DNA of 64,000 nucleotides, from positions 2,979 through 66,978 of the forward strand of contig CAYQPQ010000002.1 in assembly GCA_964420045.1 (NCBI GenBank). The letters are read 5' to 3'. Shown piece after piece: positions 1 through 64,000 of this stretch (position 1 is its first letter; each line of letters opens with the position of its first letter). This DNA is from an uncultured Bdellovibrionales bacterium. Its GTDB lineage: Bacteria > Patescibacteriota > Minisyncoccia > Moranbacterales > UBA1568. The translations under genes and the position numbers were made by a program. The notes beneath the pieces are model-generated. The model ran no database searches. It was not told the DNA's origin and saw only the letters and a list, made by a program, of their open reading frames with translations.

Positions 1-1297
1 AACGTTCTCCCTATAGTATAGATCGATTCGTTTCGAACGACAACAAAAAAATGAAAACGGGCACAAAAACGGGAAAATGCGGAACCCCCGAATCCATACG
101 GAAACACCCGAATCGAACATTTCGAATGGGTACGGGTACTCCTTTGAAGATGAAGATGGCAAGGATTGAGTGAAACAGCGAGTACCTTCTTCTGCAAGGA
201 GGCTCCGGCTTCCCGATACGAAGAAAACAGAAACGACGCGCAGTTGAACGCGCCCTCGAAGAACGACGCACTCGCTCCCGCTCCCAATGAATGAAAGTCC
301 CTCGAAAGTGAATCACAAAACTTCTCCCTCTGAGTTGTGGCGAGCGAACCCCGCCGAGAGGCGGGGGAGCGAGTAGAAAGAATGACTCGACAATCCTAAA
401 AGTGTCCCGAGTACTCTCGGGACTCCTTATTCGGAGAACGTCACCCCGCCCCGAGGGCGGGGATGGGGGTGGGAGCGTACCCGTATTGTCGGGCGAGAGA
501 GTGGAGCGTGAGACGTACTCGTCGAACTCCTCAATGAACCCGTGCCCCGTCGCGTCCCGTAGCATTTTTCGGTACTCCGAAAATGCGATTAGGGGGCAAA
601 AGGCGAGAGGTTGGGTGAATCGCCTTTTGAGCACCCCGATGGAGAGCCCTATCCCCCCTGCATAGCAATTAGGACTCCTATCATTATTGGGGTACGCCGG
701 GGTTGGGGGGTGCAGGGGGGAGGGTCGGCTCGGGGTGCGACCCCTACTGGATGGGTGGCTGTTCCCCGAGGACGGCGAGGGGGACAGGCACCCTAGCGAC
801 GACTCTCTACTGAGAGCTCCGAGTATGCTCTCGGGGCACCGCTTCCCCGTACCCGTGCCTGTATGACGCGCGAATCCGAAGAGGCTTTATCCATAATGAA
901 CCCGTACCCTTCGCCCGAGGAAAGTTGCGCCCCGAGTATGCTCTCGGGGCACCTTTTCCTCGTACCGGCATTAATGAGTGTTTTGGCTTGAAATGAGGAC
1001 AAATATCTGATAGAGTAAAAATGCACACAACTCAATTTCATCGAAGTGGAAGCGATGTATTTTTTTACATCGTTTCAGCGAAAGGGCGACCTTCGTTACG
1101 ACTTCGATGAGGAGTTGTGTGCAAACGAGTGGTCGTCCTTTTGTGTTTGCACTCATGTACTCCTCACGCCATTCTCGACATTCATTCTTGAGATACAAAG
1201 GCGGTCGGCCGTTTTGGGAATGGACTGTTGCTGACATTGTTCTCTACTTCGTTTTGCTTGGGATCATTCTATTGCTCACTCTTTTTGAGAATTGAGT

Positions 1298-3073
1298 ATG
1301 AAATACGTCATCTACGCGAGAAAATCTACCGAAAGCGAAGACCGACAAACGCTCTCGATTCAGTCGCAGATTATCGAAATGCAAGAGATTGCAAAACGCG
1401 AGAATCTCGATATTGTGAAATTGTTTCAGGAATCGAAATCAGCAAAAGCGCCGGGGCGTCCGGTGTTTTCCGAGATGATCGAGTTTATCAAAAAGGGCAA
1501 AGCGGACGGAATACTTTGTTGGAAAATCGATCGTCTCGCAAGAAATCCACTTGATGAAGGGCTGATCAAATGGATGCTTCAAAAGAGCGAGATCAAACAA
1601 ATCAAAACATCCGAACGCGATTACAATCCGGAAGACAATGTGGTCATTGCGAGCATCGAGTTTTCCATGGCGAATCAGTACATCCGAGACTTGAGCCGAA
1701 ACGTGAAACGCGGACAAGCGGAGAAAGTGCGGCGAGGAGAATATCCGAGCTCCCCTCCCCTCGGGTACACGGGCGATCCCAAAACGAAGCGATTGATTAT
1801 CGTCGAGAAAGAAGCGAGGTGTATCAGAAAAGCATTTGCTCTCTACGCGGCAAAAAGTCATTCGATCATTTCGATTACCGAAGAGTTACAAAAAGAAGGG
1901 CTTCGAACTCGTCGAGGAAGGATCATCTACAAGTCCACGCTCCATCGTATCCTCACCAATCCCATCTACTGCGGAATGTTTGAGTGGAACGGACAAACCC
2001 ACGCAGGAACGCACGAGCCGATTGTTTCGAAGAAACTCTTTGACGAAGTGCAACACATACTCTCCCCGGCGCAGTTTGTCCGACGGACGGAATCATGGAA
2101 GTACACCTACCGCGGACTCATGATGTGCGGCGAGTGCGGACTTAAAGTAACCGCGGAAAAGCAGAAGGGTCATGTCTACTACCGATGCACCAAAACATTC
2201 GGGACACACCGCTGTTCGCAACCGTACCTGCGCGAAGAAAAACTCATTGAACTTATCGGCGAAGAGTTGAAAAGAATTCAGTTTGATGAAGAGATTCTCG
2301 ATCTTGTGGTGGATGCGTCCAAAGAGAAGTACGCTTCCATGGGAGCAGACACCGCCGAGCAAGAAAAGACACTCCTTGCCGCTCTCAAAGAAAATCAAAG
2401 TCGGAAGGATTCGCTTGTGGAAAAGTTTATCGACAATGCACTTCCAAAAGACATCTACGATCGAAAGTTCTCCGAGCTCTCGGAAGAAGAAGCGGGCATC
2501 AGGGAACAACTTCAAGATATGCAAACACAGGACGGGAAGGTTATTGAGAACATTGAGACAGCGGTACAGTTCATCAAGACCGCGCATGACCTCTTCAATC
2601 GAGGCGACGAAACCGTCAAAAGAGAGGTCGCCTTTCTCGTATCTTCGAACCTGGGGTTAAAGGACCGAAAGATCGCGTATTTCAACCTCAATGACCCCTT
2701 CTCGTGGCTCGTCGAAGACGCGTCGTCCCTTCTTCCTCAAAACACAACCCTCGAACCGGCGTTTGTGCGCTTCCCAAAAGGAAAAGCAGTCTCTCATGAG
2801 ACTGCTCGTTCTGTTCTGCGGAGAGGCAGGGATTCGAACCCTGGAAGGGGTTTCCCCCTTAACACATTAGCAGTGTGCTGCTTTCAGCCGCTCAGCCACC
2901 TCTCCAAGTTCTCACAAATTTTCAATGAGCTACGCGCCAAGCAGACTGTAACTCCCCCAAAACAGCTTCATTGCTCGAAGTACCGAGGGACACGCATAGA
3001 AAGAGTGTATCACTGCCAAACACCCTCTGGCAAGACAAGAAACACGCGACCAGTTCGAGCAAATAGACTTTGA
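1298..3073 (+). CDS. Large serine recombinase (resolvase/invertase catalytic domain, recombinase domain, zinc ribbon, coiled coil). The ORF track's frame starts at a TTG at 1292; the first ATG is 1298. There is no in-frame stop until 3073, so the C-terminal ~90 aa read antisense through tRNA-Ser and are probably not functional
   Basis: The N-terminus VIYARKSTESEDRQTLSIQSQ is the hallmark serine-recombinase catalytic motif, with the nucleophile Ser in YARKST. A Cys-rich segment CGECG...YYRC...HRC is followed by a long coiled coil, as in large serine integrases. The 3' end of the ORF overlaps the tRNA at 2819-2905 on the opposite strand. Confidence 0.8.
   Translation: MKYVIYARKSTESEDRQTLSIQSQIIEMQEIAKRENLDIVKLFQESKSAKAPGRPVFSEMIEFIKKGKADGILCWKIDRLARNPLDEGLIKWMLQKSEIKQIKTSERDYNPEDNVVIASIEFSMANQYIRDLSRNVKRGQAEKVRRGEYPSSPPLGYTGDPKTKRLIIVEKEARCIRKAFALYAAKSHSIISITEELQKEGLRTRRGRIIYKSTLHRILTNPIYCGMFEWNGQTHAGTHEPIVSKKLFDEVQHILSPAQFVRRTESWKYTYRGLMMCGECGLKVTAEKQKGHVYYRCTKTFGTHRCSQPYLREEKLIELIGEELKRIQFDEEILDLVVDASKEKYASMGADTAEQEKTLLAALKENQSRKDSLVEKFIDNALPKDIYDRKFSELSEEEAGIREQLQDMQTQDGKVIENIETAVQFIKTAHDLFNRGDETVKREVAFLVSSNLGLKDRKIAYFNLNDPFSWLVEDASSLLPQNTTLEPAFVRFPKGKAVSHETARSVLRRGRDSNPGRGFPLNTLAVCCFQPLSHLSKFSQIFNELRAKQTVTPPKQLHCSKYRGTRIERVYHCQTPSGKTRNTRPVRANRL
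2819..2905 (-). tRNA. tRNA-Ser (anticodon GCT), class II with a long variable arm
   Basis: The reverse complement reads GGAGAGGTGGCTGAGCGG...GCACA-CTGCTAA-TGTGT...GGGGGAAACCCC...CAGGGTTCGAATCCCTGCCTCTCCG. It has a 7-bp acceptor stem, a GTTCGAATC T-loop, an anticodon loop CTGCTAA and a long variable stem-loop. Confidence 0.88.
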
Positions 3074-3378
3074 GGTAACAGTGGTGCGGAGGCTTGCACA
3101 AAGGTGAGAAGTATGCTACACTCGCGCTAGTAGTAAGTTTTCTCTCAATGAGTTTCTGGCGGAATCCAGCACCTTTTTTGGCAAGAGTCCCCGTATCATG
3201 AGCGTGAAAGCGAAGCGGCTTCGCCTTTACACATACGATGATATCAAGGACTTTATCTGAAAAAGGTGCTGGACATTCTAAGGGCGAGATATTCGAGCTT
3301 TTAGGGAAAGCGGGAGCAGGTAGAGGAGAAAGAAGGTCGGCTTACTCGCGTTACTCTTACCTTAGAATCAGAATTTCT

Positions 3379-3690
3379 ATGGCACAGAAGCTCTACGTCG
3401 GTAACCTCTCATACGGCACCACGGACGACAGCCTCCGAGAAGCATTCTCAGAAGCGGGATCCGTTACGTCGGCGAGCGTTATTACCGATCGTGCCACCGG
3501 TCGTTCGAAAGGCTTCGGCTTTGTCGAAATGGCTAGTGATGCGGATGCCGAAAAGGCTATCTCCATGTGGAACGGAAAGGATCTCGATGGTCGCACCCTC
3601 GTAGTAAACGAGGCTCGCCCATTCGAACCCCGCCCGCGCCAAGGTGGAAACGATGGCGGTTACGGCGGTGGCAACAAGCGGGACTGGTAA
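3379..3690 (+). CDS. RRM-type RNA-binding protein with a glycine-rich C-terminus
   Basis: MAQKLYVGNLSYGTTDDSLREAFSEAG...RSKGFGFVEMA carries the RNP2 (LYVGNL) and RNP1 (KGFGFVEM) motifs. The tail is GGNDGGYGGG. Confidence 0.85.
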   Translation: MAQKLYVGNLSYGTTDDSLREAFSEAGSVTSASVITDRATGRSKGFGFVEMASDADAEKAISMWNGKDLDGRTLVVNEARPFEPRPRQGGNDGGYGGGNKRDW

Positions 3691-3781
3691 TTCTCTCCTG
3701 CTTCGAGTTCTCCAAAGAAAAACTCTCCGAGCAATCGGGGAGTTTTTTATTCCTTCCTCATTATAAACAATACAGCAACGT

Positions 3782-4960
3782 TTAATGCACCGTGACGGGC
3801 GTGCCGATGTCTGCCCAATTATAGACGCGCTCGGCAGGACCGACACCGAGGCGGACACAGCCGTGCGAGACCGGCGTGCCAAGATGATTTGCACCTTCCT
3901 TGTAGCCGCCCGGCCACTCAGGCAGTTCGTGAATGCCATATTTCCCGCTTGCCACAAGTGCCATCCAATACGGCATATAGAGCCCATAAGCCTTGGACCA
4001 CGGGCGCGGCGCCTTATTGTGAATCGTATAGTTCCCCTTCGGCGTATCCATTCCCCGCTTGCCCGACGAAACCATATAGGCATCAACAGCCTTCCCATCT
4101 TCAAAAGTTGTCATGACCTGCGTCTCCACATTGATATCGATATATTTTCCCGTGGCGACAACCGGCACCGTATAGCGCTTCGCATTGAGAAGTCGCGTCG
4201 GAAAATCCGCAGCCATAACCGTCGGCGCAGGCGGCAATGTCTCAAAACTTCCTTCATATGCCGTTTCAAAAGATGCGTCCGATGATTCCCGATGGCGCAC
4301 TCGAACCGTCAATGAATACTTCACGCCCGATTGAGTGTCCCGCGGGAGAATGCGAAACTCCTGCTTATCAGAATCAATGCCATACACCACTGCCTTTTCT
4401 CCATTGAACGAGAAATCAAGAAAAGAATCTTCCGCCGATCGATCAAGATGTACCACGACCGGATCCTCTGCTCCGAGTAGCACATCTCTCGCTCCGTCAC
4501 TCGGCGAGACCGATTCCACTTTTGGCGGCGCCCAGGTTTCGAAAAACAGCTTCGTTTCCGGGATCGACCCCAGCCACACGGTTTTCCCTGCCGGCAAAAG
4601 AAGTGAATACCGAGTCCCGGACAACCAATGCCCAACCGGCTTTACGAGAAGCTTCCGATCATCGTTCGTCCATTCAAAAATGACCGGCGTATCCGGCACA
4701 AGCCGGACAGCGTCAGCGAATCCATCCACATCAACCGAAGACGGAAAAGTCACCCCGAGCACACTCTCCGGCTTTACGCCCGCCACCGACACATCAAGCA
4801 TCGGTCGCGCTTCAAGAATGCGTGCATACGCTCGAAATCCATACACTCCCGCCGACGAAAGAAAGAGACCGATGACAAAAAGAGGCAATATGCCCCATGA
4901 CGTCTTTCGCTTTCGCTGACCGCGCAACTGATTTTCTCCCGATGAAAAATTGAAATGCAT
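3782..4960 (-). CDS. L,D-transpeptidase (YkuD domain) with an N-terminal membrane anchor
   Basis: The C-terminal HLGTPVSHGCVRLGVGPAERVYNW segment holds the catalytic His/Cys of the YkuD fold. A transmembrane segment sits at the N-terminus. Confidence 0.75.
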   Translation of the reverse strand: MHFNFSSGENQLRGQRKRKTSWGILPLFVIGLFLSSAGVYGFRAYARILEARPMLDVSVAGVKPESVLGVTFPSSVDVDGFADAVRLVPDTPVIFEWTNDDRKLLVKPVGHWLSGTRYSLLLPAGKTVWLGSIPETKLFFETWAPPKVESVSPSDGARDVLLGAEDPVVVHLDRSAEDSFLDFSFNGEKAVVYGIDSDKQEFRILPRDTQSGVKYSLTVRVRHRESSDASFETAYEGSFETLPPAPTVMAADFPTRLLNAKRYTVPVVATGKYIDINVETQVMTTFEDGKAVDAYMVSSGKRGMDTPKGNYTIHNKAPRPWSKAYGLYMPYWMALVASGKYGIHELPEWPGGYKEGANHLGTPVSHGCVRLGVGPAERVYNWADIGTPVTVH

Positions 4961-5069
4961 AAAAGCTCAGAGATTCATTGCAGTGAAAGAAAACATGCCT
5001 AACTTCCATCCCGCGCAAGAGGCCATTCCGAACTTTCGAGCGGAATGGCCTCCGAAAAAATACGAAGCC

Positions 5070-5267
5070 CTATTGCGGCATTGATGACGAACCCATACCG
5101 GTTCCGCATGCCCGACAGTTCTTCTTATGCGTCGCCACTTCATAGAGCGCCGCCGCACCCACGAGTACATAAATAAGACGCGATACAGGAGCATCCATTC
5201 CGCCAAACAAAAAATCGCCGATATCCGAACCGAACACCCCGACGAGCAACCAATTAATTCCCCCCAA
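5070..5267 (-). CDS. Small membrane protein, DUF378 family
   Basis: The 65-aa protein MGGINWLLVGVFGSDIGDFLFGG...RLIYVLVGAAALYEV resembles the DUF378 two-helix pattern. Confidence 0.45.
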   Translation of the reverse strand: MGGINWLLVGVFGSDIGDFLFGGMDAPVSRLIYVLVGAAALYEVATHKKNCRACGTGMGSSSMPQ

Positions 5268-5420
5268 CGATGAGGAGAATGAAGGCTGCCATATGCATCA
5301 TCTTCATACGCGTGCGCGTAAATAATTATGCTTTCGCTCTCTGCAAAAATTATACCACGAAAATGAAGACGTCGGGAGATGTGTCAATATGAAGAGATTC
5401 CAACTGCCAACATGAAGCAA

Positions 5421-6278
5421 CTACTGTCTCGCTTGATGAATAACTCTTTGAGGAAATGGAATCTCAATACCCTCTTTGTCAAAAGCGATCTTGAGGCGCT
5501 TTCGAAGCTCGCCTGTCACATCCCACTGCTTAATCGGCTGCGTATCGCCGAGAATTTTTATGACAACCGCCGAATCACCAAAGTCATCGACGCGAAGAAA
5601 TTGCGGCGGCGCAATAATCATATCCTTCCAATCCGGATCCTCGGCAAGTTCCTTGCCAACACGGTTCACCACCGAAATCACCCGCTCCAAATCAGCAGAA
5701 TAGGCAATGCCAATATTGAGATTGACCCGGGAAAAATTCTTGGACAAGTTGGAAACCTGTTTCACTTCTCCGTGCGGCACGTGATGCACAACGCCATCAA
5801 GGTCGCGAAGCGTCGTCATACGCAAACTGATATCCTCAACCAAGCCACAGGTGGTATCGAAACACACCACATCGCCGATGCGATACTGATTCTCCATAAT
5901 AATGAAAAGTCCGCTGATGAGATCGCGAATAAGATATTGCCCGCCGAAGCCAAAAGCGATGCCTGCCACTCCCGCCGCCGCCAGGAGCGGCCCCACCGCA
6001 AAGCCGAGTTCGGACAAGAGCATAAGCCCGACAAGCACCCACAACAATATATTGACCGATGTTACAAAGATACGAATAAGCGTATCCTCGCGCTTTCGCT
6101 CCGCTTCCTTGCTCAAGAATCGACTCGGCACCACCAGCCGACGCACCGACTTCTCGATAAACACCCCAACAAACCGCTGAATCAAAAGCGCCGCAAACGC
6201 AATCGCAATCACTTTCACCCCATGATCCAAAAACCACGGCGCCAAACTCTGCACACTCGTTTGAATAAGATTCTGCAT
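5421..6278 (-). CDS. mscS: Small-conductance mechanosensitive channel (MscS family)
   Basis: Transmembrane helices are followed by a conserved beta-domain ...FGFGGQYLIRDLISGLFIIMENQYRIGDVVCFDTTCGLVEDISLRMTTLRDLDGVVHHVPHGEV, typical of MscS. Confidence 0.85.
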   Translation of the reverse strand: MQNLIQTSVQSLAPWFLDHGVKVIAIAFAALLIQRFVGVFIEKSVRRLVVPSRFLSKEAERKREDTLIRIFVTSVNILLWVLVGLMLLSELGFAVGPLLAAAGVAGIAFGFGGQYLIRDLISGLFIIMENQYRIGDVVCFDTTCGLVEDISLRMTTLRDLDGVVHHVPHGEVKQVSNLSKNFSRVNLNIGIAYSADLERVISVVNRVGKELAEDPDWKDMIIAPPQFLRVDDFGDSAVVIKILGDTQPIKQWDVTGELRKRLKIAFDKEGIEIPFPQRVIHQARQ

Positions 6279-6312
6279 AAAAAATTCTGTTAAACACTCG
6301 CGATCAAAAGAG

Positions 6313-6399
6313 CGGTGGGGGTGAGATTCGAACTCACGGTACCGTTTCCGGTACGGCAGTTTTCAAGACTGCTACCTTAAACCGCTCGGTCACCCCACC
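6313..6399 (-). tRNA. tRNA-Ser (anticodon TGA), class II
   Basis: The reverse complement reads GGTGGGGTGACCGAGCGGTTTAAGGTAGCAGT-CTTGAAA-ACTGC...GGAAACGG...GAGTTCGAATCTCACCCCCACCG. It has a long variable arm, a GTTCGAATC T-loop and anticodon TGA. Confidence 0.88.
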
Positions 6400-6518
6400 A
6401 GAAAGAGCCCGCAGCGCCAAAAGCAAGTCACACACTTGCTTCTTTCCAGACTATCAAGAAAGAAACGGCTTGTAAAACATGCTATACTACATACGTTGAA
6501 AAGAATTTTCAGAAGCAT

Positions 6519-6986
6519 ATGGGAAGCAATGCCCCGCAAATCACCTGGTCGGCACCGGAATTCGACGCGTCGCCTGTCCACTCGCGCGTGCTGCTCGCGC
6601 TTCTTGGCGTGTTTCTCGCCATCATTGTCTATGCGCTCATCGAGAACAGCTCCATCATGGCCATCACCTTTGTGCTTTTGGGAACGGTCACACTCCTTCA
6701 CAGCCGCAAGCCTCCAAAAACACTCGACTGCGCCATCACATCCGAGGGCGTGATCGTCGAAAAAGAAGCCTATATGTTCGACAATATAGCCTCGTTTTGG
6801 ATCATCTACGAAGAAGACGAGCGCAGCCTTTTCTTGAAAACGCACGGATCACTCATTGCTTCCGTCCGTGTACCCCTCGGATCCATGAACCCAACCACTG
6901 TCCGAGACGCCCTTCTCCCCTCTGTAAGAGAAATAAAATACGAGCCGACGATTGTTGACACACTCTCTCGTTTCCTGCATATTTAA
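6519..6986 (+). CDS. Hypothetical membrane protein (two transmembrane helices)
   Basis: The ORF has a hydrophobic hairpin LLALLGVFLAIIVYALIENSSIMAITFVLLGTV and sits in a coding-like context. No motif was recognised. Confidence 0.4.
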   Translation: MGSNAPQITWSAPEFDASPVHSRVLLALLGVFLAIIVYALIENSSIMAITFVLLGTVTLLHSRKPPKTLDCAITSEGVIVEKEAYMFDNIASFWIIYEEDERSLFLKTHGSLIASVRVPLGSMNPTTVRDALLPSVREIKYEPTIVDTLSRFLHI

Positions 6987-6996
6987 ACGAGGTTGC

Positions 6997-7198
6997 GCGC
7001 TCGTAGCTCAGTGGATACCTGCCTGCCGGTAGGCGGGGAGCGCCTGGTTGGTATCCAGAAGGTTGTTGCTTTATACACAATCGTAATTCATGTTTTTGCG
7101 CTCGTAGCTCAGTGGATACCTGCCTGCCGGTAGGCGGGGAGCGTCTGGTTGGTATCCAGAAGGTTGCTGTTTTATACACAATCGTAATTCATGTTTTT
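6997..7198 (+). repeat. Two tandem 101-bp repeats, each a truncated tRNA 5' half followed by a spacer. The fragment spans acceptor arm, D-arm and anticodon arm and carries a 20-nt insertion in the D-loop region
   Basis: Units begin at 6997 and 7098 (period 101) and the intact tRNA begins at 7199. Each unit reads GCGCTCGTAGCTCAGTGGATA+cctgcctgccggtaggcggg+GAGCG(C/T)CTGGTTGGTATCCAGAAGG and then diverges into ttatacacaatcgtaattcatgttttt. Neither unit has a T-arm or a 3' acceptor strand. Confidence 0.8.
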
Positions 7199-7271
7199 GC
7201 GCTCGTAGCTCAGTGGATAGAGCGTCTGGTTGCGGTCCAGAAGGTCGCAGGTTCGATTCCTGCCGAGCGCA
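7199..7271 (+). tRNA. tRNA, 73 nt, anticodon GCG (Arg); the isotype call is tentative
   Basis: The sequence is GCGCTCG-TA-GCTC-AGTGGATA-GAGC-G-TCTGG-TTGCGGT-CCAGA-AGGTC-GCAGG-TTCGATT-CCTGC-CGAGCGC-A, a canonical cloverleaf. Anticodon loop positions 34-36 are GCG. Confidence 0.8.
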
Positions 7272-7398
7272 CACTGACACAAAGTACAAGGATTTACACC
7301 TCTCCAAGAAAGATAAAAGACAGGCTCTTCGCCTGTCTTTACTATATTCATCGACAAAAACACGTGAAAGCTTCGCCATGCAGACGTCAAGACACTTC

Positions 7399-7962
7399 CT
7401 ACGCGCCACTCCAAAAGCTCATCATGATGCCGAGATCGCGAGTGTTCACCACATTGTCCGTATTCACATCCGCCGAAAGTCCCGATCCTGTCTGAAGCCA
7501 CTGCGCAACCAGTGCGGTAAAGTCAGCGAGTGAATATGTTTTTGTCTGTGTATTCGTCTCAACACTCGTCGACTTCGCCGACTCGCCAAACCCGCTATAT
7601 GCCGAGACCGCATACACATAGGTTCCCGATGAAAGCCCGGTGTCGGAATAGGTTGTTGTTGTCGCATTGGTTGTTCCAATTTGCACAGTCGGAGTACAGC
7701 CAGCACCACCGCACCGATATACATTATACCCGGCGAGCCACCCGTCCGAAACCGCATCCCACGACAAATTGATCTGTGTTGTCGAGGGAGACGAAGCGAC
7801 AAGATTTGCCGGCGTCGGCGGCGCACCCGCAGGAGGCGGAGGCGGAGGCGGAAGTGCTGCAAATGCCGCCGGCACAAACAGCACCGCAATCGAGAGAAAG
7901 CCGAGAATTGCTCCCGTAAGCATCCGGTTTTCTTTTGCAAAGATGCCTAATTTTTGTTTCAT
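7399..7962 (-). CDS. Secreted or anchored protein with a proline-rich linker, an FN3-like domain and a C-terminal dockerin-like calcium-binding repeat
   Basis: An N-terminal hydrophobic segment is followed by PPPPPPPAGAPPTP and then ...NLSWDAVSDGWLAGYNVYR, which is FN3-like. The C-terminal ADVNTDNVVNTRDLGIMMSFW fits the dockerin pattern D-x-N-x-D-x-x-V-N-x-x-D-L. Confidence 0.6.
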   Translation of the reverse strand: MKQKLGIFAKENRMLTGAILGFLSIAVLFVPAAFAALPPPPPPPAGAPPTPANLVASSPSTTQINLSWDAVSDGWLAGYNVYRCGGAGCTPTVQIGTTNATTTTYSDTGLSSGTYVYAVSAYSGFGESAKSTSVETNTQTKTYSLADFTALVAQWLQTGSGLSADVNTDNVVNTRDLGIMMSFWSGA

Positions 7963-8016
7963 AGAATTCTACGCTGCATGGATTAAATCACATTCCTCAC
8001 TTTTCAAAGACTCAAC

Positions 8017-9888
8017 CTATCGAACGCGAATGAGAATCGTCTTTGAGGTGCTATTGCCAACATCATCATATACCTTGAGCTGGAACACATGGAGACCCGT
8101 CGGCGTATTCGCCGGAATATTGAACGATTTGCTCTTCGTAGTCTTCCAATACCCAAGGAACTGATAGCGGTAACGATCTATGTCTTCGTTATCCTGTGCA
8201 TCCCACCACACTTTTTCGCCACGCGACTTCGTGAGAAACCGAGGAAGATCGGTGATTTCGGGATCCTTGTCATCCACAAAGACATTGTAGGAAGCGGATT
8301 TGTCCACCTCGTTTCCATTTGCATCGATATAGCGCACCGCATATCGAGACGTGCCGTTTTCCTTCTCGGTTACCTTGATCGACCAATTTCCATCGCCATC
8401 CACCTTCGTACTATCCTTCAACTTTCCCTCTCGATAAATCTCAACCTTTCCGTTCTTAATGTCCGCATCCGATCCCTTAAACGAAAGCTTCGAATCATCC
8501 GTCATGAAATCATCGCGTTTTCCGAATTTCGTCTTTTCTCCGATAACCTTGATAGGATCTCTCGAGAATTCTCCTTTCCGATCCGAAGCGCCCGCAGCGC
8601 ACGACCGTTCGGTATCCGGGTTACCACCTGCGCATCCGGCAGGGCTTCCTTCGGCATCACGAGTCTGCACCCCGCCAAGACATCTCCCCCATTCGCCATA
8701 TGTAAAGCTCGAACAGGTTGTGACAGGAGGTTCATACGCACAGCTCTGACTCGACGAAGGTGGCGTACCACCGGAGCACCCGGCTGGAACTCCTGTTACT
8801 GCTCGCGTCTGCGTATTATCAACCTGGCAAGCGCCCCAGTCAGATGTATTGAAATTCGTGCAGGTCGTACTTCCACCGGTATAGGTACAGCTCTGTGTCG
8901 ACGCCGGCGGATTTCCACCAGTACACCCCACAGGAATACCCGTCACCGTCTGCGTCTGCGTGCCATCCGGTTGACATGCGCCCCAGCCAGATTCTGTGAA
9001 ACTTGTGCACGTCGGCGGCGTGTAGGCACACGATTGTGTCGTCTCCGGTACAGCGCCACCGGAACACACATCGGGAATCGTCGAGACAACCGTCTGTGTC
9101 TGCGTGCCATCCGGTTGACATGCGCCCCAGCCCGAATAGACATAGCCGGTACACGCCGGCGCACCCACGAGCGCCCGAATACCGGAAACGCTCGACAGCA
9201 AATCATTAGCGGATCCTCCCTCTTCAATAACGTCCGAATCGGTCTCGTTGTCCTGACCGATAAAGGTATATCGAATATTGTTTGTCGTCGAAGAGACCGA
9301 GCGAAGCGCTTTAAACGTCAGCGTTGCCACAAGACCCGAATTGTTTCGAACTCCCGGCGACGGCTTGGCAAGTGTCAAAGAAATCGTACCCCCCGCAGTA
9401 TCGTTATCCACAATCTGACATGGATTCCCTTGATACACACAGCTGTTGTCAACGCCGAATATGGAATTGCTCGTATCCCATCCCGTCAGTTGAAAATCCG
9501 CAGGATCATACGTCACCAAAGCACGCGTCGCAACAACGTCCATACCGCCCGTATCAACCACCAGATCCACGGAAAACGTATCGTCTTGAGCGACATTAAT
9601 CGTGGTTCCATCTCCGGTTGCGTCCGGCGATGTCATCGATAATGTTGCCGTTCCACTTGCTTTGGACAAACTCTCGATTTCCAGCGACACACTCCACACA
9701 AACGATACGAACGCGCCGGATATAAAAGCGAGCATAAAGAGCCCTTGCCAGGTCTTTACGCGCGTTCGCGACACAAACACCCACGACTTCCCCAAAAACG
9801 GCAGAGTATCTCCCGCAAGGTTGTCAATATGCCGATTTATAGTCCCCCCCGTTTGAAGAGGATCTTTCTTTTGTTTTTCTTCCGCCAT
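8017..9888 (-). CDS. Membrane-anchored surface protein with an N-terminal cohesin-like domain, four tandem Cys-rich repeats of about 38 aa and a C-terminal Ig-like region
   Basis: A transmembrane helix GLFMLAFISGAFVSFVWSV is followed by TINVAQDDTFSVDLVVDTGGMDVVATRALVTYDPADFQL...GLVATLTFKAL, a pattern like type I cohesin. A repeat of the form C..F..S.WGACQPDGTQTQTV.G.P.GC.GG.PP...QSC.Y occurs four times; the matching nucleotide direct repeats lie at about 8745-9200. Confidence 0.6.
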   Translation of the reverse strand: MAEEKQKKDPLQTGGTINRHIDNLAGDTLPFLGKSWVFVSRTRVKTWQGLFMLAFISGAFVSFVWSVSLEIESLSKASGTATLSMTSPDATGDGTTINVAQDDTFSVDLVVDTGGMDVVATRALVTYDPADFQLTGWDTSNSIFGVDNSCVYQGNPCQIVDNDTAGGTISLTLAKPSPGVRNNSGLVATLTFKALRSVSSTTNNIRYTFIGQDNETDSDVIEEGGSANDLLSSVSGIRALVGAPACTGYVYSGWGACQPDGTQTQTVVSTIPDVCSGGAVPETTQSCAYTPPTCTSFTESGWGACQPDGTQTQTVTGIPVGCTGGNPPASTQSCTYTGGSTTCTNFNTSDWGACQVDNTQTRAVTGVPAGCSGGTPPSSSQSCAYEPPVTTCSSFTYGEWGRCLGGVQTRDAEGSPAGCAGGNPDTERSCAAGASDRKGEFSRDPIKVIGEKTKFGKRDDFMTDDSKLSFKGSDADIKNGKVEIYREGKLKDSTKVDGDGNWSIKVTEKENGTSRYAVRYIDANGNEVDKSASYNVFVDDKDPEITDLPRFLTKSRGEKVWWDAQDNEDIDRYRYQFLGYWKTTKSKSFNIPANTPTGLHVFQLKVYDDVGNSTSKTILIRVR

Positions 9889-9942
9889 AGCGCCACAAAA
9901 ATAAACTTAAAAGATACGCATTCGGCTATCTTGAAAATGAAT

Positions 9943-10419
9943 TCACAAGCTTCCTTCCGAGAAATCAAACGACTTGAGCACATCGGCAATAGCCACAATC
10001 CCCACCATATGATCAGTACTGTCCACCACCGGAAACACGCTCAGTCCCGTTTCTTTGAATTTTCCGACCAACTCTCGAAGAGGCATGTTTTCGGAAACCG
10101 TCTGACAGGGAACACTCATAATATCTTTCGCTTTTGCCTGCATCAACCGATCCACCATCTCCCGACGACTGCCACTCATCTCACTCGCAACACGCATTTT
10201 CCGCATGAAGTCTATATACGAAGGCAAGTAGATATTCGACGAATCCTTCGTAAAAAAGTCTGTCTCCGTAATGATACCGGATATTTTCCCGGCATCCAAA
10301 ACGGGAACACCGTGAATCCGATGTTCCGTGAGAAGCGACGCCACTCTTTGCAACGGCTCTTCCAGTCCAACGGAAATGACCGACACGGTCATGATATCCT
10401 TCACAACAGAATTATTCAT
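9943..10419 (-). CDS. CBS-domain pair protein
   Basis: Two CBS motifs are present: VKDIMTVSVISVGLEEPLQRVASLLTEHRIHGVPVLD and AKDIMSVPCQTVSENMPLRELVGKFKETGLSVFPVVD. Confidence 0.75.
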   Translation of the reverse strand: MNNSVVKDIMTVSVISVGLEEPLQRVASLLTEHRIHGVPVLDAGKISGIITETDFFTKDSSNIYLPSYIDFMRKMRVASEMSGSRREMVDRLMQAKAKDIMSVPCQTVSENMPLRELVGKFKETGLSVFPVVDSTDHMVGIVAIADVLKSFDFSEGSL

Positions 10420-10582
10420 ACTCTGTCTACAGAAAAAGAATAGAGACGCTCTTCTCCGAAAAAGCACTTTCAGTATAAATCATTCTTCTCATATCCGCAA
10501 AAAGGAACAATGTCATTCCTGTCAACATGCAGAGCACACCGCTCCTCTTTACAAGAAATCGGAAAAAGACTCTTATGAAAGT

Positions 10583-12664
10583 ATGCTTTCCTACCAAACA
10601 GCCATTTCGGCTCTCCCGACAATTCAAAAGACCTTCGTCTCAAAATTTGCAACGCTCGGCCTATATACCGTTCGAGATCTCTTGTTTCATATTCCCTCGC
10701 GATACGAAGATTTCTCACGCATACAACTCATCGCCAGCGCCGTCGAAGAAGAAAAAACCACATTTGAAGGAACCGTCGCGCCGTTTCGAGAGAAAAAGAC
10801 ATGGAAACGACGCCTCACCATATTCGAAACCGAGTTGACCGACGACTCGGGAACGATTCGCCTCGTCTGGTTCAATCAGAAACTCGTCGCCGGGAGCCTG
10901 CTCCCAGGAACACGCATTCGCGTCTCCGGAAAGGTCTCGAGCGATCGCGACGGACTCGTGATGGTTTCCCCCGCATTCGAACGCGCGAATCGCCGCCCGA
11001 CACACACTGCGCGCCTCGTTCCTATCTATCCGGAAACCTACGGACTCACCTCAAAATTCATCCGCTGGCAAATCGAAACACTCTTCGAGAAAAAAATTGG
11101 CGTGCCAGATCCGCTGCCGCAGTCGCTCGTCGACAAACTTCACCTCCCGACACTTCCGCGCGCCCTCCGCATGATTCACTTTCCCGAATCTCCGGACGAA
11201 GTGGAAATCGCCCGAAAGCGACTCGCTTTCGATGACATGTTTCTCGCTCAACTCAAAAGCCTCGAGCTAAAATCGATCTGGAAACAATCGTCCGCCCTTC
11301 CCTTTCCGAGAGACACGAATTTCCTTGCGGAAAGCGCGTCCTATTTTCCCTTTTCACTTACCGCCGCACAAACGAAAGCCACGGAAGAAATTCTCGATGA
11401 TCTTGCCAAAAGCATACCGATGAACCGTCTCGTCAACGGCGACGTCGGTTCCGGGAAAACTGCCGTTGCCATACTTGCAGCGCTTCGAGTGGCGCACGAC
11501 GGATTTCAAGTTGCGCTGCTTGCACCGACAGAAGTGCTCGCCCGACAACATTTTGAAACCCTCTCGACACACTTATCGCACGCGCCATTTCAAATCGCCC
11601 TCCTGACGCGTTCTTCACAGATACTCGCTACAGAAACCGTCGCCAAGGAAACCCTCAAGAACGCTATAAAGAGCGGGCTCGCAAGCATCATTATCGGCAC
11701 GCATGCACTGCTTCAAGAAGACGTGTCGTTTCGAAACCTCGCTTTGGTTATCGTCGACGAACAACATCGCTTCGGCGTTTCCCAGCGAGCCGCACTCCAA
11801 GAAGCGACGAGACATTCGAAGGACGGAATGCCTAAGACAACGCCGCACCTCCTCACACTGACCGCAACACCGATACCGCGCACCCTTGCTATCACATTCC
11901 TCGGCAATCTCGACATCTCTGTGCTCGACGAGATGCCAAAAAATCGCCTCCCTGTCATTACGAAAATAGCCGCAACACGCGACGCACGAGAAACCGTCTT
12001 TCGATTCGCTCGGCAAGAAATAAGAAAGGGTCGACAAATCTTCATTATCCTACCCCTCGTCGAAGAATCGGCAACGCTCTCCGAAGTCAAAGCCGCCAAA
12101 ACCGAGCACGAGAAACTCTCCGCAAAGGTATTTCCCGAATACTCCGTTGGATTGCTCTACGGAAAAATGAAATCCTCCGACAAAGAAAACGTTATGCGTG
12201 ACTTCAAAGAAGGAAGATTGCATGTCCTCGTTTCGACCTCCGTTGTCGAGGTGGGCGTCGACGTGCCAAATGCCACTGTCATGATTATCGAAAACGCCGA
12301 CCGATTTGGACTCTCCCAACTCCATCAATTTCGCGGACGCGTCGGGCGCGGGACACACCAATCCTATTGCTTCCTCCTTCCGGGAAAAAACAGCGCCAAC
12401 GACCGTCTTGACGCTCTCGTCGAAAGCAACAACGGCTTTTTCCTTGCCGAGAAAGACCTCGAGATTCGCGGTCCGGGAGCCTTCTTCGGACTCCGACAGT
12501 CAGGCATCCCCGATATCGCCATGAGTCACCTCGGCAACGCCCGACTCATCAAAATCGCCCACGATGAAGCAGAAGCGCTTCTCCTCGAAGATCCAGTGTT
12601 AGAGCATCATCCTTATCTTCGTGCTGCCCTCGCCGAGATGACCGAGAACGTGCACATGGAGTAA
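10583..12664 (+). CDS. recG: ATP-dependent DNA helicase RecG
   Basis: The protein has a wedge/OB N-terminal region, then helicase motif I GDVGSGKT, DEQHRFG (motif II), the TATPIPRTL segment and the RecG C-terminal motifs. Confidence 0.85.
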   Translation: MLSYQTAISALPTIQKTFVSKFATLGLYTVRDLLFHIPSRYEDFSRIQLIASAVEEEKTTFEGTVAPFREKKTWKRRLTIFETELTDDSGTIRLVWFNQKLVAGSLLPGTRIRVSGKVSSDRDGLVMVSPAFERANRRPTHTARLVPIYPETYGLTSKFIRWQIETLFEKKIGVPDPLPQSLVDKLHLPTLPRALRMIHFPESPDEVEIARKRLAFDDMFLAQLKSLELKSIWKQSSALPFPRDTNFLAESASYFPFSLTAAQTKATEEILDDLAKSIPMNRLVNGDVGSGKTAVAILAALRVAHDGFQVALLAPTEVLARQHFETLSTHLSHAPFQIALLTRSSQILATETVAKETLKNAIKSGLASIIIGTHALLQEDVSFRNLALVIVDEQHRFGVSQRAALQEATRHSKDGMPKTTPHLLTLTATPIPRTLAITFLGNLDISVLDEMPKNRLPVITKIAATRDARETVFRFARQEIRKGRQIFIILPLVEESATLSEVKAAKTEHEKLSAKVFPEYSVGLLYGKMKSSDKENVMRDFKEGRLHVLVSTSVVEVGVDVPNATVMIIENADRFGLSQLHQFRGRVGRGTHQSYCFLLPGKNSANDRLDALVESNNGFFLAEKDLEIRGPGAFFGLRQSGIPDIAMSHLGNARLIKIAHDEAEALLLEDPVLEHHPYLRAALAEMTENVHME

Positions 12665-12726
12665 CGCTTGCCACAAACCAATTCGCCTCTTCGATCTCAC
12701 CTCCTTGCCAACACGGATTCCAAAAA

Positions 12727-14274
12727 TCAAATCCTCCAAACTGACCCGACACGCGCATCCATCCGTGTACATACTCCAAGAAGAAGCCCGAGAAACATCA
12801 TGCCGAAGTGTCCGCTCCACAGCCAGTGGTCGAGCAAAAGCATGGGAAGAAGGGTACAGAAAATCGCCATCGAAAGAGCATTTCTTCTCTTCCATGCGGA
12901 GACAAACCAGCACAAGAGAGGCAGAGCAAACAACACGAATCCGACCGCGCCAAGCTCAGCAAATACCAGGACCGGCACCATATGCACCGGCTGAAACGCA
13001 CCGACAAATGTTCCAGCGCTCGGGAGACGCTCCCGCGTAAATGCCGTAAAATTTCCGCCGCCGACGCCAAGAACCAGGTGCTCGCGTATCACCGAGAGCG
13101 CCTGCTCAAAATAAAGCGCCCGATCTGAAAGCGACCCTTCACGCGCAAGTGTTCCTTCCGAAAAGCGACTCAATGCAATATCGCAAACAAGAAAGAAAGC
13201 AATAGAGAAAGAAAGAATCACAATAACTACGCTGCTCACCCATCCCATTCCGTCATTCCCGCGCCTGCCTGCCGGTAGGCATGGAAGGCGGGAATCCAGA
13301 TACCGCAAGACTCCAGACAAATTGAAACGGGATTTTCTCGGAAAATTATCGACACTATCAACCGTCGAAAGGCACGTTTCGGGAAAGTTTTCTCTTGGAA
13401 CATCCGAGTCTTGGTAAAGCGTAGATTCCCGCCTTCGCGGGAATGACGAGAAAAGAGAGTGCTTCAGACATCGAGTCAAACCCAGAAGCAGCACTCCCAT
13501 CCCCAAGAGAAGCCCCATCCACCCGCTTCGAGAAAAGGTAAACACAAGCGCAAAGCTCATCAGAGCCGTCATCCCCAAAAATACAGCTCTCGAAGAGACT
13601 CGCTTCGCCGTCACCGAAAGCCATACACCAAACAGCATGGCAACCGCCAGCGCGCCTCCGAGCACATTTGGGTGTTCAAACCCGCCATACGCACGGAGGA
13701 ATCGCCCGCCCTCGGTTTTCAAAACAAACGTCCCCCATCGCGCCGGATCATGCTCCGCGATGCCAAGCAGTGTCGAAGGTGCGATATATTGCCCTGCCCA
13801 CTGCGAAAGCGCGAGACTTGCTTGAATCGACATCGAGAGGAGAAAAATAGAGATCGTCTTCCGCATCGAAACGTCACTATATCGCGCAAGCACAAAGGCA
13901 AGCGTCATGAGAAATATTCTCCACGCAGAAATAAGTGCAAGACTCGCATCGATCGACCAGAGAGAAGAAAGAAGCGCCCACAGGAAAAATACGCCAAGCA
14001 GAAGCAACACGCGGTCACGAACAACAACTCGCCACACCTCCCGTTTCGTTCCAAAAACAAAAAACAGAGCACACAAAAGAAGTGCCACATCCGACACATA
14101 TGTCCCAAGCGTCGCATATTGCCATTTCTCCCCACTCACAAATACCTCCCGCACTATCCACACCGTCTGCCACGGAAGGAGAAAGACAAACGCATACCAC
14201 AAAAATTGTCGCCCCGATTTCAACATAGCGCCAGCATAGCACTCGCCCCACCCCTTCGTCATTCCTTCAAGCAA
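12727..14274 (-). CDS. O-antigen ligase / O-antigen polymerase family (Wzy_C) membrane protein, carrying an in-frame insertion of about 210 nt made of palindromic repeat elements
   Basis: Multiple transmembrane helices are present. The Wzy_C motif FTFSRSGWMGLLLG and the downstream periplasmic-loop motif ...GGGNF...FQPVHMVPVLVFAELG match the O-antigen ligase family. Between them a hydrophilic low-complexity stretch of about 70 aa is encoded by nt 13245-13455, the segment that holds the repeat elements. Confidence 0.7.
   Translation of the reverse strand: MLEGMTKGWGECYAGAMLKSGRQFLWYAFVFLLPWQTVWIVREVFVSGEKWQYATLGTYVSDVALLLCALFFVFGTKREVWRVVVRDRVLLLLGVFFLWALLSSLWSIDASLALISAWRIFLMTLAFVLARYSDVSMRKTISIFLLSMSIQASLALSQWAGQYIAPSTLLGIAEHDPARWGTFVLKTEGGRFLRAYGGFEHPNVLGGALAVAMLFGVWLSVTAKRVSSRAVFLGMTALMSFALVFTFSRSGWMGLLLGMGVLLLGLTRCLKHSLFSSFPRRRESTLYQDSDVPRENFPETCLSTVDSVDNFPRKSRFNLSGVLRYLDSRLPCLPAGRRGNDGMGWVSSVVIVILSFSIAFFLVCDIALSRFSEGTLAREGSLSDRALYFEQALSVIREHLVLGVGGGNFTAFTRERLPSAGTFVGAFQPVHMVPVLVFAELGAVGFVLFALPLLCWFVSAWKRRNALSMAIFCTLLPMLLLDHWLWSGHFGMMFLGLLLGVCTRMDARVGSVWRI
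13245..13455. mobile_element. MITE-like palindromic element inside the O-antigen ligase ORF. Two inverted copies of a 26-nt hairpin core gattcccgccttcgcgggaatgacga flank about 125 nt; the left copy carries a nested 17-21-nt element cctgcctgccggtaggc in its loop
   Basis: The segment 13251-13300 reads cgtcattcccgcg+cctgcctgccggtaggcatgg+aaggcgggaatccaga. The segment 13424-13449 reads gattcccgccttcgcgggaatgacga, the same core in opposite orientation. The identical 26-nt core recurs at 62276-62301 inside ileS. Confidence 0.7.
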
Positions 14275-14300
14275 ACAAAAAAGCCTCCAATAGAGACTTC

Positions 14301-14343
14301 AAAAAAATCAAGGGCGGATGGAGGTTTATTTCCACACCCGCCC
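14301..14343 (-). terminator. Rho-independent terminator module (GGGCGG-N20-CCGCCC hairpin followed by a T-run on the minus strand), copy 1
   Basis: The minus strand reads gggcgggtgtggaaataaacctccatccgccc followed by gattttttt, directly downstream of the lipoprotein gene. Confidence 0.55.
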
Positions 14344-14351
14344 TGCCAACA

Positions 14352-14834
14352 TTATCGGAACTGAACGCAGTCACCGGGATCTATCCCGGTTTGCAAGAAT
14401 ACCGCTCCGCGCGCAGCCGCCGTTTCCCTATCTTTTGAGACGATTTCCGTCGGAACGAGAGCGTCTCCCTGAACCAGGAAAACACGCCACCCTTGCTTCG
14501 CACGATGAATCCTCGCATACCGGGAACCTTCGGTTCCCGGACCTATAGTGCCGAGCGAAACAAACGAAATGGCTCCGGTCACCCACCCGAAATTTGGATT
14601 GTACGCCAGCTCGCCGCGATGTGGGAAATAAAATACCTTCCCATACCTCTCGTATGGTTCCCCGCTTTCAGACATCCCGCCTACGGAAACATACGTTTCC
14701 ACCATACAGGTATCGCGATGGACAACCATATCCACCGAACGCGTCACTGTCACATCCCTCGACGTCGGAATCCCCGCACAGCCGACAAGAAAGAGCAAGC
14801 TCACAGCAAACAACAAACCACAAAAATTCTTCAT
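14352..14834 (-). CDS. Putative lipoprotein of unknown function
   Basis: MKNFCGLLFAVSLLFLVGCAG has a signal peptide and a lipobox-like LVGC. No motif was recognised. Confidence 0.5.
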   Translation of the reverse strand: MKNFCGLLFAVSLLFLVGCAGIPTSRDVTVTRSVDMVVHRDTCMVETYVSVGGMSESGEPYERYGKVFYFPHRGELAYNPNFGWVTGAISFVSLGTIGPGTEGSRYARIHRAKQGWRVFLVQGDALVPTEIVSKDRETAAARGAVFLQTGIDPGDCVQFR

Positions 14835-14859
14835 CGCATCCTCCAATCTTTCGCTCTTC

Positions 14860-14903
14860 AAAAAAATCGGGGGCGAATGGAAATTTATTTCCACACCCGC
14901 CCC
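14860..14903 (-). terminator. Rho-independent terminator module, copy 2, nearly identical to copy 1
   Basis: The minus strand reads ggggcgggtgtggaaataaatttccattcgcccc followed by gattttttt. It shares the core tttatttccacacccgccc with copy 1, 560 bp away. Confidence 0.55.
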
Positions 14904-15380
14904 AATGAACAATCCTTTTCAGCGCTGTCGAAATCCATTCTGTCCCGGACGGATAATGGTCTTCATCCTGCGAACAGGAGGTTTTTTTGTGCCTCCTGAC
15001 TGGTGACAAGCGCAGCCGGCATCAACCCACCCGGCAACCGCTTTGATGTCAAAATCAGCAGAACTGCCAAACCCGGCACGTAACACAATCTTACCAGCTT
15101 CTTTTAAAAACATTGTCATTCTCTCCAGAATACAGATTTAGGAAGAAAGAATACAAAAAATTATTTGCCGATACGGCGGAGAAATTTCCACGGACAAATC
15201 AGAGACCTGAATCAACCGTAAAATTCCTCTCCGCCGTATCGGGTGAATTGTCAAAGATCTGCACAACCGGAATAGTAGCATATCGCCTCTGTTTTGTCAA
15301 TAACATTGGACAAGTGGCGCACACAACATAAAAACGGCTCTTTTAAGTCGTTTTTATGAAACAAACACGATGTACACTCT

Positions 15381-17171
15381 TTATTTGCCTTTCCTCCCTG
15401 CTTTCACTCTATCGTTTTCGGTGAGGTACTGTTTGCGAAGGCGGACATTTTCCGGGGTAATTTCGAGGTATTCGTCACCGGCCATCACTTCGAGTCCGCG
15501 TTCAATGGAGAGCGTCCACGGCGGCGTGAGCTGGATCGCATCGTCCGATCCCGAGGCGCGCATATTGGTAAGTTGCTTGCCCTTGGTCGGATTGACACTC
15601 ATATCATCGCCCTTCGAGGCATTGCCGATCACTTGCCCCTCATATACATCCGTGCCGGCGCCGATATAGAGTACGCCACGCTCCTGCAAATTCCAGAGCG
15701 AGAAGCCAAGCGCCTTCCCAGTCGCCATCGAAATCATCGAGCCGACGCCGCGGTGCTCGATATCACCCACATGCGGACGAAATTCCAAGAACCGAGAAGA
15801 AAGAATGCCTTCGCCCTTCGTATCGACGGTAAACTGCCCGCGATACCCCAAGAGTCCTCGAGTCGGGATTTCAAAGAGAAGTCGCGAATCATTGCCTTGC
15901 CCCTGCCTCATGTCCATCATAATGCCCTTCCGCTTCCCCATGCGCTCGATGACCGCGCCGGTATATTCCGTCGGCACATCCACTGTCACCTCTTCAAACG
16001 GCTCGCACTTCTTGCCGTCGATTTCCTTCATAATAACCTTCGGCTGAGACACCTGGCATTCATAGCCTTCGCGCCGCATCGTCTCCAAGAGAATAGCAAT
16101 GTGAAGCTCGCCACGCCCCGACACCAAGAAATGCTCGCCCGAATCAAAGTCGATTTTCAGTCCCACGTTTATCTCAAGCTCTCGGCGCAAACGCTCACGA
16201 ATCTGCTCGCGCGTCACAAATTTCCCTTCCCGACCGGCAAAGGGCGAGTCGTTCACCAGAAAATGCAGCGTGATCGTCGGCTCATCAATCGCAATCGATG
16301 GCAGGCTTTCCACTTCCTTAGTGTGCGCAATCGTATCGCCGATATACACATCGGCAATACCGGCAATCAGTGCGATATCGCCCGCCGACACGTCCGCCGA
16401 TTCTTCGCGATTCATGCCGCGAAAGGTAAAAATTTTGGTAATGCGCCCCGAAGAAACTTCCCCCGTCGGCTTTTTCGCGTAGACCGTATCGCCCACCTTC
16501 GCCGAACCCTCATAGACACGACAGATGGCAAGTCGCCCGAGGAAATTGTCATAACCCAGATTAAAAGGCTGGGCTCGAAACGGCGACGCCGTATCCTGTC
16601 CCGCCGCCGGCACCGCCTCGAGCACTGTATCGAGAAGCGGCGAGAGATCCATCGATTCGTCCGCCATATCTCGTTTCGCAATGCCCTGCTTCGCAATCGC
16701 ATAGACCGTCTTGAACTCCAATTGCTCGTCCGTCGCCCCAAGATCGAGAAACAGCTCAAACACCTGATCGAGCACCCACTCGACGCGCGCCGCCGGCTTG
16801 TCTATCTTGTTCACCACGACAATCGGCTTCAATCCGAGTTCGAGCGACTTTTTGAGCACAAATCGCGTCTGCGGCATCGGACCCTCCTGAGCATCAACCA
16901 CCAAGAGAACTGAGTCGATCGAGCGAAGCACGCGTTCCACCTCGCTCCCGAAGTCCGCATGCCCCGGCGTATCGACGATATTGATCTTCGTGTCCTTGTA
17001 GAACAGCGCCGCGTTTTTGGAATAAATAGTGATGCCCCGTTCCTGTTCGAGCGCATTCGAATCCATACTCGCCCCCTCTTCGGTCATCCCCGTCTGGCGC
17101 ATCAAGGCATCGGTCAGGGTCGTCTTCCCGTGATCGACGTGCGCGATAATAGCAATATTGCGAATGTCCAT
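15381..17171 (-). CDS. typA: Translational GTPase TypA/BipA
   Basis: [24 protein letters not shown] is the G1 motif. [14 protein letters not shown] and an EF-G-like domain layout follow, with a BipA-specific C-terminal domain. The length is about 597 aa. Confidence 0.9.
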
Positions 17172-17527
17172 AGGCGGCACAAAAAGTTAAGAGAAATGCG
17201 AGCGACGAAGAGCCAACAAAAAACGGCTCCCGCCGCTCGAAGTCTTGACAGACTACCAAATAAAAGAATATTTGTCAAAAAAATATCCCGAAGCGCATTG
17301 TACACTTCGGGATCTTGGAAACCAACCTTGCTGAACTCAAGAATCCGCTATCTCATAGACTATTGACAGTTATCAATACAGGAGAATTTCCCCAATACGT
17401 TCACGCATTCTCACGAAAACCTCTGATCGTCTATTGAACGAATGGGGCAGAATTGAGGGGCTAATAGTCACAAGCAGAGGGACTCGAAATGCCACGCGAC
17501 TCGGCTTTATAGTTCGAAGAAACGCAG

Positions 17528-17935
17528 TTATTTCAGAGAGGCAAGCGCTTTTCGAATGCGTTGCACCATATCAGGGAGCGAGATATTCGACTTCACGATA
17601 TAGTCGAGTGCACCGAGCTCTTTGGCATGAGCGATATCCTTCCCTTGGCTCAAATTTGACATCACAACCACGCGAATATCCGACAATCCCGCATCCGCGC
17701 GAAGTTCTGAAAGCACCTGGAAACCATCCTTGAGCGGAATCATAATATCAAGCAAGAGAACATCCGGCTTCCGATCGCGAATAGCGCGAAGCGCTTCTTC
17801 GCCATCCCGGGCAAGACTTACTTCAAACCCTTCCATGGCCAGTTTCCTCATATAAACATCGGATATAAACTCATCGTCTTCGACAATGAGAATATAGTGC
17901 GCAGTATCCGACGCATTCGTATGTTCAGCGCTCAT
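17528..17935 (-). CDS. Single-domain response regulator (CheY-like receiver)
   Basis: ILIVEDDEFI, the phospho-acceptor region VLLLDIMIP and a conserved Lys in YIVKS form a receiver fold of about 120 aa. Confidence 0.85.
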   Translation of the reverse strand: MSAEHTNASDTAHYILIVEDDEFISDVYMRKLAMEGFEVSLARDGEEALRAIRDRKPDVLLLDIMIPLKDGFQVLSELRADAGLSDIRVVVMSNLSQGKDIAHAKELGALDYIVKSNISLPDMVQRIRKALASLK

Positions 17936-17953
17936 AAAGAAACGTAAAGAATA

Positions 17954-19681
17954 TTATTTTTTCGCAATCGGAAGTCTGACGAGAAACGTCGTTCCCTTCC
18001 CCTCCTCACTCTCAAATGAAACACGTCCGCCCATTTCTTCAACGAAGTTTTTCACCACAGCAAGTCCCAATCCCGATCCTTCTGTCTTCCAGCGAAGTGC
18101 ATTTGAAGCGCGGAAAAACTTCCCGAAAATTTTCTCGCGTTCCGACTTCGGAATACCGATACCGGTATCGGAAACGGAAAGACTCGCTTCATGTTCCGAA
18201 AGTTCTTCCAATCGAACGGTAACCGTCGACTCGGGACGACTGTATTTGACAGCATTGTGGATAAGATTCTCGCACACCTCATGCAAACGCCTCGGAAACG
18301 ATACGACTTTCCAGCTACTCGACTTTTTTGTCGGTGAAAAATCAATGCGCACGCCGGATTTCTCCGCAAGCGATTGCAGTTCACCGAGCACCGTCGATAT
18401 CGTCTCGACAATACCGACCGCTTCGGACGATTCGGGATCCTGCCCGGCGTCAAGCAAGGCGACGTTCAAGAGATCATTGATAAGCCCGATCATGCGAAGT
18501 GTATTCGCGTGTATCTTCTTCACCGTCTCGGAAACTTCCGGAGAAACATCTCCGACATCACCGCCCAAGAGCATCTCCATATTCCACCGCATACCCGAAA
18601 GCGGCGTCCGAAGCTGATGTGCTGCAACGGAAAGAAATCGATCCTTGGCACTGTCCATGGCGCGCTCTTCCGTCATGTCCTTGAGGACAATCATACAGCC
18701 GAGCAGTCGCTTGTCATCGGAAGAAATCGGATTAACGGAGTAGGCAACAGCCAACGGTTCCAGATCTTTTCGGATCAATATGCCGCGAGCGTCTTCCAGA
18801 GAAGATTTCGTAGCAATAATCTGTTCGAGAAAATCCACCACAGTGTCCGGACGTTTCTCATTGGCAAGTGAAAACAAATCCTGACACCGACTTCCCAGAA
18901 GAGCCTGCTTTTCAATGTCACCCTTCGAAACGCCGAGAATATTCCCCGCCGCTTCATTGAGAAACAAAATATTTCCTCCGAGATCAACGGCGATGACGCT
19001 ATCGCCGATAGATCGCAAGAAACGAAGAACCGAATCTCGCTCCTCTTTTTCTCGAGCAAGCGCTTCATTGGCGATTTTCAAGTCTTCCGCTTGGGCCACC
19101 AAGCGCGATTCATACTGTCGCCGCTCGGTAATATCGCGTTCGATGCCCACAAAGAATCGAATATCGCCCTGTTCATCAAGAAGCGGGGAAACGCCGATCT
19201 CAGCAGCATACAACTCACCGGACTTTCGTTTATTTGTCACTTCGCCGGAAAACCGCCGCTTTCGGCCCTTAATCGTGCTCCAGAATTCCTCATAGAATTC
19301 CTTTCCCATCTGCTTTCCCCACAGTGCAGGGGTTTTTCCGATAATCTCATCGATCGCGAAACCGGTTACGTGCTCGACAGCCGGATTCGCATAGAGCACG
19401 ATGCCGTCCGGATCGGTAATGACCATGTGATCAAAACTTTCTTCCGCCGCCATGCGAAACTTCTTCAATTCCTCCGTTTGATCCCGAAGTTGCCCCTCGA
19501 GAATGCGCGCGTCGTCGAGCACATTGAGAATCGCTTTTTCGGTATCTTCAAGCTGGCGCACTTTTTTCTCAAGATCGCGAACATACACTGTGGACACCTT
19601 CGTCTCTTCGCTACTTGATGACTCCGACGATGTAGTGATGTGTGGCATAAAAAGAATTCCGTCAATTATGGTTCTTGCCAA
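17954..19681 (-). CDS. PAS-domain sensor histidine kinase (HisKA and HATPase_c domains), cytoplasmic
   Basis: The H-box is VAAHQLRTPLSGMRWNMEML. The N-box and G-boxes ...NLIHNAVKYS...VSDTGIGIP...GSGLGLAVV follow. Upstream PAS repeats are present (DGIVLYANPAVEHVTGF). Confidence 0.85.
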   Translation of the reverse strand: MARTIIDGILFMPHITTSSESSSSEETKVSTVYVRDLEKKVRQLEDTEKAILNVLDDARILEGQLRDQTEELKKFRMAAEESFDHMVITDPDGIVLYANPAVEHVTGFAIDEIIGKTPALWGKQMGKEFYEEFWSTIKGRKRRFSGEVTNKRKSGELYAAEIGVSPLLDEQGDIRFFVGIERDITERRQYESRLVAQAEDLKIANEALAREKEERDSVLRFLRSIGDSVIAVDLGGNILFLNEAAGNILGVSKGDIEKQALLGSRCQDLFSLANEKRPDTVVDFLEQIIATKSSLEDARGILIRKDLEPLAVAYSVNPISSDDKRLLGCMIVLKDMTEERAMDSAKDRFLSVAAHQLRTPLSGMRWNMEMLLGGDVGDVSPEVSETVKKIHANTLRMIGLINDLLNVALLDAGQDPESSEAVGIVETISTVLGELQSLAEKSGVRIDFSPTKKSSSWKVVSFPRRLHEVCENLIHNAVKYSRPESTVTVRLEELSEHEASLSVSDTGIGIPKSEREKIFGKFFRASNALRWKTEGSGLGLAVVKNFVEEMGGRVSFESEEGKGTTFLVRLPIAKK

Positions 19682-21212
19682 TAAGCCGACGACACTCGCC
19701 TATTTCCTTCTTGAGTTCAACCATACGAAGTTCCCGACTCACCATGATGGCATTCAATCGCTCCGTATCTTTTCGCTTCTGAACCTCCGCATCTTCCAAC
19801 TCTTTCCGATCGGTTATATCGATGGCCGTATGCAAAAATCCCAAGAAGACACCCGAGGAACTCGAAAATGGAACACTATTATCAAGCATCCATCGATACC
19901 GATTCTTCGACAATGCCACGCGATATTCCATCCGAAGCGGTTTCCTGTTTTCAAAAGCAGACAAACATTGCGCACGGTAGAGCGGTTCATCATCAGGATG
20001 TATACTCTTCTGCCACACATCCGTAAAACGCTCTTTGGAAACTTCTCCGACAAGCGAGAGCGTCTGCTTGTTCGCATAGAGACAGGCCCGATTCCGGTCA
20101 ATCATCCAGAGAAATGCCGGCATAGTATCGGCAATTGTCTGGAATCGCCGCTCGGCAAGATCTCCCCGCTCGCGCACCTGCAAAAGCGACCGAAGCATGG
20201 CGTTGATTTCCCCGGCAAGCTTAGCAATCTCATCACTCCCCGAAAATTCTATGCCCGATTTTGATATACCCTTCTCACGCGCCTGTGCAAGAGATCGGCT
20301 CAAGTAGTTCACGCGAGACAGCACCGTCCAATGAAGAAGAAAGAAAATAAGCGCCGTCGACACAAGAAAAAATCCGAGCAAGGAGAGAATCACGACGATT
20401 TTCGACACACCGAAAGCCGTAGGAATTGCCCGCTCGACTTTATAGAAGAGAAGCGGGCTTCCGAAAACATCCGAAACAAATCCGTATCCGGAAATCGTCG
20501 CCTCCCCAACGACGGTCTGCGGTTCTTTTGAAACAACAAGCGTATTCGCAATGCTCGAAAAATCCGCCGGAAAATTCTTCGATCCGTACAGTTCAAACGA
20601 AACCGGATACCCGAGAAAATTGGACAACTCATATCGATACGAGTCATTGACCGTCATTACAAACGCTATCGTACCGCGAGACGGTCCTTCTCCGTGCGAA
20701 GTCATAATGGGTCGTGTCGCGATAAACGCCGGCCCAGACGACAATTGAATCATCCCGGAATGCACTCTCGAAAGAGAATCGAATGTCGAGAGAAGCGATC
20801 CCGCTTTCAACTGATTATCAATATCACCCGGAACGGGAATCTCCTTTCGAGTTTCCTGATCCATGCCCCGTTCCGCCAAAACATTCCCCTCCCGGTCGGC
20901 GACGACAACAAAGTTAACGTCGAGCACATCGAGAGATTCGACCGGAAGATTCGAGTCAATAAACTCCTTCGTCGGACTATCCGCAAACGCATACATATCG
21001 TCCCACTGCGACCAATCGAAAAGTTGATGATCCATGTTCCGTATATCCCGATCAATCGCCCGACCGGTCCATTCAACATTTCCCTGAACCGATCGCTGCT
21101 CATTCTCAACCAGTCGCCCCAAAAAGAAAACACCCAACCATCCATAGAGCGCAATTAAGACCACTTCCAACGAATACGCCACAATAAAAAATATTTTCTT
21201 TCGCAAAGTCAT
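19662..21212 (-). CDS. Membrane sensor protein with a periplasmic sensing domain, a transmembrane helix and a PAS domain, but no kinase domain; a possible N-terminal half of a split or frameshifted hybrid sensor kinase
   Basis: Two transmembrane helices flank a periplasmic domain of about 230 aa, followed by a PAS-like region (TMPAFLWMIDRNRACLYANKQ...) and a coiled coil. The ORF ends 20 nt inside the start of the downstream kinase ORF, in a different frame. Confidence 0.6.
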   Translation of the reverse strand: MTLRKKIFFIVAYSLEVVLIALYGWLGVFFLGRLVENEQRSVQGNVEWTGRAIDRDIRNMDHQLFDWSQWDDMYAFADSPTKEFIDSNLPVESLDVLDVNFVVVADREGNVLAERGMDQETRKEIPVPGDIDNQLKAGSLLSTFDSLSRVHSGMIQLSSGPAFIATRPIMTSHGEGPSRGTIAFVMTVNDSYRYELSNFLGYPVSFELYGSKNFPADFSSIANTLVVSKEPQTVVGEATISGYGFVSDVFGSPLLFYKVERAIPTAFGVSKIVVILSLLGFFLVSTALIFFLLHWTVLSRVNYLSRSLAQAREKGISKSGIEFSGSDEIAKLAGEINAMLRSLLQVRERGDLAERRFQTIADTMPAFLWMIDRNRACLYANKQTLSLVGEVSKERFTDVWQKSIHPDDEPLYRAQCLSAFENRKPLRMEYRVALSKNRYRWMLDNSVPFSSSSGVFLGFLHTAIDITDRKELEDAEVQKRKDTERLNAIMVSRELRMVELKKEIGECRRLIGKNHN

Positions 21213-21324
21213 AGGGATATTTATTTTGTTTTAGAACCTGTTTACAATCTCTCTTTCGTTACGAGACTCTCAAATTTCGGCTGCAAAACATTCGTATTTC
21301 GTCTGGTTGCTCTCCGAGTAGCCG

Positions 21325-23631
21325 TCACTCATAGCGAAGCGCATTCAGTGCTGATATTTTCGTCGCACGGCGCGCCGGATAGAGCCCCGTCAAAACACCG
21401 ACAGCCAGAGAGAAAATAAGAATGGTAACCACGAAAAGATTCGGGATATATGCGACATCAAGAACACCGAGATTCTTATCGCGAAGAAAGGCAACGGTAG
21501 AAATCAATATGCCAATCGCCTTGCCCGCCAAAAATCCCAAGAAAAGCCCCAGCACCCCGCCAAAGAACGACATAACCATAGACTCCGTAAGAAACAACTC
21601 CTGCACTTCGAACGCTTTCATGCCCATCGCTTTCATAAGTCCGACTTCGCGCGTTCGTTCGAGGAGCGACACTGTGAGCGTATTGAACATACCGAGTGCG
21701 GCAACGCCAAGTGCTGCCATACCGAGAAGCGCTAGCACAATTCTTGCCGTTCCGAAAAAATTATTGATCTGCTCCACCGTATCGGCAACGGACGTGGTCA
21801 CATATCCCATGCCTTCGACTTGCCGACGAACATTCGCGAGCGATTCCTGCGTCGCAACCGTCAATTTCACCTGAGAATAATTTGTAACGCCGAGCGTTCG
21901 CACATCAATAAAGGGAACATAAAATACCGGTGTTTTATCATCGGGAATAACTCCGATAATCGAATACTCCGATTCAACAGACTCGACCTTCTGCGCCTTG
22001 CCTCCAAGGAGCGAACCGGTTATCACAAAAGAAACACTAAACTTCTTGCCAACAGCTTCCGATTCGGAAAGCGAGAGCACGCGAAGCATTGCGCGATTTA
22101 CCACCGCTTCGCGCTTCGCCGCGTCCCCAAGAGCCGCTCGCTCCACCGATTTATCAGTTCCGGCCGCATCACCAAGGTCAAGTTCCACCCACTCGCCATC
22201 CGATGCGGACACCTTGATATTGTTCACCGTGGTCGATGCATCGGGAGAGGATTCGGCAGCTGCTGCACCCTCTGATGAGACTGCCTCCGTACTCTCACCA
22301 AGCACAAGACCGGCAGCGTCGGTCATCTCTTGATCGGCAACATATACCGGAGTGATCGAAACTTCGTCATCTACAAGAGCGAAATATCCCTGCTCCACCC
22401 GAACAGATCCATTCGAATCTTTGAGAGGTGAAAAATCATCCGCACAAGCATCGGAATCATTGCAGTCGGAAGACTGCTTCCAGAGAGGCGCTTCCAGAGA
22501 AATCCACTTCCCCAGCACCTCTCCCTGCGCGCCGCGGTATGCCTCTCCAGAATCCAGAACCGTACTCCCATAGGGTTTTCCGGCAACAATATCACCCTTC
22601 ACGGGAATACGAGCAATGCGAACATATCCGAGCAGCCGCGATTTCGGATCGGGCGATTCCCGCAATCTTGCCCACACCGTCGAAGACGCCTGGATCGAAA
22701 TCGGTTCGAGAATATCGCCGAAGCCATCGGGAGAAGGCGGGGCGGAATCAGAGACTCCCGCTACGGTTTTCACCGTCGGAAGATTCGCCGAAAGATCATT
22801 GCTTTCGAAAATCACTCCTGAAGACGGCCGAATTGCCGACTGGCGCAAATAATCGGAAGTGACCGCATAAACCGCCATGTCCGATACCGATCCTTGGTAG
22901 TTCACCTTGCCAACCACGGCAACGAGCGGCGCAACGGATTCGACATTTGGAATCTCTCGCATATTCGCAAGCGTCTCATCATTAATCTTCACTTTGCCAC
23001 CGGCTTGAGGAGACACATCCATCTGTCGCATCTCCTCAAGTCTCGCCACCTGAGAAATAACCAGCCGCTGCACGCCATACCCGAGCGACACGAGAAACAC
23101 AATCGAAGCGATGCCCAATGCCATGCCGCCTATGGTAATCGCCGTTCGCGTTTTCTTCACTTTCATATTCCGAACCGCAATGCCGATAAGGCTGATTCGA
23201 TCAATGGATTTTCGCCGCTCGATACGAAATAATTTTTCGATTTTGCTGTAGAGTGCGGCAAACATTTCTTCGCTTGACCGCGGAGACGGATGGCGCAGCA
23301 CTTTCCGAACACGTCCATATACCGAAAACACCCCGCGCGCCACAATATAGAAAAGCAGAAGCACGACAAAGAGCACGAGCCGAAGGAAAGTACTCTTAAA
23401 AAATTCCGGAATCCCGACAATCGAGCGCCACAAACGCACAAAAAACGACGCGCGATAAATCGGCACAGCAGATTCGAGAACGGCAACACCGTGCGCGGCG
23501 GCATCTTGCACGTCACGAACGGGTTTCTTTTTTCCAAAAAAAGGAAATTGCATACAACAAAAAGAATGAATTCTAAGAACCTGCTGAAAAAACTTCAAAC
23601 CAATAAAGAGTTGACCGAGCTTTTTCAACAA
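21325..23631 (-). CDS. ABC transporter permease, FtsX/MacB family with a large periplasmic domain
   Basis: An N-terminal transmembrane helix and a long periplasmic region precede the C-terminal FtsX four-helix module ...LLERTREVGLMKAMGMKAFEVQELFLTESMVMSFFGGVLGLFLGF... The true start is probably internal to this ORF. Confidence 0.7.
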   Translation of the reverse strand: MLKKLGQLFIGLKFFQQVLRIHSFCCMQFPFFGKKKPVRDVQDAAAHGVAVLESAVPIYRASFFVRLWRSIVGIPEFFKSTFLRLVLFVVLLLFYIVARGVFSVYGRVRKVLRHPSPRSSEEMFAALYSKIEKLFRIERRKSIDRISLIGIAVRNMKVKKTRTAITIGGMALGIASIVFLVSLGYGVQRLVISQVARLEEMRQMDVSPQAGGKVKINDETLANMREIPNVESVAPLVAVVGKVNYQGSVSDMAVYAVTSDYLRQSAIRPSSGVIFESNDLSANLPTVKTVAGVSDSAPPSPDGFGDILEPISIQASSTVWARLRESPDPKSRLLGYVRIARIPVKGDIVAGKPYGSTVLDSGEAYRGAQGEVLGKWISLEAPLWKQSSDCNDSDACADDFSPLKDSNGSVRVEQGYFALVDDEVSITPVYVADQEMTDAAGLVLGESTEAVSSEGAAAAESSPDASTTVNNIKVSASDGEWVELDLGDAAGTDKSVERAALGDAAKREAVVNRAMLRVLSLSESEAVGKKFSVSFVITGSLLGGKAQKVESVESEYSIIGVIPDDKTPVFYVPFIDVRTLGVTNYSQVKLTVATQESLANVRRQVEGMGYVTTSVADTVEQINNFFGTARIVLALLGMAALGVAALGMFNTLTVSLLERTREVGLMKAMGMKAFEVQELFLTESMVMSFFGGVLGLFLGFLAGKAIGILISTVAFLRDKNLGVLDVAYIPNLFVVTILIFSLAVGVLTGLYPARRATKISALNALRYE

Positions 23632-23634
23632 ACC

Positions 23635-24555
23635 CTAAGCAGTTTCTGGCACCGAAGGTTGAGAAGCAGACTTCCCACTCGACCCTCCATACGAAAATAC
23701 CTCTGGTTCGGCATTCGGATCCTCTTCAAGACCGGCACCCTGTTGAATACTCACACCGCGTTTGTATTTCAATTCTTTCTCCAGATTCGCTTTTTCCTCA
23801 CCGCGATAAATACCAAGAAGATGCCCGTCTCGCATGGAAAGCGCTGTTTTTGCATACGCAAGATACTCAAGATCGTGCGTCACCATAATGAGCGTTTTCC
23901 CGTTCTCATTGAGTGACCGAAGAAGTTTTAAGAGCATCTCGCCGGCATCATAATCCAGGTTGCCGGTCGGTTCATCCGCAATGATAACTTCCGGATCGGT
24001 GATAAGCGCTCGAGCAACCGCGATACGCTGCTGCTGTCCGCTCGAGAGATCCATCGGGTGATAATCCGCCCAATCGACAAGCTCCACCGAGCGAAGCGCC
24101 TCGCGCGCGCGTTCAAACGCCGTCAGCCGATCCCAGCCAAGCAAGAACAATGGAAAGGCGATATTCTCCAGAACGCTCAGTGACTTCACCCAATTCGACT
24201 GCTGATACACCATACCGATATGCTTTTTGCGAAACTCCGATCGAACATCCTCTTCCACTCCCGGACCATACAGGTTTTCTCCGAGAAACGTCATACTTCC
24301 TTTTGATGGTCCCTCCAGCCCGAGAATAATATGGAGCAGCGTCGACTTCCCACATCCGGACGGCCCGAACACGATCAAGAAATCAGATCGCTCTACGGTA
24401 AAACTAATGCCTTTCAAGACATCGATAATCTGCGTTCCGACATGAAACGATTTATGTACGTCGGTCACCGCAATAACCGGTTCGCCCGCCTGAGGAGTCG
24501 ATTCGTACCCTCCGGCAAATGGCTGTTTTGAAATGGGAGTGATAGTTTCCGACAT
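23635..24555 (-). CDS. ABC transporter ATP-binding protein (MacB/LolD-like)
   Basis: Walker A is GPSGCGKST, the signature is LSGGQQQRIAVARAL and Walker B is IIADEPTGNLD. Confidence 0.88.
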   Translation of the reverse strand: MSETITPISKQPFAGGYESTPQAGEPVIAVTDVHKSFHVGTQIIDVLKGISFTVERSDFLIVFGPSGCGKSTLLHIILGLEGPSKGSMTFLGENLYGPGVEEDVRSEFRKKHIGMVYQQSNWVKSLSVLENIAFPLFLLGWDRLTAFERAREALRSVELVDWADYHPMDLSSGQQQRIAVARALITDPEVIIADEPTGNLDYDAGEMLLKLLRSLNENGKTLIMVTHDLEYLAYAKTALSMRDGHLLGIYRGEEKANLEKELKYKRGVSIQQGAGLEEDPNAEPEVFSYGGSSGKSASQPSVPETA

Positions 24556-24563
24556 ATCAGCGT

Positions 24564-27500
24564 TTACTGGCCAAAGATGGATTTAAGACTCGAAAACACA
24601 ATATCGAGCGCATTCTCGGTCGCTTTCGGCGCAATGGAGACAATATCAATCGATTCTCCGACATTCCCCGCCTTGTCTTTCGAAAGCACACGAAGATGAT
24701 ACACCTTCGACGGCGTTAATTTCGAGATCACCACCGTGTGATTCGATACCAACGAAGCGTCCTCTTGCGTCTTCTGCGGATAGACCGACCCCGTCCCCTC
24801 GCCATACTCCACCTGCGAAGTTGCCGACTCATCCGTTGTCCATGTAATCACCAATTGCGCCTCCGCCTCGCCCTGACTCCCGTCGGACGACTTCACGATA
24901 AGCCCCTCGACATTCGCATCAATGATTTGCGGAGCGCGCGTGTCGGTTGCCGTCGTGAACTGCAAGGCGTCGGATTTCGCTTCATTGCCAAAATTGTCTC
25001 TCCCTCGCACCACCAGCGAATAAGATGTTTGAGGCAGAAGATCCCGAAGCAATATGCGGTGTTCTCCCGCTACCATCTTCGCATCCACCTCATCCTTCGC
25101 ATCGCCCGCATTTCCCTCGGGGACATATGTGACAATGGAAGACGTTTCCGTATTGGTCTTCCATGAAATCAAAAGTACGGTCTGCGCCGTTCCCTTTACC
25201 TGCTGAATACGCACTTCTTCAATCTTTGGTCGCGGCAACGTTTCAAAGGAAAGCGTATTTCCTTCATATTCCTCTTCTTCACTATCAACGGTATTGATCT
25301 TGTAATAATATTTCGTGCCATCAAGCAGATCTTCGAGACTGGTCGTATAGGTTGTCTCGGACGTCGAGGTGGATATCTCCTTCACCAAACCAAACGCCTC
25401 CGTAAGTCCGTAGTATATTTTCACTTTGCTCGCCCCTCTTGCCGTAAATTCCAAAATAGCACTCGAAAGACCCGCGCTTTTCAAATTCGGATCGATAACC
25501 GTCGGAGCAGGATCAGTCTTAAACGACTTCTCACCCGAGAGTCCGGTATTACCGTCTTCGTCCGTCCAGCGCGCACGGTAGTGATAGGTTGTCCCCGGAG
25601 AAAGATTCGAGAGCTTGATCTCATGATCCGTCACCTGTTCGGAATTACTTGGTTCCTCGGAATAATAGTCTCCGGAACCCTTCCCATATTGCACCTTGCT
25701 GTCAGACGCCCGATCGGTCGACCACCCAATAGTCGCACTCTTGGTGGTAATGAGTGAAACCGACGGACCGGAAGCGAGCCCCGCCGCCTCGGTGTATTTC
25801 CCGGTCGGATACGCCGAAACAATTTCACTGAATGCGCCGCAGTTATTAACACTGTCACACGCGCGAATCTTATAGTAGTGCAGCGCCTGCGTCAGTCCCG
25901 TGTCCACAAAGGCGATACCGCTCGTCGAGGCAACTTTCGTATACGTCCCGCTCTCACTCAACGAGTGATAGATCTGATAGGAATCGACACCGGAACCGAT
26001 ATCCGCCGGCGCCTCCCATGACACCGCCAGCTTCCATGACTCGGTATTTTTCACTGACACATCCGCGATATCGGTATTCAGCGGAATGCCCGGCGCGCTT
26101 GTATCAGCGACAAACTCAACCGTTTCGTAGGCTCCATAATTTATAACGCCGCCCAAATCCTCCGGATTCTTCGCAACAACATAAAACGTGTTCGTGCCCT
26201 TTTGCGTCGCAAACGCCGATGCTGCAACCGACTCCACTCCGGAAGCGGTAAACGTGCAGGCATCTTCCGACGGCACAGCATTTACCGTATAGCAGTACGT
26301 GAGATCACTCGCATCTCCCGAAAAACTAAACGGCGGATCCCACGTGAACGCGAAAGAGTTCGCGGTGTTTGTTGCCGGTATCGCTTGGACATTTTGCGGC
26401 GCCGTCGGTCCGGCTCCTGCATAGTAAAACGAGGTACGCACATTGCTCGCGCTGACATTTCCCGCCACATCAATCGTACGCAAATAAAAGAAATTCTCTC
26501 CCGTCTGGTAGGCAGCGTCGGCGATATCAACTTGGAGAGCCGTCGTCGTTGACGACCAACCATCGCTCGCAACCGTCGCTGCAATTTGATACTGATATCC
26601 GGCAATCATCGAGTTCGTCGACGGATTGCCGTTTCCGTCCGTTCCCGCGCTCCACAAGAACGAAAAGTCATTGTCAGGAGAGTACACAGCTGGCGCTGCG
26701 GTTACACCAAGCGGATTCGTCGGAGCCGTCGAGTCGAGCCAATAGGAAAACGCCACAGGAAATGTCACACTTGTATTCTGTGCGACATCTTTCGCTTTCA
26801 CGATAAGATAGTATTTCTGTCCGCTTACCAAGGCATTCCCATCCGTATCGACAGTGGCTGTATAGCTGTTTCCTGCTTGGAAATCCCCCTGCGTTGTCGG
26901 CTCAGCACTCGCCGATGTGCCGAAATATACATAGTACCCCGCAACGCCCGACCCGCCGGTATCGGCTGCAGCGGACCACTCGAAATAGGGTGCTGAATAG
27001 GAATACCACGTACCCGTTGTCAAATCGGTTAATCCACCGCTTGCATTCTTGGCAGCGAGTGTCGGCGTACCGGACCATGTTGGCGCCGCAAGATCCGCTG
27101 TCGCTGTCAACGTAACCGAGTTGAGTCGAACTAACTCATTGCCATTCCCAAGAAGCACCGCTTGCCACAACAATCCGCCCGACCCTGCGGGAAATGTCGG
27201 GATATTCGTCGATATCGTCGAGGCGTCATTCGACTGCGCATATCCAGACGATGTTGCCCATGCGGAACCACTCCAATATTGCCATGTCGATCCGCCATCG
27301 CTCGAGAGGCGGTATGCGATATTTCCCGGCGCATCCTCATCCGCAACAAATGAGTCCCACTTCTTCACGCCGGAGGTGTGAACCGCCGAAGCGAGCGTCA
27401 CGGTTTCGTATCCGTTCGAATACGGAGTCGACTGAAACGACGTTCGCGCAACAGAACTGATTCGAAGCTCATCGAGAGAACCCTGAAAGAACCCTTCCGG

Positions 27501-30500
27501 TTTTCCGTATTCGCGACCGGCATATGTTGTCCCGATAAGAATATCGCTCGACGAATCCGCAATCGACATCGAAATAGAGCGCGAATTATTCAGCGTACCG
27601 TCAATATACACACTCATCGTGGAGCCATTATACGTTGCGGCGACATGGTGCCAATTTGTATTAAAAGAACTCGTTGAAGACTGCAAGAAAGCATTGTTGC
27701 CAAACGACCAAACAGCCGCATCGGCATTCGCTGTATTTCCGGTGCCAGCATAAAACTTTCCTTTGTAGGCACTGAACGCGCCGACTTCTTCAATCGTCGA
27801 CCCCCAACTTCCGTTCACGTTGTCACCACCGGCTTGCGCCCACAACGATCCAGCATATCGCCACACCTCTCCGTCTCCGGCTGTCGTGCCCAGTCCCGCA
27901 TAGAGCGCTCCGTTATAAACAGCGAGCGTTCGAACCCGCTCATAGGTTCCGCTTGACCAACTTCCACCAATATCGTCGCCTCCGATAAGCGTCCACGACG
28001 AGCCATCATATTTCCACACTTCCGCATCATCGGTCGATGTGCCAAGCCCCACATACAAAAACCCGGCGTACACAATCATACTGTCCACTTGTTCATAGGT
28101 ACTGTTCGCCCAGCTCGAATTGATACCGTCCCCACCGACACGACTCCACGATGGAGTACCGTCACAATTGGCACACTCCCACACCTCGGCGTCGCCGGCG
28201 CTCGACCCCAAGCCGGCATAGAGCTTCCCAGCATGCACCCCGAGCGTTGTCACTCGTTCAAAATTCGTCGTCCAGCCGGAATACAGACTGTCGCCGCCAA
28301 CCTTAGTCCACGTTGAACCATTCCATCGCCATACTTCCGCGTCATTCGCGCTATTGCCCAAACCGGCGTAGAGGAATCCGCCGTATGACGCCAAAGAATT
28401 TACCTCTTCAAAGCCCGTTGTCCAGCCGGAATTGAGACTGTCTCCGCCGATTTGTTCCCATGTCGAGCCGTTCCAATGCCACACTTCCGCATCATTCGAA
28501 CTCGACCCCAAGCCGGCATACAATTCTCCTCCGTGCCCGATAAGACTCGTCACCGTTTCATAGGTATTCGCATCCCAACTCCCATTTACACCCTGACCAC
28601 CGATAATGGTCCATGTCGTCCCATCAAACTGCCACACCATAGCATTGCCGATAGTGGCGACGCCCGTTCCCGCATACAAATAGTCACCCGTCACGTTTAA
28701 AACCTCAACACTTCGGAGCCCACGAAATCCCCAGCTGAAATTCACATAATCACCTCCGATAAGCGTCCATGACGATCCGTTCCACGCCCATTCCTGTGCC
28801 GAAACCGTCGAACTCGAAGTACTCACACCGGCATAGAGCGTCGATCCGGACACGGCAAGGGTACTTACAATAGTGTGTGTATTCGTAAAACTCCCATTCA
28901 CGCCGTCGCCGCCGATTTTAGTCCAGGTTGATCCGTCAAAACTCCATACCTCATTGTCTCCGGCCGTTGAGCCAAGACCGGCATAGAGTGTTGTCCCGTC
29001 ATTCACGATGGAGTACACCATTTCATAGCTCGAACTGTCCCAGCTTGAATTTACGGTGTCGCCGCCGATCTTGCTCCATGTCGAGCCGTTCCATTTCCAT
29101 ACTTCTGCGTCGCCTGCCGTCGAGCCGAGACCAACATAGAGATTCCCGCCAAAATAGGTCATCGAGTAGACATATTCGAACGTCGTATCCCAACTTGAGT
29201 TCAGACTGTCGCCGCCGATCTTGCTCCATGTCGAGCCGTTCCATTTCCAGACTTCGGAATCCCCGGCTGTCAAACCCAGCCCGGCATACACGTTCGTACC
29301 GTCATTCACCAAGCTATATACGCCTTCGTAATTTGTCGTCCAGCCGGAATTCAAACTATCACCGCCGATCTTGCTCCATGTCGAGCCGTTCCATTTCCAC
29401 ACTTCGGCATCATTCGCGCCCGTCCCGAGACCAGCGTAGAGCTCCCCGCCAACAAACGTCAGCGCATTCACCGCCTCAAACGTATTAATCTGCCAGCTTG
29501 AATTGAGCGCATCGCCGCCGATCTTGCTCCATGTCGAGCCGTTCCACTTCCACACCTCGGCATCGCCCGTTCCACTTCCCAGTCCGACATAGAGATTCGT
29601 GCCGTCATTCGCCATGACATACACCGCCTCAAACGTATTGATTGCCCAGCAATTGTTCAGTCCGTCTCCGCCGATCTGCGTCCATCTCGTTCCGTTCCAT
29701 TTCCACACTTCGGCGTCGCCCGTTCCGTTTCCCGTCCCGACATAGAGATTCCCATCGAGAACATTCGACGATTCGATAGTCGGATTTCCGTTCAAATCCC
29801 AACTTCCGTTAATATCGTTCCCCGCCTGCTGCGTCCATCCGGATGCCGAATCATTCGCCAGCTCATAGGTGAGCTTGCCCGTCTCATTGTCGTAGTACAA
29901 CTGATAGTCGCCCTTATCGACAATACCCTGCCGTTGAGAATGGCTTCCCGCCGAAAAAGCCGAGGAAAATTTCGTCCACGCTTCAATCGTATTCGCCTGG
30001 GACAAAGAATTTGCCGTCGAATCCGGAACCGACGCAAAAGCTGTCGTTCCGTTGAGCGAGAGCGCATTGTTTAGATTCCCCGAAACAAAGCTTCCTCCCG
30101 ATACCGTCGCGTGATTCGCATTCGACGAACTATCATTGGCCGTCGACCCGCTCGATTCGTCGAAATGATAGAGTGCTACCGTATCGCTATCGTCCGCATA
30201 GTTCTTCACCGAAAGCCGCGATTCCGTATTCGAACTATCGAGAGTCACTCCACTCGAAGCAACATAGTCACTCGGCGTTGCAAAATTCCATGCTTCACCA
30301 ATCTCCCCGTCAGCGAAAATACTGTGGATCCGACCCGAAAAGAACAGAAACGCGCCCGCCGCCACACAAGCGGACAAGACAGATAGACCGATGTATCTCG
30401 GCTTCAGACTCCAAAAAATTCGAGCTATCCGAAGCAGGAATCGCCCAAAGAAAACTCCGATCGATATGAGGAGTCGATAGAAATGGTTGTGTTTTTGCAT

Positions 30501-30509
30501 AATACCCAA
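24564..30509 (-). CDS. Giant surface protein of 1981 aa. It has an N-terminal membrane anchor, two LamG/ConA-like lectin domains, about 14 tandem beta-propeller-type repeats with the motif YAGLGS.AGDAEVWKWNGSTWSKIGGD, and C-terminal FN3/Ig-like domains
   Basis: The N-terminal transmembrane segment is LSACVAAGAFLFFSG. Repeats of about 50 aa are clear in the translation, and near-identical units of about 150 nt are visible at about 28900-29720, for example ccgccgatcttgctccatgtcgagccgttccatttcca four times. LamG-like segments are ...ALYHFDESSGSTANDSS... and ...NWHHVAATYNGSTMSVYIDGT...LDELRIS. Confidence 0.8.
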   Translation of the reverse strand: MGIMQKHNHFYRLLISIGVFFGRFLLRIARIFWSLKPRYIGLSVLSACVAAGAFLFFSGRIHSIFADGEIGEAWNFATPSDYVASSGVTLDSSNTESRLSVKNYADDSDTVALYHFDESSGSTANDSSSNANHATVSGGSFVSGNLNNALSLNGTTAFASVPDSTANSLSQANTIEAWTKFSSAFSAGSHSQRQGIVDKGDYQLYYDNETGKLTYELANDSASGWTQQAGNDINGSWDLNGNPTIESSNVLDGNLYVGTGNGTGDAEVWKWNGTRWTQIGGDGLNNCWAINTFEAVYVMANDGTNLYVGLGSGTGDAEVWKWNGSTWSKIGGDALNSSWQINTFEAVNALTFVGGELYAGLGTGANDAEVWKWNGSTWSKIGGDSLNSGWTTNYEGVYSLVNDGTNVYAGLGLTAGDSEVWKWNGSTWSKIGGDSLNSSWDTTFEYVYSMTYFGGNLYVGLGSTAGDAEVWKWNGSTWSKIGGDTVNSSWDSSSYEMVYSIVNDGTTLYAGLGSTAGDNEVWSFDGSTWTKIGGDGVNGSFTNTHTIVSTLAVSGSTLYAGVSTSSSTVSAQEWAWNGSSWTLIGGDYVNFSWGFRGLRSVEVLNVTGDYLYAGTGVATIGNAMVWQFDGTTWTIIGGQGVNGSWDANTYETVTSLIGHGGELYAGLGSSSNDAEVWHWNGSTWEQIGGDSLNSGWTTGFEEVNSLASYGGFLYAGLGNSANDAEVWRWNGSTWTKVGGDSLYSGWTTNFERVTTLGVHAGKLYAGLGSSAGDAEVWECANCDGTPSWSRVGGDGINSSWANSTYEQVDSMIVYAGFLYVGLGTSTDDAEVWKYDGSSWTLIGGDDIGGSWSSGTYERVRTLAVYNGALYAGLGTTAGDGEVWRYAGSLWAQAGGDNVNGSWGSTIEEVGAFSAYKGKFYAGTGNTANADAAVWSFGNNAFLQSSTSSFNTNWHHVAATYNGSTMSVYIDGTLNNSRSISMSIADSSSDILIGTTYAGREYGKPEGFFQGSLDELRISSVARTSFQSTPYSNGYETVTLASAVHTSGVKKWDSFVADEDAPGNIAYRLSSDGGSTWQYWSGSAWATSSGYAQSNDASTISTNIPTFPAGSGGLLWQAVLLGNGNELVRLNSVTLTATADLAAPTWSGTPTLAAKNASGGLTDLTTGTWYSYSAPYFEWSAAADTGGSGVAGYYVYFGTSASAEPTTQGDFQAGNSYTATVDTDGNALVSGQKYYLIVKAKDVAQNTSVTFPVAFSYWLDSTAPTNPLGVTAAPAVYSPDNDFSFLWSAGTDGNGNPSTNSMIAGYQYQIAATVASDGWSSTTTALQVDIADAAYQTGENFFYLRTIDVAGNVSASNVRTSFYYAGAGPTAPQNVQAIPATNTANSFAFTWDPPFSFSGDASDLTYCYTVNAVPSEDACTFTASGVESVAASAFATQKGTNTFYVVAKNPEDLGGVINYGAYETVEFVADTSAPGIPLNTDIADVSVKNTESWKLAVSWEAPADIGSGVDSYQIYHSLSESGTYTKVASTSGIAFVDTGLTQALHYYKIRACDSVNNCGAFSEIVSAYPTGKYTEAAGLASGPSVSLITTKSATIGWSTDRASDSKVQYGKGSGDYYSEEPSNSEQVTDHEIKLSNLSPGTTYHYRARWTDEDGNTGLSGEKSFKTDPAPTVIDPNLKSAGLSSAILEFTARGASKVKIYYGLTEAFGLVKEISTSTSETTYTTSLEDLLDGTKYYYKINTVDSEEEEYEGNTLSFETLPRPKIEEVRIQQVKGTAQTVLLISWKTNTETSSIVTYVPEGNAGDAKDEVDAKMVAGEHRILLRDLLPQTSYSLVVRGRDNFGNEAKSDALQFTTATDTRAPQIIDANVEGLIVKSSDGSQGEAEAQLVITWTTDESATSQVEYGEGTGSVYPQKTQEDASLVSNHTVVISKLTPSKVYHLRVLSKDKAGNVGESIDIVSIAPKATENALDIVFSSLKSIFGQ

Positions 30510-30645
30510 ACAGCGGAAACTTCCCGCAGATGGAGAACCTTTTGTTCTTTAAATTGTACATCAATTCGAAGAAAATTCATAACGAAGAAATGCTCGCTTG
30601 CCCGAATACAGGTTCATGCTAGAGTAAAGAAAATACCTCAATGCC

Positions 30646-31089
30646 ATGCCAACTCTCGCCTACAACAAACGAGCACGATTCGACTACGAAATCCTCGAGA
30701 CACTAGAAGCGGGCATCTCCCTCCTCGGACACGAAGTCAAATCGATCAAAACCGGACACGTGAGTCTCCAGGGGAGTTTCGTAACCATTCACGGCGACGA
30801 TATCATGCTCACTAATGCCCTTATCCCCTTCTACCCCTTTGCGGGCGACCCCTCAAGCTATAATCCCACGCGTCCGCGCCGCCTCCTTATCAAAAAGAAC
30901 GAGTCCAAGCGACTTATCGGAAAAGTACGAACAAACGGCTTGACACTCATTCCGCTTCGGGTCTATACTAAGAGACACCTCGTAAAGGTCGAGTTTGCTT
31001 TGGCAAAGGGAAAGAAGGAATACGACAAGCGCGCCACTACCAAAAAGCGCGAAGCCAACCGCAAGATAGCCCGAGCCATGAAAAGCTAG
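30646..31089 (+). CDS. smpB: SsrA-binding protein SmpB
   Basis: NKRARFDYEILETLEAGISLLGHEVKS...LLIKKNE...KGKKEYDKR is conserved along the full length of SmpB. Confidence 0.92.
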   Translation: MPTLAYNKRARFDYEILETLEAGISLLGHEVKSIKTGHVSLQGSFVTIHGDDIMLTNALIPFYPFAGDPSSYNPTRPRRLLIKKNESKRLIGKVRTNGLTLIPLRVYTKRHLVKVEFALAKGKKEYDKRATTKKREANRKIARAMKS

Positions 31090-31131
31090 AATATCCCGCC
31101 CGCAAATACTCCTGATGTTCGGGATACGGGC

Positions 31132-31529
31132 GGGGTTGTCTAGACTCGACAGGATGCACTTTGAAAATACGCAAGCCGATTATGAAGGTGATATCGCTAA
31201 TCTCCCCTTCACGATGATATCTGCAAAATTCATCACAAAGGCAAAGCAAGCCTTCGCGCAAGCGTTCCAGCCTGCTTTCGCTTCCGCTCTCGCCTAATTT
31301 CGGCAAGAGCCATCGGACTCCCAACTCCCGATAGGGAATGTTCCGGTGTCATATCTTCGGGAAAGCCCCCTGCTCTCGCTTTATGGAGTAGCGGTCGCTT
31401 CTGCACATGAGGCACGCCGACCCGTTTTCGCACGCTTCTACGGTCCGGCGCACACCAAGCGCGCTATGCTTGTAGACTATTTTTGAAACTCATCACTGGA
31501 CATGGGTGCAATTCCCATCAACTCCACTA
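31132..31529 (+). ncRNA. ssrA: tmRNA (ssrA), one-piece. The tag ORF would be AKFITKAKQAFAQAFQPAFASALA (24 aa), with resume codon GCA at nt 31223 and stop TAA at 31295
   Basis: The 5' end GGGGTTGTCTAGACTCGACAGGAT parallels E. coli GGGGCUGAUUCUGGAUUCGACGGGAU. The 3' end GGACATGGG-TGCAATT-CCCAT-CAACTCCA forms the T-arm and the acceptor strand that pairs with the 5' GGGGTTG, keeping the G3:U wobble. The resume codon lies 91 nt from the 5' end, the tag ends ...ALA-stop, and the gene is immediately downstream of smpB. Confidence 0.8.
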
Positions 31530-31630
31530 GAAACAAACTTCAACCACCAATGCCCAACGTATACAACCGACGATTTCTGGAGGTGATATTCGTATCGGTT
31601 GTGCGTTGTGAGTTGTGAGTTGCCACGTAT

Positions 31631-32180
31631 CATGCGCAGACGTCGTTACCGAAGACCACAACCGAAAGTCGTCGAACTTCCCAAGGCGCGCGTCAATGAG
31701 CATATTCGAGTGCCATTTGTGTTTGTCGTCGACGCGGACGGGACCGTCACTGAAAACATGCCCATCGAACAAGCTATCGCTCGCGCCAAAGAGCAAGAGC
31801 TCGATCTCGTCGAAGTGTCTCCAAAAGCAACACCACCGGTGTGTAAGATCCTTGACTACGGAAAATACCTCTACGCCGAGGGAAAGAAAGAGCAGAAAGC
31901 AAAGAGCAAACAAAAGAAAGTCGAAACAAAAGGCATCCGCCTCCGTCTTCGAACCGACACGCATGACCTCAATTTCAAACGAGCGCAAGCGGAAAAATTC
32001 CTCACGCGAGGACACAAGGTCAAAATAGAGATCGTACTCCGCGGACGAGAAAAAGCGCTCCCGGAAAAGGCACGGGATGCACTGCGAGAATTTTTCAACA
32101 GCATAAAGGCGCCATTTGGCATCGAAGAAGATATCAAACGCTTCCCCAATGGTTTTCACATCATTATCGCCCCCAAATAA
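31631..32180 (+). CDS. infC: Translation initiation factor IF-3
   Basis: KARVNEHIRVPFVFVVDADG...LDLVEVSPKATPPVCKILDYGKYLYA...KGIRLR..D.HDL.FK aligns with IF-3 N- and C-domains. The start codon is uncertain, since IF-3 genes often use a non-ATG start. Confidence 0.85.
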
Positions 32181-32189
32181 GTAAACCCT

Positions 32190-32384
32190 ATGAAGCAAAA
32201 GACTCGGAAATCCGTTGCTAAGAAAGTTCAGGTTACCAAGAGTGGAAAGGTGATTCGACGCACGACCAAGCAAAATCACTACAATCTCCGCGAAACCAAA
32301 GAATCCAAACGAGCCAAGCGTCGGGATATCACCATGACCGGAAAAGACGCTAAGAATATCAAAGCCGCCCTCCCCTACGCTTAA
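32190..32384 (+). CDS. rpmI: 50S ribosomal protein L35
   Basis: MKQKTRKSVAKKVQVTKSGKVIRRTTKQNH is a typical L35 sequence; the protein is 64 aa and follows infC. Confidence 0.88.
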   Translation: MKQKTRKSVAKKVQVTKSGKVIRRTTKQNHYNLRETKESKRAKRRDITMTGKDAKNIKAALPYA

Positions 32385-32403
32385 GAAACTGATCGATTTG
32401 AAT

Positions 32404-32520
32404 GTTTCTCCGGAAAAAATTCTTTTTTGCAGCTTTCCTTGCCCGAATTGCTACGCAAAACGTTGCGGGCAGGCGTACGAAGTGTAAGACAAGCGAAAAA
32501 AGAATTTTTTCCGGAGAAAC
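32404..32520. repeat. Perfect 25-bp inverted repeat flanking a structured 67-nt loop in the rpmI-rplT intergenic region (a MITE-like or RNase III-type stem-loop)
   Basis: The left arm gtttctccggaaaaaattctttttt (32404-32428) is an exact reverse complement of the right arm aaaaaagaattttttccggagaaac (32496-32520). The loop holds a second hairpin gcccg...cgggc. Confidence 0.8.
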
Positions 32521-32584
32521 AGGCATCTTTAGACAAATCTCAACAGATCACACTGCAAGCAAATAACTTCTAGAGAGAACCATT

Positions 32585-32929
32585 ATGCCAAGAGTCAAGC
32601 GCGGCGTCACTGCCAATAAACGAAGAAAAAATGTCCTCAAGATGGCGGAGGGTTTCCGATGGCGCCGAAAAACGAACTATCGCGCCGCCAAAGAGGCCAT
32701 CATGAAAGCGGGCAAATATGCCTATCGAGACCGCCGCGCCAAAAAGCGATCATTCCGCAGTCTCTGGATCGTCCGCCTCAATAATGCTCTGCGCGAGCAC
32801 GGACTCACCTATGCTCGGTTCATCGATATCGAAAAAAAGAAGAATATCGAACTCGACCGAAAAGTGCTCTCCGAACTCGCCGTACAACACCCCGATATCT
32901 TCAAGACATTCGTCGCTTCCGTCAAATAG
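32585..32929 (+). CDS. rplT: 50S ribosomal protein L20
   Basis: MPRVKRGVTANKRRKNVLKMAEGFRWRR...YRDRRAKKRSFRSLWIVRLNNA is highly conserved L20. Confidence 0.92.
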   Translation: MPRVKRGVTANKRRKNVLKMAEGFRWRRKTNYRAAKEAIMKAGKYAYRDRRAKKRSFRSLWIVRLNNALREHGLTYARFIDIEKKKNIELDRKVLSELAVQHPDIFKTFVASVK

Positions 32930-33042
32930 GAGAAATTTCACAAAGACTTTGTCTTGCGACTTCAAAAAGACTTCATCGAAAAACACCCGGAATTCGGGTG
33001 TTTTTCTTGTATCTTTCCTGCCGCTGTCCCAATTCACCTGAA

Positions 33043-33486
33043 TTACTTTCGCAAGCTCCCCTTCTGATGTTGCCAATGTCGGAGCATTCCCAACGAAAAA
33101 ACCAGAGCAAGAAAAATTCCGAAAGCATCGATAACAATGTCGGAAACTCTACCCTGTCGCCCGGTCACAAAGAGCTGATGAGCCTCATCAGATATAGCGA
33201 AAGGCAATGAAAGCAAGAGCATGCCCGCAGCTGCTATATGAGAGTTCCGAGGAAACCCATGATCGAAGAGTCGAAAAGAAAGCACTCCGAGAATAAAATA
33301 CTCGGCAACATGCGCACCTTTTCGCAGAAGCAAATAGGGCAAGGAAATATGTTGTCCAGCAACACCGAGACTTGGCTGGTCGGAAAGTAAGAAGATCACC
33401 ATCATCCACACCAAAACAGGAACCGCGTAACAGTAGAAAGACATGCTGAACCGCGCCAATCGGTCTAATGAAAAAACGTTTTTCAT
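33043..33486 (-). CDS. VanZ-like family membrane protein
   Basis: Four transmembrane helices are present, with a conserved ISDEAHQLFVTGRQGRVSDIVIDAFGIFLALVFS segment typical of VanZ. Confidence 0.65.
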   Translation of the reverse strand: MKNVFSLDRLARFSMSFYCYAVPVLVWMMVIFLLSDQPSLGVAGQHISLPYLLLRKGAHVAEYFILGVLSFRLFDHGFPRNSHIAAAGMLLLSLPFAISDEAHQLFVTGRQGRVSDIVIDAFGIFLALVFSLGMLRHWQHQKGSLRK

Positions 33487-33623
33487 TTTGGGCTCTTGGA
33501 ACGATTGGAAAGCTCTCTCAAGAGAACGCCAAGTGCGAAAAACGGGAGCCACAGCCAGAGCGTCTTCTTGAGAAATTTTTCGAGAAACTGACTCATATTC
33601 ATGAAAAGCAAAATACCAAATGT

Positions 33624-34358
33624 CTATTTATGCAAAGGAAGCGCATGATAACATCGCGGATCTATTTCGTACACCACATCTTTTTTCTCTACGACAATGC
33701 GCCACTGCTTTTCTTCCGCTGCCGCTTTGAGGTTTTCATTCGGATTGAAGGCGATCGGATGAGCAACTAATTCCAAGAATTTTATATCAGATTCGGTATC
33801 GCCAATACCATACGAGTCCGCAAACGACACATTGTACTCCTTGAAAAGCTTTCGCGCCGCCGTCCCCTTGTCTCGACTTGGTTCATACGAAGCTATACCG
33901 GTATACCGACCGTCGTCGCCCACTTCATATACACTCCCGATAACCGTGTCGAAATGAAGATAATCTCGGTTATACGCTTCAACAATCTCAAGAGGCGATC
34001 CGGAAATAGCAAAGAGCAGGTATCCGTCATCGCGAAGTTTTGTAATGAGATTCTCGGCAAATATATAGGTCTGCCGCTCTCGAAATGGCACGACACTCTC
34101 TGCCGCACGTGCCACGTCTTGCGGTGTGCATCCCCGCAAGAACCGCGCATAGAGATCAATAAGAGCCAAACGGTAATCCTCATAGGTCCCCGTATGCGCG
34201 AGCCACTTTGAGTACAGATCAACCAGCGTCTTCCGCACATGTGATGGAAAAATATGCAGCCACGAAAGTTCATTGATAAGCTCGAAATGAAGATTCTTCC
34301 GAAATATTGTCCCATCTATATCGAAAATAGCCGCTCGAGTTTTTGGAGGTGTTCCCAT
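33624..34358 (-). CDS. HAD-superfamily hydrolase, subfamily IB (phosphoserine phosphatase-like)
   Basis: Motif I is AIFDIDGTIF. It is followed by ...AISGSP... and a C-terminal YGIGDTESDIKFL with a motif IV Asp pair. Confidence 0.75.
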   Translation of the reverse strand: MGTPPKTRAAIFDIDGTIFRKNLHFELINELSWLHIFPSHVRKTLVDLYSKWLAHTGTYEDYRLALIDLYARFLRGCTPQDVARAAESVVPFRERQTYIFAENLITKLRDDGYLLFAISGSPLEIVEAYNRDYLHFDTVIGSVYEVGDDGRYTGIASYEPSRDKGTAARKLFKEYNVSFADSYGIGDTESDIKFLELVAHPIAFNPNENLKAAAEEKQWRIVVEKKDVVYEIDPRCYHALPLHK

Positions 34359-34389
34359 AAGAGAAGTATATCGGCTTCAACACTGACGG

Positions 34390-35403
34390 TCAACGAGCAC
34401 GGAATATACTTCGAGCCGCATTCCAGAGTGCAGGAGTCTCTTTTTTCTCCTTGAGCCAATACCACCACTCCGCACCCCAGAGATACACATCCGAAAAACC
34501 CACCTGACGTGCATACCGCACGTTTTCCATTAGCTGCTCGGCATTCATCGTCTTCCACTGCTCATCAAGCGAAACATCGGTCAATGATCCGTTCGCCCAC
34601 GGCTCCGCCTGCAGTTCAATGACCATAAAATGCTTCTGCTGCGTGAAGAGTCGAACAAGTTGCTCCTTGAATCGGAAGAAATTCGGACCAATCGGATAGG
34701 TTATATAGCCAAATCTATTGCTCCAAAGTTTCCGATAGAGCGTCGTCCCAAACACATCCCCTCGACTCGCTGCCGGAATCCATGTTGAAAGTTCGCCACT
34801 ATCCGTCGTGAGTATCAGACGAGAAGTATCTTCCGCACGAGCGGCAGCAACCTCACGATCAAGTGTCTCACCGGAAATTGGCGGACACACTCCAAATGCC
34901 AAGAACGGCTCGTTCTCAATTTGCCAAAGCGAAACTTCAGAACGATTCTTGTATCGCCCGATTGTTTCTTGGATAAATCGTATGGCCGCCTCATTTTTCA
35001 GAACGTCCGTATTTGCCCATGCCGGCACGAAACACTCCGGCCACCGCGGAACTTTCTGTCCCACAGCGAGAATTACCTCTGCGTTGTACTGCTTCACCAT
35101 ATCGAGCTGCCAGTCTATATCGGAAAAATCAAACCGACCGCGCTCACGCTCCACAACATCCCAGTACACCGGAATGCGAACCTTTCGAACCCCGAGGTCC
35201 TCAAAAAGTGCACGAAGAACTTTCGGAGCATCCAATCCCAAATCTCGCGCAAACCGACTCGAAAAAGTTACTCCGAACTGCACGTCTCCTCGGGGTGCCG
35301 GTCCGGGGAGATTAAAATATGCAAAAAGAATTGCGCAAAGCACGAAGACAAAAAGAAATGCCCACAAAAAAACACGAAAAGATCGAAGAAAAAGATGCTT
35401 CAT
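34390..35403 (-). CDS. Membrane-anchored glycoside hydrolase-like TIM-barrel protein with an NEP catalytic motif; the family is uncertain but looks GH5 or GH42-like
   Basis: An N-terminal transmembrane helix is followed by ...VRIPVYWDVVE...LWQIENEPF...YLWGAEWWYW, the pattern of clan GH-A enzymes. Confidence 0.45.
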   Translation of the reverse strand: MKHLFLRSFRVFLWAFLFVFVLCAILFAYFNLPGPAPRGDVQFGVTFSSRFARDLGLDAPKVLRALFEDLGVRKVRIPVYWDVVERERGRFDFSDIDWQLDMVKQYNAEVILAVGQKVPRWPECFVPAWANTDVLKNEAAIRFIQETIGRYKNRSEVSLWQIENEPFLAFGVCPPISGETLDREVAAARAEDTSRLILTTDSGELSTWIPAASRGDVFGTTLYRKLWSNRFGYITYPIGPNFFRFKEQLVRLFTQQKHFMVIELQAEPWANGSLTDVSLDEQWKTMNAEQLMENVRYARQVGFSDVYLWGAEWWYWLKEKKETPALWNAARSIFRAR

Positions 35404-35417
35404 GACGCTTCAAAAAT

Positions 35418-36425
35418 TCAAAAAAGCGAATACTCCCCGCGGACCGCAAACCATATGCCAAGCGAGATGAGAATAAATGCCCCGATTTTCCGAATCCATT
35501 CCGCACGAGATATTCGCTCCGAGAAAATGTCCGGGAATCTCTTTGAAAGAATCAGCGCAAGGAGAAAGACGAACACGAACTGCGCGCCCACAAGCGCTTG
35601 AACAAGCGAAACCGGTCCGCGATATGTGGCAAATATAATAAGAATCGCACCGATGCCACCGAGAGTTTTCCCGGAGATAAAGAGTAGCCACGTCGGAACG
35701 GAACCTGTTCGCCGACGCTGCGCATCAGCACTCTTCAAGCGAGCATCGACCGAAGACAAAGAAGCATCTCTTCGCACAAAAATCTCTTGAGACAAGAAAG
35801 CGACCATGTCTCGGCGGTAGACAGGAATGATACAAAGAGAAAGTCCTCCAAGAAACACGCCGAGCCGAGACCAAATAAGTCCACTCACAAAATTCGCGCC
35901 ACTTCCTTCTCCCACTTTGATGAGAAGATAGAATCCCGCGAGAAACAAACCCGAAAGAAATGCGAGCCGGACCTCACCCTGCGAATACCAGCATCCGCCG
36001 GAACCGGAAAGAGAGAGCAATACGACTCCGACAAGTAAAAGAGCAAATGAGAGAAGACCGAAAACCGGGATTTCTCCGGAAACAACAATCCGAACAATCG
36101 ACGGAAACAGCGTGATAACCGCCGAGAAAATGCCAACCAATGGCAGAATACGCGACACTTCGCCCGTCCGAAACGCGGTAAACAAAAAAAGCAAACTCCA
36201 CGCAAAGAGCACTCCCGATACCAAGAAGATCGCCATGCCCGCAGGCGGAAGGAGATGCAATCCGAACGGCGCAAGCACAAACGACGTCAAACTAAACAGC
36301 GTCAGGATCAAAACATAGACCGCCGGTTTCTCGATGCGCCCTGACACCAAAAACTTATCCGCAATCCCGGAAAGCGCCGTCGCCCCATACCCCCCAATCG
36401 CCGAGAAGAGCCACAGCATAGTCAC
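35418..36425 (-). CDS. Polytopic membrane protein, about 10 transmembrane helices, possibly a DMT/EamA-like transporter
   Basis: The hydropathy pattern shows 10 helices. No diagnostic motif was found, so the family assignment is tentative. Confidence 0.4.
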   Translation of the reverse strand: MTMLWLFSAIGGYGATALSGIADKFLVSGRIEKPAVYVLILTLFSLTSFVLAPFGLHLLPPAGMAIFLVSGVLFAWSLLFLFTAFRTGEVSRILPLVGIFSAVITLFPSIVRIVVSGEIPVFGLLSFALLLVGVVLLSLSGSGGCWYSQGEVRLAFLSGLFLAGFYLLIKVGEGSGANFVSGLIWSRLGVFLGGLSLCIIPVYRRDMVAFLSQEIFVRRDASLSSVDARLKSADAQRRRTGSVPTWLLFISGKTLGGIGAILIIFATYRGPVSLVQALVGAQFVFVFLLALILSKRFPDIFSERISRAEWIRKIGAFILISLGIWFAVRGEYSLF

Positions 36426-36478
36426 ACAAAAACAAATGAAGTGCCTCCATTATACCATCAAAGATTCGAAAGCAGCAT

Positions 36479-36508
36479 AAAAAAAGACGACCCTTGAGAC
36501 GGGTCGTC
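36479..36508 (-). terminator. Rho-independent terminator for the minus-strand gene ending at 36619
   Basis: The minus strand reads gacgacccgtctcaagggtcgtc, an 8-bp GC-rich stem, followed by ttttttt. Confidence 0.7.
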
Positions 36509-36618
36509 GAAGTCTTTGATAAATACGCTTTAATATTTTAACTGTGAGATTTAACAGCTTCAACCTCAAAGCTTTCATGTACACTGTCCAGTCTTCTTTC
36601 GTTTAACGAAACCGAGAA

Positions 36619-37314
36619 TCAAAAAAACCGATGGTACACGTTTCCGACATCAGAAATCCATTTCGCCACACTTTCTGGAGAATGTCCTTCACAGGACGAG
36701 CCGCACTTCCAAACAATGAGTCGCTCCGGCGAGTCCAAATGTTTCTCATGAACCAGCTCGGAGAGTCGATTGCCTACCGTCTCAATCGCTTCTTCCGGAC
36801 TCGCGAAACACGCATAGCCCATACCGGTGCCGCGGCTTCCCGTTCCCTTATAGCCCCAATAGTTGTAGCAGTCAATGCCGTCCTTCGTCGGAGCATGCTC
36901 TCCCCAGGAGCTTTCCTTTCGAGCGATGCTCACCAAAAACGCCGCCGTCTCCCGATCGCGCTTCGCCAAGAAAGGCGCCATCGCTTCCATCGGTTCGCCC
37001 TGGAGCGTTGAGGCAAGCAATGTGCGAAACCGAAACTCCTCCTCCGTCTCCCCTTCTTTCGGAGACATTTCCGCCTCGCAAGAGGGGGCAAGAGTCTCCT
37101 GACTCGCATCACTCAGAGCATTCTCCGATCGGAATTCCAGCAGATCGTCCTGCAAGTGAATATCCGACCCTTCTGCCGAAGCCATACCCCCATTCCAAAC
37201 AAAGAACACGAAAAAGAGGCTAATAAAGCCAAAAAATCTGCAAGCATACCACATCCCCCGCCCGCAACGCTGTGCGTAGCAGTGCGGGCGGGCCCGACGT
37301 AAAGGAATATCCAT
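36619..37314 (-). CDS. Membrane-anchored protein and paralog of the next gene; the C-terminal domain weakly resembles a glucosaminidase or peptidoglycan-hydrolase domain
   Basis: ...AAFLVSIARKESSWGEHAPTKDGIDCYNYWGYKG... compares with the glucosaminidase-domain pattern ESgWG...NlFGiK. The C-terminal region WKCGSSCEGH is conserved in both paralogs. Confidence 0.35.
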   Translation of the reverse strand: MDIPLRRARPHCYAQRCGRGMWYACRFFGFISLFFVFFVWNGGMASAEGSDIHLQDDLLEFRSENALSDASQETLAPSCEAEMSPKEGETEEEFRFRTLLASTLQGEPMEAMAPFLAKRDRETAAFLVSIARKESSWGEHAPTKDGIDCYNYWGYKGTGSRGTGMGYACFASPEEAIETVGNRLSELVHEKHLDSPERLIVWKCGSSCEGHSPESVAKWISDVGNVYHRFF

Positions 37315-37364
37315 AGAGAAAGAGTGTTACCAAGTGATAACACTCATTTCTAGCATATTTAAAG

Positions 37365-38507
37365 CTATTCGTCAATATCATGAAAATACAGATCGACATC
37401 TTGAATCCATTTCTTTGTGTCCGCCTTATCATGCGAGGAGCAGTCGTAGCCACACTTCCACACCACCATCATCTCTGCCGGCGTATCAACTTTCTCGGTA
37501 TAGATAAGTTTTTCCAGCCGACGAGACACCGTATCAACCGCATCTTTCGGGCTATTGAAACACGTATGCCCTCCCGTCCCCATAAAGCGACGCTTCCCGC
37601 GATATCCCCAGTAATTAAAGCAGTCATGACTCTTCAAGAGCGGCACTCGCTTTCCCCAGGCGCTTTCTTTTTTGGAAATACCGATAAGAAACGCGGCAAC
37701 AATCTTATCTTTCTCCAAGATATAGGGCACCATGTCTTCAATCGGGTATCCGGCAACCATTTCTCGAATTTTCGTTTCGAGCTCTTTCTTCTCTTCAACT
37801 TCTCGAATACTTTCGAGATCTTCCGTCACCTCGGTAACAAATTGATCGTCCAGAGCATGATCGTTCGCACCAAGAACAGCTGGCTCTTCCGGCATCGACG
37901 CTTGGGAACGTTCAAGAGCAACCTTTGCAGCTTTGGGAGATTCTCCCTGCGCAAGCGCTTGCTCTCCAAAATACCGATAGAGAAGCGCGGTCAGCATTGC
38001 ACCGAGGAAGATCGCCCCCACAAGCGATGCTCGCAGAGCATACTGCGGGGAAAGAGAAAACCAAGCGCCGGTTTTCACAAGGATGTTCTCAAGCATGCGA
38101 AACCTCCGCGCGCACCTCTCCCCAAAAGACACCGGTCGAACAGATTCAAGCCCGACATACTGAGAGGCACGCGGACGAATATCATCAACAGGACGCCGAT
38201 GTCGACCCGAAGACGCTGCTATTTTTGAACGCTGGTGATAGGCAATGCGGCTTCCACGAAAGAACACTGTTGACTCAAGCGGCTTCTCAGCGAAGCCTCG
38301 CGAAGAACACGTGCTCGATTGAACAACCGGGGATGCTGGTTGTTTTGGAACACCGTCAACGCATACTCGTCTCCGCATGCGTTGCAATGAGTATGAAGAT
38401 ACATCCATGATATCAGTTCTATTGAATGCCCGCCTTCTCCTTGAAGAACTTCTCCGCGTCCGGACCACCAACAAAGCATTTCCCTTCAGCCCATACAAAA
38501 GGCACAC
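37365..38507 (-). CDS. Membrane-anchored paralog of the previous gene with the same C-terminal domain
   Basis: ...AAFLIGISKKESAWGKRVPLLKSHDCFNYWGYRGK...VVWKCGYDCSSHDKADTKKWIQDV parallels the 36619-37314 product. Confidence 0.35.
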   Translation of the reverse strand: MCLLYGLKGNALLVVRTRRSSSRRRRAFNRTDIMDVSSYSLQRMRRRVCVDGVPKQPASPVVQSSTCSSRGFAEKPLESTVFFRGSRIAYHQRSKIAASSGRHRRPVDDIRPRASQYVGLESVRPVSFGERCARRFRMLENILVKTGAWFSLSPQYALRASLVGAIFLGAMLTALLYRYFGEQALAQGESPKAAKVALERSQASMPEEPAVLGANDHALDDQFVTEVTEDLESIREVEEKKELETKIREMVAGYPIEDMVPYILEKDKIVAAFLIGISKKESAWGKRVPLLKSHDCFNYWGYRGKRRFMGTGGHTCFNSPKDAVDTVSRRLEKLIYTEKVDTPAEMMVVWKCGYDCSSHDKADTKKWIQDVDLYFHDIDE

Positions 38508-38820
38508 CCATACCGGATTTCTCTATGCCACATTCATCCGCACGCTTTTGCATTTCACTGGAATTCCTCGGATTATGCCACACTTCTTTCTTGGCAAATG
38601 AAACCTTTTCGGCTATATCGTTCTCTTCAAGAAATTTCTCGAGATCTTTGCAGTGCGGACATTCTTTTCCGTAGTAGTATACTATCGGCGAATTCGGATC
38701 GCCGGAATCATCCGTTGATGGAGCGCTTGCCGACGGAGCACTCAGAACACCCCACACAATGAGCCCGAGGACACCTGCCACAAGAGCGCACACAAGGATC
38801 ACTTTTGTATATCGCGCCAT
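38419..38820 (-). CDS. Membrane-anchored glutaredoxin/thioredoxin-fold protein (CPHC active site)
   Basis: A transmembrane helix precedes ...IVYYYGKECPHCKDLEKFLEEN...VPFVWAEGKCFVGG, a glutaredoxin-like fold. Confidence 0.7.
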   Translation of the reverse strand: MARYTKVILVCALVAGVLGLIVWGVLSAPSASAPSTDDSGDPNSPIVYYYGKECPHCKDLEKFLEENDIAEKVSFAKKEVWHNPRNSSEMQKRADECGIEKSGMGVPFVWAEGKCFVGGPDAEKFFKEKAGIQ

Positions 38821-38839
38821 AGACGTCTGGGTAAAGAAA

Positions 38840-39685
38840 TTACTCCGTACGAGGGAGTATAGCATTTTTGCCACTCCTTATCCACAAGAGCAACGCGCCG
38901 GAAACACAGAGCACACACAAAGAAAGAAGCTGTCCCAAAGTAAACACGCCGGCAATAAAACCAATTTGGGAGTCCGGCGCGCGAAAATACTCGAGCAAAA
39001 AGCGAATCCCCCCATATGCACCAAGTGCCCAAACGAAGAGTTGCCCGGGAGACCGGAGGCGCTTTGAAAGCAGCGTGAGCACACACCACAGCAGCAAGCC
39101 CTCGCCAACCGCTTCATAGAGTTGTGATGGATGGTGGAGCAGTCCATCAGCCGCATGAGGAAATACCATACCCCATGGCACGGATGTCACGCGACCGAAG
39201 AGCTCTCCTGCAAGAAAGTTCCCTATGCGCCCGAAGAAAATCGCAAGAGGAAGAGACCACGCGACACTGTCGAGCAATACCCATACTGACTTCCCATATC
39301 GCCAAGAAAAAAGAATAACGGCAGATGTCATGCCAAGTATTCCCCCATGCGCACTCATGCCGGCAATGCCCGTCCAAGCGCCCGTCTCAATACTAAACGG
39401 GGAAACAATCGCAATCGGATGAGCGGCGAAGAAAGCCACATTGTAGAACAGAACATATCCGAGACGAGCCCCGAGAATCGTCCCAGCAAGAAGATACAGA
39501 GAGAAATCCAGAAACTCGCCCGAAGACAACAATGCAGGAACAGACCGACAAAGTGCCTTCCAAAGAAAAAGGAGCGAGAAAACCGCTCCACACAAAAAAG
39601 CAATACCGTACCAAGAAAGAGAAAAGACGCCGAAGGAAAGAGCAATCGGGTCAATGTGTTCCGGAATGCGCTGCCACCATGACAT
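38840..39685 (-). CDS. lgt: Prolipoprotein diacylglyceryl transferase
   Basis: The Lgt signature FGRIGNFLAGELFG is followed by ...PWGMVFPH...HPSQLYEA..., in a multi-pass membrane protein. Confidence 0.88.
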   Translation of the reverse strand: MSWWQRIPEHIDPIALSFGVFSLSWYGIAFLCGAVFSLLFLWKALCRSVPALLSSGEFLDFSLYLLAGTILGARLGYVLFYNVAFFAAHPIAIVSPFSIETGAWTGIAGMSAHGGILGMTSAVILFSWRYGKSVWVLLDSVAWSLPLAIFFGRIGNFLAGELFGRVTSVPWGMVFPHAADGLLHHPSQLYEAVGEGLLLWCVLTLLSKRLRSPGQLFVWALGAYGGIRFLLEYFRAPDSQIGFIAGVFTLGQLLSLCVLCVSGALLLWIRSGKNAILPRTE

Positions 39686-40758
39686 TATGTTGATCCATTT
39701 TGATTGTAGGTCTCGAGATCAATTTTGAACTCGCGGACATATATCCGCATCAATGCCAAAAAGAATGAAACGAGAAGCGGACCGAGCAGGAGTCCGATAA
39801 TGCCGAACAACGCAATACCGCCAAGCGTTGAAAAAAACACGAGAAGCGGATGAATCTGCGTATCTCGACCAACAAGTTTCGGGCGAACCACATTATCCAC
39901 CGTCGAGACAATGCCCACACCGAACGCAAGCAGAAATATCCCGTGCCACACATCCCCCGAAAAGAAGAGCCATAGCCCCATCGGAAGCCAAACAATACCC
40001 GACCCAACCGCCGGAATAAGCGAGAAAAATCCCATAACCGCACCCCAAATGGCGGGCGAGGACACCCCGGCAACAGCAACTCCGATACCGCCGATAACTC
40101 CTTGCAACAAAGCAATGGCAAGGGATCCTCGAATGACCGCGCGACTCATGGAGGCGAAATCCCGCATAAGTTCCTCATCGTCCCGATCCGAAAGAGGGCT
40201 CACATGCTTCATAAGACGAACAACGCGATCACCGTCGATGAGAAAATAAAACAAAGCGAAGAACATCGCGAATATCCACAAGACAAGCCCCGCAACACTC
40301 ACGTAAAGCGCCTGGAGAAAAGAAATAAGCGCGCCGCTCCCGCCGACGATATTCCCTGCAATATCAGCGAAGCGAACATTCTTTTCCGACAAGTATTCGC
40401 CGACAACGGGCAGATTCGACAGCCACGTCTGCACCGACCCCATCAACTCTCCAAACGAGTGATTCTCCGACGAAAGAGATGCAAGCGCACTCGTCGCCTC
40501 ACCGGCAACCAATGTCGCGAGCATGAGAATCGGGATAATAACCAGAAATGCCACTAGCAACAAAACACTCGCCGCACTCAACCCCTTTCGACCGCCGAAA
40601 ACTCGAAGAAAGAATTGATACTTCCCAAAGAAGAGCGTCGCCAAAACCGCAGCAACAAGCAGTGCTGTCAAAAAAGGTTGCATTACAAAAAACACCGCCA
40701 CGCCCGTTATGAGAAGGACGCAGAAGAAAAAGATAGTATTGAAGTAAGGAATGCGCAT
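39685..40758 (-). CDS. AI-2E family transporter (UPF0118/PerM-like)
   Basis: Eight transmembrane helices are present, and the C-terminal conserved region ...FSLIPAVGSGIVWLPMGLWLFFSGDVWHGIFLLAFGVGIVSTVDNVVRPKL is characteristic of the family. Confidence 0.8.
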   Translation of the reverse strand: MRIPYFNTIFFFCVLLITGVAVFFVMQPFLTALLVAAVLATLFFGKYQFFLRVFGGRKGLSAASVLLLVAFLVIIPILMLATLVAGEATSALASLSSENHSFGELMGSVQTWLSNLPVVGEYLSEKNVRFADIAGNIVGGSGALISFLQALYVSVAGLVLWIFAMFFALFYFLIDGDRVVRLMKHVSPLSDRDDEELMRDFASMSRAVIRGSLAIALLQGVIGGIGVAVAGVSSPAIWGAVMGFFSLIPAVGSGIVWLPMGLWLFFSGDVWHGIFLLAFGVGIVSTVDNVVRPKLVGRDTQIHPLLVFFSTLGGIALFGIIGLLLGPLLVSFFLALMRIYVREFKIDLETYNQNGST

Positions 40759-40784
40759 GTTGTGAGTATAACACACTGCTTGCC

Positions 40785-41945
40785 TTAGCCTGCAAACACC
40801 GTTTCCTTCGAAAACTCAGCGAATCTATGTTGACCCGACAGAACTTGCGCATTAACGAAGAGCATTGGCACGCCACGGACGCATTCTCTCCTATGAGGCA
40901 GGCGCACCGACACTTCCAAACCGTATCGATCCCGAAACCATTGCTTTATACCAGCGCGCGTATTGTGCGATGCTGGCACAAAAAACGGCGTATACGAAGT
41001 TTTCAGAGATGAAAAATACTTGCGGTGATCCTCATGCAAAGTCACTTCAACCCGAGCATCCTTCCAGTCAAACCGTTCAGAGCCGCCATACGATTTCCTG
41101 TTCTGTATTTTTGATTTCTGTTTCCCTTCGGCCTGCCGCGCATTCTCACGCGATCCATGCTCCCTATAATACCGACACTGCTTTTGAAGCGGACACGCCG
41201 CACACTTCGGCTTTCCCACGCACATCGCGCTCCCAAAATCCATCAGTGCCGCATTCAAAACCTTTGCCGACAAGGAAAATTCCCGCCCAATACGATTCAT
41301 ATGCTGCCATTCGGTATTCCCGCGACTCAACACCGTTCTTTTTTTGAGACGCTTCGCTTCCAAATTTCCCGATTTCGAATTCGCGCTTTCCGAGTGCCAA
41401 TCACCCACACTCTTGGTCCCAAAGAAGAATCTCCCAACAACTCGACGAAGATTTGTATCCCACGCGAGGTATTCCTCGCCATGCGCAAAACTCGCAATCG
41501 CACTCGCCGTATACGTTCCGACACCGGGCAACTTTTGGAGCGCTGTAATATCATTCGGAAATTCCCCGCCGAATTCATCAACCACCATTCGTGCTGTCCG
41601 GAGCATGTTTCTCCCGCGCGCATAGTACCCGAGTCCGGCATAATACGGCAGGAATTCTTCCCACGACGCCCGCGCCAAACTTTCAACAGTCGGAAAGCAC
41701 TCCAAAAACTTTTCGTAATACGAAATAACACGAGACACCTGCGTCTGCTGCAACATAATCTCCGACACCCAGACTTCATATGCTGAAATTCCCTCCCGCC
41801 GCCACGGCAAATGCTCCCGCCCAGCTTTTTCGAAGAAATCGAGGAGAGTAGATTCAAAAAAGCGAAGTTTTTCCGAAGAAATATTTGTAGGTAAACCTTT
41901 CATAAACGTGAGGGATATTCTATCATAAAGCCGTAACCTTTTCAC
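40785..41945 (-). CDS. mutY: A/G-specific adenine DNA glycosylase (MutY family)
   Basis: The HhH-GPD region is ...VWVSEIMLQQTQVSRV...LPGVGTYTASAIASFA..., followed by the [4Fe-4S] cluster loop CVGKPKCAACPLQKQC and a C-terminal NUDIX-like domain. Confidence 0.8.
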   Translation of the reverse strand: MKRLRLYDRISLTFMKGLPTNISSEKLRFFESTLLDFFEKAGREHLPWRREGISAYEVWVSEIMLQQTQVSRVISYYEKFLECFPTVESLARASWEEFLPYYAGLGYYARGRNMLRTARMVVDEFGGEFPNDITALQKLPGVGTYTASAIASFAHGEEYLAWDTNLRRVVGRFFFGTKSVGDWHSESANSKSGNLEAKRLKKRTVLSRGNTEWQHMNRIGREFSLSAKVLNAALMDFGSAMCVGKPKCAACPLQKQCRYYREHGSRENARQAEGKQKSKIQNRKSYGGSERFDWKDARVEVTLHEDHRKYFSSLKTSYTPFFVPASHNTRAGIKQWFRDRYGLEVSVRLPHRRECVRGVPMLFVNAQVLSGQHRFAEFSKETVFAG

Positions 41946-41947
41946 TC

Positions 41948-42976
41948 TTGATTATGGGATTAGAAAACATGCCAACTTCATCCGATTCGGAAACATATCT
42001 TTCTCGACATGAGAAGAACATTGAGAAAAAACGCGAAGCATTCGCTCGAGAAACAGAAGAAAGATCGAAGGCGCTCAGTATTTCACCAGAAGAATATACT
42101 GATGCTTATGCGCGAAACGAAAAGAACGATCGAGAACGAATGAGCAAGAGGAGCAGCAAAACAGTAAAAAGAATGTTTGAAATCGGAAACATTGTTGGAG
42201 AAGAGAAAAATATTGGGCTACATGATCGAACAGAACTTCAATATAAAAGCGACGAACTCGAGCGTCAAAATAACGAGCTCGAGCGTCAAAAAGAGCTTGC
42301 CGATCATGATTCTCTGACAGGACTTTTGAGTCGCCGTGCATTCGAAGAAGAAGTAGCAAAGAGACAAGCAGTTATACAGAGACTCGAGAACTCAGAAGAA
42401 TACGCGGGAACTGATCATCGAAAAGATCGAAGGAAAGAAAAGCCGCCATATTACTCTCTATTGTTTATAGACGCCGATCACTTCAAATCCGTCAATGACA
42501 CCTATGGACATAGCGTGGGCGACAAAGTACTCCAAGAGATAGCCCGTACACTTCAAGAAAAATTGCGCGCAAAGGACACCATCAATACACTCATTGCCCG
42601 ATGGGGAGGTGAAGAGATAGTCGCTATTGTCCAAGCAGATATTGATACTACATGCTCTATCGCGGAACGTATCCGAGAAGCAATTGAAGAAAAAGTGTTC
42701 GAGGAAATGCCCAAACGAAAAGTCACCGTAAGTATAGGTGTTGCTCCGTACAACAAAGACCTCGCACATCACATCAAAACCGCAGACATGGCTGTTTATG
42801 CCGCAAAAGGCGATATTTCATCATCTCAGAAAATTGGAAATGAACTGAGCGCATCCGGACTTGATATTTCCATACAACACCCAGGGATATCAGAAACCCG
42901 CAATCAAATATGGTTTGTGAAAGATGGGACGCTCTCGAAATTCAAACCAAAGAAACCAGAGGTGTCTGAATCTTGA
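41948..42976 (+). CDS. GGDEF-domain protein (diguanylate cyclase-like) with an N-terminal coiled coil; the active-site motif reads GGEEI
   Basis: DSLTGLLSRRAFEEE...LLFIDADHFKSVNDTYGHSVGDKVL...RWGGEEIVAIV is a GGDEF fold in which the signature Phe is replaced by Ile. Confidence 0.75.
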   Translation: MIMGLENMPTSSDSETYLSRHEKNIEKKREAFARETEERSKALSISPEEYTDAYARNEKNDRERMSKRSSKTVKRMFEIGNIVGEEKNIGLHDRTELQYKSDELERQNNELERQKELADHDSLTGLLSRRAFEEEVAKRQAVIQRLENSEEYAGTDHRKDRRKEKPPYYSLLFIDADHFKSVNDTYGHSVGDKVLQEIARTLQEKLRAKDTINTLIARWGGEEIVAIVQADIDTTCSIAERIREAIEEKVFEEMPKRKVTVSIGVAPYNKDLAHHIKTADMAVYAAKGDISSSQKIGNELSASGLDISIQHPGISETRNQIWFVKDGTLSKFKPKKPEVSES

Positions 42977-43043
42977 TTTTGGGATTTCCCCGATTATCTA
43001 TTATCTATCCATCGCATCATAGTCACCAGACTAATCATGTGAA

Positions 43044-44144
43044 TCAGAGAACAGATATTACCCCTCCCCCCAAGCACATTTCCCCATCATAGAACACTGC
43101 GAATTGTCCGGGCGCAATGCCGGGTTGAGATTCATCGAGATATACGCGCCACCCATTATTGCGAAGCAAGCGAATACGACACGGGTATCGCGATTCCCCA
43201 TGGCGGATTTTCACTTCGAAAGTTCTTTCTTGTGGTGCCACTCCGGCAATCCAATTCATATTTTCGATATCAAATGTCTTCCGCGATCCTTCCGCGCCGC
43301 GCCAGGCATTGGAAACGAACACTTCATTCTTCGCAGCATCCTTCCCCACCACAAACCACGGTCCGCCGGAAAGTTTCACGCCTTTTCGCTGTCCGATCGT
43401 GAAATACCAAAAGCCATCGTGCTCGCCGACCTTTCTCCCGGTTTCGTATTCGATAAGGTCGCCGCGCTTCGTGCCAAGATAGTGCCGCAAGAATTCATCA
43501 AACCGAACCTTTCCCAAAAAGCAAATGCCCTGACTGTCTTTTCGCTTCGCATTCGACAAACCGAATTCTTGCGCCAATTCTCGCACGAGATTCTTCTGAT
43601 ACCCGCCAATCGGAAAGATCGCTCGCGAAAGCTGCGCCTGCGAAAGCTGTGAGAGAAAATACGTTTGATCTTTCACTAGGTCAGGTGAACACAGAAGTTT
43701 CGTTTTTCCCCGAACGAGTTTCGTTTGCGCATAGTGCCCCGTCGCAACACGATCAAAAGACGTCTGCGCCAGCGTCTCAAGAAATGCGCCAAATTTCACC
43801 CGCGGATTGCAGAGCATGTCGGGGTTCGGCGTCCGCCCGAGGCGAACCTCGTTGAGCACATACGACACCACTCGCGTCCAATACTCCTTCTGAAGCGCCA
43901 CCACCGTAAGCGGCACACCGAGCTTCGCACACACCGCTCGCACATATCGCAAATCCTCTTCCCACGGGCATTCCCCCAAAAACGACACCTCATCCTCAAG
44001 CCAAATCTTGAGATAAAATGCATGGACATCATGTCCAGCACGCTTCAGCAATGCCAAAGAAACGGAGCTGTCCACCCCACCCGAAACCAATACCGCAATT
44101 TTTTCCTTCCGTAGAATTGAATGTAACATTCCCACTACACACAA
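43044..44144 (-). CDS. mnmA: tRNA-specific 2-thiouridylase MnmA
   Basis: The PP-loop is IAVLVSGGVDSSV, followed by ...VATGHYAQ... and MnmA catalytic cysteines. Confidence 0.88.
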   Translation of the reverse strand: MCVVGMLHSILRKEKIAVLVSGGVDSSVSLALLKRAGHDVHAFYLKIWLEDEVSFLGECPWEEDLRYVRAVCAKLGVPLTVVALQKEYWTRVVSYVLNEVRLGRTPNPDMLCNPRVKFGAFLETLAQTSFDRVATGHYAQTKLVRGKTKLLCSPDLVKDQTYFLSQLSQAQLSRAIFPIGGYQKNLVRELAQEFGLSNAKRKDSQGICFLGKVRFDEFLRHYLGTKRGDLIEYETGRKVGEHDGFWYFTIGQRKGVKLSGGPWFVVGKDAAKNEVFVSNAWRGAEGSRKTFDIENMNWIAGVAPQERTFEVKIRHGESRYPCRIRLLRNNGWRVYLDESQPGIAPGQFAVFYDGEMCLGGGVISVL

Positions 44145-44165
44145 AATAAACCTTCAATATCCTTA

Positions 44166-45443
44166 CTACCCAAACATTGCATACTCGGCGCACCAGACGG
44201 CGATGCCGGCGATGTAGCCGAAGAGTGCCGGGACAAATGCTTTGTCGAAATAATTTCGAAATGAAAGATCCTTGATCATGCCCATCGCGACAACACCCGC
44301 CGCCGACCCGATCACAAGAAGCGACCCGCCCGTTCCCGCGGTGAGCGCGAGCAATACCCATATCGCCGGGTGATGGCTCGCCACAATATCGATCGCGGCG
44401 GCGGTCAATGGAATATTATCAACAACCGCGGAGAGAATGCCGAGCGATGTATTCCCGGCAACAAGCCGCCACGTCTCCGGATTCGACCCAAATATCGCCG
44501 CAGAAATATCAGCAAGTACTCCCAAATGCCGAAGCGCGCCAACCGCGAGGAGAATACCAACAAAGAACAAAATACTTGCGTAGTCGACGCTTTTCAAAAG
44601 GCGCTCTATATCGGCGGCAAGGTGCGTCTTCGGATGCCTCGCGATTCTTGCAAAAAACGCGATAGCGATACCCGTTGTTCCAAGCCCCAAGAGAAGTCCC
44701 ATATACGGAGGAAGTCCGAAGAAATGCGAGACAAGCGGAAGCGAGAAAGACAACAAAGCAAGTGACACAATGATACGTTCCGACCGCGTCAACCGAAACG
44801 ACTCCTGCTCGGATTCCTCACTATCAATCGTATCGCGCACAATGCGTCGCGAAAGAAATGCGACACTTATCAACAGAATCGCGAAAGATGGCAAAAATCC
44901 CCATACCAAAATATTCTCAGCAGAAAACTTCCCGGCAAGCCACAGCATAATAGTCGTAATATCACCTATCGGAGAGAACGCACCCCCCGCATTGGCGGCA
45001 ATCACGATAGCAGCCGCAACAACCAAGAGATTATTCCCTCGAAAGAATCGCCGCGCAATTTGAACCATGACAATAGTCGTAGTCAAGTTGTCGATAATCG
45101 CAGAAAGAAAAAACGCCACCGACGCCAAGAGCCAGATCTGCCCGGAGTCTGTCAGATGGAAACGCTGAATCTTCATCCGAACAAAATCAAAAAACCGATA
45201 GTGAATAAGAATCTCCACCAGCGTCATAGCCGCCAAGAGGAATGCAACCAATTCAAACACTTCCCGTCCAATTTCACCCAGAACGTCCTCCAAATTTCGC
45301 TCACCGGAAAAGACAGCGATAATCGCCCAGAGCGAAGCTCCTAGAAAAAGTGCGGTGTGCGTCTTGTGCACATGCCAGCGATGCTCCATAACAATCGCCG
45401 CATACCCAAACACAAAAACCGCACACACGAGAGAAATCAACAT
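44166..45443 (-). CDS. ArsB/NhaD-superfamily ion transporter (NhaD-type Na+/H+ antiporter-like)
   Basis: About 12 transmembrane helices are present, with conserved SAIIDNLTTTIVM and AVVDNIPLTAAAI re-entrant motifs typical of NhaD/CitMHS transporters. Confidence 0.65.
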   Translation of the reverse strand: MLISLVCAVFVFGYAAIVMEHRWHVHKTHTALFLGASLWAIIAVFSGERNLEDVLGEIGREVFELVAFLLAAMTLVEILIHYRFFDFVRMKIQRFHLTDSGQIWLLASVAFFLSAIIDNLTTTIVMVQIARRFFRGNNLLVVAAAIVIAANAGGAFSPIGDITTIMLWLAGKFSAENILVWGFLPSFAILLISVAFLSRRIVRDTIDSEESEQESFRLTRSERIIVSLALLSFSLPLVSHFFGLPPYMGLLLGLGTTGIAIAFFARIARHPKTHLAADIERLLKSVDYASILFFVGILLAVGALRHLGVLADISAAIFGSNPETWRLVAGNTSLGILSAVVDNIPLTAAAIDIVASHHPAIWVLLALTAGTGGSLLVIGSAAGVVAMGMIKDLSFRNYFDKAFVPALFGYIAGIAVWCAEYAMFG

Positions 45444-45641
45444 AGACAGACCAGAAAAAAATAAAAGACTCCGCCACAGCGCAACCGAATCCCAGCATAC
45501 CCCGGCTGGTCAATTTTGACAATGCTTTCTGAATACTTCTGAACAAAAAGAAAAGAACCGGCACAAACCGGCGCTTTTCTTCGATATTCCGAGGACAATA
45601 CGTACTATCAAAACGCGAACATTTCCGGAGAAGTCAGCTAA

Positions 45642-46646
45642 CTAGGAATTGGACTCGCTTTCAGATTCGGTAGTTCCAAATGCCGCTTTCAAATCAGCGC
45701 GAGCCTGCTCCATCGCCAATTTGAACTCCGAAAGTGCTGTAGCAAAAGATGTCTTCTTCGCTTCAGCAAGCGACCTCACCTGCTCACCCACCGTATCTGC
45801 ATCCTTTCGCTCGCTCCCCATACTCGCCCGAGCCGCCTTGAGACTCGCTTGCAGTGTCTCGCGAACCGTCACCGGATCAGTCCCTGATTCACAACCACTC
45901 TTTGCCGTCGCAAATGCCGCATCAACAGCAGTCTTGAATGTCGCTAAACTCGAATCAACCGTAGTTTTCTTGCTACCGATCGCCGCATCAACTCCGGTAC
46001 GGAACGCTTCAATCGCCGCATCAACCGCTTGCTTTCGATTGGCAACCGCCGTTTCCACCGCCGCCTTAAACGCAGCTACGGCCGCTTGCTTCTTCGTATC
46101 ATCTCCTGCTCGTTCAAGCAGCTTCGCATACATTTCCTCGCGCTTCATGTCGCGCTCATTGCGGTTCGTCTCAAGCGTCGCATCACGCTCATCGCGATTC
46201 TCATCAAAAACATTTCGTCGAGTCGCTTTCCGATTCATGATAGTCTTCTGAGCATCTCCCAAGCGCTGACTCAACTTCTCATTCCGCTCAACCATAGTCG
46301 TGCACAGATTCTGCTGTCGCTCCGACATATTCTCTTCTCTCTGCGCCTTGCGATCCTCAGCATTTCCTTCCATAAAAGCGCGCTTCTGCATGCTATCATT
46401 CTCAACCTGCAGCTTCCGCTCCGTTGCAAGATCATGCGCCCGCACCCACGGAGTTTTCCTGTCGCTAGCACTCTTATCAGTGACATCACCTTCATTGGCA
46501 TCACCACTGTTGCTGTTACTATTTTCGATCGCGTCGCTTTCGGAGTTTTCATCGGCATGCGCCAGAAACATTCCTCCTGCAAGAAGTACACCAACAAACA
46601 CGGGGAGGGCAGCGCCAAAAAGAAATTTATTGTTGCGTAACATCAT
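45642..46646 (-). CDS. Secreted coiled-coil repeat protein of unknown function
   Basis: A signal peptide is followed by alanine-rich repeats (AAVETAVANRKQAVDAAIEAFRTGVDAAIG...). Confidence 0.45.
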   Translation of the reverse strand: MMLRNNKFLFGAALPVFVGVLLAGGMFLAHADENSESDAIENSNSNSGDANEGDVTDKSASDRKTPWVRAHDLATERKLQVENDSMQKRAFMEGNAEDRKAQREENMSERQQNLCTTMVERNEKLSQRLGDAQKTIMNRKATRRNVFDENRDERDATLETNRNERDMKREEMYAKLLERAGDDTKKQAAVAAFKAAVETAVANRKQAVDAAIEAFRTGVDAAIGSKKTTVDSSLATFKTAVDAAFATAKSGCESGTDPVTVRETLQASLKAARASMGSERKDADTVGEQVRSLAEAKKTSFATALSEFKLAMEQARADLKAAFGTTESESESNS

Positions 46647-46986
46647 AAGAGTTTGTTATATCATCAACAGTTTGCACATTTTCTTTTGCCGATTGCATCT
46701 CGCCATTCGCTTCATCGTCGAGCGCCGACGTGCCGGCATCATTTTTCAAAATATCATCAACAACAGTATCCGGTGTTGCCGGGGTTGATTCGCTTTTCTG
46801 CATCATTGCCTCCCCCGCAGGAGAAGCACTCGACGGCGTCGGAGCCGTTGGAGGCGCAGGCATTCTCACAGACGGCTCGTCCATCGGAGTAGCATTCCGA
46901 TCGGCAAACTGCCGATAGATAAACGCAAACGAGATAATCAAAAGACCAACGCCGACCGCCACGGCGATTTTTTGTTTTTCCGTCAT
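46627..46986 (-). CDS. Small membrane-anchored hypothetical protein
   Basis: An N-terminal transmembrane helix (IAVAVGVGLLIISFAFIY) is followed by a low-complexity tail. Confidence 0.35.
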   Translation of the reverse strand: MTEKQKIAVAVGVGLLIISFAFIYRQFADRNATPMDEPSVRMPAPPTAPTPSSASPAGEAMMQKSESTPATPDTVVDDILKNDAGTSALDDEANGEMQSAKENVQTVDDITNSYDVTQQ

Positions 46987-47139
46987 AACGACTTCTTTTC
47001 AAAAGAATTAAAAGTGCCTTCATTGTACCATGACACTCGACAGAAAGAAAAAGCGGTTTACACAAATGGCCATTCGCCACCAGCATAAACCGCATTGGAA
47101 AATATCGAGAGAGTACCCCTCCCGAAGCTCAATCTTCAT

Positions 47140-48408
47140 TCAGTGAACCCTCCGCCGAAACAAATCTCGAAACACCGGATAAATATCCGCCGGACCATCA
47201 ATCTGCCGCATCGCGAAATGCGGACACCGTTCTTTCACTTCCTCATACGACTCCCATAAACTCTGATGCCGATCCGGCGTAATTTCAATATACGCATAAT
47301 AGCGAACGAATGGCACGATTTCCTTGAGAAGAATATCTTTGCAACGAGGCGAGTCATGCGCCCAATTGTCGCCGTCCGAAGCCTGAGCCACATAGATATT
47401 ACAACTACTCGTCGGATAGCGATTCCTCATGATTTCACGCATCAACTCGAGCGCACTTGATACGACCGTACCTCCCGTTTCCTTTTTGCAGAAGAACTCG
47501 TGTTCAGTAGCTTCCTCCGCAACGGTATGATGTCGAATAAACACTATGTCTATCTTCTCATAGTTGCGCTTCAGAAAGAGGTGAAGCAACATAAAAAATC
47601 GCTTTGCCAAATCCTTTCGCGCTCGATCCATCGACCCCGACACATCCATAATACAAAACATCACCGCCTGTGTCGTCGGCTGGGGTTGCTGAGTCCTGTT
47701 TGTATAGCGCAAATCGAATGTATCGATGAACGGTACTGATCGAAGACAGGCACGTTCCCGAGAAAGCTCCTCAAGAAGAGCGCGCACAACAGGCGACTCT
47801 GATACGCCACTTTCACGGAAACATTCCAAAACTTCCTCGATTTCCGCAATACGGCGCTTATGCTGGCTCCCAAATGCTATGCGTCGCGCCATCGCGCCCC
47901 GGAGAGACCGGACAATATCAATGTTCGACGGATTTCCCGCACTGCTAAACCCGGCACGAACAGACTTGAATTCGGTCAACGTGGCAAGTTGTGTCCGGAC
48001 CAGGTTGGGTAATTCCAAATCCTCAAAGAACAATTCCAAAAATTCCGCGCGCGACAATTCGAAGACAAAGTCATCTGTGCCCTCTCCGCCATTGCCTGCC
48101 TGCCCACTGCCGGAACCACTCCCATTTCCGCCCTTCGGACGTGAAACTTTGTCTCCCGGAACAAACTCTTGGTTGCCCGGATGAATCACTTCGCGTTTTC
48201 CACCATCGCCGTGCCTGAATTGCGGTTCGGACAAATCGCGGTTCGGAATATTCACCTGCTCGCCATTGTCGATATCAGTAATACTCCGACCATTCATAGC
48301 CTCGGTCACCGCCTTCTTGATCTGAACCTTGAACCGCCGAATGAATCGCTGCCGATTCACTGTGCTCTTGTGCTTCCCATCCAACCGCCGATCAATAAGC
48401 TGCGCCAT
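47140..48408 (-). CDS. yeaH: YeaH/YhbH family protein (DUF444; a vWA-like stress-response protein usually partnered with PrkA/YeaG kinase)
   Basis: MAQLIDRRLDGKHKSTVNRQRF...HPGNQEF...GSGSGSGQAG...VPFIDTFDLRY...MFCIMDVSGSMD...YVAQASDGDNW...VVRYYAYIEI aligns along its full length with E. coli YeaH. Confidence 0.85.
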   Translation of the reverse strand: MAQLIDRRLDGKHKSTVNRQRFIRRFKVQIKKAVTEAMNGRSITDIDNGEQVNIPNRDLSEPQFRHGDGGKREVIHPGNQEFVPGDKVSRPKGGNGSGSGSGQAGNGGEGTDDFVFELSRAEFLELFFEDLELPNLVRTQLATLTEFKSVRAGFSSAGNPSNIDIVRSLRGAMARRIAFGSQHKRRIAEIEEVLECFRESGVSESPVVRALLEELSRERACLRSVPFIDTFDLRYTNRTQQPQPTTQAVMFCIMDVSGSMDRARKDLAKRFFMLLHLFLKRNYEKIDIVFIRHHTVAEEATEHEFFCKKETGGTVVSSALELMREIMRNRYPTSSCNIYVAQASDGDNWAHDSPRCKDILLKEIVPFVRYYAYIEITPDRHQSLWESYEEVKERCPHFAMRQIDGPADIYPVFRDLFRRRVH

Positions 48409-48719
48409 CACGCACCTCCGCACCTCAACAAATTGTTAAAAAACACCCCGCCGCCTTTTGTGCGACCGGGTTCTCTTTTTCATTCCCTTCTTTCGTGCTC
48501 ACATTCCTTTTTCTGCAAAGAGAGATCACCCGGTCACACCAAACGGTCACGCTTCGGAAGAAGCGCCCCAACAAAACACGCCGGAATCATACATCTCTCG
48601 GATTGCATATTTCCCTTATACCACGCCCCTCAAGGAAACGCAAGGGTTGCCGCACTCGCCCGCGGCAACCCGGAACCACACGAGAGATCATCTCAAAGGT
48701 CACGTCCGCAAAAACGCTT

Positions 48720-50000
48720 TTATCGGCGTCTTCGGCCGGTAGAGGCAAATGATCGAGGTGAAGGACCTCGCGACTCCACTTCGAAGCGTTCGACAAAAGT
48801 AAAGGCATAGCCGATCTTGGTGCCGCGACCCGTACGGCCGATGCGATGGATATAATCCTCGTAGGTCATCGGAAGATCATAGTTGATCACATGCGTGATC
48901 CCGTCGATATCGAGCCCACGCGCCGCAACATCCGTCGCTACCAAAACGCGCAATTGATCCTCACGAAACCGCGCAAGCGACCGCTCACGCTGCCCTTGAG
49001 ACAAGTCGCCATGAATAGCGCCCGCTTTGAATCCGCGTTCGAAGAGCACTTTGGCAAGTTTCTCCGCGCCATGTTTCGTCTTGCTAAAGACGAGCACTTT
49101 CCGGAAAGTCTCCTGCAACAGCATCTCATGAAGACGTTCAATCTTTTCCTCGCGCCCGTTCACCTGCACGACATCCTGATGTACATTCTCCGACGTCGCA
49201 CGCGATTTGACGAAAACCGTCACAGGATTGGTGAGGAATGACTTGGCAATCTCGCGCACGCCCGCTTCCATCGTTGCCGAGAAGAAGAGTGACTGCCGCT
49301 CTTTCTTGGCAAGCGACAGAATATGCTTGATGTCTCGCACAAATCCCATGTCGAGCATACGATCGACTTCATCGAGCACGACATTATTGAATCCGGAGAT
49401 ATCCATGAGCCGACGCTCAATCAAGTCTTTGATGCGCCCCGGCGTCCCAATGATAAAGTTCGGACGCAATCGAAGGTCTCGCACTTGGGAGTGCATATGC
49501 GCCCCGCCAATCACAACAGCCGACCGAAGTCCCGATCCCTTGGAAAAGGCAGCAAACTCCGCTTGAATCTGCAGAGCGAGCTCTCGTGTCGGCACCAAGA
49601 TAAGAACGAATTCGCTCTTTGGCGCGTGAAATATTTTGTGAATAAGTGGGATAAGAAATGCCGCCGTTTTCCCTGTTCCGGTATTCGCGATACCGATCAC
49701 ATCGCGTCCCGAGAGAACAAGCGGGATTGCCGCATCCTGAATCGGCGTCGGATTTTCAAAATTCCGATCGGCGATGATTTTCTTCAATTTTTCGTGTATG
49801 GGAAAATCAGAAAACCGGTGTTCCGGCTGAAATACTTCCGTTTCCGTCGATACGACGGCTTTTTTTACAAACTGTGAAATATCAAAATTCTTTTCCAGCG
49901 ACGACTTCCCTCGGCCACGACCACCCTTACCGGTCATTCCTTTGGGCGCGCTCCACTTTGATCGCGAATTGTGCGACCGAAAACTTCTCTCCTGAAACAT
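48720..50000 (-). CDS. DEAD-box ATP-dependent RNA helicase with an RG-rich N-terminal extension
   Basis: The Q-motif is FENPTPIQ and motif I is ANTGTGKTAAF. The DEVD Walker B variant, SAT and the HRIGRTGR motif VI follow. Confidence 0.88.
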   Translation of the reverse strand: MFQERSFRSHNSRSKWSAPKGMTGKGGRGRGKSSLEKNFDISQFVKKAVVSTETEVFQPEHRFSDFPIHEKLKKIIADRNFENPTPIQDAAIPLVLSGRDVIGIANTGTGKTAAFLIPLIHKIFHAPKSEFVLILVPTRELALQIQAEFAAFSKGSGLRSAVVIGGAHMHSQVRDLRLRPNFIIGTPGRIKDLIERRLMDISGFNNVVLDEVDRMLDMGFVRDIKHILSLAKKERQSLFFSATMEAGVREIAKSFLTNPVTVFVKSRATSENVHQDVVQVNGREEKIERLHEMLLQETFRKVLVFSKTKHGAEKLAKVLFERGFKAGAIHGDLSQGQRERSLARFREDQLRVLVATDVAARGLDIDGITHVINYDLPMTYEDYIHRIGRTGRGTKIGYAFTFVERFEVESRGPSPRSFASTGRRRR

Positions 50001-50437
50001 AGGCGTACTCTGCTAAGAAAAAATTATGTCCCGTTTTGCGCACGCCTCGCTCCGAAAAACGAAGCGTGCCAAACAAAAACGGAATCCTCCGAAAAGGATC
50101 CCTCGAACATACGAACAGAGAGCGCCGTTTCAGATGATATGTTGTAGCCTCGCGATAGTGTTCCCCTCTTGCAAGGCGTCGTCAATAGTGTGACGCCATT
50201 CGTCTTTCAGTGGAAAACGAATCAATCGCTTCCAAGACACAAGCACAGAGATGAATGAACATGCGAGGAAACTCCTTCGACTCTTCCGAGAAAAAAGCTT
50301 CTTCCTGCCCGATCATACTGATATTCCCAACCTCCTCGCATCCCAAAAAATATTGCTGGGGGATCGAAAGGAAAGAAGCACCAAGAAAACCGAACAGACA
50401 CTACAATTCTCAATAGTAGCAGAGAATATCCCCCCTG

Positions 50438-51454
50438 TCAAGACCGATCAGGCGAATTGTCCGAATATGGCTCATCATAAGCCTGTTCTCCCGAAAAACT
50501 TCGCGCGATGCCGGAGAGCGTTTCGCGCATCAGAAGAAGACTCGCGTCGTCGAGCACCGAGAAAGCAAACGTGTTCGGATTCTTCCGAGAAAGCGCTTTC
50601 ACGAGTTTTTGCACCGCTTCCGGCGTCTGCTCATCGGCACGCGACACAACAATCCATTCCGGCTTCTCAAGCAACTTCGGATTGTACCGCTTGAGCTCCC
50701 TGCGAATATTCATATAGTCCGTAACCGGCGTTTTGCTATCCGCCGCAACCAGATGAAAAAGCACGCGCGTCCGCTCTATGTGCTGCAAAAACTTATGACC
50801 CAAACCCTTCCCTTTCGAAGCACCCTCAATGAGTCCCGGAATATCCGCAATGATCGTATCGAAGTACACGCCAAGATTTGGCTCGAGTGTGGTGAAGCGA
50901 TAGTTCCCCACCTTGCTCGACGCATCGGTAAGCGCATTAAGCAGACTCGACTTCCCCACATTCGGATACCCGATAAGCCCGATATCGGCTATCATCTTGA
51001 GCTCCAAACGAAGCGTTATCGACTCCCCGGGAAGCCCCGGATTCGCCCGATTCGGTGTCGTATTCCGGCTCGACCGAAAGTGAAAGTTCCCGAATCCGCC
51101 GTTTCCGCCGCGCGCCACCAATACCTTCTGCCCGGGAAACACAATGTCATAGTCTTTGCCCTGTGCCACATCATGCGCCACCGTCCCCACCGGCACGCGT
51201 ACGATTTTGTCGGCGCCGTCGGCCCCGGTCCGCATGTTTTGCTCGCCATTTCCGCCATTCCCCGCGCGCACGCTTTTGACCGATCGAAACGGGCGAAGCG
51301 CACCCAAATCCGGCACGCCAAAAAGCACGACGTTCCCGCCACGTCCACCATTTCCACCGGTCGGCCCCTCGTTCATCATGGTCCGCGTAAACCGCACCAC
51401 CCCATCCCCACCCTTCCCCGCCGACACCTCAAGAGTAACATCATCGATAAGCAT
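50438..51454 (-). CDS. obg: GTPase Obg/CgtA
   Basis: The Obg-fold glycine-rich N-domain is MLIDDVTLEVSAGKGGDGVVRF...GGNGGRGGNV, followed by the G-domain DIGLIGYPNVGKSSLL. Confidence 0.9.
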   Translation of the reverse strand: MLIDDVTLEVSAGKGGDGVVRFTRTMMNEGPTGGNGGRGGNVVLFGVPDLGALRPFRSVKSVRAGNGGNGEQNMRTGADGADKIVRVPVGTVAHDVAQGKDYDIVFPGQKVLVARGGNGGFGNFHFRSSRNTTPNRANPGLPGESITLRLELKMIADIGLIGYPNVGKSSLLNALTDASSKVGNYRFTTLEPNLGVYFDTIIADIPGLIEGASKGKGLGHKFLQHIERTRVLFHLVAADSKTPVTDYMNIRRELKRYNPKLLEKPEWIVVSRADEQTPEAVQKLVKALSRKNPNTFAFSVLDDASLLLMRETLSGIARSFSGEQAYDEPYSDNSPDRS

Positions 51455-51600
51455 AGGTTGGAAGAGTATCACAGAATACGTTGAATAGCAAGAATATCTT
51501 CTTGACAACAGAAATTTGAATCATCAACTAAAGCACGGTCCATTGACAAAAAATTAATAATACGATACAAAGTATTTGCTATCAACCACCGGAGAAATCC

Positions 51601-51999
51601 ATGAAAGCAAGTGCAGTCCTTTTCAACATCGCCATCCTTACTACCACCCTCTGCTTCAGCAGCATAGCTCAGGCAGAAACGCCAAGTTGGTGCTCAATAG
51701 CCAAGAGCACCTTAAGTGAGGTGTACAGGAAGTACAACATAGTCGACCCCACACACGCAGGATACGCCGTCAGAGATTTCGAAGCAGCGCTTCCCTCATT
51801 GCCAAGAGAAATCGGGAAATCCATCATTGATGGCATTGTCCAAGGTAATGGCGGGGAACGCTACGAGGCAATCCCTAACCAAAACCGTGCGGAGGGATAC
51901 TTGAGAGCGTTCGAGCGAATTATCGAAAATAACTGCGAAGAGAAGAAAGACCCAACAGAGAAACTCTTGGCACCACCAACAAACCTAAGGGTGATGTAA
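51601..51999 (+). CDS. Small secreted hypothetical protein
   Basis: The signal peptide MKASAVLFNIAILTTTLCFSSIAQA is cleavable in appearance, and a rho-independent terminator follows the ORF. Confidence 0.45.
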   Translation: MKASAVLFNIAILTTTLCFSSIAQAETPSWCSIAKSTLSEVYRKYNIVDPTHAGYAVRDFEAALPSLPREIGKSIIDGIVQGNGGERYEAIPNQNRAEGYLRAFERIIENNCEEKKDPTEKLLAPPTNLRVM

Positions 52000-52022
52000 T
52001 CAGAAACAATCAACCCTCCAAA

Positions 52023-52052
52023 ACGACGAGACAGGAAGTCCGTCGTTTTTTA
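52023..52052 (+). terminator. Rho-independent terminator after the 51601-51999 ORF
   Basis: acgacg-agacaggaagtc-cgtcgt forms a hairpin followed by tttttt. Confidence 0.7.
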
Positions 52053-52143
52053 TTCCCCCCACAGAAGCAAAATCAAAAAATTTCAAATGAAGAAAGGCTC
52101 TCCGATTTCGGACAGCCTTTACCTTTACAAATTCAATCTCTCC

Positions 52144-52818
52144 TTATTCAACGTTTTGATTCAACCATCCTATCTGAGCACATACTTCCTTAAGAAGACT
52201 CTCGCGACGACACCGAGCAGCAAGAACGTCAGCCTGTACTCGAAAATCCGACTCATCCGCTAAGGCAGCTACTCTCTCCGCTTCCTCAAGAAATCCACGA
52301 TATGTTCCGAAAATATTACAGTGATGGCAGGGACCCTTGTGATCCAGAGCATTCGACTCGCAGTAGCACCCCCCTTTCACTGACTGACGAGCCATGTTCA
52401 CAAGTGGTGGCAGTTTCTCGAGCAACAACGAGATCTCTTGTCGGGTAACAACATTCGTTGAAACCCAAAACCCCTGTCTCAAATCGAAGGGGGTGATAAA
52501 GCATTCCACGAATATCCCGGGATATATCGTAAGCGCCGCATATCCAAGCCCGGCCGCAAGTTTCGCGCGAACGGCATTGCTTCTCCCTGAACCCACAAAC
52601 AGTCCATGAACCTCAATAATCAGCTCTCGGACCTCGCTTTGATACTCTCCATCCTTCGGGCAGAATACGCTCACGCATTGCTCGGAGGATATCCCCAGCT
52701 CTTCAACGCTGAGAACAGCCTTGCGTAATGCAGCCTTCAATTCTGAAACCCGGGAAAGAGAATATTCCATTCCCCTAAAAGCAGCTCCATACACCACGAT
52801 TACCGGCATGACAGACAC
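52144..52818 (-). CDS. Hypothetical protein with a C-terminal Cys/His cluster CYCES...PCHHC; function unknown
   Basis: The 224-aa ORF lies in a coding context. A Zn-finger-like cluster GGCYCESNALDHKGPCHHC is present, but no family was recognised. Confidence 0.4.
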   Translation of the reverse strand: MSVMPVIVVYGAAFRGMEYSLSRVSELKAALRKAVLSVEELGISSEQCVSVFCPKDGEYQSEVRELIIEVHGLFVGSGRSNAVRAKLAAGLGYAALTIYPGIFVECFITPFDLRQGFWVSTNVVTRQEISLLLEKLPPLVNMARQSVKGGCYCESNALDHKGPCHHCNIFGTYRGFLEEAERVAALADESDFRVQADVLAARCRRESLLKEVCAQIGWLNQNVE

Positions 52819-53028
52819 CTCTCTCGGTTGGTAAGAGTACTACACAAACGACACTTCAGGAACAGAAAAAATGTACCGTAGTTCCGAGTTCCCGTCAACA
52901 TTGAGCAAACAGAAACATCAGGGCGGGTTTACCATAAACAGCAAGGTACTGCTACCGCACCATTTACTTCACCGAATGAAGCGCGATGCGGTTGCCTTCG
53001 GTGTCGAGAACAAGCGCCATAAAAAAGA

Positions 53029-53562
53029 TTAAAGCAGCCACTTCCTTTTCATGGTCCTATAGGACCATGAAAAGATACGTTGCTGTAAGAGGAACTGTTG
53101 CTCAGCTTGCTGTTGAGCTTGCGTCGAATCCGTCGTTTGATTCTGTATAGAGGAGGACATGCGACTTTGGATTATAACTGAGCCTTCAGATACATATCTT
53201 TGTCCATATTCATCAGTGAGATATATTTTTACCGACATCTCGGTACTCGGTTGATTCGGAACCGGCACCATAAAAGATAAGTCAGGACTACAACCCAACA
53301 GTCGCGGCTTTTTATAGATCTCACCAGATCCCCCTATCTCCCACTTATGAAGATAAAGATTAATCCTGCCAACATTTTTAATCTGTAGCTTTGGTTCATT
53401 TTCAGCAAAAAATCCAAGAATCGAAACTGCAACGAAGTCCTGAATGTCCTTTAGACGCCTGTTTATTTCATGCTGTTTCCATCCAAACCACCCAGCACCG
53501 AAAGCAGCGCCAATCGTTCCAAGAGATCCTAGTGCATTCCAGAAAAGATTCCAATCATCCAT
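53029..53562 (-). CDS. Small membrane-anchored hypothetical protein
   Basis: The N-terminal transmembrane helix is LGSLGTIGAAFGAGWFGW and the 3' end overlaps a perfect palindrome. No family was recognised. Confidence 0.4.
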   Translation of the reverse strand: MDDWNLFWNALGSLGTIGAAFGAGWFGWKQHEINRRLKDIQDFVAVSILGFFAENEPKLQIKNVGRINLYLHKWEIGGSGEIYKKPRLLGCSPDLSFMVPVPNQPSTEMSVKIYLTDEYGQRYVSEGSVIIQSRMSSSIQNQTTDSTQAQQQAEQQFLLQQRIFSWSYRTMKRKWLL

Positions 53563-53579
53563 AACAATATTTCACAAAA

Positions 53580-54671
53580 TCACCTCCACCCCTGCCCGAC
53601 AATGCGCCAGACAATTTGCTCTTGTTGGACATTCACGACGCCGCCGGGGGTTTGTTGGGGGACGAGCTGTTGAAGTTTTTTGAATTCCATCGAGAGACCG
53701 AATGCGGCGCTCTTTTCGGTCGACTCAACGAATGCTATTTTGTAGTCTTTGCGATTCTCGCTCCGCCCGTCTATTTCCGTTTCCGGATTCCACGAATCCG
53801 TAAGATGCATATCGGCAGTATAGGATTCATAGAGCTGGGACAATATGTCGGCAAGCTTCGGATCGGCATCGACGATCGTCGAAACACCGAGCTCCTCGCG
53901 CGCTTCCTTTCTCCCGATATAGTACTGGTGCGAATAGAGTTTCTCGGTAAAGTGCTCGATGATATTCGCAACACCCTCTTTGGTCATCGGATGCGTATGA
54001 CTCTTTAGCAGCCGCCCCGCCAAAACCTTAATGAGATTGTGCGTCCGGTTCACATTGCCCAAAGCCAAGGGATGAATGGAGGGCGTTGCCTCCATGAATT
54101 TCATAAAAATATCGGCGAGCTTCTCGTCACTCTTCACGCCGAATTTGTTCTTCGCAAGATCGAAGTAACTCATCACCTCCTCGACCGAAATCTGAATGCG
54201 TCCGTCCGGATTCTTGGGATCGGCGGGATTGAAAAAGTTCGACGTCGACGGATCAATCGGCGAGAGCTCGCTCATGTCGCTCATCACGATTTCGTCGGCG
54301 CCGAGCGCGATCATCGTCGCCGCAGAGTGCGCCTTATACGGCACCAAAACGGAGAACTTTTCACAATACTCGCGTATCATCGAGACCAGTCGCCACGGCA
54401 CCATCGTGTCGCCGCCTGCACTGTAGAGGACGAGATCAATATGCTTCACCTTCCCTATCGCCCGCAATTGCCGGCTTATGATCGGGATGATATCCATCGC
54501 CACCCGCGCATTGACCGGCCCCTGCCGATCACTCGTCACATACGCCACCACCCGCGACCCGCGCGCGGACTCTATCGCCTCAAAAAGCTTTGAACGTTCC
54601 ATAAGAAGAAATTTACAACAGAAAACTGTCCCGGAAGTATATCGCGAGAACATCGCCAAGACAAGACTCAA
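53580..54671 (-). CDS. SDH-family (S49/ClpP-fold) serine protease
   Basis: IDLVLYSAGGDTMVPWRLVSMIREYCEKFSVLVPYKAHSAATMIALGADEIVMSDMSELSPIDP matches the SDH/SppA Clp-fold pattern, with a GG oxyanion region and a catalytic Ser within HSAAT. Confidence 0.65.
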   Translation of the reverse strand: MSLVLAMFSRYTSGTVFCCKFLLMERSKLFEAIESARGSRVVAYVTSDRQGPVNARVAMDIIPIISRQLRAIGKVKHIDLVLYSAGGDTMVPWRLVSMIREYCEKFSVLVPYKAHSAATMIALGADEIVMSDMSELSPIDPSTSNFFNPADPKNPDGRIQISVEEVMSYFDLAKNKFGVKSDEKLADIFMKFMEATPSIHPLALGNVNRTHNLIKVLAGRLLKSHTHPMTKEGVANIIEHFTEKLYSHQYYIGRKEAREELGVSTIVDADPKLADILSQLYESYTADMHLTDSWNPETEIDGRSENRKDYKIAFVESTEKSAAFGLSMEFKKLQQLVPQQTPGGVVNVQQEQIVWRIVGQGWR

Positions 54672-54731
54672 AAAGCAGGGGCGTCACACACTGTGACACC
54701 CCTGCAGTGGCAGTATATCTCAAGCGAGACC

Positions 54732-55196
54732 CTACCGGCTGGTCATCACGGTCACGCCGCCTTCGGCATTGCAGGCGCGAACGGTCACCATGTTGTTGGT
54801 ATCCTTGACAATGGAATACCCGGTAAGCGCCGCCGTTCCATTTGGATCAACCGGAATGCTCTTCAAGTAGCTGCCGAGCGCTGTCGAGAGATCAATGCAA
54901 TCTGTTGCGCCGGTAACATTGCACCCTCCAGCCCCAGAAATAGCGCATCCGGTTGTTGCCGTGCCGATCTGCTTCTCTGTCGAAGTAATCGCTGCCGGGA
55001 AGGTTCCCTTGGAATCATTCACATACGTATGCACCGCCGAAAGAATATTCTGGATATCCGTCGTCCGACGCGCGTTCCGCGTATCCTGGAAGCGCTTCGC
55101 TGGATCGAGCGCTACAAACACTACCACCGCCAACACCGCGAGAAGTCCGATAACCAAGAGAATTTCCATGAGCGTAAAACCTTTCTGCTGCCTCAT
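54732..55196 (-). CDS. Type IV pilin-like protein (prepilin N-terminal cleavage/methylation domain)
   Basis: KGFTLMEILLVIGLLAVLAVVVFVAL is a class III signal with G|FTLxE, and a C-terminal Cys pair is present. Confidence 0.85.
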   Translation of the reverse strand: MRQQKGFTLMEILLVIGLLAVLAVVVFVALDPAKRFQDTRNARRTTDIQNILSAVHTYVNDSKGTFPAAITSTEKQIGTATTGCAISGAGGCNVTGATDCIDLSTALGSYLKSIPVDPNGTAALTGYSIVKDTNNMVTVRACNAEGGVTVMTSR

Positions 55197-55372
55197 ATGT
55201 TTTTCTTTTATAAATTAGTTATGCAATGCTCCACAATACGAAACAATCCACTGCCTATAGTATACGAGAGAGACGTATCAAAAAATCACTTTATCTCGCC
55301 ATATCGTTTTTGTTTTTAACGGATAGAAATACGAGAAACTTTTCTTCAGTATACCATATCTTCAAAAAATCG

Positions 55373-55858
55373 TCAGCGGGACACAGAAATATTCGTCCCA
55401 CCCTCCGTGCCGCAGGCTTTGACCGTCACAATCCCATTGACATCAATCACTGCGGAATATTTCGTAAGCGTTGTCGTGCCGCCATTCGGATCCTTCGGAA
55501 CGGTTTTGAGATATTTGGCAAGCGTCGATGAGAAGTCAACGCAGTCGGTATTGCCCGTAACCGCACAGCCTCCGGTCGCAAGAGCGCACCCCGGTCCCGT
55601 GCCGAGTTGTTTCTCCGTCGTCGAAAGACCCGTCGGCATCGTCCCCTGATTGTCCACTATATACGTTTGAATCGCCGAGAGAATCGACTGCACATCGGTC
55701 GCACGTTTTGCGTCGCGCACATCGCGGAAGCGCTTCGCTGGATCGAGCGCTACCAAAACGACCGTCGCCAAAACGGCAATCATTCCGATTACGAGAAGGA
55801 TTTCGAGCAACGTAAATCCGCGAATGCGCCCTGCTCGTCGGGCAAGAATACTGTTCAT
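55373..55858 (-). CDS. Type IV pilin-like protein, paralog of the 54732-55196 product
   Basis: RGFTLLEILLVIGMIAVLATVVLVALDPAKRF is nearly identical in architecture to the neighbouring pilin. Confidence 0.85.
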   Translation of the reverse strand: MNSILARRAGRIRGFTLLEILLVIGMIAVLATVVLVALDPAKRFRDVRDAKRATDVQSILSAIQTYIVDNQGTMPTGLSTTEKQLGTGPGCALATGGCAVTGNTDCVDFSSTLAKYLKTVPKDPNGGTTTLTKYSAVIDVNGIVTVKACGTEGGTNISVSR

Positions 55859-55877
55859 ATTTCCATACTATTTAAGT

Positions 55878-57368
55878 TCACAGCGAACGAGCAATGTCTT
55901 TCCCAAGTACCAGAATCACATCGTCATCAGCATCTTCCGGTATGTCTCGACGGCGTTCGAGAGAAAATTCCAGTCCGGCATTCGCCAAGAGCTCGTCAAG
56001 AAACTCGTCCGGAACCGTTTCTTTCGCACGAACAAATGAGACGACAGACGCCGACGCCGCCGTGCGAACTCCGGAGATAGCGAATTTTTCCTCCGCAAGA
56101 TCATCCCCGAGGCGCGATGCTGCCCCGGTGATACCGCTTCCGTTTTCAAGTGCCACTCGAAAACTCTTATGGGTGATTTCTTCCGCATCTTCCGCCGGAA
56201 TACCTGCAGTGGTCGCAGAAGAGTTCTCCTGATCCTCCACACCGGGCAGTGAAACATCTTCAATCAAGGGAGCTGTTGCTTGCGGAACCGGAGCGATATC
56301 GCGCGCATTTGATGAGATCTCCCGTCGACTCCGAAGCAATGCGACAATAGAAACACCTCCCACAAGCAGCAGGGTGACAAAAAGCACCGCCAAAACTTTC
56401 GTACGGTTGGGAATCCCCGGACGGGCACGACTCGCATCGGTCATTCGCTCGGAAGACGTTCGTTCATCGAGCGCATGCGGACGAAAACGCTCGGATGTCT
56501 TCATCTCGGAGTCAGCCGCTTCTTCCGAATCGTTGTGAGTCTTCTTTTCCGCAATACTCAATTCAATAGAGAGAATATCCGAATCATTCCCGGACACGTC
56601 TTTCTTCAGGGCGAGACCGAGAATTGCATTCTTGTCGGAGAATTCCATCGAGAATCCGGCACGCTCTGCCCTTGATATCTCGAAATCTCCCAAGTCGCCT
56701 TCCGTACAGGCACCGACAAAAAGAATGCGCAAAGGTGAAAACCCGAATCGTTCCTTCATAAAATGCCCGACCGTTTCAACCGTTTCAAAGGTCAATTCCC
56801 GAAGCGACGTCGCGCTCGAAAGCACCATGCCATTCATCACTCCCGCTACAAAGAAAAATCCACTCTTATAGACAAGCAGCAGCGGCTCTTCCCGATCCGC
56901 AAACAGTCTCGCAACCGCACATGATTCCGGCAGGGTCACCGAGATACGAAACCCCGCCTCTCGAAGCGCCGGCACCACCACCCGCGCAAACGACGCCACG
57001 AGCGCCACCACCTGTACCGGACGTCCAAGAGACGCTTCCGGCAGAGAAATATCTTGGTAATCCCAGGCGCTCTCGGCAAGATCTTCCGGAATAAACTTTC
57101 CGGCAAGGTCGCGCACCGCAAGACGCTCCTCTTCCGGCGAAGCGTAGGACGCGTCTTTCGGTAGGAAAAAAGTGGCGACATATGAGAATTGTTCACCGAC
57201 AAGAAGCCGCGCCGTGCGACCAACCGCTGCGCGCGCTGTCCCCAGAACAGACCCAATATTCTCGGTTGTCCACGGAAGATTCACCACCTCCGTCACCTTC
57301 TCTCCCCGAACAGAGAAGCCCTGCACGGCACTCGGTGTGATAAAAAGAATTGATTTCGTATCAAACAT
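55878..57368 (-). CDS. Pilus assembly protein, a PilM-like N-domain fused to a PilN-like transmembrane segment and a C-terminal LytR_C-like domain
   Basis: The N-terminal roughly 250 aa have an actin-like, PilM-type layout. The transmembrane helix is VLAVLFVTLLLVGGVSIVALL. The C-terminus FRVALENGSGITGAASRLGDDLAEEKFAISGV resembles LytR_C. The fusion interpretation is tentative. Confidence 0.5.
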   Translation of the reverse strand: MFDTKSILFITPSAVQGFSVRGEKVTEVVNLPWTTENIGSVLGTARAAVGRTARLLVGEQFSYVATFFLPKDASYASPEEERLAVRDLAGKFIPEDLAESAWDYQDISLPEASLGRPVQVVALVASFARVVVPALREAGFRISVTLPESCAVARLFADREEPLLLVYKSGFFFVAGVMNGMVLSSATSLRELTFETVETVGHFMKERFGFSPLRILFVGACTEGDLGDFEISRAERAGFSMEFSDKNAILGLALKKDVSGNDSDILSIELSIAEKKTHNDSEEAADSEMKTSERFRPHALDERTSSERMTDASRARPGIPNRTKVLAVLFVTLLLVGGVSIVALLRSRREISSNARDIAPVPQATAPLIEDVSLPGVEDQENSSATTAGIPAEDAEEITHKSFRVALENGSGITGAASRLGDDLAEEKFAISGVRTAASASVVSFVRAKETVPDEFLDELLANAGLEFSLERRRDIPEDADDDVILVLGKDIARSL

Positions 57369-57415
57369 AGGCTACTTGCAAGTATACACCCTTCGCCGCA
57401 ATCTCCGCGAGACAC

Positions 57416-57793
57416 TCATGGAAGAGCGTGCCAACTCACAAGCGTGACGCCGGAACCAGTTCTGTTGAAAACAATTGTCGCCGCATGATCGTAGGCGCCA
57501 TTCGTTCGTACCGTTGCTGTCCATTCGTTTCCCACCTTCGAAAGAGATACGGAGCAAGACCCGTCCGGATGTGTTATTGTTCCGCCGGAATAGGAAGCGC
57601 TCGCGCGCGAGAAAAGCAGCACATCCTCAACACACCCATCAAGCAATCCGCGAGCACTCGCTCCTTCGGAAAGTGCAAACGACGTTTGCGCATTGCCAAT
57701 CGAGAGAATCGTCACCGTCACCCCGAGCGCAAGCGCAACCGCGAGAAGGATAAACACTGTCGAAAGGATAATGAAACCGCGAGACCGTCGCAT
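57416..57793 (-). CDS. Minor pilin / pseudopilin-like protein
   Basis: RGFIILSTVFILLAVALAL is an N-terminal hydrophobic prepilin-like segment, though the canonical Glu at +5 is absent. The protein is small. Confidence 0.5.
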   Translation of the reverse strand: MRRSRGFIILSTVFILLAVALALGVTVTILSIGNAQTSFALSEGASARGLLDGCVEDVLLFSRASASYSGGTITHPDGSCSVSLSKVGNEWTATVRTNGAYDHAATIVFNRTGSGVTLVSWHALP

Positions 57794-57807
57794 ACTGTAT
57801 AGGAAAA

Positions 57808-58368
57808 TTATAGTGAGTGAGACCGAAGTTCGGCGGAAGATCGAAGCGCTGTAGAACTCGAGTATTCAAAGCGATTGCCCGCAATAACCGTTCCAAGTTT
57901 GATTTCAAAACCGACATTTTTCGTGCTTCCATCGGCAGAAGACGCATTGGCAAACACCAGAGAACTCACCGCGACATTGGTTGATGTCAGAGCAACGGGT
58001 GCCGACGCGCCGAGCGCAACCCGAAGCGTCCCGCCGGAAACATCAATCACGATCGGATCATTTGGCGCAACGCCGCGAAGCGTCAACTTCGATCCGGAAA
58101 CAGTTGCCAGATTGACATTAAAATTGGAGTTCGTTGTATCAATATCCGTCGCCTCGCGAATAAAAAACGTGAGCTTCTCGGAAGCAAGCCTCGCATTCGA
58201 AACAACGTCATGATGCGTCCCATTCTTCGCACCAATGCCGATCATGTTCCACTCAAACAAAACAAGCACCGTCAAAACGATGCCGGATATACCCACATAC
58301 AACAGCATCTCAATAAGAGTAAATCCTTGCTGTTTTTGATTTTTTTTCAACATTCTTTTCATATCCAA
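57808..58368 (-). CDS. Minor pilin / pseudopilin with a prepilin-type N-terminal methylation domain
   Basis: QGFTLIEMLLYVGISGIVLTVLVL is a class III signal. Confidence 0.8.
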   Translation of the reverse strand: MDMKRMLKKNQKQQGFTLIEMLLYVGISGIVLTVLVLFEWNMIGIGAKNGTHHDVVSNARLASEKLTFFIREATDIDTTNSNFNVNLATVSGSKLTLRGVAPNDPIVIDVSGGTLRVALGASAPVALTSTNVAVSSLVFANASSADGSTKNVGFEIKLGTVIAGNRFEYSSSTALRSSAELRSHSL

Positions 58369-58389
58369 AATAGTTCCATTCCGGACATA

Positions 58390-59886
58390 CTATTGCGGAG
58401 CAAACACGACAAATTCCTCCGTATTGGAAGCGCCAACACCAAATGCCCGATCGAGCACCTCACTATACGCGATACCAAGAAGATTGGTATTGCCCGAAAC
58501 ATTCACAGAACCGACTACGGAGGGAGATGCTGGCGAAGCAATATCCACCACCTGAAACTCAGATGAATTACTACTCGTTGCCAAAAAAGCAAGCGTGTTG
58601 GAATTTCCAAAGGTGAGAGCGATATCATTCACAGTATCCGACACATTGACAGAACCAAGAAGTGATGGACTTCCCGGCGTCGAAACATTCACCGTATAGA
58701 CATCGCTCCCTCGTCCTACCAAGAGCGTTGTTCCGACAATCGCCACCGTCGTCGCATCGGTCGTCCCGAAAAGATCGAGCGACCCAGCAAGCGATGGTGA
58801 CGACGGAACGGAAACATTGATCACCTGCACCTCCCGTGAATCGTGCGCCGACGCCGCATAAGCGAAGTTCCCCGAAACAACCACTTCATTTCCACTGGCG
58901 CCAAGATCCATCGAGCCGACGAGTGTTGGCGAACTTGGCGTCGAAACATTTACAACCACGAACTCATTGTCCGAACCGCTCGCTCGAACCATATATGCTG
59001 TTGTGCCAACCAAGAAAACACCGAGAGCATCTTCCGTGCCGGGAGCATTCAGCGTACCAACCACGCTCGGTGACGATGGAGTCGCGATATCCACCACCTG
59101 CAACTCCTGATTATTATTCTTATTCGAAATCACCACAATTCCGCCAGAAACAGCGATATTGGTCGGCGTACCAGTAACAGTCAAAGACCCGACAATGCTC
59201 GGATTCAACGAGTCACTCACATCAATAATCAGGAAATTTGGACTTCCGCTCGGACGAATCATGTAAACAAAATTTCCTTGCAGTCGAATCTTGATGCCGT
59301 TATTCGTTCCGGACGTATTCAGACTCGCAATCTGTGTCGGATTCGTCCAGTCACCGCCACTGCTTATCGGCAGATTCCAATCGGTCACAAAGGAAACGAG
59401 TGAAATCGTATTCGTACGCGACACCGAAACCGGCCATGTCACCGTCGACGTTACTTTTCGACTCAATGGATCATCCGTACCACCGCTCGCCACGATATTT
59501 CCATTTCCATCGCGAGCAACTGGTGCAACCGATACCGTACGCACATACTTCCCATAGGACGTTGACGCACCGGAAAATGCCCACACACCTCCAACTCCAA
59601 CACGATCAATGCCGGAAGAAGCCACTGTCCCAAGCGATGCGAATGATTGATTCTTTATCGAGCGAAGCGCTTCGATACCCTCGCTTGCGTAATTCGACGC
59701 GATGCTTTCCTCTTCTGCAAGTCGATCCGCATCGAGCCCTTGCAAAAGAAGCGCGAGCGCCCCCGACGCGAACACTGCAAAAAGTGCCGCCCCAAGAAGC
59801 ACCTCAACCACTGAAAACCCGCGGCGTTTTTGAAAAAAAATATTTTGTTTTTGACCTTTCTTTTTCACGTTTCTATTGTAACACAA
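58390..59886 (-). CDS. Pilin-like protein fused to a large LVIVD-repeat beta-propeller domain (putative pilus tip adhesin)
   Basis: The N-terminal RGFSVVEVLLGAALFAVF prepilin signal is followed by at least seven repeats of the form ...S.P..VGS...G....V.V.G..AY.A....EVQV.DVS... (LVIVD-type). Confidence 0.7.
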   Translation of the reverse strand: MCYNRNVKKKGQKQNIFFQKRRGFSVVEVLLGAALFAVFASGALALLLQGLDADRLAEEESIASNYASEGIEALRSIKNQSFASLGTVASSGIDRVGVGGVWAFSGASTSYGKYVRTVSVAPVARDGNGNIVASGGTDDPLSRKVTSTVTWPVSVSRTNTISLVSFVTDWNLPISSGGDWTNPTQIASLNTSGTNNGIKIRLQGNFVYMIRPSGSPNFLIIDVSDSLNPSIVGSLTVTGTPTNIAVSGGIVVISNKNNNQELQVVDIATPSSPSVVGTLNAPGTEDALGVFLVGTTAYMVRASGSDNEFVVVNVSTPSSPTLVGSMDLGASGNEVVVSGNFAYAASAHDSREVQVINVSVPSSPSLAGSLDLFGTTDATTVAIVGTTLLVGRGSDVYTVNVSTPGSPSLLGSVNVSDTVNDIALTFGNSNTLAFLATSSNSSEFQVVDIASPASPSVVGSVNVSGNTNLLGIAYSEVLDRAFGVGASNTEEFVVFAPQ

Positions 59887-60036
59887 GGAAAAATGTCTTT
59901 TCTTCAGATACGCCTATCAAGATAGTAAAAGAAATCTTTCAAAAGTTTATTCAAACATTCGCCGAACATTTAGGAGAAGTTCTTCTTTTTGCTATCGAGA
60001 CAATTTTCAAAACAAATGAAATTTTTTAACACAACA

Positions 60037-60783
60037 TCACCCCGTCCAGTCAAGAAAGCTTTTAAGCGCGCGGCGTAGCGAGAGGGCGGTTTCGCGATTG
60101 AGTGACAGTTTCGGAAGCGAAGCGAGTGAATTAGCAAAGAGAATCCGCAGAAATTTCACCGCGCTCTCGCCAAACGGAAGCGCAATGCTTGCCCGATCTC
60201 GATGATAATCACAAACGATTCCGCCTACATCCGGACTGAAACAATACCGTCCGTTCGCAACAAGCACTTCTTGACCCACTGCGCACCGGTGCGTCTCGAT
60301 GCGATACCCGAGCCGTTCGAGCAATTTCCAGAAGAATCCTTGCGAAAGCAAAAATATTTTCTCCGAAAATCGGTCCGCTTCATCACACTCCTGCCTCGGC
60401 AACGCGCTGATAATTTCAAGTGCACGAAGAAGCCCCAGAAGCAGCGCGAATGCTTCCGCATCCGTTTCACCCTCCTCCATCCGCCGATCAACAACCGATA
60501 CTGCCTCAAGCGCCGCGCGAAGCGCCGCTTCGTCACTCCGAATATTCGGAAAGAATTCTTCCGCAATCGCGCCCGAAATATTCCCGCGCCCGCGACTCCG
60601 CATGACCGAAACACTCGCAAGCGAGAGCGTCTCGAGCTGCCCCGCGAGTTTCGCCTCGGGCTTCCGCACCCCGCGCGCCACCGCGCGCACCTTCCCTCCC
60701 TCCTTCGTCAACAGCGAATACACTCGGTCCGTCTCACCCGTGTCATACTTCCGCAAAACAAGAGCTGTATAGGAAAGTTCCAT
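60037..60783 (-). CDS. recO: DNA repair protein RecO
   Basis: The N-terminal OB fold is ALVLRKYDTGETDRVYSLLTKEGGKVRAVARGVRK, and a C-terminal Cys cluster C...C..C is typical of RecO. Confidence 0.75.
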   Translation of the reverse strand: MELSYTALVLRKYDTGETDRVYSLLTKEGGKVRAVARGVRKPEAKLAGQLETLSLASVSVMRSRGRGNISGAIAEEFFPNIRSDEAALRAALEAVSVVDRRMEEGETDAEAFALLLGLLRALEIISALPRQECDEADRFSEKIFLLSQGFFWKLLERLGYRIETHRCAVGQEVLVANGRYCFSPDVGGIVCDYHRDRASIALPFGESAVKFLRILFANSLASLPKLSLNRETALSLRRALKSFLDWTG

Positions 60784-60789
60784 GACTCA

Positions 60790-61347
60790 TTACAAGAGTT
60801 GCAAGTAATCCAATGCCATATATCCGAGCTCAACATCAGTCATGCAACCGGAACGAAGCAGCTTTCGAAATTCATTAAGAGAAAGGAACGCAACCTCTGT
60901 CGATTCTCCATTATCCTCCAACATCGGTTCGGCGACTTTTTCGCACTCGGTGATGCAAAACACATTCTTTTTGTAGGTTGCGTACGCGCTCGGCAATACC
61001 GTCCCGACAAATTTCGAAATGCCTCGATAGCCGGTTTCCTCGAGTAACTCGCGATTGATTGCCACTTCCAAATCCTCGCCGTCTTTCGGCCCGCCACCCG
61101 GCATTTCCAGAAGTATTTCCGCCGGTCCCGGGCGAAACTGCCGTGCCAAGATCACGCGATTATCCTTCGTAAGCGCGAGGCATGCCACCGGATCGTGATC
61201 AGAAGTATTCAGATAGAAATCCGTTTCCTTCCCATTTGGAAGCCGGTACACTCGTTTTTCTACCCCTCGTCCGTACTTCAAGAAGACGCTCTCTCGGGAA
61301 ACTTCTTCCCAACGTTGTACCGCGTTATTCATACTTTCTTCAACCAA
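60790..61347 (-). CDS. NUDIX hydrolase
   Basis: The NUDIX box is GGGPKDGEDLEVAINRELLEETGY, which fits GX5EX7REUXEEXGU. Confidence 0.85.
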   Translation of the reverse strand: MVEESMNNAVQRWEEVSRESVFLKYGRGVEKRVYRLPNGKETDFYLNTSDHDPVACLALTKDNRVILARQFRPGPAEILLEMPGGGPKDGEDLEVAINRELLEETGYRGISKFVGTVLPSAYATYKKNVFCITECEKVAEPMLEDNGESTEVAFLSLNEFRKLLRSGCMTDVELGYMALDYLQLL

Positions 61348-64000
61348 AAATGAAATGTGTCTCCCTCAATCTTAGTCTCCTCTACATATTCTGCATCAGC
61401 AATTTCACTAGACTGTACTTCCGTCGCCAGCACTTCTTTCGCGATCATCTCTTGGAAACCCGGAACACTATTTTCCGCATCACCCGCAAACACTTCTTTC
61501 TTCCCATCATACCCAAGCACGATTCTATCTTCCACATTGAATCCCGATTTCTTCCTTCCCTCCTGAATTGCCCGAATGATTTCCCTCGCCTCACCTTCGA
61601 GCTTGAGCTCGGGGGTGATGTTGGTATCCACAACTACAACTGGATTATTTATATGCGCCCTAGCCGAAACAACACTCACATGAACAACAGCATCAACACG
61701 TTTAGCATTCAGTTCATCAGCTATAATAGCTTTGAGTTCTTGCATCAGGTTTATCTCAATTTCCGCTCTAACATTAGATATGGGCTGCCTCACCTTTATC
61801 TTCGCTTCCGCACGTTTCAAAAGTCCCACACTAACAATCTCACGAACCAATTTCATGTCCGTATTCAGTTTCGCATCAATCAAACCACCATCCGCTTCCG
61901 GAAATTCCGCCAAATGAACAGAACTTTCCTTGGTAAGATTCCGATATATTTCTTCCGCAATAAAGGGAGTGAACGGCGCGAGAAGTTTTGCAAGTGTCAC
62001 GAGAACATCGTAGAGCGTTTGATAGGCTTGTTCTTTGTCACTATCATCCTCCGACTTCCAAAATCGTTTTCGCGAGCGGCGAATATACCAGTTCGAGAGA
62101 TTATCAAGAAACGTCTCCACCTTTTGCGTCGCACTATAGACGTCATAATTTTCAAGCGCGCCATCAACATCGCGAATCAAGAGTTGCAATTCCGACAATA
62201 TCCATCGATCAAGCAAACTCTTTTGTCTGTCATCCTCGGGCTTGACCCGGGGATCCAGAATACCGGAAGACTCTGGATTCCCGCCTTCGCGGGAATGACG
62301 ATTCAGAAGCTTCCACCCATCAATCGCCGCATACGTCATGAAAAACGAATACGAATTCCAGAGCATGCGAAAGACACGGTTCTGCACGTCGCGCATTCCT
62401 TTTACGTCAAAACGCTTCGGAAGGCCTGGCTGATTGAGTGAGAAGAGAAGCCAGCGAAGCGCATCCGCGCCATACTGATCGAACATTTCGAACGGATCAA
62501 TCACGTTCCCCTTCGACTTCGACATCTTCTTGCCTTTCGAATCGAGAATATGTCCGAGGCAAATCACGTTTTTGTACGCGCGTTGTTCTTTTACAACGCC
62601 AGCCTTTGCCAAGAGATTCGCCATCGCATGAAGCGTATAGAACCACCCTCTGGTCTGATCGATCGCTTCACAGATATAGTCCGCCGGAAATGTTTTTCCG
62701 GTTTCGATATTTTTCTTTTCTTCACTATTTGTCGACGTCGGATAGCCGAATTGCGCCAAAGGCATCGCACCCGAGTCAAACCACACATCCAACACTTCCG
62801 GCGTCCGTCGCATCATGCCGCCACACTCACACGAAAATTCCACATCATCAATATACGGCTTGTGCAAATCACCAAGCTTCTTTCCGGAAAGTTTTTCCAA
62901 TTCGGCGGCGGATTCAATCACCCTCGTTTTCCTGCACGACGCCAACTCGCATACCCAAATAGGAAGTGGCGTCCCCCAATATCGCTCGCGCGAAATCGCC
63001 CAGTCCTTCACGCCTCGCAGCCACTCACCAAATCGCCCGTCTCTGATATGCTCCGGCACCCAGTTGATCGATTCATTTCCCTTTGAGAGCTCCTCGCGCA
63101 GTTCCGACATGCGGATAAACCACGACGGCTTCGCATAGTAAATGAGCGGCGTATCGCACCGCCAGCAGAACGGATATTCGTGCGTATACGATTCTTCCTT
63201 GAAGAGCAATCCGCGATTTTTCAAATCTTCAATCACCAATTCATCCACAGCGTATCGATTCTTATCATTCATCTTCTTCACTGAGATTCCTTCGCCTGGA
63301 AGATCAAATCCTTTCTTCATCGTTCCATCCTGCTCGACCGTGAGAAGCGTCGGCAAGTCATTCTCCCTCGCCACATTCGCATCATCTTCCCCAAATGCCG
63401 GCGCAATATGCACAATCCCTGTCCCGGAATCCGTCGTGATGAAATGTTTTCCATTGACTTCATCCGAGATCACTTTATAGATTCTCTCTTCACCATTGTT
63501 CTTGCCAAGAGTTCTATAAAGTGACTTATACCGTAGCCCCAGCATCAGCACTGGCGTAACTAGCTCAAAAACCATTTCAATTCTTGTTTTTTTGTCATCG
63601 GAAGAAATAACAAAACCATTATTATTTCCACCTCCAAAGAATTTCCCAATTTCTTTTTCTTGAACAAAAATTTTCACTTTATTTGCATCCTTTGCAAAAT
63701 AATACTCATCGCCAATCTCAATTTTTGACAAGAATGACCTATCTCCCTCAATAGAGACTACTTTTGCTTTTACATATTCAATATTCGGATTCATCGCCAA
63801 AGCCACATTCCCCGGCAATGTCCACGGCGTCGTCGTCCATGCCAACAGATACGTCTTCCCCTGATTCTTAATTCCTAATTCCTGATTCTCCAATTCAAAC
63901 TTCACATACACCGAATTGTCCGTCGTCTCTTTGTACCCCTGCGCGACTTCGTGCGATGAAAGCGCCGTCCCACACCGATAGCAATACGGAACCACCTTGT
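61329..64000 (-). CDS. ileS: Isoleucyl-tRNA synthetase; the 5' end continues past the window edge. It carries an in-frame 26-nt palindromic element insertion at 62276-62301
   Basis: KMSKSKGNVIDP is present, along with an editing/CP1 region, the WFDSG segment and the anticodon-binding domain LDRWILSEL. The ORF stays open to coordinate 63995 with no start inside the window. Confidence 0.9.
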   Translation of the reverse strand, partial: KVVPYCYRCGTALSSHEVAQGYKETTDNSVYVKFELENQELGIKNQGKTYLLAWTTTPWTLPGNVALAMNPNIEYVKAKVVSIEGDRSFLSKIEIGDEYYFAKDANKVKIFVQEKEIGKFFGGGNNNGFVISSDDKKTRIEMVFELVTPVLMLGLRYKSLYRTLGKNNGEERIYKVISDEVNGKHFITTDSGTGIVHIAPAFGEDDANVARENDLPTLLTVEQDGTMKKGFDLPGEGISVKKMNDKNRYAVDELVIEDLKNRGLLFKEESYTHEYPFCWRCDTPLIYYAKPSWFIRMSELREELSKGNESINWVPEHIRDGRFGEWLRGVKDWAISRERYWGTPLPIWVCELASCRKTRVIESAAELEKLSGKKLGDLHKPYIDDVEFSCECGGMMRRTPEVLDVWFDSGAMPLAQFGYPTSTNSEEKKNIETGKTFPADYICEAIDQTRGWFYTLHAMANLLAKAGVVKEQRAYKNVICLGHILDSKGKKMSKSKGNVIDPFEMFDQYGADALRWLLFSLNQPGLPKRFDVKGMRDVQNRVFRMLWNSYSFFMTYAAIDGWKLLNRHSREGGNPESSGILDPRVKPEDDRQKSLLDRWILSELQLLIRDVDGALENYDVYSATQKVETFLDNLSNWYIRRSRKRFWKSEDDSDKEQAYQTLYDVLVTLAKLLAPFTPFIAEEIYRNLTKESSVHLAEFPEADGGLIDAKLNTDMKLVREIVSVGLLKRAEAKIKVRQPISNVRAEIEINLMQELKAIIADELNAKRVDAVVHVSVVSARAHINNPVVVVDTNITPELKLEGEAREIIRAIQEGRKKSGFNVEDRIVLGYDGKKEVFAGDAENSVPGFQEMIAKEVLATEVQSSEIADAEYVEETKIEGDTFHFWLKKV
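62276..62301. mobile_element. Copy of the 26-nt palindromic hairpin element gattcccgccttcgcgggaatgacga inside ileS, in frame (encodes ...HSREGGNPESSG...)
   Basis: The 26 nt are identical to 13424-13449. The flank ccagaataccggaagactctgg is related to the flank of the 13251-13300 copy. The IleRS segment between the conserved FMTYAAIDGW and LDRWIL blocks is about 20 aa longer than in E. coli IleRS. Confidence 0.75.

Follow-up and report, generated by a model that had tools for sequence, protein, structure and literature searches.

GOLLD and ROOL are large, ornate non-coding RNAs carried by mobile DNA such as prophages and plasmids, and cryo-EM has shown that they form homo-oligomeric assemblies (PMC12286853). 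Within the window, by which we mean the whole 64,000-nt stretch of DNA analyzed here, a region that we designate module A is likewise large (~0.8 kb), multi-helix, and supported by covariation, is carried as mobile-element cargo near a tRNA gene, and adjoins no protein that explains it. Like ornate large RNAs in general, it exceeds 400 nt, contains many covarying helices, and is non-coding. Module A differs from GOLLD and ROOL in having no sequence or structure similarity to them, with no Rfam match even at E ≤ 10, and in occurring in CPR bacteria, in five or six elements so far. Large structured RNAs without an assigned function are few, and each class added so far has brought novel RNA architecture and in some cases novel biochemistry; the host setting is also unusual, as the genomes of CPR bacteria are small and compact.

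Other described systems resemble parts of the locus. The bridge RNA (seekRNA) of IS110/IS1111 elements is, like module A, a structured non-coding RNA immediately upstream of a site-specific recombinase gene in a mobile element, but the neighbor here is a large serine recombinase and not an IS110-type enzyme, module A is ~5 times longer, RNA and recombinase have been exchanged independently, and no guide-like complementarity of module A to the target was found (matches of at least 9 nt). The ColE1 RNA II pre-primer and rolling-circle single-strand origins are long, strand-specific, folded non-coding regions beside replication genes, and single-strand origins also share with module A hairpins with conserved loop sequences. 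In contrast to both, module A resembles nothing in plasmid and phage collections and is accompanied by no rolling-circle Rep that we could see, and no RNase H-type processing site is recognizable in it.

The segment between module A and the recombinase gene, module B, is similar both to attenuators and riboswitch platforms and to type I toxin mRNAs such as hok: a promoter-proximal, strongly folded leader with two mutually exclusive conserved pairings immediately precedes a small hydrophobic ORF, all within a mobile element. It differs from the latter in that the small ORF is followed by the recombinase gene, to which it is probably coupled. Actinomycete elements of the pSAM2 type have the layout rep-(xis)-int-attP(tRNA). 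The locus described here has the same order of replication-like genes, recombinase gene, and attachment site overlapping the 3' end of a tRNA gene, but it encodes a serine instead of a tyrosine recombinase, the recombinase frame runs into the tRNA gene, and a structured non-coding block of ~1.3 kb separates the recombinase from the replication-like genes. We consider it likely that the ORF-poor stretch upstream of the recombinase consists of two independent + strand modules, a large RNA and a control region of the recombinase operon, and that window positions 1 to ~2840 are the recombinase-proximal end of an integrative element at tRNA-Ser(GCT).

Position of the region within an integrative element

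The host genome is Moranbacteria-like (CPR). Three features define the right-hand end of the element:

1298-3073, + strand: large serine recombinase gene (Pfam Resolvase, Recombinase, and Zn_ribbon_recom)
2786-2805: terminator-like hairpin of tRNA-Ser, followed by a T-run on the minus strand and located inside the recombinase coding region
2818-2905, - strand: tRNA-Ser(GCT), at the element-host junction

Bounded by the tRNA and serine recombinase genes, the element is absent from a near-identical strain, L001, which shares the sequence from 2612 rightwards only and lacks everything to the left. Homology of the recombinase to its relatives stops at ~2840, and its frame stays open through the antisense strand of tRNA-Ser until 3073. 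The recombinase genes of relatives all end in tRNA genes, which are tRNA-Asp (L005 and L006), tRNA-Gln (L089), or tRNA-Arg, and the hairpin at 2786-2805 covaries among relatives in an alignment of recombinase 3' ends. The end of the recombinase gene within tRNA-Ser thus places the att junction at this tRNA gene and not upstream of the recombinase. The homology break, both among elements and with the host, also falls at the tRNA end of the recombinase gene and not within 1-1290, which is internal to the element and ~1.9 kb from the junction.

These positions bear on a suggestion of the initial annotation that the hairpins upstream of the recombinase represent its binding sites or att arms, and on the related reading of them as dispersed palindromes (REP or MITE-like). 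Large serine recombinases typically use short att sites and are not known to use arm sites. Although several perfect or near-perfect palindromes are repeated within the region, it is internal to an element whose junction is in tRNA-Ser, the direct repeat and two stem motifs described below are found nowhere else in the 64-kb window, and the stems covary rather than keep their sequence. Variation of stem sequences with pairing kept is unlike the evolution of double-stranded protein-binding sites, which argues against att or binding sites, and we give this reading hardly any credence.

Upstream of module A lie small genes resembling replication initiators: an 87-aa protein of L004 matches phrog_154 (E = 2e-6), and the HTH_36 proteins of L007, L104, and L109 match replication-initiator or DnaD-like PHROGs. 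The window itself begins inside the non-coding region, with its position 1 corresponding to position 10943 of L089. Element cargo includes restriction-modification and helicase-type genes. The recombinase has 2786 homologues, typically of ~519 aa and some of them labeled Moranbacteria. An exact look-up of the window's recombinase returned no record, a scan of GTDB genomes yielded a single useful relative (L100, 47% identity, without module A or B), and a search of viral contigs with the leader pattern and the recombinase protein returned nothing.

A probable structured non-coding RNA

Module A has a conserved secondary structure on the + strand and no coding signal, and it matches no Rfam family. 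The region upstream of the promoter comprises the following features:

1-189, + strand: A-rich, weakly conserved spacer at the start of the non-coding region
190-962, + strand: module A, a large structured RNA of ~770 nt (nhmmer, alignments, and covariation)
349-366, + strand: G+C-rich hairpin CCCCGCC-GAGA-GGCGGGG
404-423, + strand: hairpin GTCCCGAG-TACT-CTCGGGAC, a perfect 20-nt palindrome with a UACU loop
444-462, + strand: G+C-rich hairpin CCCCGCCC-CGA-GGGCGGGG, specific to the window and L004
543-806, + strand: core domain of module A, ~260 nt, closed by helix 548-553/796-801
562-587, + strand: core hairpin with a UACU loop
597-606/620-629, + strand: core helix with the conserved loop GAGGYUGGGUGAA
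631-658/714-738, + strand: long core helix holding the invariant GAGCACCCCGAU and CGGCUCGGGGUGCGACCC
753-791, + strand: core hairpin with the invariant loop GAGGACGGCGA
~817-836, + strand: hairpin CUCCGAG-UAUGCU-CUCGGGG
930-949, + strand: hairpin CCCCGAG-UAUGCU-CUCGGGG

By nhmmer, we found module A at full length in L004, L005, L006, and L089, and positions 5419-5592 of L108 represent a remote relative of the core with the same signature motifs. The sources of the four full-length copies are ERZ15185891 for L004, SRR19053157 for L005, GCA_054403235.1 for L006, and Ga0268298 for L089. Module A is therefore conserved in five related integrative elements and one remote relative, with nucleotide identity among relatives down to 47-49%. 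Because the clear copies number five, from three lineages, plus the one remote copy, the covariation counts given below rest on few independent events. A hairpin-rich region had initially been placed at 330-1290; it is real, but conservation starts earlier, near 190. The G+C content is 0.56 over window positions 1-1000 versus ~0.50 for the genome. The spacer contains two TTCGAA-containing repeats (~20-40 and 105-128) and a 13-mer, GAAAATGCGGAAC, at 73-85; window positions 65-94 around this 13-mer are common to L006, L007, and L109, and L089 and L108 have the same motif.

RNAalifold predicted 86 pairs in the core (543-806), with compensatory changes in 25-26 of them. Of the core cells, 91.3% were paired, versus 45-51% when the 3' partners were slid, and none of 500 shuffles reached 91.3%. 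A covariance model built on 596-751 (R1) found exactly one match per locus in five loci (E of 1e-25 to 1e-37) and nothing else significant. The + strand of module A folds better than the opposite strand (-104.8 versus -85.4 kcal/mol) and forms more G.U pairs (50 versus 20). Folding energies were far below those of shuffled sequences for 300-1000 (z = -4.5) and for 1000-1300 (z = -5.7). The consensus structure is weaker in the 5' block (190-543) and the 3' block (806-962) of module A. Thus, of the options raised initially, a structured non-coding RNA is the one that these data support, through many compensatory changes, G.U pairs that favor one strand, and no coding signal. The hairpin at 929-950 resembles a terminator, a reading weakened by the pairing of its U-tract (952-958) with 878-884 in a helix that has a compensatory change. 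A long-range pairing of GGGUACGGGU (128-137) with 900-911 was left out since it holds in the window and L089 only.

None of the 4227 models of Rfam 15, which include GOLLD, ROOL, OLE, HEARO, raiA, group I and II introns, riboswitches, and ribozymes, identified a family in the region. Only tRNAs and tmRNA passed gathering thresholds in the window, only tRNAs did so in nine related loci, and a search of 1-1400 at E ≤ 10 gave six chance-level matches far below threshold. The invariant 18-mer CGGCTCGGGGTGCGACCC had no matches in viral contigs and 63 in JGI metagenomes; L089 was the one real match, the other 62 having arisen by chance in contigs of high G+C content. A pattern for the closing stem matched viral contigs 29 times, consistent with a rough chance estimate, and none of these 29 was significant under model R1 (best L014, E = 1.7). 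Comparison with phage and plasmid collections by blastn gave no match, and our literature searches turned up no account of an RNA of this kind in elements of Patescibacteria. A promoter scan with manual inspection revealed no confident promoter for module A, and no terminator could be fixed for it.

All hairpins named in the initial annotation are present where it had placed them. The direct repeat that it reported, CCGAGTATGCTCTCGGGGCACC, is also genuine, but its length is 22 nt rather than 23; it occurs exactly twice in 64 kb (at 819 and 932), whereas shuffles expect 0, and extends to 38 nt at 89% identity. The patterns CCCGAG..CTCGGG and CCCGCC..GGCGGG each occur twice, in this region only (shuffles expect 0.03 and 0.01). 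Hairpins with a UACU or UAUGCY loop are located at 404-423, 512-523, 566-583, 803-816, 816-837, and 929-950, giving six on the + strand of 1-1300 versus one on the + strand of the other 62.7 kb; apart from that single loop, a search for the hairpin motifs elsewhere in the 64-kb window found them only within 330-960. At homologous positions, the stems of these hairpins covary, and the loop is kept or swaps between UACU and UAUGCC. The hairpin at 349-366 is similarly kept in relatives with a different stem (CCCGCGCC/GGCGCGGG in L004 and GCCGGC/GCCGGC in L005). L005 is without any UACU- or UAUGCY-loop hairpin, so these hairpins cannot be essential to a shared function.

Hairpins with conserved loops and variable stems are typical of single-strand origins. 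Since module A contains hairpins of this kind and lies directly downstream of small replication-initiator-like genes, it could be a replication or transfer origin acting at the DNA level, either through single-stranded DNA hairpins (single-strand origin or oriT) or through a transcribed primer similar to ColE1 RNA II, with no free-standing RNA. The presence in other relatives of different, equally structured G+C-rich DNA at the same position is consistent with an origin, and in single-stranded DNA, too, G.T is the mismatch best tolerated, making a single-stranded DNA role formally possible. However, the parts of the element examined showed neither a rolling-circle Rep nor a relaxase gene, iteron arrays are absent, DnaA boxes occur only sporadically as single copies and form no cluster, and the region is G+C-rich and not A+T-rich. 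In addition, the core consists of ~260 nt of long multi-branch helices instead of a few isolated hairpins, and G.U pairs are abundant. We view an origin as unlikely but worth keeping in mind.

We favor a model in which module A is an autonomously folding non-coding RNA composed of the core at 543-806 and peripheral hairpins, some with a UACU or UAUGCY loop. Such an RNA would be transcribed and, by analogy, may act as a structural or protein-binding RNA for the maintenance or replication module of the element itself.

Coding potential, predicted promoter, and leader of the recombinase operon

The initial view that the region contains no credible ORF applies to 190-962, which has no coding signal, but is wrong for 1155-1295, where a 46-codon ORF is kept in nine loci. 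A minus-strand frame at 11-634, which had been set aside as junk, exists (207 aa) but has no Pfam match and is not conserved. Within module A, indels break every frame, with lengths of 1, 1, 1, 1, 10, 4, and 2 in one pair and 1, 6, 1, 2, 4, 15, and 25 in another, and substitutions display no codon periodicity.

Gene callers nonetheless place ORFs over the homologous region of relatives (260 aa on the minus strand in L004 and 155 aa on the plus strand in L006), L089 has a minus-strand ORF of 324 aa there, and genes of 92-177 aa are called directly upstream of the recombinase in distant relatives, as might be expected if the region were one or more decayed pseudogenes whose proteins are still intact elsewhere. 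An intact protein in the homologous region of relatives had been named beforehand as the sign of such decay. The ORFs over module A are instead Arg/Pro/Gly-rich, match no family, and differ in strand and frame. Aligned with L006, its closest relative, the L089 ORF falls into three different frames, and amino-acid identity between the window and L004 (68%) is far under nucleotide identity (~90%). The 92-177-aa "proteins" share only their 46-aa C-terminal part, together with leader-helix conservation at the nucleotide level. With shifting ORF strands and frames, indels that are not multiples of three, and no codon periodicity, a decayed pseudogene is extremely improbable, and the idea of a degraded element terminus fails on the same observations. 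Several of the proteins, of up to 260 aa, that gene callers have put into public assemblies at homologous positions are spurious.

Between module A and the recombinase gene lie the following features:

988-1016, + strand: sigma-70-type promoter TTGAAA-17 nt-TAGAGT with an extended -10 TG, by consensus match only
1023-1122, + strand: leader three-way junction
1023-1033 with 1112-1122, + strand: leader helix P1
1038-1047 with 1101-1110, + strand: leader helix P2
1052-1059 with 1066-1073, + strand: leader helix P3
1079-1085 with 1090-1095, + strand: leader helix P4, capped by a GCGA (GNRA) loop
1080-1142, + strand: competing 12-bp helix of GAAAGGGCGACC (1080-1091) with GGUCGUCCUUUU (1131-1142), followed by UGUGUUU
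1155-1295, + strand: small ORF of 46 aa, MYSSRHSRHSFLRYKGGRPFWEWTVADIVLYFVLLGIILLLTLFEN, with its stop 2 nt before the recombinase ATG

The promoter separates module A from the recombinase leader. It was scored by the scan in the window and L089, and L004, L005, and L006 likewise contain TTGAAA and TGnTAnAnT; transcription from it would start near 1022-1024. The promoter and the small ORF, neither of which appears in the initial annotation, divide the region into two parts, an RNA module upstream and a regulatory leader of the recombinase operon downstream. A nested inverted repeat with an inner GCGATGTA/TACATCGT hairpin, noted initially, is borne out at 1038-1110 and is enclosed by the further stem of 1023-1033 with 1112-1122. 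Among nine loci, 18 of the 44 predicted leader pairs had compensatory changes. A covariance model of the leader (R2) matched only directly upstream of the recombinase in each relative (E of 1e-18 to 1e-23), with no match in L006 and L100-L103. As in module A, the + strand is favored (-49.8 versus -35.9 kcal/mol, with 34 versus 11 G.U pairs).

The 12-bp helix had 98.1% of cells paired in nine sequences, versus 43-67% when slid, with two compensatory pairs and four pairs varying on one side only. This helix could form a switch or a pseudoknot. P4 (1079-1095) and this helix are mutually exclusive, and both are kept in nine loci, so that two exclusive conserved helices lie between promoter and ORF as in attenuators and riboswitches. 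The leader matches no known riboswitch or leader family in Rfam, and we identified no ligand, antisense RNA, or Shine-Dalgarno sequestration for it.

The product of the small ORF starts with a basic N-terminus, contains the motif YKGGRPFWEW, and has a single predicted transmembrane helix. The translation of the ORF is conserved in nine loci despite nucleotide divergence, with the pattern YKGxxPxWxW followed by a hydrophobic helix, and had no match in Pfam or PHROGs. Frame-breaking 1-nt indels in L089 just upstream of the conserved ATG indicate that coding starts at that ATG. Of the features of type I toxin-antitoxin systems, a transmembrane ORF and a folded leader are present, no antisense promoter or RNA was identified, and the recombinase gene is directly 3'.

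These features suggest that module B, at 988-1295, is an expression-control region of the recombinase operon composed of a promoter, a leader of ~130 nt, and the 46-aa ORF. The leader may alternate between the three-way junction and the 12-bp helix just upstream of a U-rich tract and the start codon of the small ORF, and the two conformations may gate read-through or translation of the small ORF and, by coupling, also of the recombinase. A conserved two-state leader with a small membrane-type ORF would bear on how integration and excision are controlled in tRNA-targeting serine recombinases.

Exchange of the modules and the recombinase among elements

Modules A and B and the recombinase are independent of one another among elements, judging from the compared sequences. 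L089 and L006 have RNAs that are 89% identical and recombinases that are only 64% identical, whereas the recombinase of L005 is 88-91% identical to those of the window and L006 and its RNA only ~49% identical. L006 has module A and the promoter without the leader and small ORF, and L007, L104, L109, and L110 have the leader and small ORF without module A. Module A is clearly under structural selection, although elements exchange it independently of the recombinase.

This distribution also bears on whether module A could be only a long UTR that affects stability or expression in cis, either as the 3' UTR of the rep-like operon or as an upstream portion of the recombinase 5' UTR. Module A is on the same strand as both flanking operons, and the failure to find a dedicated promoter or terminator for it would fit a UTR. 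Against this, module A is separated from the recombinase leader by the conserved promoter, relatives have leader and recombinase without module A and L006 shows the reverse, and the upstream-operon context is not constant, with the ORFs directly upstream in L089 on the minus strand. We therefore judge a UTR to be decidedly improbable.

A structured RNA immediately upstream of a recombinase gene might alternatively be a guide or cofactor of the serine recombinase, like the IS110 bridge RNA. Such a guide would explain how recombinases that are 88-92% identical come to occupy different tRNA genes, as with the closely related enzymes in tRNA-Ser (window) and tRNA-Asp (L005 and L006). However, RNA, target, and recombinase are discordant: L006 and L089 have RNAs that are 89% identical and different targets (Asp and Gln), and L005 and L006 have a common target and RNAs that are ~49% identical. 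Beyond the level of non-cognate pairs, no match of at least 9 nt, direct or complementary, was found between the non-coding region of any element and that element's own tRNA target, in a search that is insensitive to short split guides of 4-7 nt. Furthermore, module A is absent from relatives with intact recombinases, and the enzyme brings DNA-binding domains of its own. Independent exchange of RNA and recombinase argues that module A is not a recombinase cofactor, and we rate the chances of a guide as very slim.

Our preferred reading of module A as a free-standing RNA could be extended, in what is admittedly a long shot, to the first representative of a new class of ornate large RNAs that is peculiar to CPR integrative elements and works with their recombination or replication machinery. 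Such an RNA might be a scaffold helping the serine recombinase to act on various tRNA genes through their conserved T-arm, or it might prime or organize the replication of the circle after excision. In its strongest version, a serine recombinase assisted by RNA, this reading would be unprecedented if true.

Some relatives have other structured G+C-rich DNA at the position of module A. In L110 this DNA reaches z = -7.2, and L104, L007, and L109 share a 62-nt hairpin.

Mobile element end and tRNA junction

The first ~2.8 kb of the window belong to an integrated mobile element, at its recombinase-proximal end, and the element-host junction lies at a tRNA gene outside the hairpin-rich region. This assignment is based on the domains of the recombinase, its overlap with the tRNA gene, the limits of the match to a near-identical strain, and recombinase genes of relatives that end in tRNA genes. 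Position 1 falls within a non-coding region of ~1.35 kb, ~110 nt inside it as seen by comparison with the related locus L089, and the left part of the element extends beyond the window.

1298 onwards: large serine recombinase gene (Pfam Resolvase, Recombinase, and Zn_ribbon_recom)
2818-2905: tRNA-Ser(GCT), antisense to the recombinase 3' end

Recombinase homologues (n = 2786) have a typical length of ~519 aa, and the named ones belong to Candidatus Moranbacteria or Patescibacteria. Across the tRNA gene, the window frame stays open until 3073, giving 591 aa versus ~519 aa in relatives, whose recombinase genes end within tRNA-Asp, tRNA-Gln(CTG), tRNA-Gln(TTG), or tRNA-Arg. For L001, a contig of a near-identical strain (98-99.7% identity), the match to the window is limited to the part from 2612 to the right; its genes to the left are different ones.

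tRNA targets, with the stretches concerned; each recombinase frame runs antisense into the 3' part of the tRNA gene, which encodes its last residues
Window, 2612-3073: tRNA-Ser(GCT)
L006, 2989-3063: tRNA-Asp
L007, 11524-11597: tRNA-Gln(CTG)
L089, 13744-13816: tRNA-Gln(TTG)

We also observed tRNA genes at the same place, the recombinase 3' end, in L104 (7522-7595) and L110 (6224-6297). Recombinases 88-92% identical occupy different tRNA genes (Ser versus Asp). L001 5809-6330 and 6682-12066 correspond to the window from 2612 leftwards; only the last ~206 nt of the recombinase gene are kept there beside tRNA-Ser, with a type I restriction-modification cluster beyond, an arrangement that points to a previous element in this site, since replaced or decayed. 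Within the recombinase coding region, 2786-2805 holds a hairpin (GCAGTCTC/GAGACTGC) and then TTTTCCTTTT on the minus strand. It resembles a minus-strand terminator of tRNA-Ser, and its stem covaries among relatives inserted in other tRNA genes. The sequence past the L004 recombinase gene (11500-11666) was not recognised as a tRNA and starts like a tRNA 3' end (GCGGGGACTGCGGGACGATTTTAGAAC); it could represent a different junction or an unintegrated form. This contig terminates 67 nt past the recombinase stop.

Conserved plus-strand structure of module A

Upstream of the recombinase gene lies module A, a conserved plus-strand structure of ~0.8 kb without coding capacity (~190-962; core, 543-806). 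Looking up the closest homologues of the recombinase by exact protein gave the related loci L004, L005, L006, and L007, and then L104-L110. In JGI metagenomes, matching an invariant 18-mer yielded L089 as the sole true relative, the other 62 matches being chance occurrences in high-G+C contigs. Among the loci searched with nhmmer, we detected module A only in L004, L005, L006, and L089, in each case over its full length, at pairwise nucleotide identities from 89% down to 47-49%. The clear copies (n = 5) represent three lineages and are joined by one remote copy.

The core is present in all five copies and contains the invariant strings GAGCACCCCGAU, CGGCUCGGGGUGCGACCC, and CGAGGACGGCGAG, between which helices have altered sequence and retained pairing. 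Of the 86 pairs predicted by RNAalifold, 25-26 have changed on both sides. Standard pairs filled 91.3% of cells versus 45-51% when the 3' partners were slid by 1-3 columns, and none of 500 shuffles reached the observed pairing or the covariation score. Because the plus strand has a better consensus energy than the reverse complement (-104.8 versus -85.4 kcal/mol) and more G.U pairs (50 versus 20), the core structure belongs to the plus strand. Consensus structures of the flanking blocks (190-543 and 806-962) are less certain, with covarying helices still present (for example, 878-884 with 952-958). R1, a covariance model built on 596-751, gave one match per locus in all five (E 1e-25 to 1e-37) and no other significant match. 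With filters off, the best additional match was L108 5419-5592 (E 0.43, not significant), directly upstream of the L108 leader. On the basis of common motifs (GGGUGAA, CCCCGGU, GGCUCGGGG, and CGAGGAGGG, with AAUGCGGAA and UGAAUGAA farther upstream), we take this sequence as a putative remote sixth member.

The initial annotation had offered a structured noncoding RNA as one option, which these results support, and a decayed pseudogene as the contrary case, with relatives encoding an intact protein. ORFs over module A comprise two called genes, a 260-aa minus-strand frame in L004 and a 155-aa plus-strand frame in L006, and a 324-aa minus-strand frame in L089, all Arg/Pro/Gly-rich. Against L006, its nearest relative, the L089 ORF aligns in three different frames, and the window and L004 share 68% amino-acid identity at ~90% nucleotide identity. 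Indel lengths are 1, 1, 1, 1, 10, 4, and 2 between the window and L004 and 1, 6, 1, 2, 4, 15, and 25 between L089 and L006, and substitutions are even across the three codon phases. The shifting frames and strands, non-triplet indels, and absence of codon-phase bias rule out module A as coding sequence and with it the decay of an intact protein gene. The 207-aa minus-strand frame dismissed initially is present and has no family match.

Every hairpin listed initially was found, folding energies of the region are lower than those of shuffles by 4.5 to 5.7 standard deviations, and two of the hairpin patterns are confined to the hairpin-rich region. The reported 23-nt direct repeat occurs in two copies, where shuffles expect none, and measures 22 nt. 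Hairpins with UACU or UAUGCY loops number six on the plus strand of 1-1300 versus one on the plus strand of the other 62.7 kb. At homologous positions, the stem may be wholly changed with the loop retained, as in gacg-UACU-cgtc (window), acgcggg-UACU-cccgcgu (L004), and gucccgag-UACU-cucgggac (L006), and at others the loop alternates between UACU and UAUGCC. This pattern fits single-stranded, loop-presenting hairpins rather than double-stranded palindromic protein sites. Since L005 is without these loops, they represent a lineage-specific elaboration outside the shared core. The conservation of a 13-mer in the A-rich spacer at 73-85 (GAAAATGCGGAAC) is wider than that of module A: it occurs in L006, L089, L007, and L109 and as a one-base variant (GAAAATGCGGAAT) in L108, and may be a promoter element or a binding site.

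Promoter-like site, leader, and small ORF

A promoter-like site, a leader with two alternative pairings, and a small ORF precede the recombinase gene and are conserved.

988-1016: putative sigma-70-type promoter by consensus match (TTGAAA-17-TAGAGT, extended -10 TG)
1023-1122, plus strand: leader three-way junction (P1 to P4), starting ~7 nt downstream of the promoter
1080-1091 with 1131-1142: competing 12-bp helix, taking up the 5' half and loop of P4
1155-1295: small ORF of 46 codons, from its ATG to 2 nt before the recombinase ATG

The promoter was also found by scan in L089 and is visible in L004, L005, and L006. The leader takes in the nested inverted repeat noticed initially, together with a GCGA tetraloop. 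Compensatory changes affect 18 of its 44 pairs across nine loci, whose recombinases are 60-92% identical, and the plus strand is favoured as for the module A core. R2, the leader covariance model, matched each relative at this position only. Pairing in the competing helix reaches 98% across the nine sequences; its pairs interchange among G.U, A-U, and G-C, and two of them have changed on both sides. On its 3' side come a U-rich tract and then, after another 13 nt, the ATG. Because this helix shares bases with P4 and both are conserved, the leader has two alternative pairings, which may form a switch or a pseudoknot.

Contrary to the initial statement that the region holds no credible ORF, the translation of 1155-1295 is conserved across the nine loci, whose nucleotide sequences have diverged strongly; it combines a basic N terminus with the motif YKGxxPxWxW and a single hydrophobic helix. 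Indels of 1 nt between L089 and the window just upstream of the ATG at 1155 indicate that coding begins there. The 92-177-aa "proteins" annotated before the recombinase in distant relatives are this ORF over-extended across the leader.

Separability of the modules and proposed roles

L006 keeps module A and the promoter, lacks the leader and small ORF through deletion, and has an intact recombinase gene. In L007, L104, L109, and L110, the leader and small ORF are present, module A is not detectable, and other G+C-rich, strongly folded sequence takes up the same position. This includes nested inverted repeats with 32- and 46-nt arms in L110 (3772-4047; z = -7.2) and a 62-nt hairpin (CUAUCAGGGAAGGGUGG...CCACCCUGAUAG) common to L104 5159-5221, L007 9383-9444, and L109 5375-5438. 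These sequences may be further structured RNAs, unrelated or very diverged. For L007 and L109, the called ORFs at this place, of 240-241 aa, have only their first 34 residues in common. L006 and L089 have RNAs 89% identical, recombinases 64% identical, and different tRNA targets, and the L005 recombinase shares 88-91% identity with the window and L006 enzymes, against ~49% for its RNA. Matches or complements of at least 9 nt between the non-coding region of an element and its own tRNA target did not exceed those of non-cognate pairs. Together, these observations argue against a recombinase guide or cofactor and favour module A as an independent, exchangeable RNA module.

We propose that module A is transcribed as a noncoding RNA and may act for the element as a structural or protein-binding RNA, possibly tied to neighbouring replication-like genes. 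Upstream of it, relatives encode small winged-helix proteins with matches to replication-initiator PHROGs. The leader would gate expression of the small ORF and, via coupling, that of the recombinase. A replication-origin role of module A, either at the level of single-stranded DNA or through an RNA primer, is the main rival and is less favoured: no rolling-circle Rep or relaxase was seen in the element parts of the relatives examined, neither iterons nor a DnaA-box cluster was found, and the structure is a large, G.U-rich multi-branch fold.

Neither module A nor the leader region matched an Rfam family in the window or related loci, phage and plasmid collections contained nothing similar, and we found no description of such an RNA in the literature. 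The nearest analogues in kind of module A are GOLLD and ROOL, RNAs of mobile elements that form RNA-only assemblies (PMC12286853). Module A is like them in size, covariation support, and carriage by a mobile element, but belongs to neither family. It resembles bridge RNAs solely in its position beside a recombinase gene, which is not of the type that defines them.

Elsewhere in the window, we observed a nested inverted repeat at 3165-3273, with 26-nt outer arms (3165-3190 with 3248-3273) around 3195-3216 with 3218-3239. It lies ~100 nt upstream of an RRM-type RNA-binding protein gene (ATG at 3380) and may be its structured 5' region. Other RNA genes are as follows.

6312-6399: tRNA-Ser(TGA)
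7199-7272: tRNA-Arg(GCG)
31132-31529: tmRNA

GC skew is negative in all 1-kb bins from 4 kb to the window end except 42-43 kb and positive in the first 2 kb, within the element.

Follow-up and report, generated by a model that had tools for sequence, protein, structure and literature searches.

The 64,000-nt stretch of DNA that we analysed (the window), from a Patescibacteria genome that is probably of Moranbacteria, begins with a plus-strand ORF for a large serine recombinase (LSR) abutting a minus-strand tRNA-Ser(GCT) gene, whose 3′ end points toward the recombinase. Both points had been made in the initial annotation, and both were confirmed using the ORF listing, ARAGORN and Rfam. The features of the locus, including those that we propose, are these:

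1–2818, no strand: probable right-hand end of an integrated mobile element, whose left end (attL) would lie beyond coordinate 1
71–1020 (approximately), plus strand: candidate large structured non-coding RNA (∼850–950 nt), element-borne, with no convincing ORF
988–1016, plus strand: promoter-like TTGAAA-17-TAGAGT with TG, immediately ahead of the leader RNA, its extended −10 box conserved in the alignment
1021–1146, plus strand: conserved leader RNA with two predicted, mutually exclusive folds, one of them P1-P2-P3 and the other a long terminator hairpin with a U-tract after it
1155–1295, plus strand: small ORF (46 aa) with an RYKGxxPxWxW motif and one hydrophobic helix
1298–2818, plus strand: element-encoded part of the LSR, 507 codons, with its Pfam domains, invariant residues and A118 alignment
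2750–2755, no strand: TCGAAC motif whose position relative to the tRNA end is fixed (−65 to −67)
2771–2807, minus strand: intrinsic-terminator-like hairpin (2784–2807) and T-tract (2771–2783), just 3′ of the tRNA and within the LSR tail codons
2794–2821, no strand: putative P half-site and attR junction core, with shared core GCGG at 2818–2821, where homology with L001, L002 and L003 ends
2819–2839, no strand: putative B′ half-site (acceptor 3′ strand, T-stem 3′ strand and T-loop TCGAAC), from comparison with P′ sites
2819–2905 by Rfam (58.3 bits) or 2818–2905 by ARAGORN, minus strand: tRNA-Ser(GCT), intact host gene
2819–3073, plus strand: read-through tail that ends the LSR ORF (85 codons, stop included), presumably encoded by host DNA

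The LSR ORF was listed from 1292 or 1298 to 3073 (593 or 591 aa), and homologue N-termini (consensus MKYVIYARKST) set its start at the ATG at 1298. It is an intact large serine recombinase with the full domain architecture: Resolvase (PF00239, aa 4–148, E 1.2e-21), Recombinase (PF07508, aa 170–256) and Zn_ribbon_recom (PF13408, aa 272–324). Pfam identifies a serine recombinase and not a tyrosine recombinase of the Phage_integrase type. The nucleophilic serine S10, together with R8 and D78/R79, was invariant across 43 aligned sequences, as were the zinc-ribbon ligands C277, C280 and C297 in the homologue alignment. Residues 160–419 align with the C-terminal domain of A118 integrase (structures 4KIS and 6DNW), with low identity in the coiled-coil region (aa ∼330–419). 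The domain order (catalytic, recombinase, zinc ribbon with a putative coiled-coil region) is that of A118/LI, Bxb1, phiC31 and SPbeta SprA. With this architecture the protein is no small resolvase or invertase, which disposes of an earlier suggestion that it might serve as the resolvase of a local inversion system. Homologues align over 87% of the query. The fold probably extends to about aa 475–480, leaving aa 480–507 as a poorly conserved tail. Serine integrases recombine attP with attB through 2-bp staggered cuts and require a directionality factor for excision; no candidate for such a factor was identified.

The reading frame meets no stop ahead of the tRNA and closes only at 3073. The overlap with the tRNA had been put at ∼90 codons. 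The read-through stands, but the codons antisense to the tRNA proper number only 29 (2819–2905); the other 56 (2906–3073) extend into its upstream region. The long ORF could in principle be artefact or chance, with a resolvase or invertase merely lying beside a tRNA and its frame lengthened by sequencing error, a missed stop or a frameshift, the last two having been offered at the outset. Taken alone, the window holds neither a second att site nor a recognisable phage gene, and by the estimate (61/64)^85 about 1% of random 85-codon stretches are stop-free at this GC content. We nonetheless consider this explanation practically negligible. An independent Logan assembly from a near-identical host strain (L084) has the same base as the window at every position from 2747 to 3073 and the same stop; because it reads through identically, the read-through is not an assembly error, and sequencing error, missed stop and frameshift are all excluded as its source. 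An alternative genetic code was also rejected, since the neighbouring genes are intact under table 11. LSR homologues at 89–91% identity likewise read into their tRNAs, with tails that vary with the adjacent tRNA (RDSNP.., GRPGSNRRPSA and ..PLGYSP), and the geometry is family-wide, both of which argue against chance.

A full LSR is present in 77 related Patescibacteria (CPR) loci, and in 60 of these it is followed by a minus-strand tRNA, which starts at a median of 18 nt past the LSR core; 15 tRNA species are represented. A plus-strand tRNA was the first neighbour in none of the 77. Because so many loci share the one geometry and none has the opposite, the LSR-tRNA adjacency is far above chance. 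The LSR stop lies inside the tRNA in 40 loci and beyond it in 16 (56 in total), while three further contigs terminate within the tRNA. Two ideas of the initial annotation gain from these comparisons: an element placed at a tRNA 3′ end with its integrase beside the att site, which is the geometry of the 60 loci and of L084 (see below), and an att core overlapping the integrase 3′ end, since the overlap is family-wide. An antisense-T-loop peptide (DSNP and similar) occurs near the C-terminus in 68 to 80 of the best 120 protein homologues. The clade numbers ∼2,500 protein clusters at E ≤ 1e-10, with at least 583 matches in species-representative genomes, and the LSR-on-tRNA arrangement recurs across this large, apparently undescribed Patescibacteria clade. 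A metagenome scan with a single LSR protein returned 10 loci and no close complete element, and IMG/VR contained relatives at only 24–36% identity. An exact-match lookup of the 591-aa protein gave no record. Searches of the literature on tRNA-associated serine recombinases in CPR gave nothing specific.

Window positions 194–2824 are 90.5% identical to L001 8911–11527, and positions 71–1608 are 79% identical to L098 557–2077. Because these homologous contigs continue upstream into element genes, the window probably starts inside a small integrative element whose integrase is the LSR, as had been supposed at first. Upstream of window-like DNA, the related contigs carry helicase, methylase, exonuclease and peptidase genes. 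A 260-aa "gene" called upstream of the L001 LSR was dismissed as spurious, being of low complexity and broken in the window. No capsid, terminase, tail or conjugation genes were found in the cargo, up to 10 kb, of L001, L002 and L028. A complete element of 5.5 kb is present in L028, which runs from host recG through attL (5970–5989), 4 kb of cargo and the LSR to a tRNA-Ser(GCT). L084 is 99.7% identical to the window over 2612–8983 and carries, at the same tRNA-Ser, a 4.4-kb deletion derivative of the element with restriction-modification-like cargo upstream; it is thus a deletion variant at the same site and not an empty site. The window covers the right element end only, and its own genome yielded no attL, attP circle or empty attB. 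Terminal direct repeats were absent from all whole-contig loci, and a circular form was not demonstrated.

Homology among close relatives breaks at the tRNA. In L001, an LSR 91% identical to that of the window is followed by a non-tRNA "attP-like" mimic; in L002 and L003, LSRs 90% identical to it are followed by tRNA-Asp. DNA homology between the window and these three stops 6–22 nt into the tRNA, and that between L024 and L028 stops exactly at the tRNA end. The acceptor stem of the window's tRNA-Ser (GGAGAGG/CCTCTCC) is intact. Carriage of tRNA genes is frequent among mobile elements, and L009 and L011 share an identical tRNA-Trp and 40-nt block with unrelated DNA past the tRNA 5′ end, as if the tRNA were itself cargo, part of an LSR-tRNA module whose true boundary lies to the right of the tRNA. 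This seems very improbable to us, given that 90%-identical LSRs adjoin different tRNAs or none, that the window and L084, despite their different elements, keep 99.7% identity over more than 6 kb to the right of the tRNA, that P′ sites (described next) mimic the resident tRNA end, and that L001 already resembles an attP form without a complete tRNA.

The left ends of elements carry a tRNA-end mimic followed by a 5-nt spacer and TNGAAC. This P′ motif, GGGAC-N5-T[N]GAAC after acceptor-like bases, has 38 occurrences on the LSR strand across 1.5 Mb, against a single one on the opposite strand, and ∼25 loci have such sites. Nearly all of the 38 precede an LSR by 2.9–9.7 kb. Two are found downstream of an LSR start, and the L001 copy alone comes directly 3′ of the LSR gene. 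The first 10 nt of P′ match the resident tRNA at 6.9 of 10 positions, compared to 4.66 ± 0.26 for permuted pairings, with the best agreement across the first 4–6 nt. P′ matches the resident tRNA imperfectly, and its sequence is conserved from elements at tRNA-Tyr to those at tRNA-Leu; it is therefore a part of the element and no displaced tRNA end. For the window's subfamily, P′ is known from the single contig L001, whose tail matched L001 alone when searched against the window and all loci. The window and 8.8 kb of upstream L084 sequence contain neither a copy of the tRNA-Ser 3′ end nor a P′ motif. Lack of a duplicated tRNA 3′ segment had been put forward as grounds for refuting integration; the argument is not valid, the far-end piece being the element's imperfect P′ mimic, which in the case of the window would be located beyond coordinate 1.

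At the family level, the right half-sites are composed as follows: B′ has 16 nt of tRNA and then TCGAAC, while P′ has the mimic, 5 nt and then T[N]GAAC. LI integrase and this clade have in common short att sites whose attP and attB right half-sites share a motif shifted by 5 bp; the motif for the LSR zinc-ribbon domain occupies bp 16–24 of attP and bp 11–19 of attB (PMC3783163). By analogy, the 5-nt insert of P′ matches this known attP/attB shift. No clear dyad symmetry relates the left half-sites (P and B) to P′ and B′, and dyad scans of the L001 attP and of the reconstructed L028 attP and attB yielded no convincing centre.

These layouts bear on whether the locus is instead a classical tRNA island of the kind made by tyrosine integrases, with crossover in the T-loop, the last ∼16–20 nt of the tRNA supplied by the element, and a far-end piece that is a displaced host fragment. 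Perfect 16–20-nt direct repeats of the tRNA 3′ end, with identity ending in the T-loop, do occur in L023, L028 and L035, and such repeats fit both models. We think the classical island unlikely. Elements at different tRNAs (Tyr for L025 and L034, Leu for L035) share conserved far-end copies, and such copies often mismatch the T-stem of the resident tRNA (L051, L065 and most sites), so they are not its original end. The constant 5-nt insert ahead of TNGAAC is an attP signature of serine integrases, and LSRs that are 85–90% identical lose homology exactly at the tRNA end.

The terminator-like hairpin shows compensatory changes in L003, L007, L012, L014 and L042, and its G-U pairs are possible in the minus-strand RNA only. 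The terminator claim is limited to the subfamily with at least 49% LSR identity; a search for hairpin plus T-tract in distant subfamilies was rejected as too permissive in AT-rich DNA. In 11 of the 12 loci of that same subfamily the TCGAAC motif of 2750–2755 is present; its translation is F-E-P for some members and L-R-T for others. Two reading frames at a fixed position indicate constraint at the DNA level. This motif, at −67, has no role in our best explanation, and would gain one if crossover in the window's subfamily occurred left of the hairpin (about −40 to −72), so that TCGAAC lay in the att site and the hairpin and trailer were the native terminator of the tRNA. Identity blocks beginning left of the tRNA end speak for such a position. 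The window and L084 have 10 differences in 2615–2746 and none from 2747 on, a block starting at −72, while identity between L009 and L011 is 100% for the stretch that starts at −40 and includes tRNA-Trp, but only 35–40% at −40 to −80, with about 78% for the LSR. In our view a constrained P arm or homologous exchange accounts for these blocks; a more leftward crossover would also fit them. On balance we hold that crossover position to be quite improbable. Divergence of the 72-nt segment tracks the LSR rather than the tRNA: the segments at the tRNA-Asp loci L003, L012 and L014 are unrelated. The same segment (88–90% identical) follows the LSR beside tRNA-Ser, tRNA-Asp and the non-tRNA mimic. Identical tRNA-Gln genes in L007 and L064 have left flanks that are unrelated right up to the tRNA end, and in a sister subfamily the LSR ends directly at the tRNA.

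Our preferred reading, to which we give a probability of roughly 82%, is that an LSR-encoding integrative element is docked at the 3′ end of tRNA-Ser, with an attachment site that overlaps the last codons of the integrase. It is because of this overlap that the ORF would lack a stop of its own and run antisense through the host tRNA to a chance stop at 3073. The 3′-terminal ∼21 bp of the tRNA gene (acceptor 3′ strand, T-stem and T-loop TTCGAA) would form one attB half-site. The T-loop TTCGAA is near-universal, and the zinc-ribbon domain may be what recognises it. The attP would carry the tRNA-end mimic with TNGAAC displaced 5 bp outward, as in known serine integrases. Strand exchange would take place at the extreme 3′ end of the tRNA, perhaps in the core GCGG at 2818–2821. 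The tRNA would remain wholly or almost wholly host-encoded, with only its downstream flank swapped, and in the window's subfamily the element would provide a new terminator hairpin downstream of the tRNA. The tail at 2819–3073 would be present only in the integrated state, and the part of the ORF after ∼2818 would be state-dependent junk. The LSR domains, the tRNA, the family-wide geometry, the P′ motif with its strand bias and the break points of homology are direct observations, and we infer the exact crossover position, the recognition of the T-loop by the zinc-ribbon domain and the current mobility of this copy.

Two candidate RNAs and a small ORF precede the integrase. For the large RNA, 189 pairs were predicted (RNAalifold, 5 sequences), with 52 pairs changed on both sides compared to 27.8 ± 3.1 in shuffles, and 90.9% of cells paired compared to 40–48% with partners slid; its MFE z-score was −6.9 on the plus strand and −5.3 on the minus strand. 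Its covariance model (R2) found 6 members, all upstream of close LSR relatives. Scanning IMG/VR with a 17-mer from it, CCCGAGGACGGCGAGGG, gave 18 chance matches and no true members. The leader at 1021–1146 appears from its alignment to be a covarying terminator/antiterminator leader. Its covariance model (R1) gave 18 matches, all 150–280 nt upstream of a same-strand LSR. In P1–P3, 96.4% of cells were paired, as against 79.6% in shuffles; both sides have changed in 15 of the 25 pairs, and 12 pairs of the terminator fold have compensatory changes. Rfam had no match for either RNA. The stop of the small ORF overlaps the LSR start (TGAGTATG), and its codons are conserved in L002, L004, L005, L007, L011, L013, L014 and L098. 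One further idea is doubtful: the free form would read into the mimic and the integrated form into the real tRNA, giving different tails that could act as a directionality or dosage switch, replacing or joining the directionality factor, with the leader gating expression, and a change of ∼8 acceptor-like P′ bases would suffice to retarget the clade naturally to new tRNAs.

Known phage-type LSRs target protein-coding genes or intergenic sites, whereas this clade is found at tRNA 3′ ends, with at least 15 tRNA species used. It also differs from them in that one attP arm would be a tRNA-end mimic, and in that the ORF overlaps its own att site and is stop-free before the crossover. Islands with tyrosine integrases, as catalogued by Islander and TIGER, similarly have the integrase at the element end beside a tRNA 3′ end, a tRNA-like repeat opposite, and a preserved tRNA. 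Beyond the different enzyme family, their far-end repeat is a displaced fragment where ours would be an imperfect, element-owned mimic with a 5-nt insert, and their crossover falls in the anticodon or T-loop where ours would be at the extreme 3′ end.

An attachment site within the integrase reading frame is also known from SSV1-type archaeal integrases, for which attP lies inside the int ORF and integration alters the encoded protein. SSV-type integration splits the integrase gene into two inactive parts. Here, by contrast, all recognised domains are upstream of the junction and only the tail after aa ∼507 changes; because only this non-conserved C-terminal tail is exchanged, the integrated copy keeps a complete enzyme. 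The CcrAB recombinases of SCCmec, which are of LSR type, integrate at the extreme 3′ end of rlmH/orfX without inactivating it, and so resemble our case in using the extreme 3′ end of a conserved host gene. Their target is protein-coding, however, their recombinases do not sit at the element edge over the att site, and no tRNA mimicry is known for them.

To our knowledge, serine integrases are regarded as rarely or never using tRNA genes. Mageeney et al. (2020) described t(m)RNA gene use by serine integrases as previously unreported, listed 14 candidate cases among 297, and called for experimental proof (PMC7192596). Among the tycheposons of Prochlorococcus, 27 of 937 are reported to carry an LSR in place of a tyrosine recombinase (Hackl et al., bioRxiv 10.1101/2020.12.28.424599). 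As far as that description goes, these too are small integrative elements associated with tRNAs, and their cargo is of replication or defence type; they come from another host phylum, and the parts of the description used for this comparison mention neither ORF-tRNA overlap nor an attP mimic (10.1101/2020.12.28.424599).

For annotation, the arrangement is a trap: the DSNPR-type "C-terminal extensions" of these LSRs are antisense tRNA and not protein domains. The two structured RNAs beside the integrase are candidate new RNA families. Docking at tRNA 3′ ends is apparently the rule in this clade, whose members come from several CPR lineages and use many tRNA species. If the reading of T-loop and acceptor as a half-site is true, it would explain how safe sites are found in very small genomes, would constitute a natural case of serine-integrase retargeting via attP mimicry, and would offer short, conserved and predictable landing sites for integrase engineering.

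The reading frame that runs into tRNA-Ser, its neighbour with the 3' end facing it, proved to be real: on the + strand one ORF opens with the ATG at 1298, has its stop codon end at 3073, and encodes a complete large serine recombinase (LSR), much as the initial annotation had it. The features of this part of the window are:

1298–3073, + strand: LSR ORF
LSR residues 4–148: Resolvase domain (Pfam)
LSR residues 170–256: Recombinase domain (Pfam)
LSR residues 272–324: Zn_ribbon_recom domain (Pfam)
2819–2905, minus strand: tRNA-Ser(GCT), 3' end pointing at the LSR

In an LSR alignment of 43 relatives, catalytic Ser10 and the cysteines of the zinc ribbon were invariant, and residues 160–419 aligned with the C-terminal domain of A118 integrase (PDB 4KIS/6DNW). 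The enzyme is a bona fide large serine recombinase. The last ~90 codons had been said to overlap tRNA-Ser. Read-through to 3073 stands, but only 29 codons are antisense to the tRNA, with 56 further codons lying in the upstream region of the tRNA. A frameshift or missed stop had been offered as one source of this extended C-terminus. L084, an independent assembly from a near-identical sister strain, matched the window at every base of 2747–3073 and has the same stop, and sequencing error is therefore ruled out.

The other option offered, genuine overlap of the att core with the 3' end of the integrase gene, was supported by the relatives. Protein search returned ~2,550 LSR clusters at E ≤ 1e-10, chiefly from Moranbacteria and other Patescibacteria; homologues were usually 509–540 aa, and their aligned part was confined to the first 87% of the query. 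Their C-terminal peptides included GRRDSNPRP, GRPGSNRRPSA, RESNPRQ and GPKPxALPLGYSP, and such peptides were found at the C-termini of 68 of the top 120 homologues by a strict pattern and of 80 by a loose one. All of them are the T-arm and D-arm of the tRNA translated in antisense. Our set of loci comprised the window and 83 fetched loci; a full-length LSR was present in 77. A minus-strand tRNA followed the LSR in 60 of the 77, starting a median 18 nt past the conserved core, while a plus-strand tRNA was the first neighbour in none of the 77. The LSR stop fell within the tRNA in 40 loci, past it in 16 and ahead of it in four, so that 56 of 77 end inside or beyond the tRNA; three additional contigs terminate within the tRNA. 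Fifteen tRNA species serve (Gln, Ser with five anticodons, Trp, Asp, Pro, Tyr, Leu, Ile and Arg among the types), and several single metagenome-assembled genomes held two or three LSR-tRNA loci at different tRNAs. Overlap of LSR with tRNA is thus a property of the entire family.

T-arm-like sequence also followed the LSR in loci L008 (11512–11600; e.g. GGGTGGGATTCGAACCCAC) and L074 (11545–11630), where no tRNA was called by ARAGORN. They may represent tRNA genes with introns, as reported for Patescibacteria (PMC13011429).

The suggestion that the window begins inside a mobile element held up. Locus L001 matched window 194–2824 at 90.5% identity, and upstream of its LSR lie four small genes, a helicase, a DNA methyltransferase, a 3'-5' exonuclease and an M23 peptidase. 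L001 has no tRNA after the LSR, and L002 and L003, with LSRs 90% identical to that of the window, adjoin tRNA-Asp(GTC). Homology to the window in all three ended 6–22 nt into the tRNA, which is the extent of chance agreement between the two acceptor stems. L084 derives from essentially the same host, since it matched window 2612–8983 at 99.7% identity; the part of its LSR upstream of position 2612 has been removed by a deletion of 4.4 kb when compared with L001, and type I restriction-modification-like cargo lies further left. Since element DNA is shared next to other tRNAs or none, and given the L084 variant, the start of the window lies inside the element, whose left end is not present in the window. 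Through the L084 deletion (reverse complement 8660–9292) the beginning of an element gene (95% identity to L001 6753–6930) is fused to the final 207 nt of the LSR, and the resulting 173-aa chimeric ORF still reads on through tRNA-Ser. In L028, a complete element of a sister subfamily, host recG is followed by a repeat of the 3'-terminal 20 bp of tRNA-Ser, then by 4 kb of cargo, the LSR and tRNA-Ser(GCT). The cargo of the relatives showed no phage or conjugation genes, and close relatives were absent from IMG/VR.

Far-end sites in all loci shared one layout: 8–10 acceptor-like bases, GGGA(C/T), a 5-nt spacer (consensus GATGT) and T(G/A/C)GAAC. In the 1.5 Mb scanned, this motif occurred 38 times on the LSR strand vs once on the opposite strand. 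Nearly all 38 lay 2.9–9.7 kb upstream of an LSR, implying an element size of roughly 5–11 kb; two (L001, L062) were downstream of an LSR start. The tRNA itself has acceptor strand, T-stem, AT and TCGAAC without the spacer, so the element site is a tRNA-end mimic with its T-loop motif moved 5 bp outward. In serine integrases the zinc-ribbon-domain motif occupies attP bp 16–24 and attB bp 11–19 (PMC3783163), and the 5-bp shift between mimic and tRNA is exactly that attP/attB half-site relation. The mimic is kept in common by elements at tRNA-Tyr and tRNA-Leu (L025, L034, L035) and is frequently mismatched to the resident tRNA, above all in the T-stem. Its first bases track that tRNA, with 6.9 of 10 identical (4.66 ± 0.26 in permuted pairings) and the best agreement in the first 4–6 nt. 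These three observations show the mimic to be the element's own, and we therefore infer crossover at the very 3' terminus of the tRNA, with a putative core GCGG at window 2818–2821. The tRNA would remain host-encoded, integration swapping just its downstream flank. L001, the sole locus with the mimic immediately after the LSR, has the attP arrangement that a free or tandem form of the element should show. Left and right half-sites showed no clear symmetry.

Two to five tandem sites of the mimic (P') type, 0.4–2.7 kb apart, precede one LSR in L037 (327–6468), L073 (2155–4195), L021, L025, L080 and L083; they could be remnants stacked one on another, or satellite elements that lack an LSR and are mobilised in trans. 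Between LSR and real tRNA, L035 (11455–11622) and L025 (7910–8074) carry a ~170-nt GC-rich segment that opens with tRNA 3'-end-like sequence and, in L035, recurs at the far end of the element (5967–6140).

Two features mark the DNA just left of the tRNA end:

2807–2771, minus strand (that of the tRNA): hairpin and T-tract in element DNA downstream of the tRNA, in the window's subfamily
2750–2755: TCGAAC, at a constant −65 to −67 relative to the tRNA end (subfamily of at least 49% LSR identity)

Five relatives have compensatory changes in the hairpin, whose G-U pairs are possible in minus-strand RNA only; it looks like a replacement terminator for the tRNA. The KxKT peptide of the LSR tail is its complement. 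Apart from TCGAAC the tail is hypervariable, with no other conserved island; the motif is read in two frames among members (FEP or LRT), clearly pointing to DNA-level constraint. Identity blocks reach left of the tRNA end between the window and L084 (from −72) and between L009 and L011 (from −40). We attribute these to P-arm constraint or homologous exchange, because the segment's divergence follows that of the LSR rather than that of the tRNA (L003, L012 and L014, all at tRNA-Asp) and because identical tRNA-Gln genes (L007 vs L064) have left flanks unrelated right up to the tRNA end. The folded LSR probably terminates near residues 475–480; residues 480–507 are probably overprinted by the terminator hairpin and P arm, and residues 508–591 are probably host-encoded, present in the integrated state only.

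From the window start to the LSR we found no convincing protein gene except one conserved small ORF:

~71–1020, + strand: candidate large structured non-coding RNA, ~850–950 nt, upstream of the leader
1021–1146, + strand: leader RNA, ~125 nt, between a promoter-like site with extended −10 and the small ORF/LSR
1155–1295, + strand: conserved 46-aa ORF with RYKGxxPxWxW and one hydrophobic helix; its stop overlaps the LSR start codon

In some relatives a different small ORF occupies this place. The leader has two conserved folds that exclude each other: P1-P2-P3 (96.4% of cells paired, double changes in 15 of 25 pairs) and a long terminator hairpin with U-tract (12 compensatory pairs). It therefore looks like a riboswitch or attenuator. 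All 18 leader loci lie upstream of an LSR of the window's subfamily. For the large RNA, 189 pairs were predicted from five sequences, 52 with compensatory double changes (27.8 in shuffles), and the MFE z-score was −6.9; among its conserved loops are GGTACTCCG, GGGTGAAT and CCCGAGGACGGCGAGGG. Its covariance model, R2, has six members (the window, L001, L002, L003, L006 and L098), each just upstream of a close LSR relative. Neither RNA had a match in Rfam 15.

Elsewhere in the window, three 101-nt tandem units (6997–7272, + strand) each open with the first 21 nt of tRNA-Arg(GCG). Units 1 and 2 are tRNA-like fragments (D-arm, 20-nt hairpin insert, altered anticodon arm, no T-arm) and unit 3 holds the real tRNA-Arg; alignment overlaps suggest that copy number differs in L084 and L085. 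The tmRNA gene (31132–31529, + strand; Rfam, 89 bits) is ordinary.

Tyrosine-integrase tRNA islands are like these elements in geometry, but their defining features were absent here. The same applies to the SCCmec Ccr recombinases, which likewise dock on the 3' end of a gene, and to SSV1, whose att site is likewise located inside the integrase ORF. Serine integrases were described as "not known for targeting tRNA genes" by Mageeney et al. 2020 (PMC7192596), who listed 14 candidate cases among 297 and called for experimental proof; the tycheposon study (bioRxiv 10.1101/2020.12.28.424599) gives LSR in 27 of 937 tRNA-associated elements. Our literature search found no LSR-tRNA elements of this kind in Patescibacteria (CPR). 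The departures of this family from known large serine recombinases are its target and its layout.

Follow-up and report, generated by a model that had tools for sequence, protein, structure and literature searches.

The closest described counterpart of the element reported here is the REP/REPIN-RAYT pair, in which a short, GC-rich extragenic palindrome is dispersed and is accompanied by one small enzyme gene, an HUH/Y1 transposase, that is flanked by copies of the repeat (PMC3116915, PMC3733652). REPs are lineage-specific, carry a GTAG or CGTC head, and in some cases sit within other palindromes; the CGTC-1 type consists of a CGTC head, an 8-bp stem starting with AT, a 4-nt loop, and a CCA tail (PMC3733652). 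A second relevant group is formed by the free-standing GIY-YIG homing endonucleases, such as phage T4 SegB in a tRNA cluster (PMC2330249). These enzymes exceed 200 aa, are encoded by selfish-looking small genes beside tRNA genes, and have lineages associated with particular target genes. In eukaryotes, Slx1 cleaves branched and stem-loop DNA close to junctions. The prokaryotic Slx1-like proteins (UPF0213; YazA- and YhbQ-type) are minimal stand-alone domains, although one such protein is fused to TrmH, the D-loop G18 methylase (Dunin-Horkawicz et al. 2006, PMC1564403). Finally, integrase-driven islands and prophages in tRNA genes leave a partial tRNA copy beside a regenerated intact tRNA (PMC9897764).

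We analyzed a 64-kb stretch of DNA, referred to as the window, in which an earlier note had described a roughly 20-nt element, here called E, at three sites. The 17-mer CCTGCCTGCCGGTAGGC is indeed present as an exact match on the plus strand at 7018–7034, 7119–7135, and 13264–13280, whereas shuffles of the window are expected to give only 0.05 matches, even with up to three mismatches allowed. The first two copies belong to a 101-bp tandem repeat (6997–7219, 2.2 copies, 97% identical) that leads directly into an intact tRNA-Arg(GCG) gene. Alignment to this gene shows that each 101-bp unit comprises tRNA-Arg positions 1–47, after which the copy stops, followed by a 34-nt spacer. In both truncated copies, a 20-nt block, cctgcctgccggtaggcggg, forms a gap-free insertion between tRNA positions 21 and 22, where the D-loop ends on its 3′ side (..GTGGATA on the left, GAGCG.. 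on the right). The alignment shows no target duplication at these junctions, with no base repeated, and it agrees with the insertion at this position that the earlier note had described.

The third copy is a 21-nt version, cctgcctgccggtaggcatgg, at 13264–13284, which splits the loop of a palindrome into cgtcATTCCCGCg and aagGCGGGAATcca. The host palindrome reads cgtcATTCCCGC-gaag-GCGGGAATcca, and unsplit copies on the minus strand at 13425 and 62277 confirm that E interrupts it, as the earlier note had surmised for the near-identical string at this site. Over its full extent (13251–13298), this palindrome matches the description of a CGTC-1 REP, cgtc-ATTCCCGC-gaag-GCGGGAAT-cca. E itself is a small hairpin, also as proposed, with an 8-bp stem and a CCGG loop (−7 kcal/mol as DNA), and the window copies are variants with two mismatches to the perfect palindrome CCTGCCTGCCGGCAGGCAGG. 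Because the copies at 7018 and 7119 fall within one tandem duplication, the window holds two independent insertion events, not three. The features of both sites are collected in Table 1.

Table 1. Features of the window at the two E insertion sites and the uninterrupted REP copies
Feature	Position	Strand	Remark
Sigma-70-like promoter match, TTGACA-17-CATATT	6955..6983	+	Consensus match only; 14 nt 5′ of first tRNA fragment
Unit 1 left arm, tRNA-Arg positions 1–21	6997..7017	+	Identical to real gene
Palindrome E copy 1, CCTGCCTGCCGGTAGGCGGG	7018..7037	+	2 mismatches to perfect palindrome
Unit 1 right arm, tRNA-Arg positions 22–47	7038..7063	+	Anticodon loop altered (ttggtat)
34-nt spacer	7064..7097	+	At place of GIY-YIG gene in complete cassettes
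Unit 2 left arm, tRNA positions 1–21	7098..7118	+	
Palindrome E copy 2	7119..7138	+	Identical to copy 1
Unit 2 right arm, tRNA positions 22–47	7139..7164	+	
34-nt spacer, second copy	7165..7198	+	Abuts intact tRNA
Intact tRNA-Arg, anticodon GCG, functional copy	7199..7272	+	ARAGORN; Rfam tRNA 73.3 bits
CGTC-1-type REP left half: CGTC head, stem ATTCCCGC, first loop base	13251..13263	+	Family per PMC3733652
Solo palindrome E, CCTGCCTGCCGGTAGGCATGG, 21 nt	13264..13284	+	In REP loop
Interrupted REP right half: loop AAG, stem GCGGGAAT, CCA tail	13285..13298	+	
Uninterrupted REP copy	13425..13445	-	Empty-site reference
Second uninterrupted REP copy	62277..62297	-	

Both E sites of the window are occupied in relatives. 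A strain that is 99.3–99.7% identical (Logan SRR26947516) carries one 101-bp unit compared to two in the window; this is the sole difference, and it could reflect assembly collapse instead of a real difference. In another related assembly, the contigs end at E or at the REP at both sites, and the E copy within the REP is kept.

The truncated tRNA-Arg copies also differ from the real gene in the anticodon loop, which reads ttggtat instead of ttgcggt. The altered loop (GGTAT) creates an 8-bp complement between GGTATCCA (7049–7056) and TGGATACC (7012–7019) that bridges the D-loop/E junction, and the change is probably a templated one. Both substitutions in the tRNA-borne E copies keep G·T pairing, but on the sense strand only (−5.0 vs −3.1 kcal/mol).

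To follow E beyond the window, we scanned one genome per species (596 Gb) for one sequence variant, the GGTAGG 17-mer. It occurs at at least 120 loci with unrelated flanks, in Bacteroidota, Patescibacteria (many), Ignavibacteriota, Omnitrophota, Planctomycetota, Chloroflexota, Nitrospirota, and deltaproteobacteria; some genomes supply several loci among the matches listed. By our own arithmetic, about 70 occurrences of a random 17-mer are expected in 596 Gb, so the raw count by itself proves little. The 17-mer is followed by AGG in 94 of the 129 matches listed, compared to an expectation of 1 in 64. This extension, despite unrelated flanks, indicates that the true unit is a 20-mer, CCTGCCTGCCGGTAGGCAGG, which can be written with its variable base as CCTGCCTGCCGG(T/C)AGGCAGG. 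The canonical form is a perfect 20-bp palindrome with the halves CCTGCCTGCC and GGCAGGCAGG.

These data show that E is a discrete, independent unit and not part of one duplicated segment. The earlier note had considered that the 17-mer might be restricted to the three window sites and share its flanking sequence there, and the genome scan contradicts this. A related reading, which attributes the three window copies to chance or to a single duplicated segment, can draw on the 101-bp tandem duplication, which reduces two of them to a single event, but it is refuted by the chance expectation of 0.05 matches, by the unrelated flanks of the 13264 copy, and by the loci found elsewhere, and we give it practically no credence.

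E is mostly extragenic: 27% of the matches listed lie within stop-free frames of at least 120 codons, compared to 80% of random positions. Among the same matches, the base 5′ of E is G in 67% and A in 28%, and the base 3′ is G in 57%. A target duplication at the element boundaries, which the earlier note had suggested looking for, is absent; exact abutting repeats at the matches listed are 0–1 nt long, the same as in controls. Clean insertions of E are found in REP loops in the window, at L073 (the same CGTC-type palindrome), and at L113 (a related one), in a terminator loop at L049, and in the CCGG loop of E itself at L008, L031, L048, and L094. The proposal of a structure-targeting element therefore stands insofar as E is discrete and is found cleanly inserted in loops of tRNA-derived DNA, a REP, a terminator, and itself, but it does not extend to a general rule. 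Among the matches listed, loops closed by at least 6 bp contain 14% of the junctions, versus 7% of random positions, and this roughly 2-fold enrichment is too weak for hairpin-loop targeting to be the main rule for solo copies.

Approximately 93% of the GGTAGG-variant copies among the genome-scan matches listed are solo, far from GIY-YIG genes. E is also present in 12 viral contigs, and two contigs, L277 and L278, end at E. A search for a larger element ending in E half-sites returned only noise and further whole E copies. Having neither a target-site duplication nor a long element with E half-site ends, E was rejected as a MITE or classical transposon. When E (20 or 21 nt) was deleted from every match and ARAGORN was rerun, none of the sequences yielded a complete tRNA, which rules out E as an intron of functional tRNAs. 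A group I or bulge-helix-bulge tRNA intron was likewise rejected, as E is found only in truncated tRNA copies adjoined by an uninterrupted tRNA.

We clustered the ORFs within 2 kb of E among the matches listed. This analysis yielded one recurrent non-housekeeping family, GIY-YIG proteins of about 80 aa (L012, L041, L060, L081, L082, and L102), and no recurrent transposase family. The arrangement of fragment with E, ORF, and tRNA can be read directly at L012, L041, L060, L081, and L082. In the typical layout, a 5′ tRNA fragment split by E is followed by the GIY-YIG ORF and then by an intact tRNA of the same identity on the same strand, which begins a few bases after the nuclease stop codon; the complete cassette spans about 350 bp. 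L041 (Saccharibacteria) and L082 (Zeaxanthinibacter), which are unrelated to each other, resemble the window in that E lies in the D-arm of a truncated 5′ tRNA-Leu, with an intact tRNA-Leu(CAA) downstream of the fragment on the same strand. The fragment of L060 contains two E copies in opposite orientations, and L081 (Dehalococcoidia) shows the order tRNA, ORF, and pseudo-tRNA, the last of which is densely interrupted by E and other small GC hairpins. Rather than structured targets hit at random, the truncated tRNA copies represent the redundant halves of tRNAs within one specific family of cassettes.

E separates tRNA positions n and n+1 precisely in 34 cassettes, with no base duplicated. Here, n is 20–24, at the 3′ border of the D-loop (Arg, Asn, Lys, Phe, and Leu), 13–15, at its 5′ border, 9, or 32. 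The fragment arms are identical to the resident intact tRNA at 603 of 611 positions on the left and 432 of 458 on the right, and the fragments end at about position 29–41. A mirror layout, with the intact tRNA first, then the ORF and a 3′ tRNA fragment, carries E at 31/32, 44/45, 51/52, or 70/71; these sites are also stem-loop edges, and the arms are perfect. As E resides in the fragment in both layouts, it marks the redundant tRNA copy, whichever side that copy is on.

Related cassettes are distinguished by additional E-like hairpins in different loop positions (L164 compared to L165 and L178; L143 compared to L180), indicating that E was inserted repeatedly and independently. E-like hairpins can also be arranged in tandem (L133) or nested (L202). 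Gene-less units, consisting of a fragment with E, a spacer, and a tRNA, are found at L114, L133, L149, L178, and L194, and at L149 and L178, the gene-less unit is placed after a complete cassette. Recombination between the fragment-plus-E repeats of loci such as L149 and L178 would produce exactly the arrangement in the window. A tblastn search detected no GIY-YIG gene in the 64-kb window, and for this genome the link to the nuclease is thus purely architectural.

We also collected loci by protein similarity alone, using an alignment of four E-associated GIY-YIG proteins (A2) as the query against metagenomes; 555 of 600 candidate stretches were confirmed, and the 80 loci analyzed are the best tblastn matches. 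A same-strand tRNA is located within 400 nt of the nuclease ORF at 70 of these 80 loci, and directly downstream of it at 54. E with no more than two mismatches is present at 52 of the 80 loci, usually 41–71 nt 5′ of the start codon, although these loci are the closest relatives of proteins found via E, and its frequency may drop in the wider UPF0213 family. Of the loci that have a downstream tRNA and sufficient upstream sequence (54), 48 have E (up to three mismatches) within 130 nt upstream of the ORF; in the other six, E derivatives or different GC hairpins occupy the same place. Outside the cassette zones of the 80 loci, we found one E in 197 kb. E flanks the ORF on both sides at 8 loci, and the perfect palindrome is its commonest form (44 of 61 copies), while the asymmetric variants are mixed in orientation (about 8 to 4). 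E is thus an almost constant component of GIY-YIG/tRNA cassettes. Isolates that carry such cassettes include Olivibacter oleidegradans CCM 7765 and Flagellimonas oceanensis. The suggestion that E could be the recognition site of a nuclease fits this tight linkage to a GIY-YIG nuclease gene.

The same counts bear on a rival explanation, in which E would be no more than a common REP-like palindrome that spreads through a different trans-acting enzyme or through template switching during replication. It would simply build up in neutral DNA, for example in redundant tRNA halves, and the GIY-YIG neighbor would be unrelated to it. Passive accumulation in fragments of about 35 nt cannot explain the presence of E at a fixed distance in 48 of 54 protein-selected cassettes, compared to a single copy in 197 kb elsewhere. 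There is also no recurrent transposase family near E among the matches listed, and the GTAG or CGTC head that marks tagged REPs is missing from E. We consider this explanation improbable, even though it would accommodate the mostly solo GGTAGG-variant copies among the matches listed, the other hairpin families at the same positions in some cassettes, and the documented occurrence of REPs inside other palindromes (PMC3733652); the probably templated 8-bp complement in the window fragments likewise suggests hairpin-driven template switching here.

The nuclease proteins are 74–87 aa in length and comprise the catalytic domain only. They match PF01541 (GIY-YIG catalytic domain) with E-values of 1e-12 to 2e-16, and the residues Y2, Y13, G15, R23, H27, and E47, which are invariant in A2, correspond to the GIY-YIG active-site pattern. 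NCBIfam contains no specific model for the nuclease; TIGR01453 matches only its first approximately 35 residues, far below the cutoff. In a profile search, the closest matches among solved structures are two UPF0213 proteins, BH0048 (1zg2, 4e-8) and EF2693 (1ywl, 6e-8). The structure-specific endonuclease SLX1 follows (7wme, 4e-6; also 6seh, 7cq2, and 4xlg), while I-TevI reaches only 6e-3. By these matches, the nuclease appears to be Slx1/UPF0213-like, with a minimal single domain. Its homology, together with the placement of E at stem-loop edges, suggests that the predicted enzyme may cut branched or stem-loop DNA in a structure-specific manner, matching the activity of eukaryotic Slx1 near junctions.

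The nuclease ORFs group by tRNA class: one clade contains all Leu isoacceptors and a second clade contains Lys, with further groups for Arg-TCT, for Arg-TCG, for Gly, and for Asn/Arg-CCT/Phe/Met. The nuclease genes have diverged to about 55–67% identity, whereas the tRNA arms are about 94–99% identical to the resident tRNA. Among 2.9 million viral contigs, a single one encodes a close relative of the nuclease, which points to a chromosomal family; we accordingly rejected phages as the main carrier.

How E and its nuclease compare with the systems outlined above can now be specified. They work most like a REP/RAYT pair, but two defining features of such a pair fail. E has no GTAG/CGTC head, as it starts with CCTG and ends with CAGG and contains GTAG solely within the stem in its GGTAGG variant, and the enzyme is a minimal GIY-YIG nuclease instead of an HUH transposase. 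Moreover, the E 20-mer is common to many phyla, a duplicated tRNA gene surrounds the enzyme gene, and the density of E is apparently low, at about 1 per 200 kb outside cassettes. With the GIY-YIG homing endonucleases, the nucleases share the catalytic domain, the selfish-looking small gene beside tRNA genes, and the association of enzyme lineages with particular target genes. They differ in having about 80 aa without a linker or C-terminal DNA-binding domain and in being chromosomal in many bacterial phyla, and the Seg/I-Tev systems lack the partial tRNA duplication and constant palindrome found here. The Slx1/UPF0213 proteins provide both the best structure matches and the same single-domain architecture.

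The partial tRNA copy beside an intact tRNA recalls integrase-driven islands, and we considered this origin for the cassette. It was rejected because no integrase ORF lies between the repeats, where the only ORF is that of the GIY-YIG protein. Unlike the islands, the cassette is only about 350 bp in total, duplicates the 5′ half of the tRNA as often as the 3′ half, and has a partial copy that is always interrupted by a hairpin. Cyanobacteria are reported to contain small dispersed palindromic repeats (SDRs). Like E, the SDRs and the GC or hairpin clusters of organelles are palindromes of about 20–27 nt that nest mutually and cause no target duplication; they differ from E in being unrelated in sequence and lineage-restricted. 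We know of no enzyme or tRNA cassette associated with either. In the full-text literature searched, which comprised open rather than subscription-only articles, we found neither E 20-mer and no description of a GIY-YIG cassette with a tRNA fragment and hairpin. The literature examined likewise yielded no report of a function, a cognate DNA element, or a tRNA-gene linkage for bacterial UPF0213 proteins, and PMC1564403 and PMC9897764 do not mention the cassette arrangement.

On balance, we favor the explanation that E is the cognate palindrome of widespread, tiny cassettes living in bacterial tRNA genes. The Slx1-like nuclease would act on folded or cruciform DNA at stem-loop junctions, and E would be copied or pasted into the nick. 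Insertions into functional tRNAs would be purged by selection, while those in the redundant tRNA half would persist. They may even be favored there, either because they interrupt a direct repeat through which the cassette would be deleted or because they destroy a nuclease target. The intact tRNA would stay functional, and the nuclease gene would probably ride on the tRNA promoter. In the window, the displaced 5′ half would retain the native promoter, and the real tRNA would be transcribed by read-through; the promoter-like site just 5′ of the first fragment, which from its sequence is probably the native tRNA promoter, fits this idea. The segment 6997–7198 would then represent a gene-less derivative with two tandem units, each composed of tRNA-Arg 1–47 with E and a spacer, that most likely arose by recombination between fragment-plus-E repeats flanking the gene. 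The copy at 13264 would be a solo E inserted into a CGTC-type REP at its loop.

Both the role of the nuclease in moving or recognizing E and the reason for the retention of E are what we infer from these patterns, and several observations complicate the picture. In some cassettes (e.g., L081), unrelated GC hairpins replace E, and it may therefore be the hairpin itself that matters, not its sequence. The great majority of GGTAGG-variant copies among the matches listed also lie at a distance from GIY-YIG genes. The intact tRNA beside the nuclease gene retains any tRNA-borne target, so a simple homing-endonuclease immunity model fails to close. In addition, GIY-YIG enzymes are not, to our knowledge, capable of joining DNA, and the paste step would thus need other factors.

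Another possible explanation for the retention of E would involve a role at the RNA level or as a spacer, rather than in targeting. As an RNA element, E would fold into a stable stem-loop, which in layout A would begin the nuclease mRNA at its 5′ end and in layout B would lie at its 3′ end, and serve as a stabilizer, terminator, or insulator. The position of E, upstream of the ORF with a 5′ fragment and downstream with a 3′ fragment, is consistent with such a role, as is the sense-strand-only pairing kept by both window substitutions; REPs are known mRNA stabilizers (PMC3733652). As a spacer, E would break up the homology that the tRNA half shares with the intact tRNA, allowing the cassette to escape deletion. 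The ability of non-E hairpins to substitute agrees with either role, but neither explains how the same 20-mer arrived in many phyla or why E nests in itself and occurs as solo copies in REP and terminator loops, and the mixed orientation of the asymmetric variants in cassettes also argues against them. We regard these roles as unlikely to be the reason for retention, although they can coexist with the cognate-palindrome explanation.

If the nuclease does act on E in the manner that we favor, the two might constitute a previously unrecognized class of mobile system, a possibility we raise only tentatively. The GIY-YIG enzyme would spread a 20-bp palindrome to DNA stem-loop junctions, and its gene would be kept inside tRNA genes through half-tRNA duplication. 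We know of no case in which the GIY-YIG fold drives transposition. A more radical variant is suggested by the high identity of the arms to the tRNA relative to the divergence of the nuclease genes. Here, the transcribed unit of tRNA arm, E hairpin, and tRNA arm would serve as a scaffold-plus-guide RNA and bring the nuclease to the corresponding tRNA gene.

Stand-alone GIY-YIG proteins of the UPF0213 type are widespread in bacteria, and the two structures that have been solved still carry the title "Hypothetical UPF0213 protein". The association described here gives bacterial UPF0213 proteins a concrete partner, namely, a 20-bp palindrome together with tRNA-gene half-duplications. Partial tRNA copies with hairpins break assemblies, as at L277 and L278, and could be miscalled as tRNA genes or pseudogenes. 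The near letter-for-letter conservation of the palindrome across phyla implies either a strong protein–DNA constraint or frequent horizontal spread of a selfish cassette of about 350 bp. If it is true that the nuclease inserts or recognizes a defined hairpin at stem-loop junctions, this would represent a new and very small DNA-manipulating activity.

In the truncated tRNA-Arg copies that carry E, the palindrome of roughly 20 nt, the sequence of the anticodon loop is ttGGTATcc, where the intact gene has ttgcggtcc, and the anticodon has thereby become GGT. Through this altered loop, GGTAT, the segment GGTATCCA (7049-7056) becomes exactly complementary over 8 bp to TGGATACC (7012-7019), which straddles the junction between the D-loop and E. 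The same 8-bp complement is present in the second truncated copy, where 7150-7157 pairs with 7113-7120. The alteration looks like a templated, quasi-palindrome change.

The intact tRNA-Arg downstream has the anticodon GCG. Bacteria usually decode CGN codons with an ACG anticodon, modified to ICG, and GCG is thus unusual for an arginine tRNA; it may be a hint at the lineage. This gene is listed below with the other RNA genes of the window and a further palindrome. When the window (1-64000) was divided into 4-kb bins, GC skew was negative (-0.12 to -0.24) in every bin except the first, and AT skew was positive everywhere except in the last.

RNA genes and TGTC-head palindrome of the window
Feature	Coordinates	Strand	Remark
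tRNA-Ser gene	2818-2905	-	
tRNA-Ser gene	6312-6399	-	
Intact tRNA-Arg	7199-7272		anticodon GCG
tmRNA gene	31132-31529		
Second palindrome family, tgtcATCCTCGGGcttgaCCCGGGGATccaga	62228-62258		TGTC head; directly adjoins the CGTC-type REP at 62277-62297

Two related strains were compared at the E sites of the window. A strain that is 99.3-99.7% identical (Logan contig SRR26947516_4999) contains one 101-bp unit of tRNA fragment, E, and spacer, versus two at 6997-7198, indicating either a genuine difference in copy number or collapse of the repeat during short-read assembly. For the second strain (Logan SRR12487046; contigs L277 and L278), the assembly terminates within E at the tRNA locus; at the other site it breaks off in the REP that E interrupts, within its left half and two bases before E is reached. 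Short-read assemblies appear to be broken by the E and REP repeats.

The exact 20-mer of E was also found in IMG/VR, in 12 stretches (L121-L132) from 11 viral contigs, with three copies in one contig and two in another. Many solo copies of E are embedded in intergenic DNA with local short-period repeats, as at loci L015, L025, L038, L058, L077, L083, and L120. Words of at least 6 nt are common to both flanks (14 nt on each side) in 13 cases, compared to approximately 3.5 expected. Across all sites of the GGTAGG variant, a purine tends to precede E and a G to follow it. This preference is not mirror-symmetric even though E is nearly palindromic; which way the G.T asymmetry points is thus correlated with the target strand, and this could reflect strand-specific insertion.

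With the TGTC-head palindrome lying beside a CGTC-type REP, the window holds at least two REP-like families in addition to E. At L081 (2560-3200), a locus from a Dehalococcoidia MAG, a GIY-YIG gene is flanked on either side by tRNA-Met pseudo-copies in which a 15-nt GC hairpin (CCCGCCTGAGGCGGG or CCCGCCCAAGGCGGG) stands in place of the 15-nt D-arm, and which also contain E and further hairpin insertions. The role of E seems to be played by other hairpin families as well.
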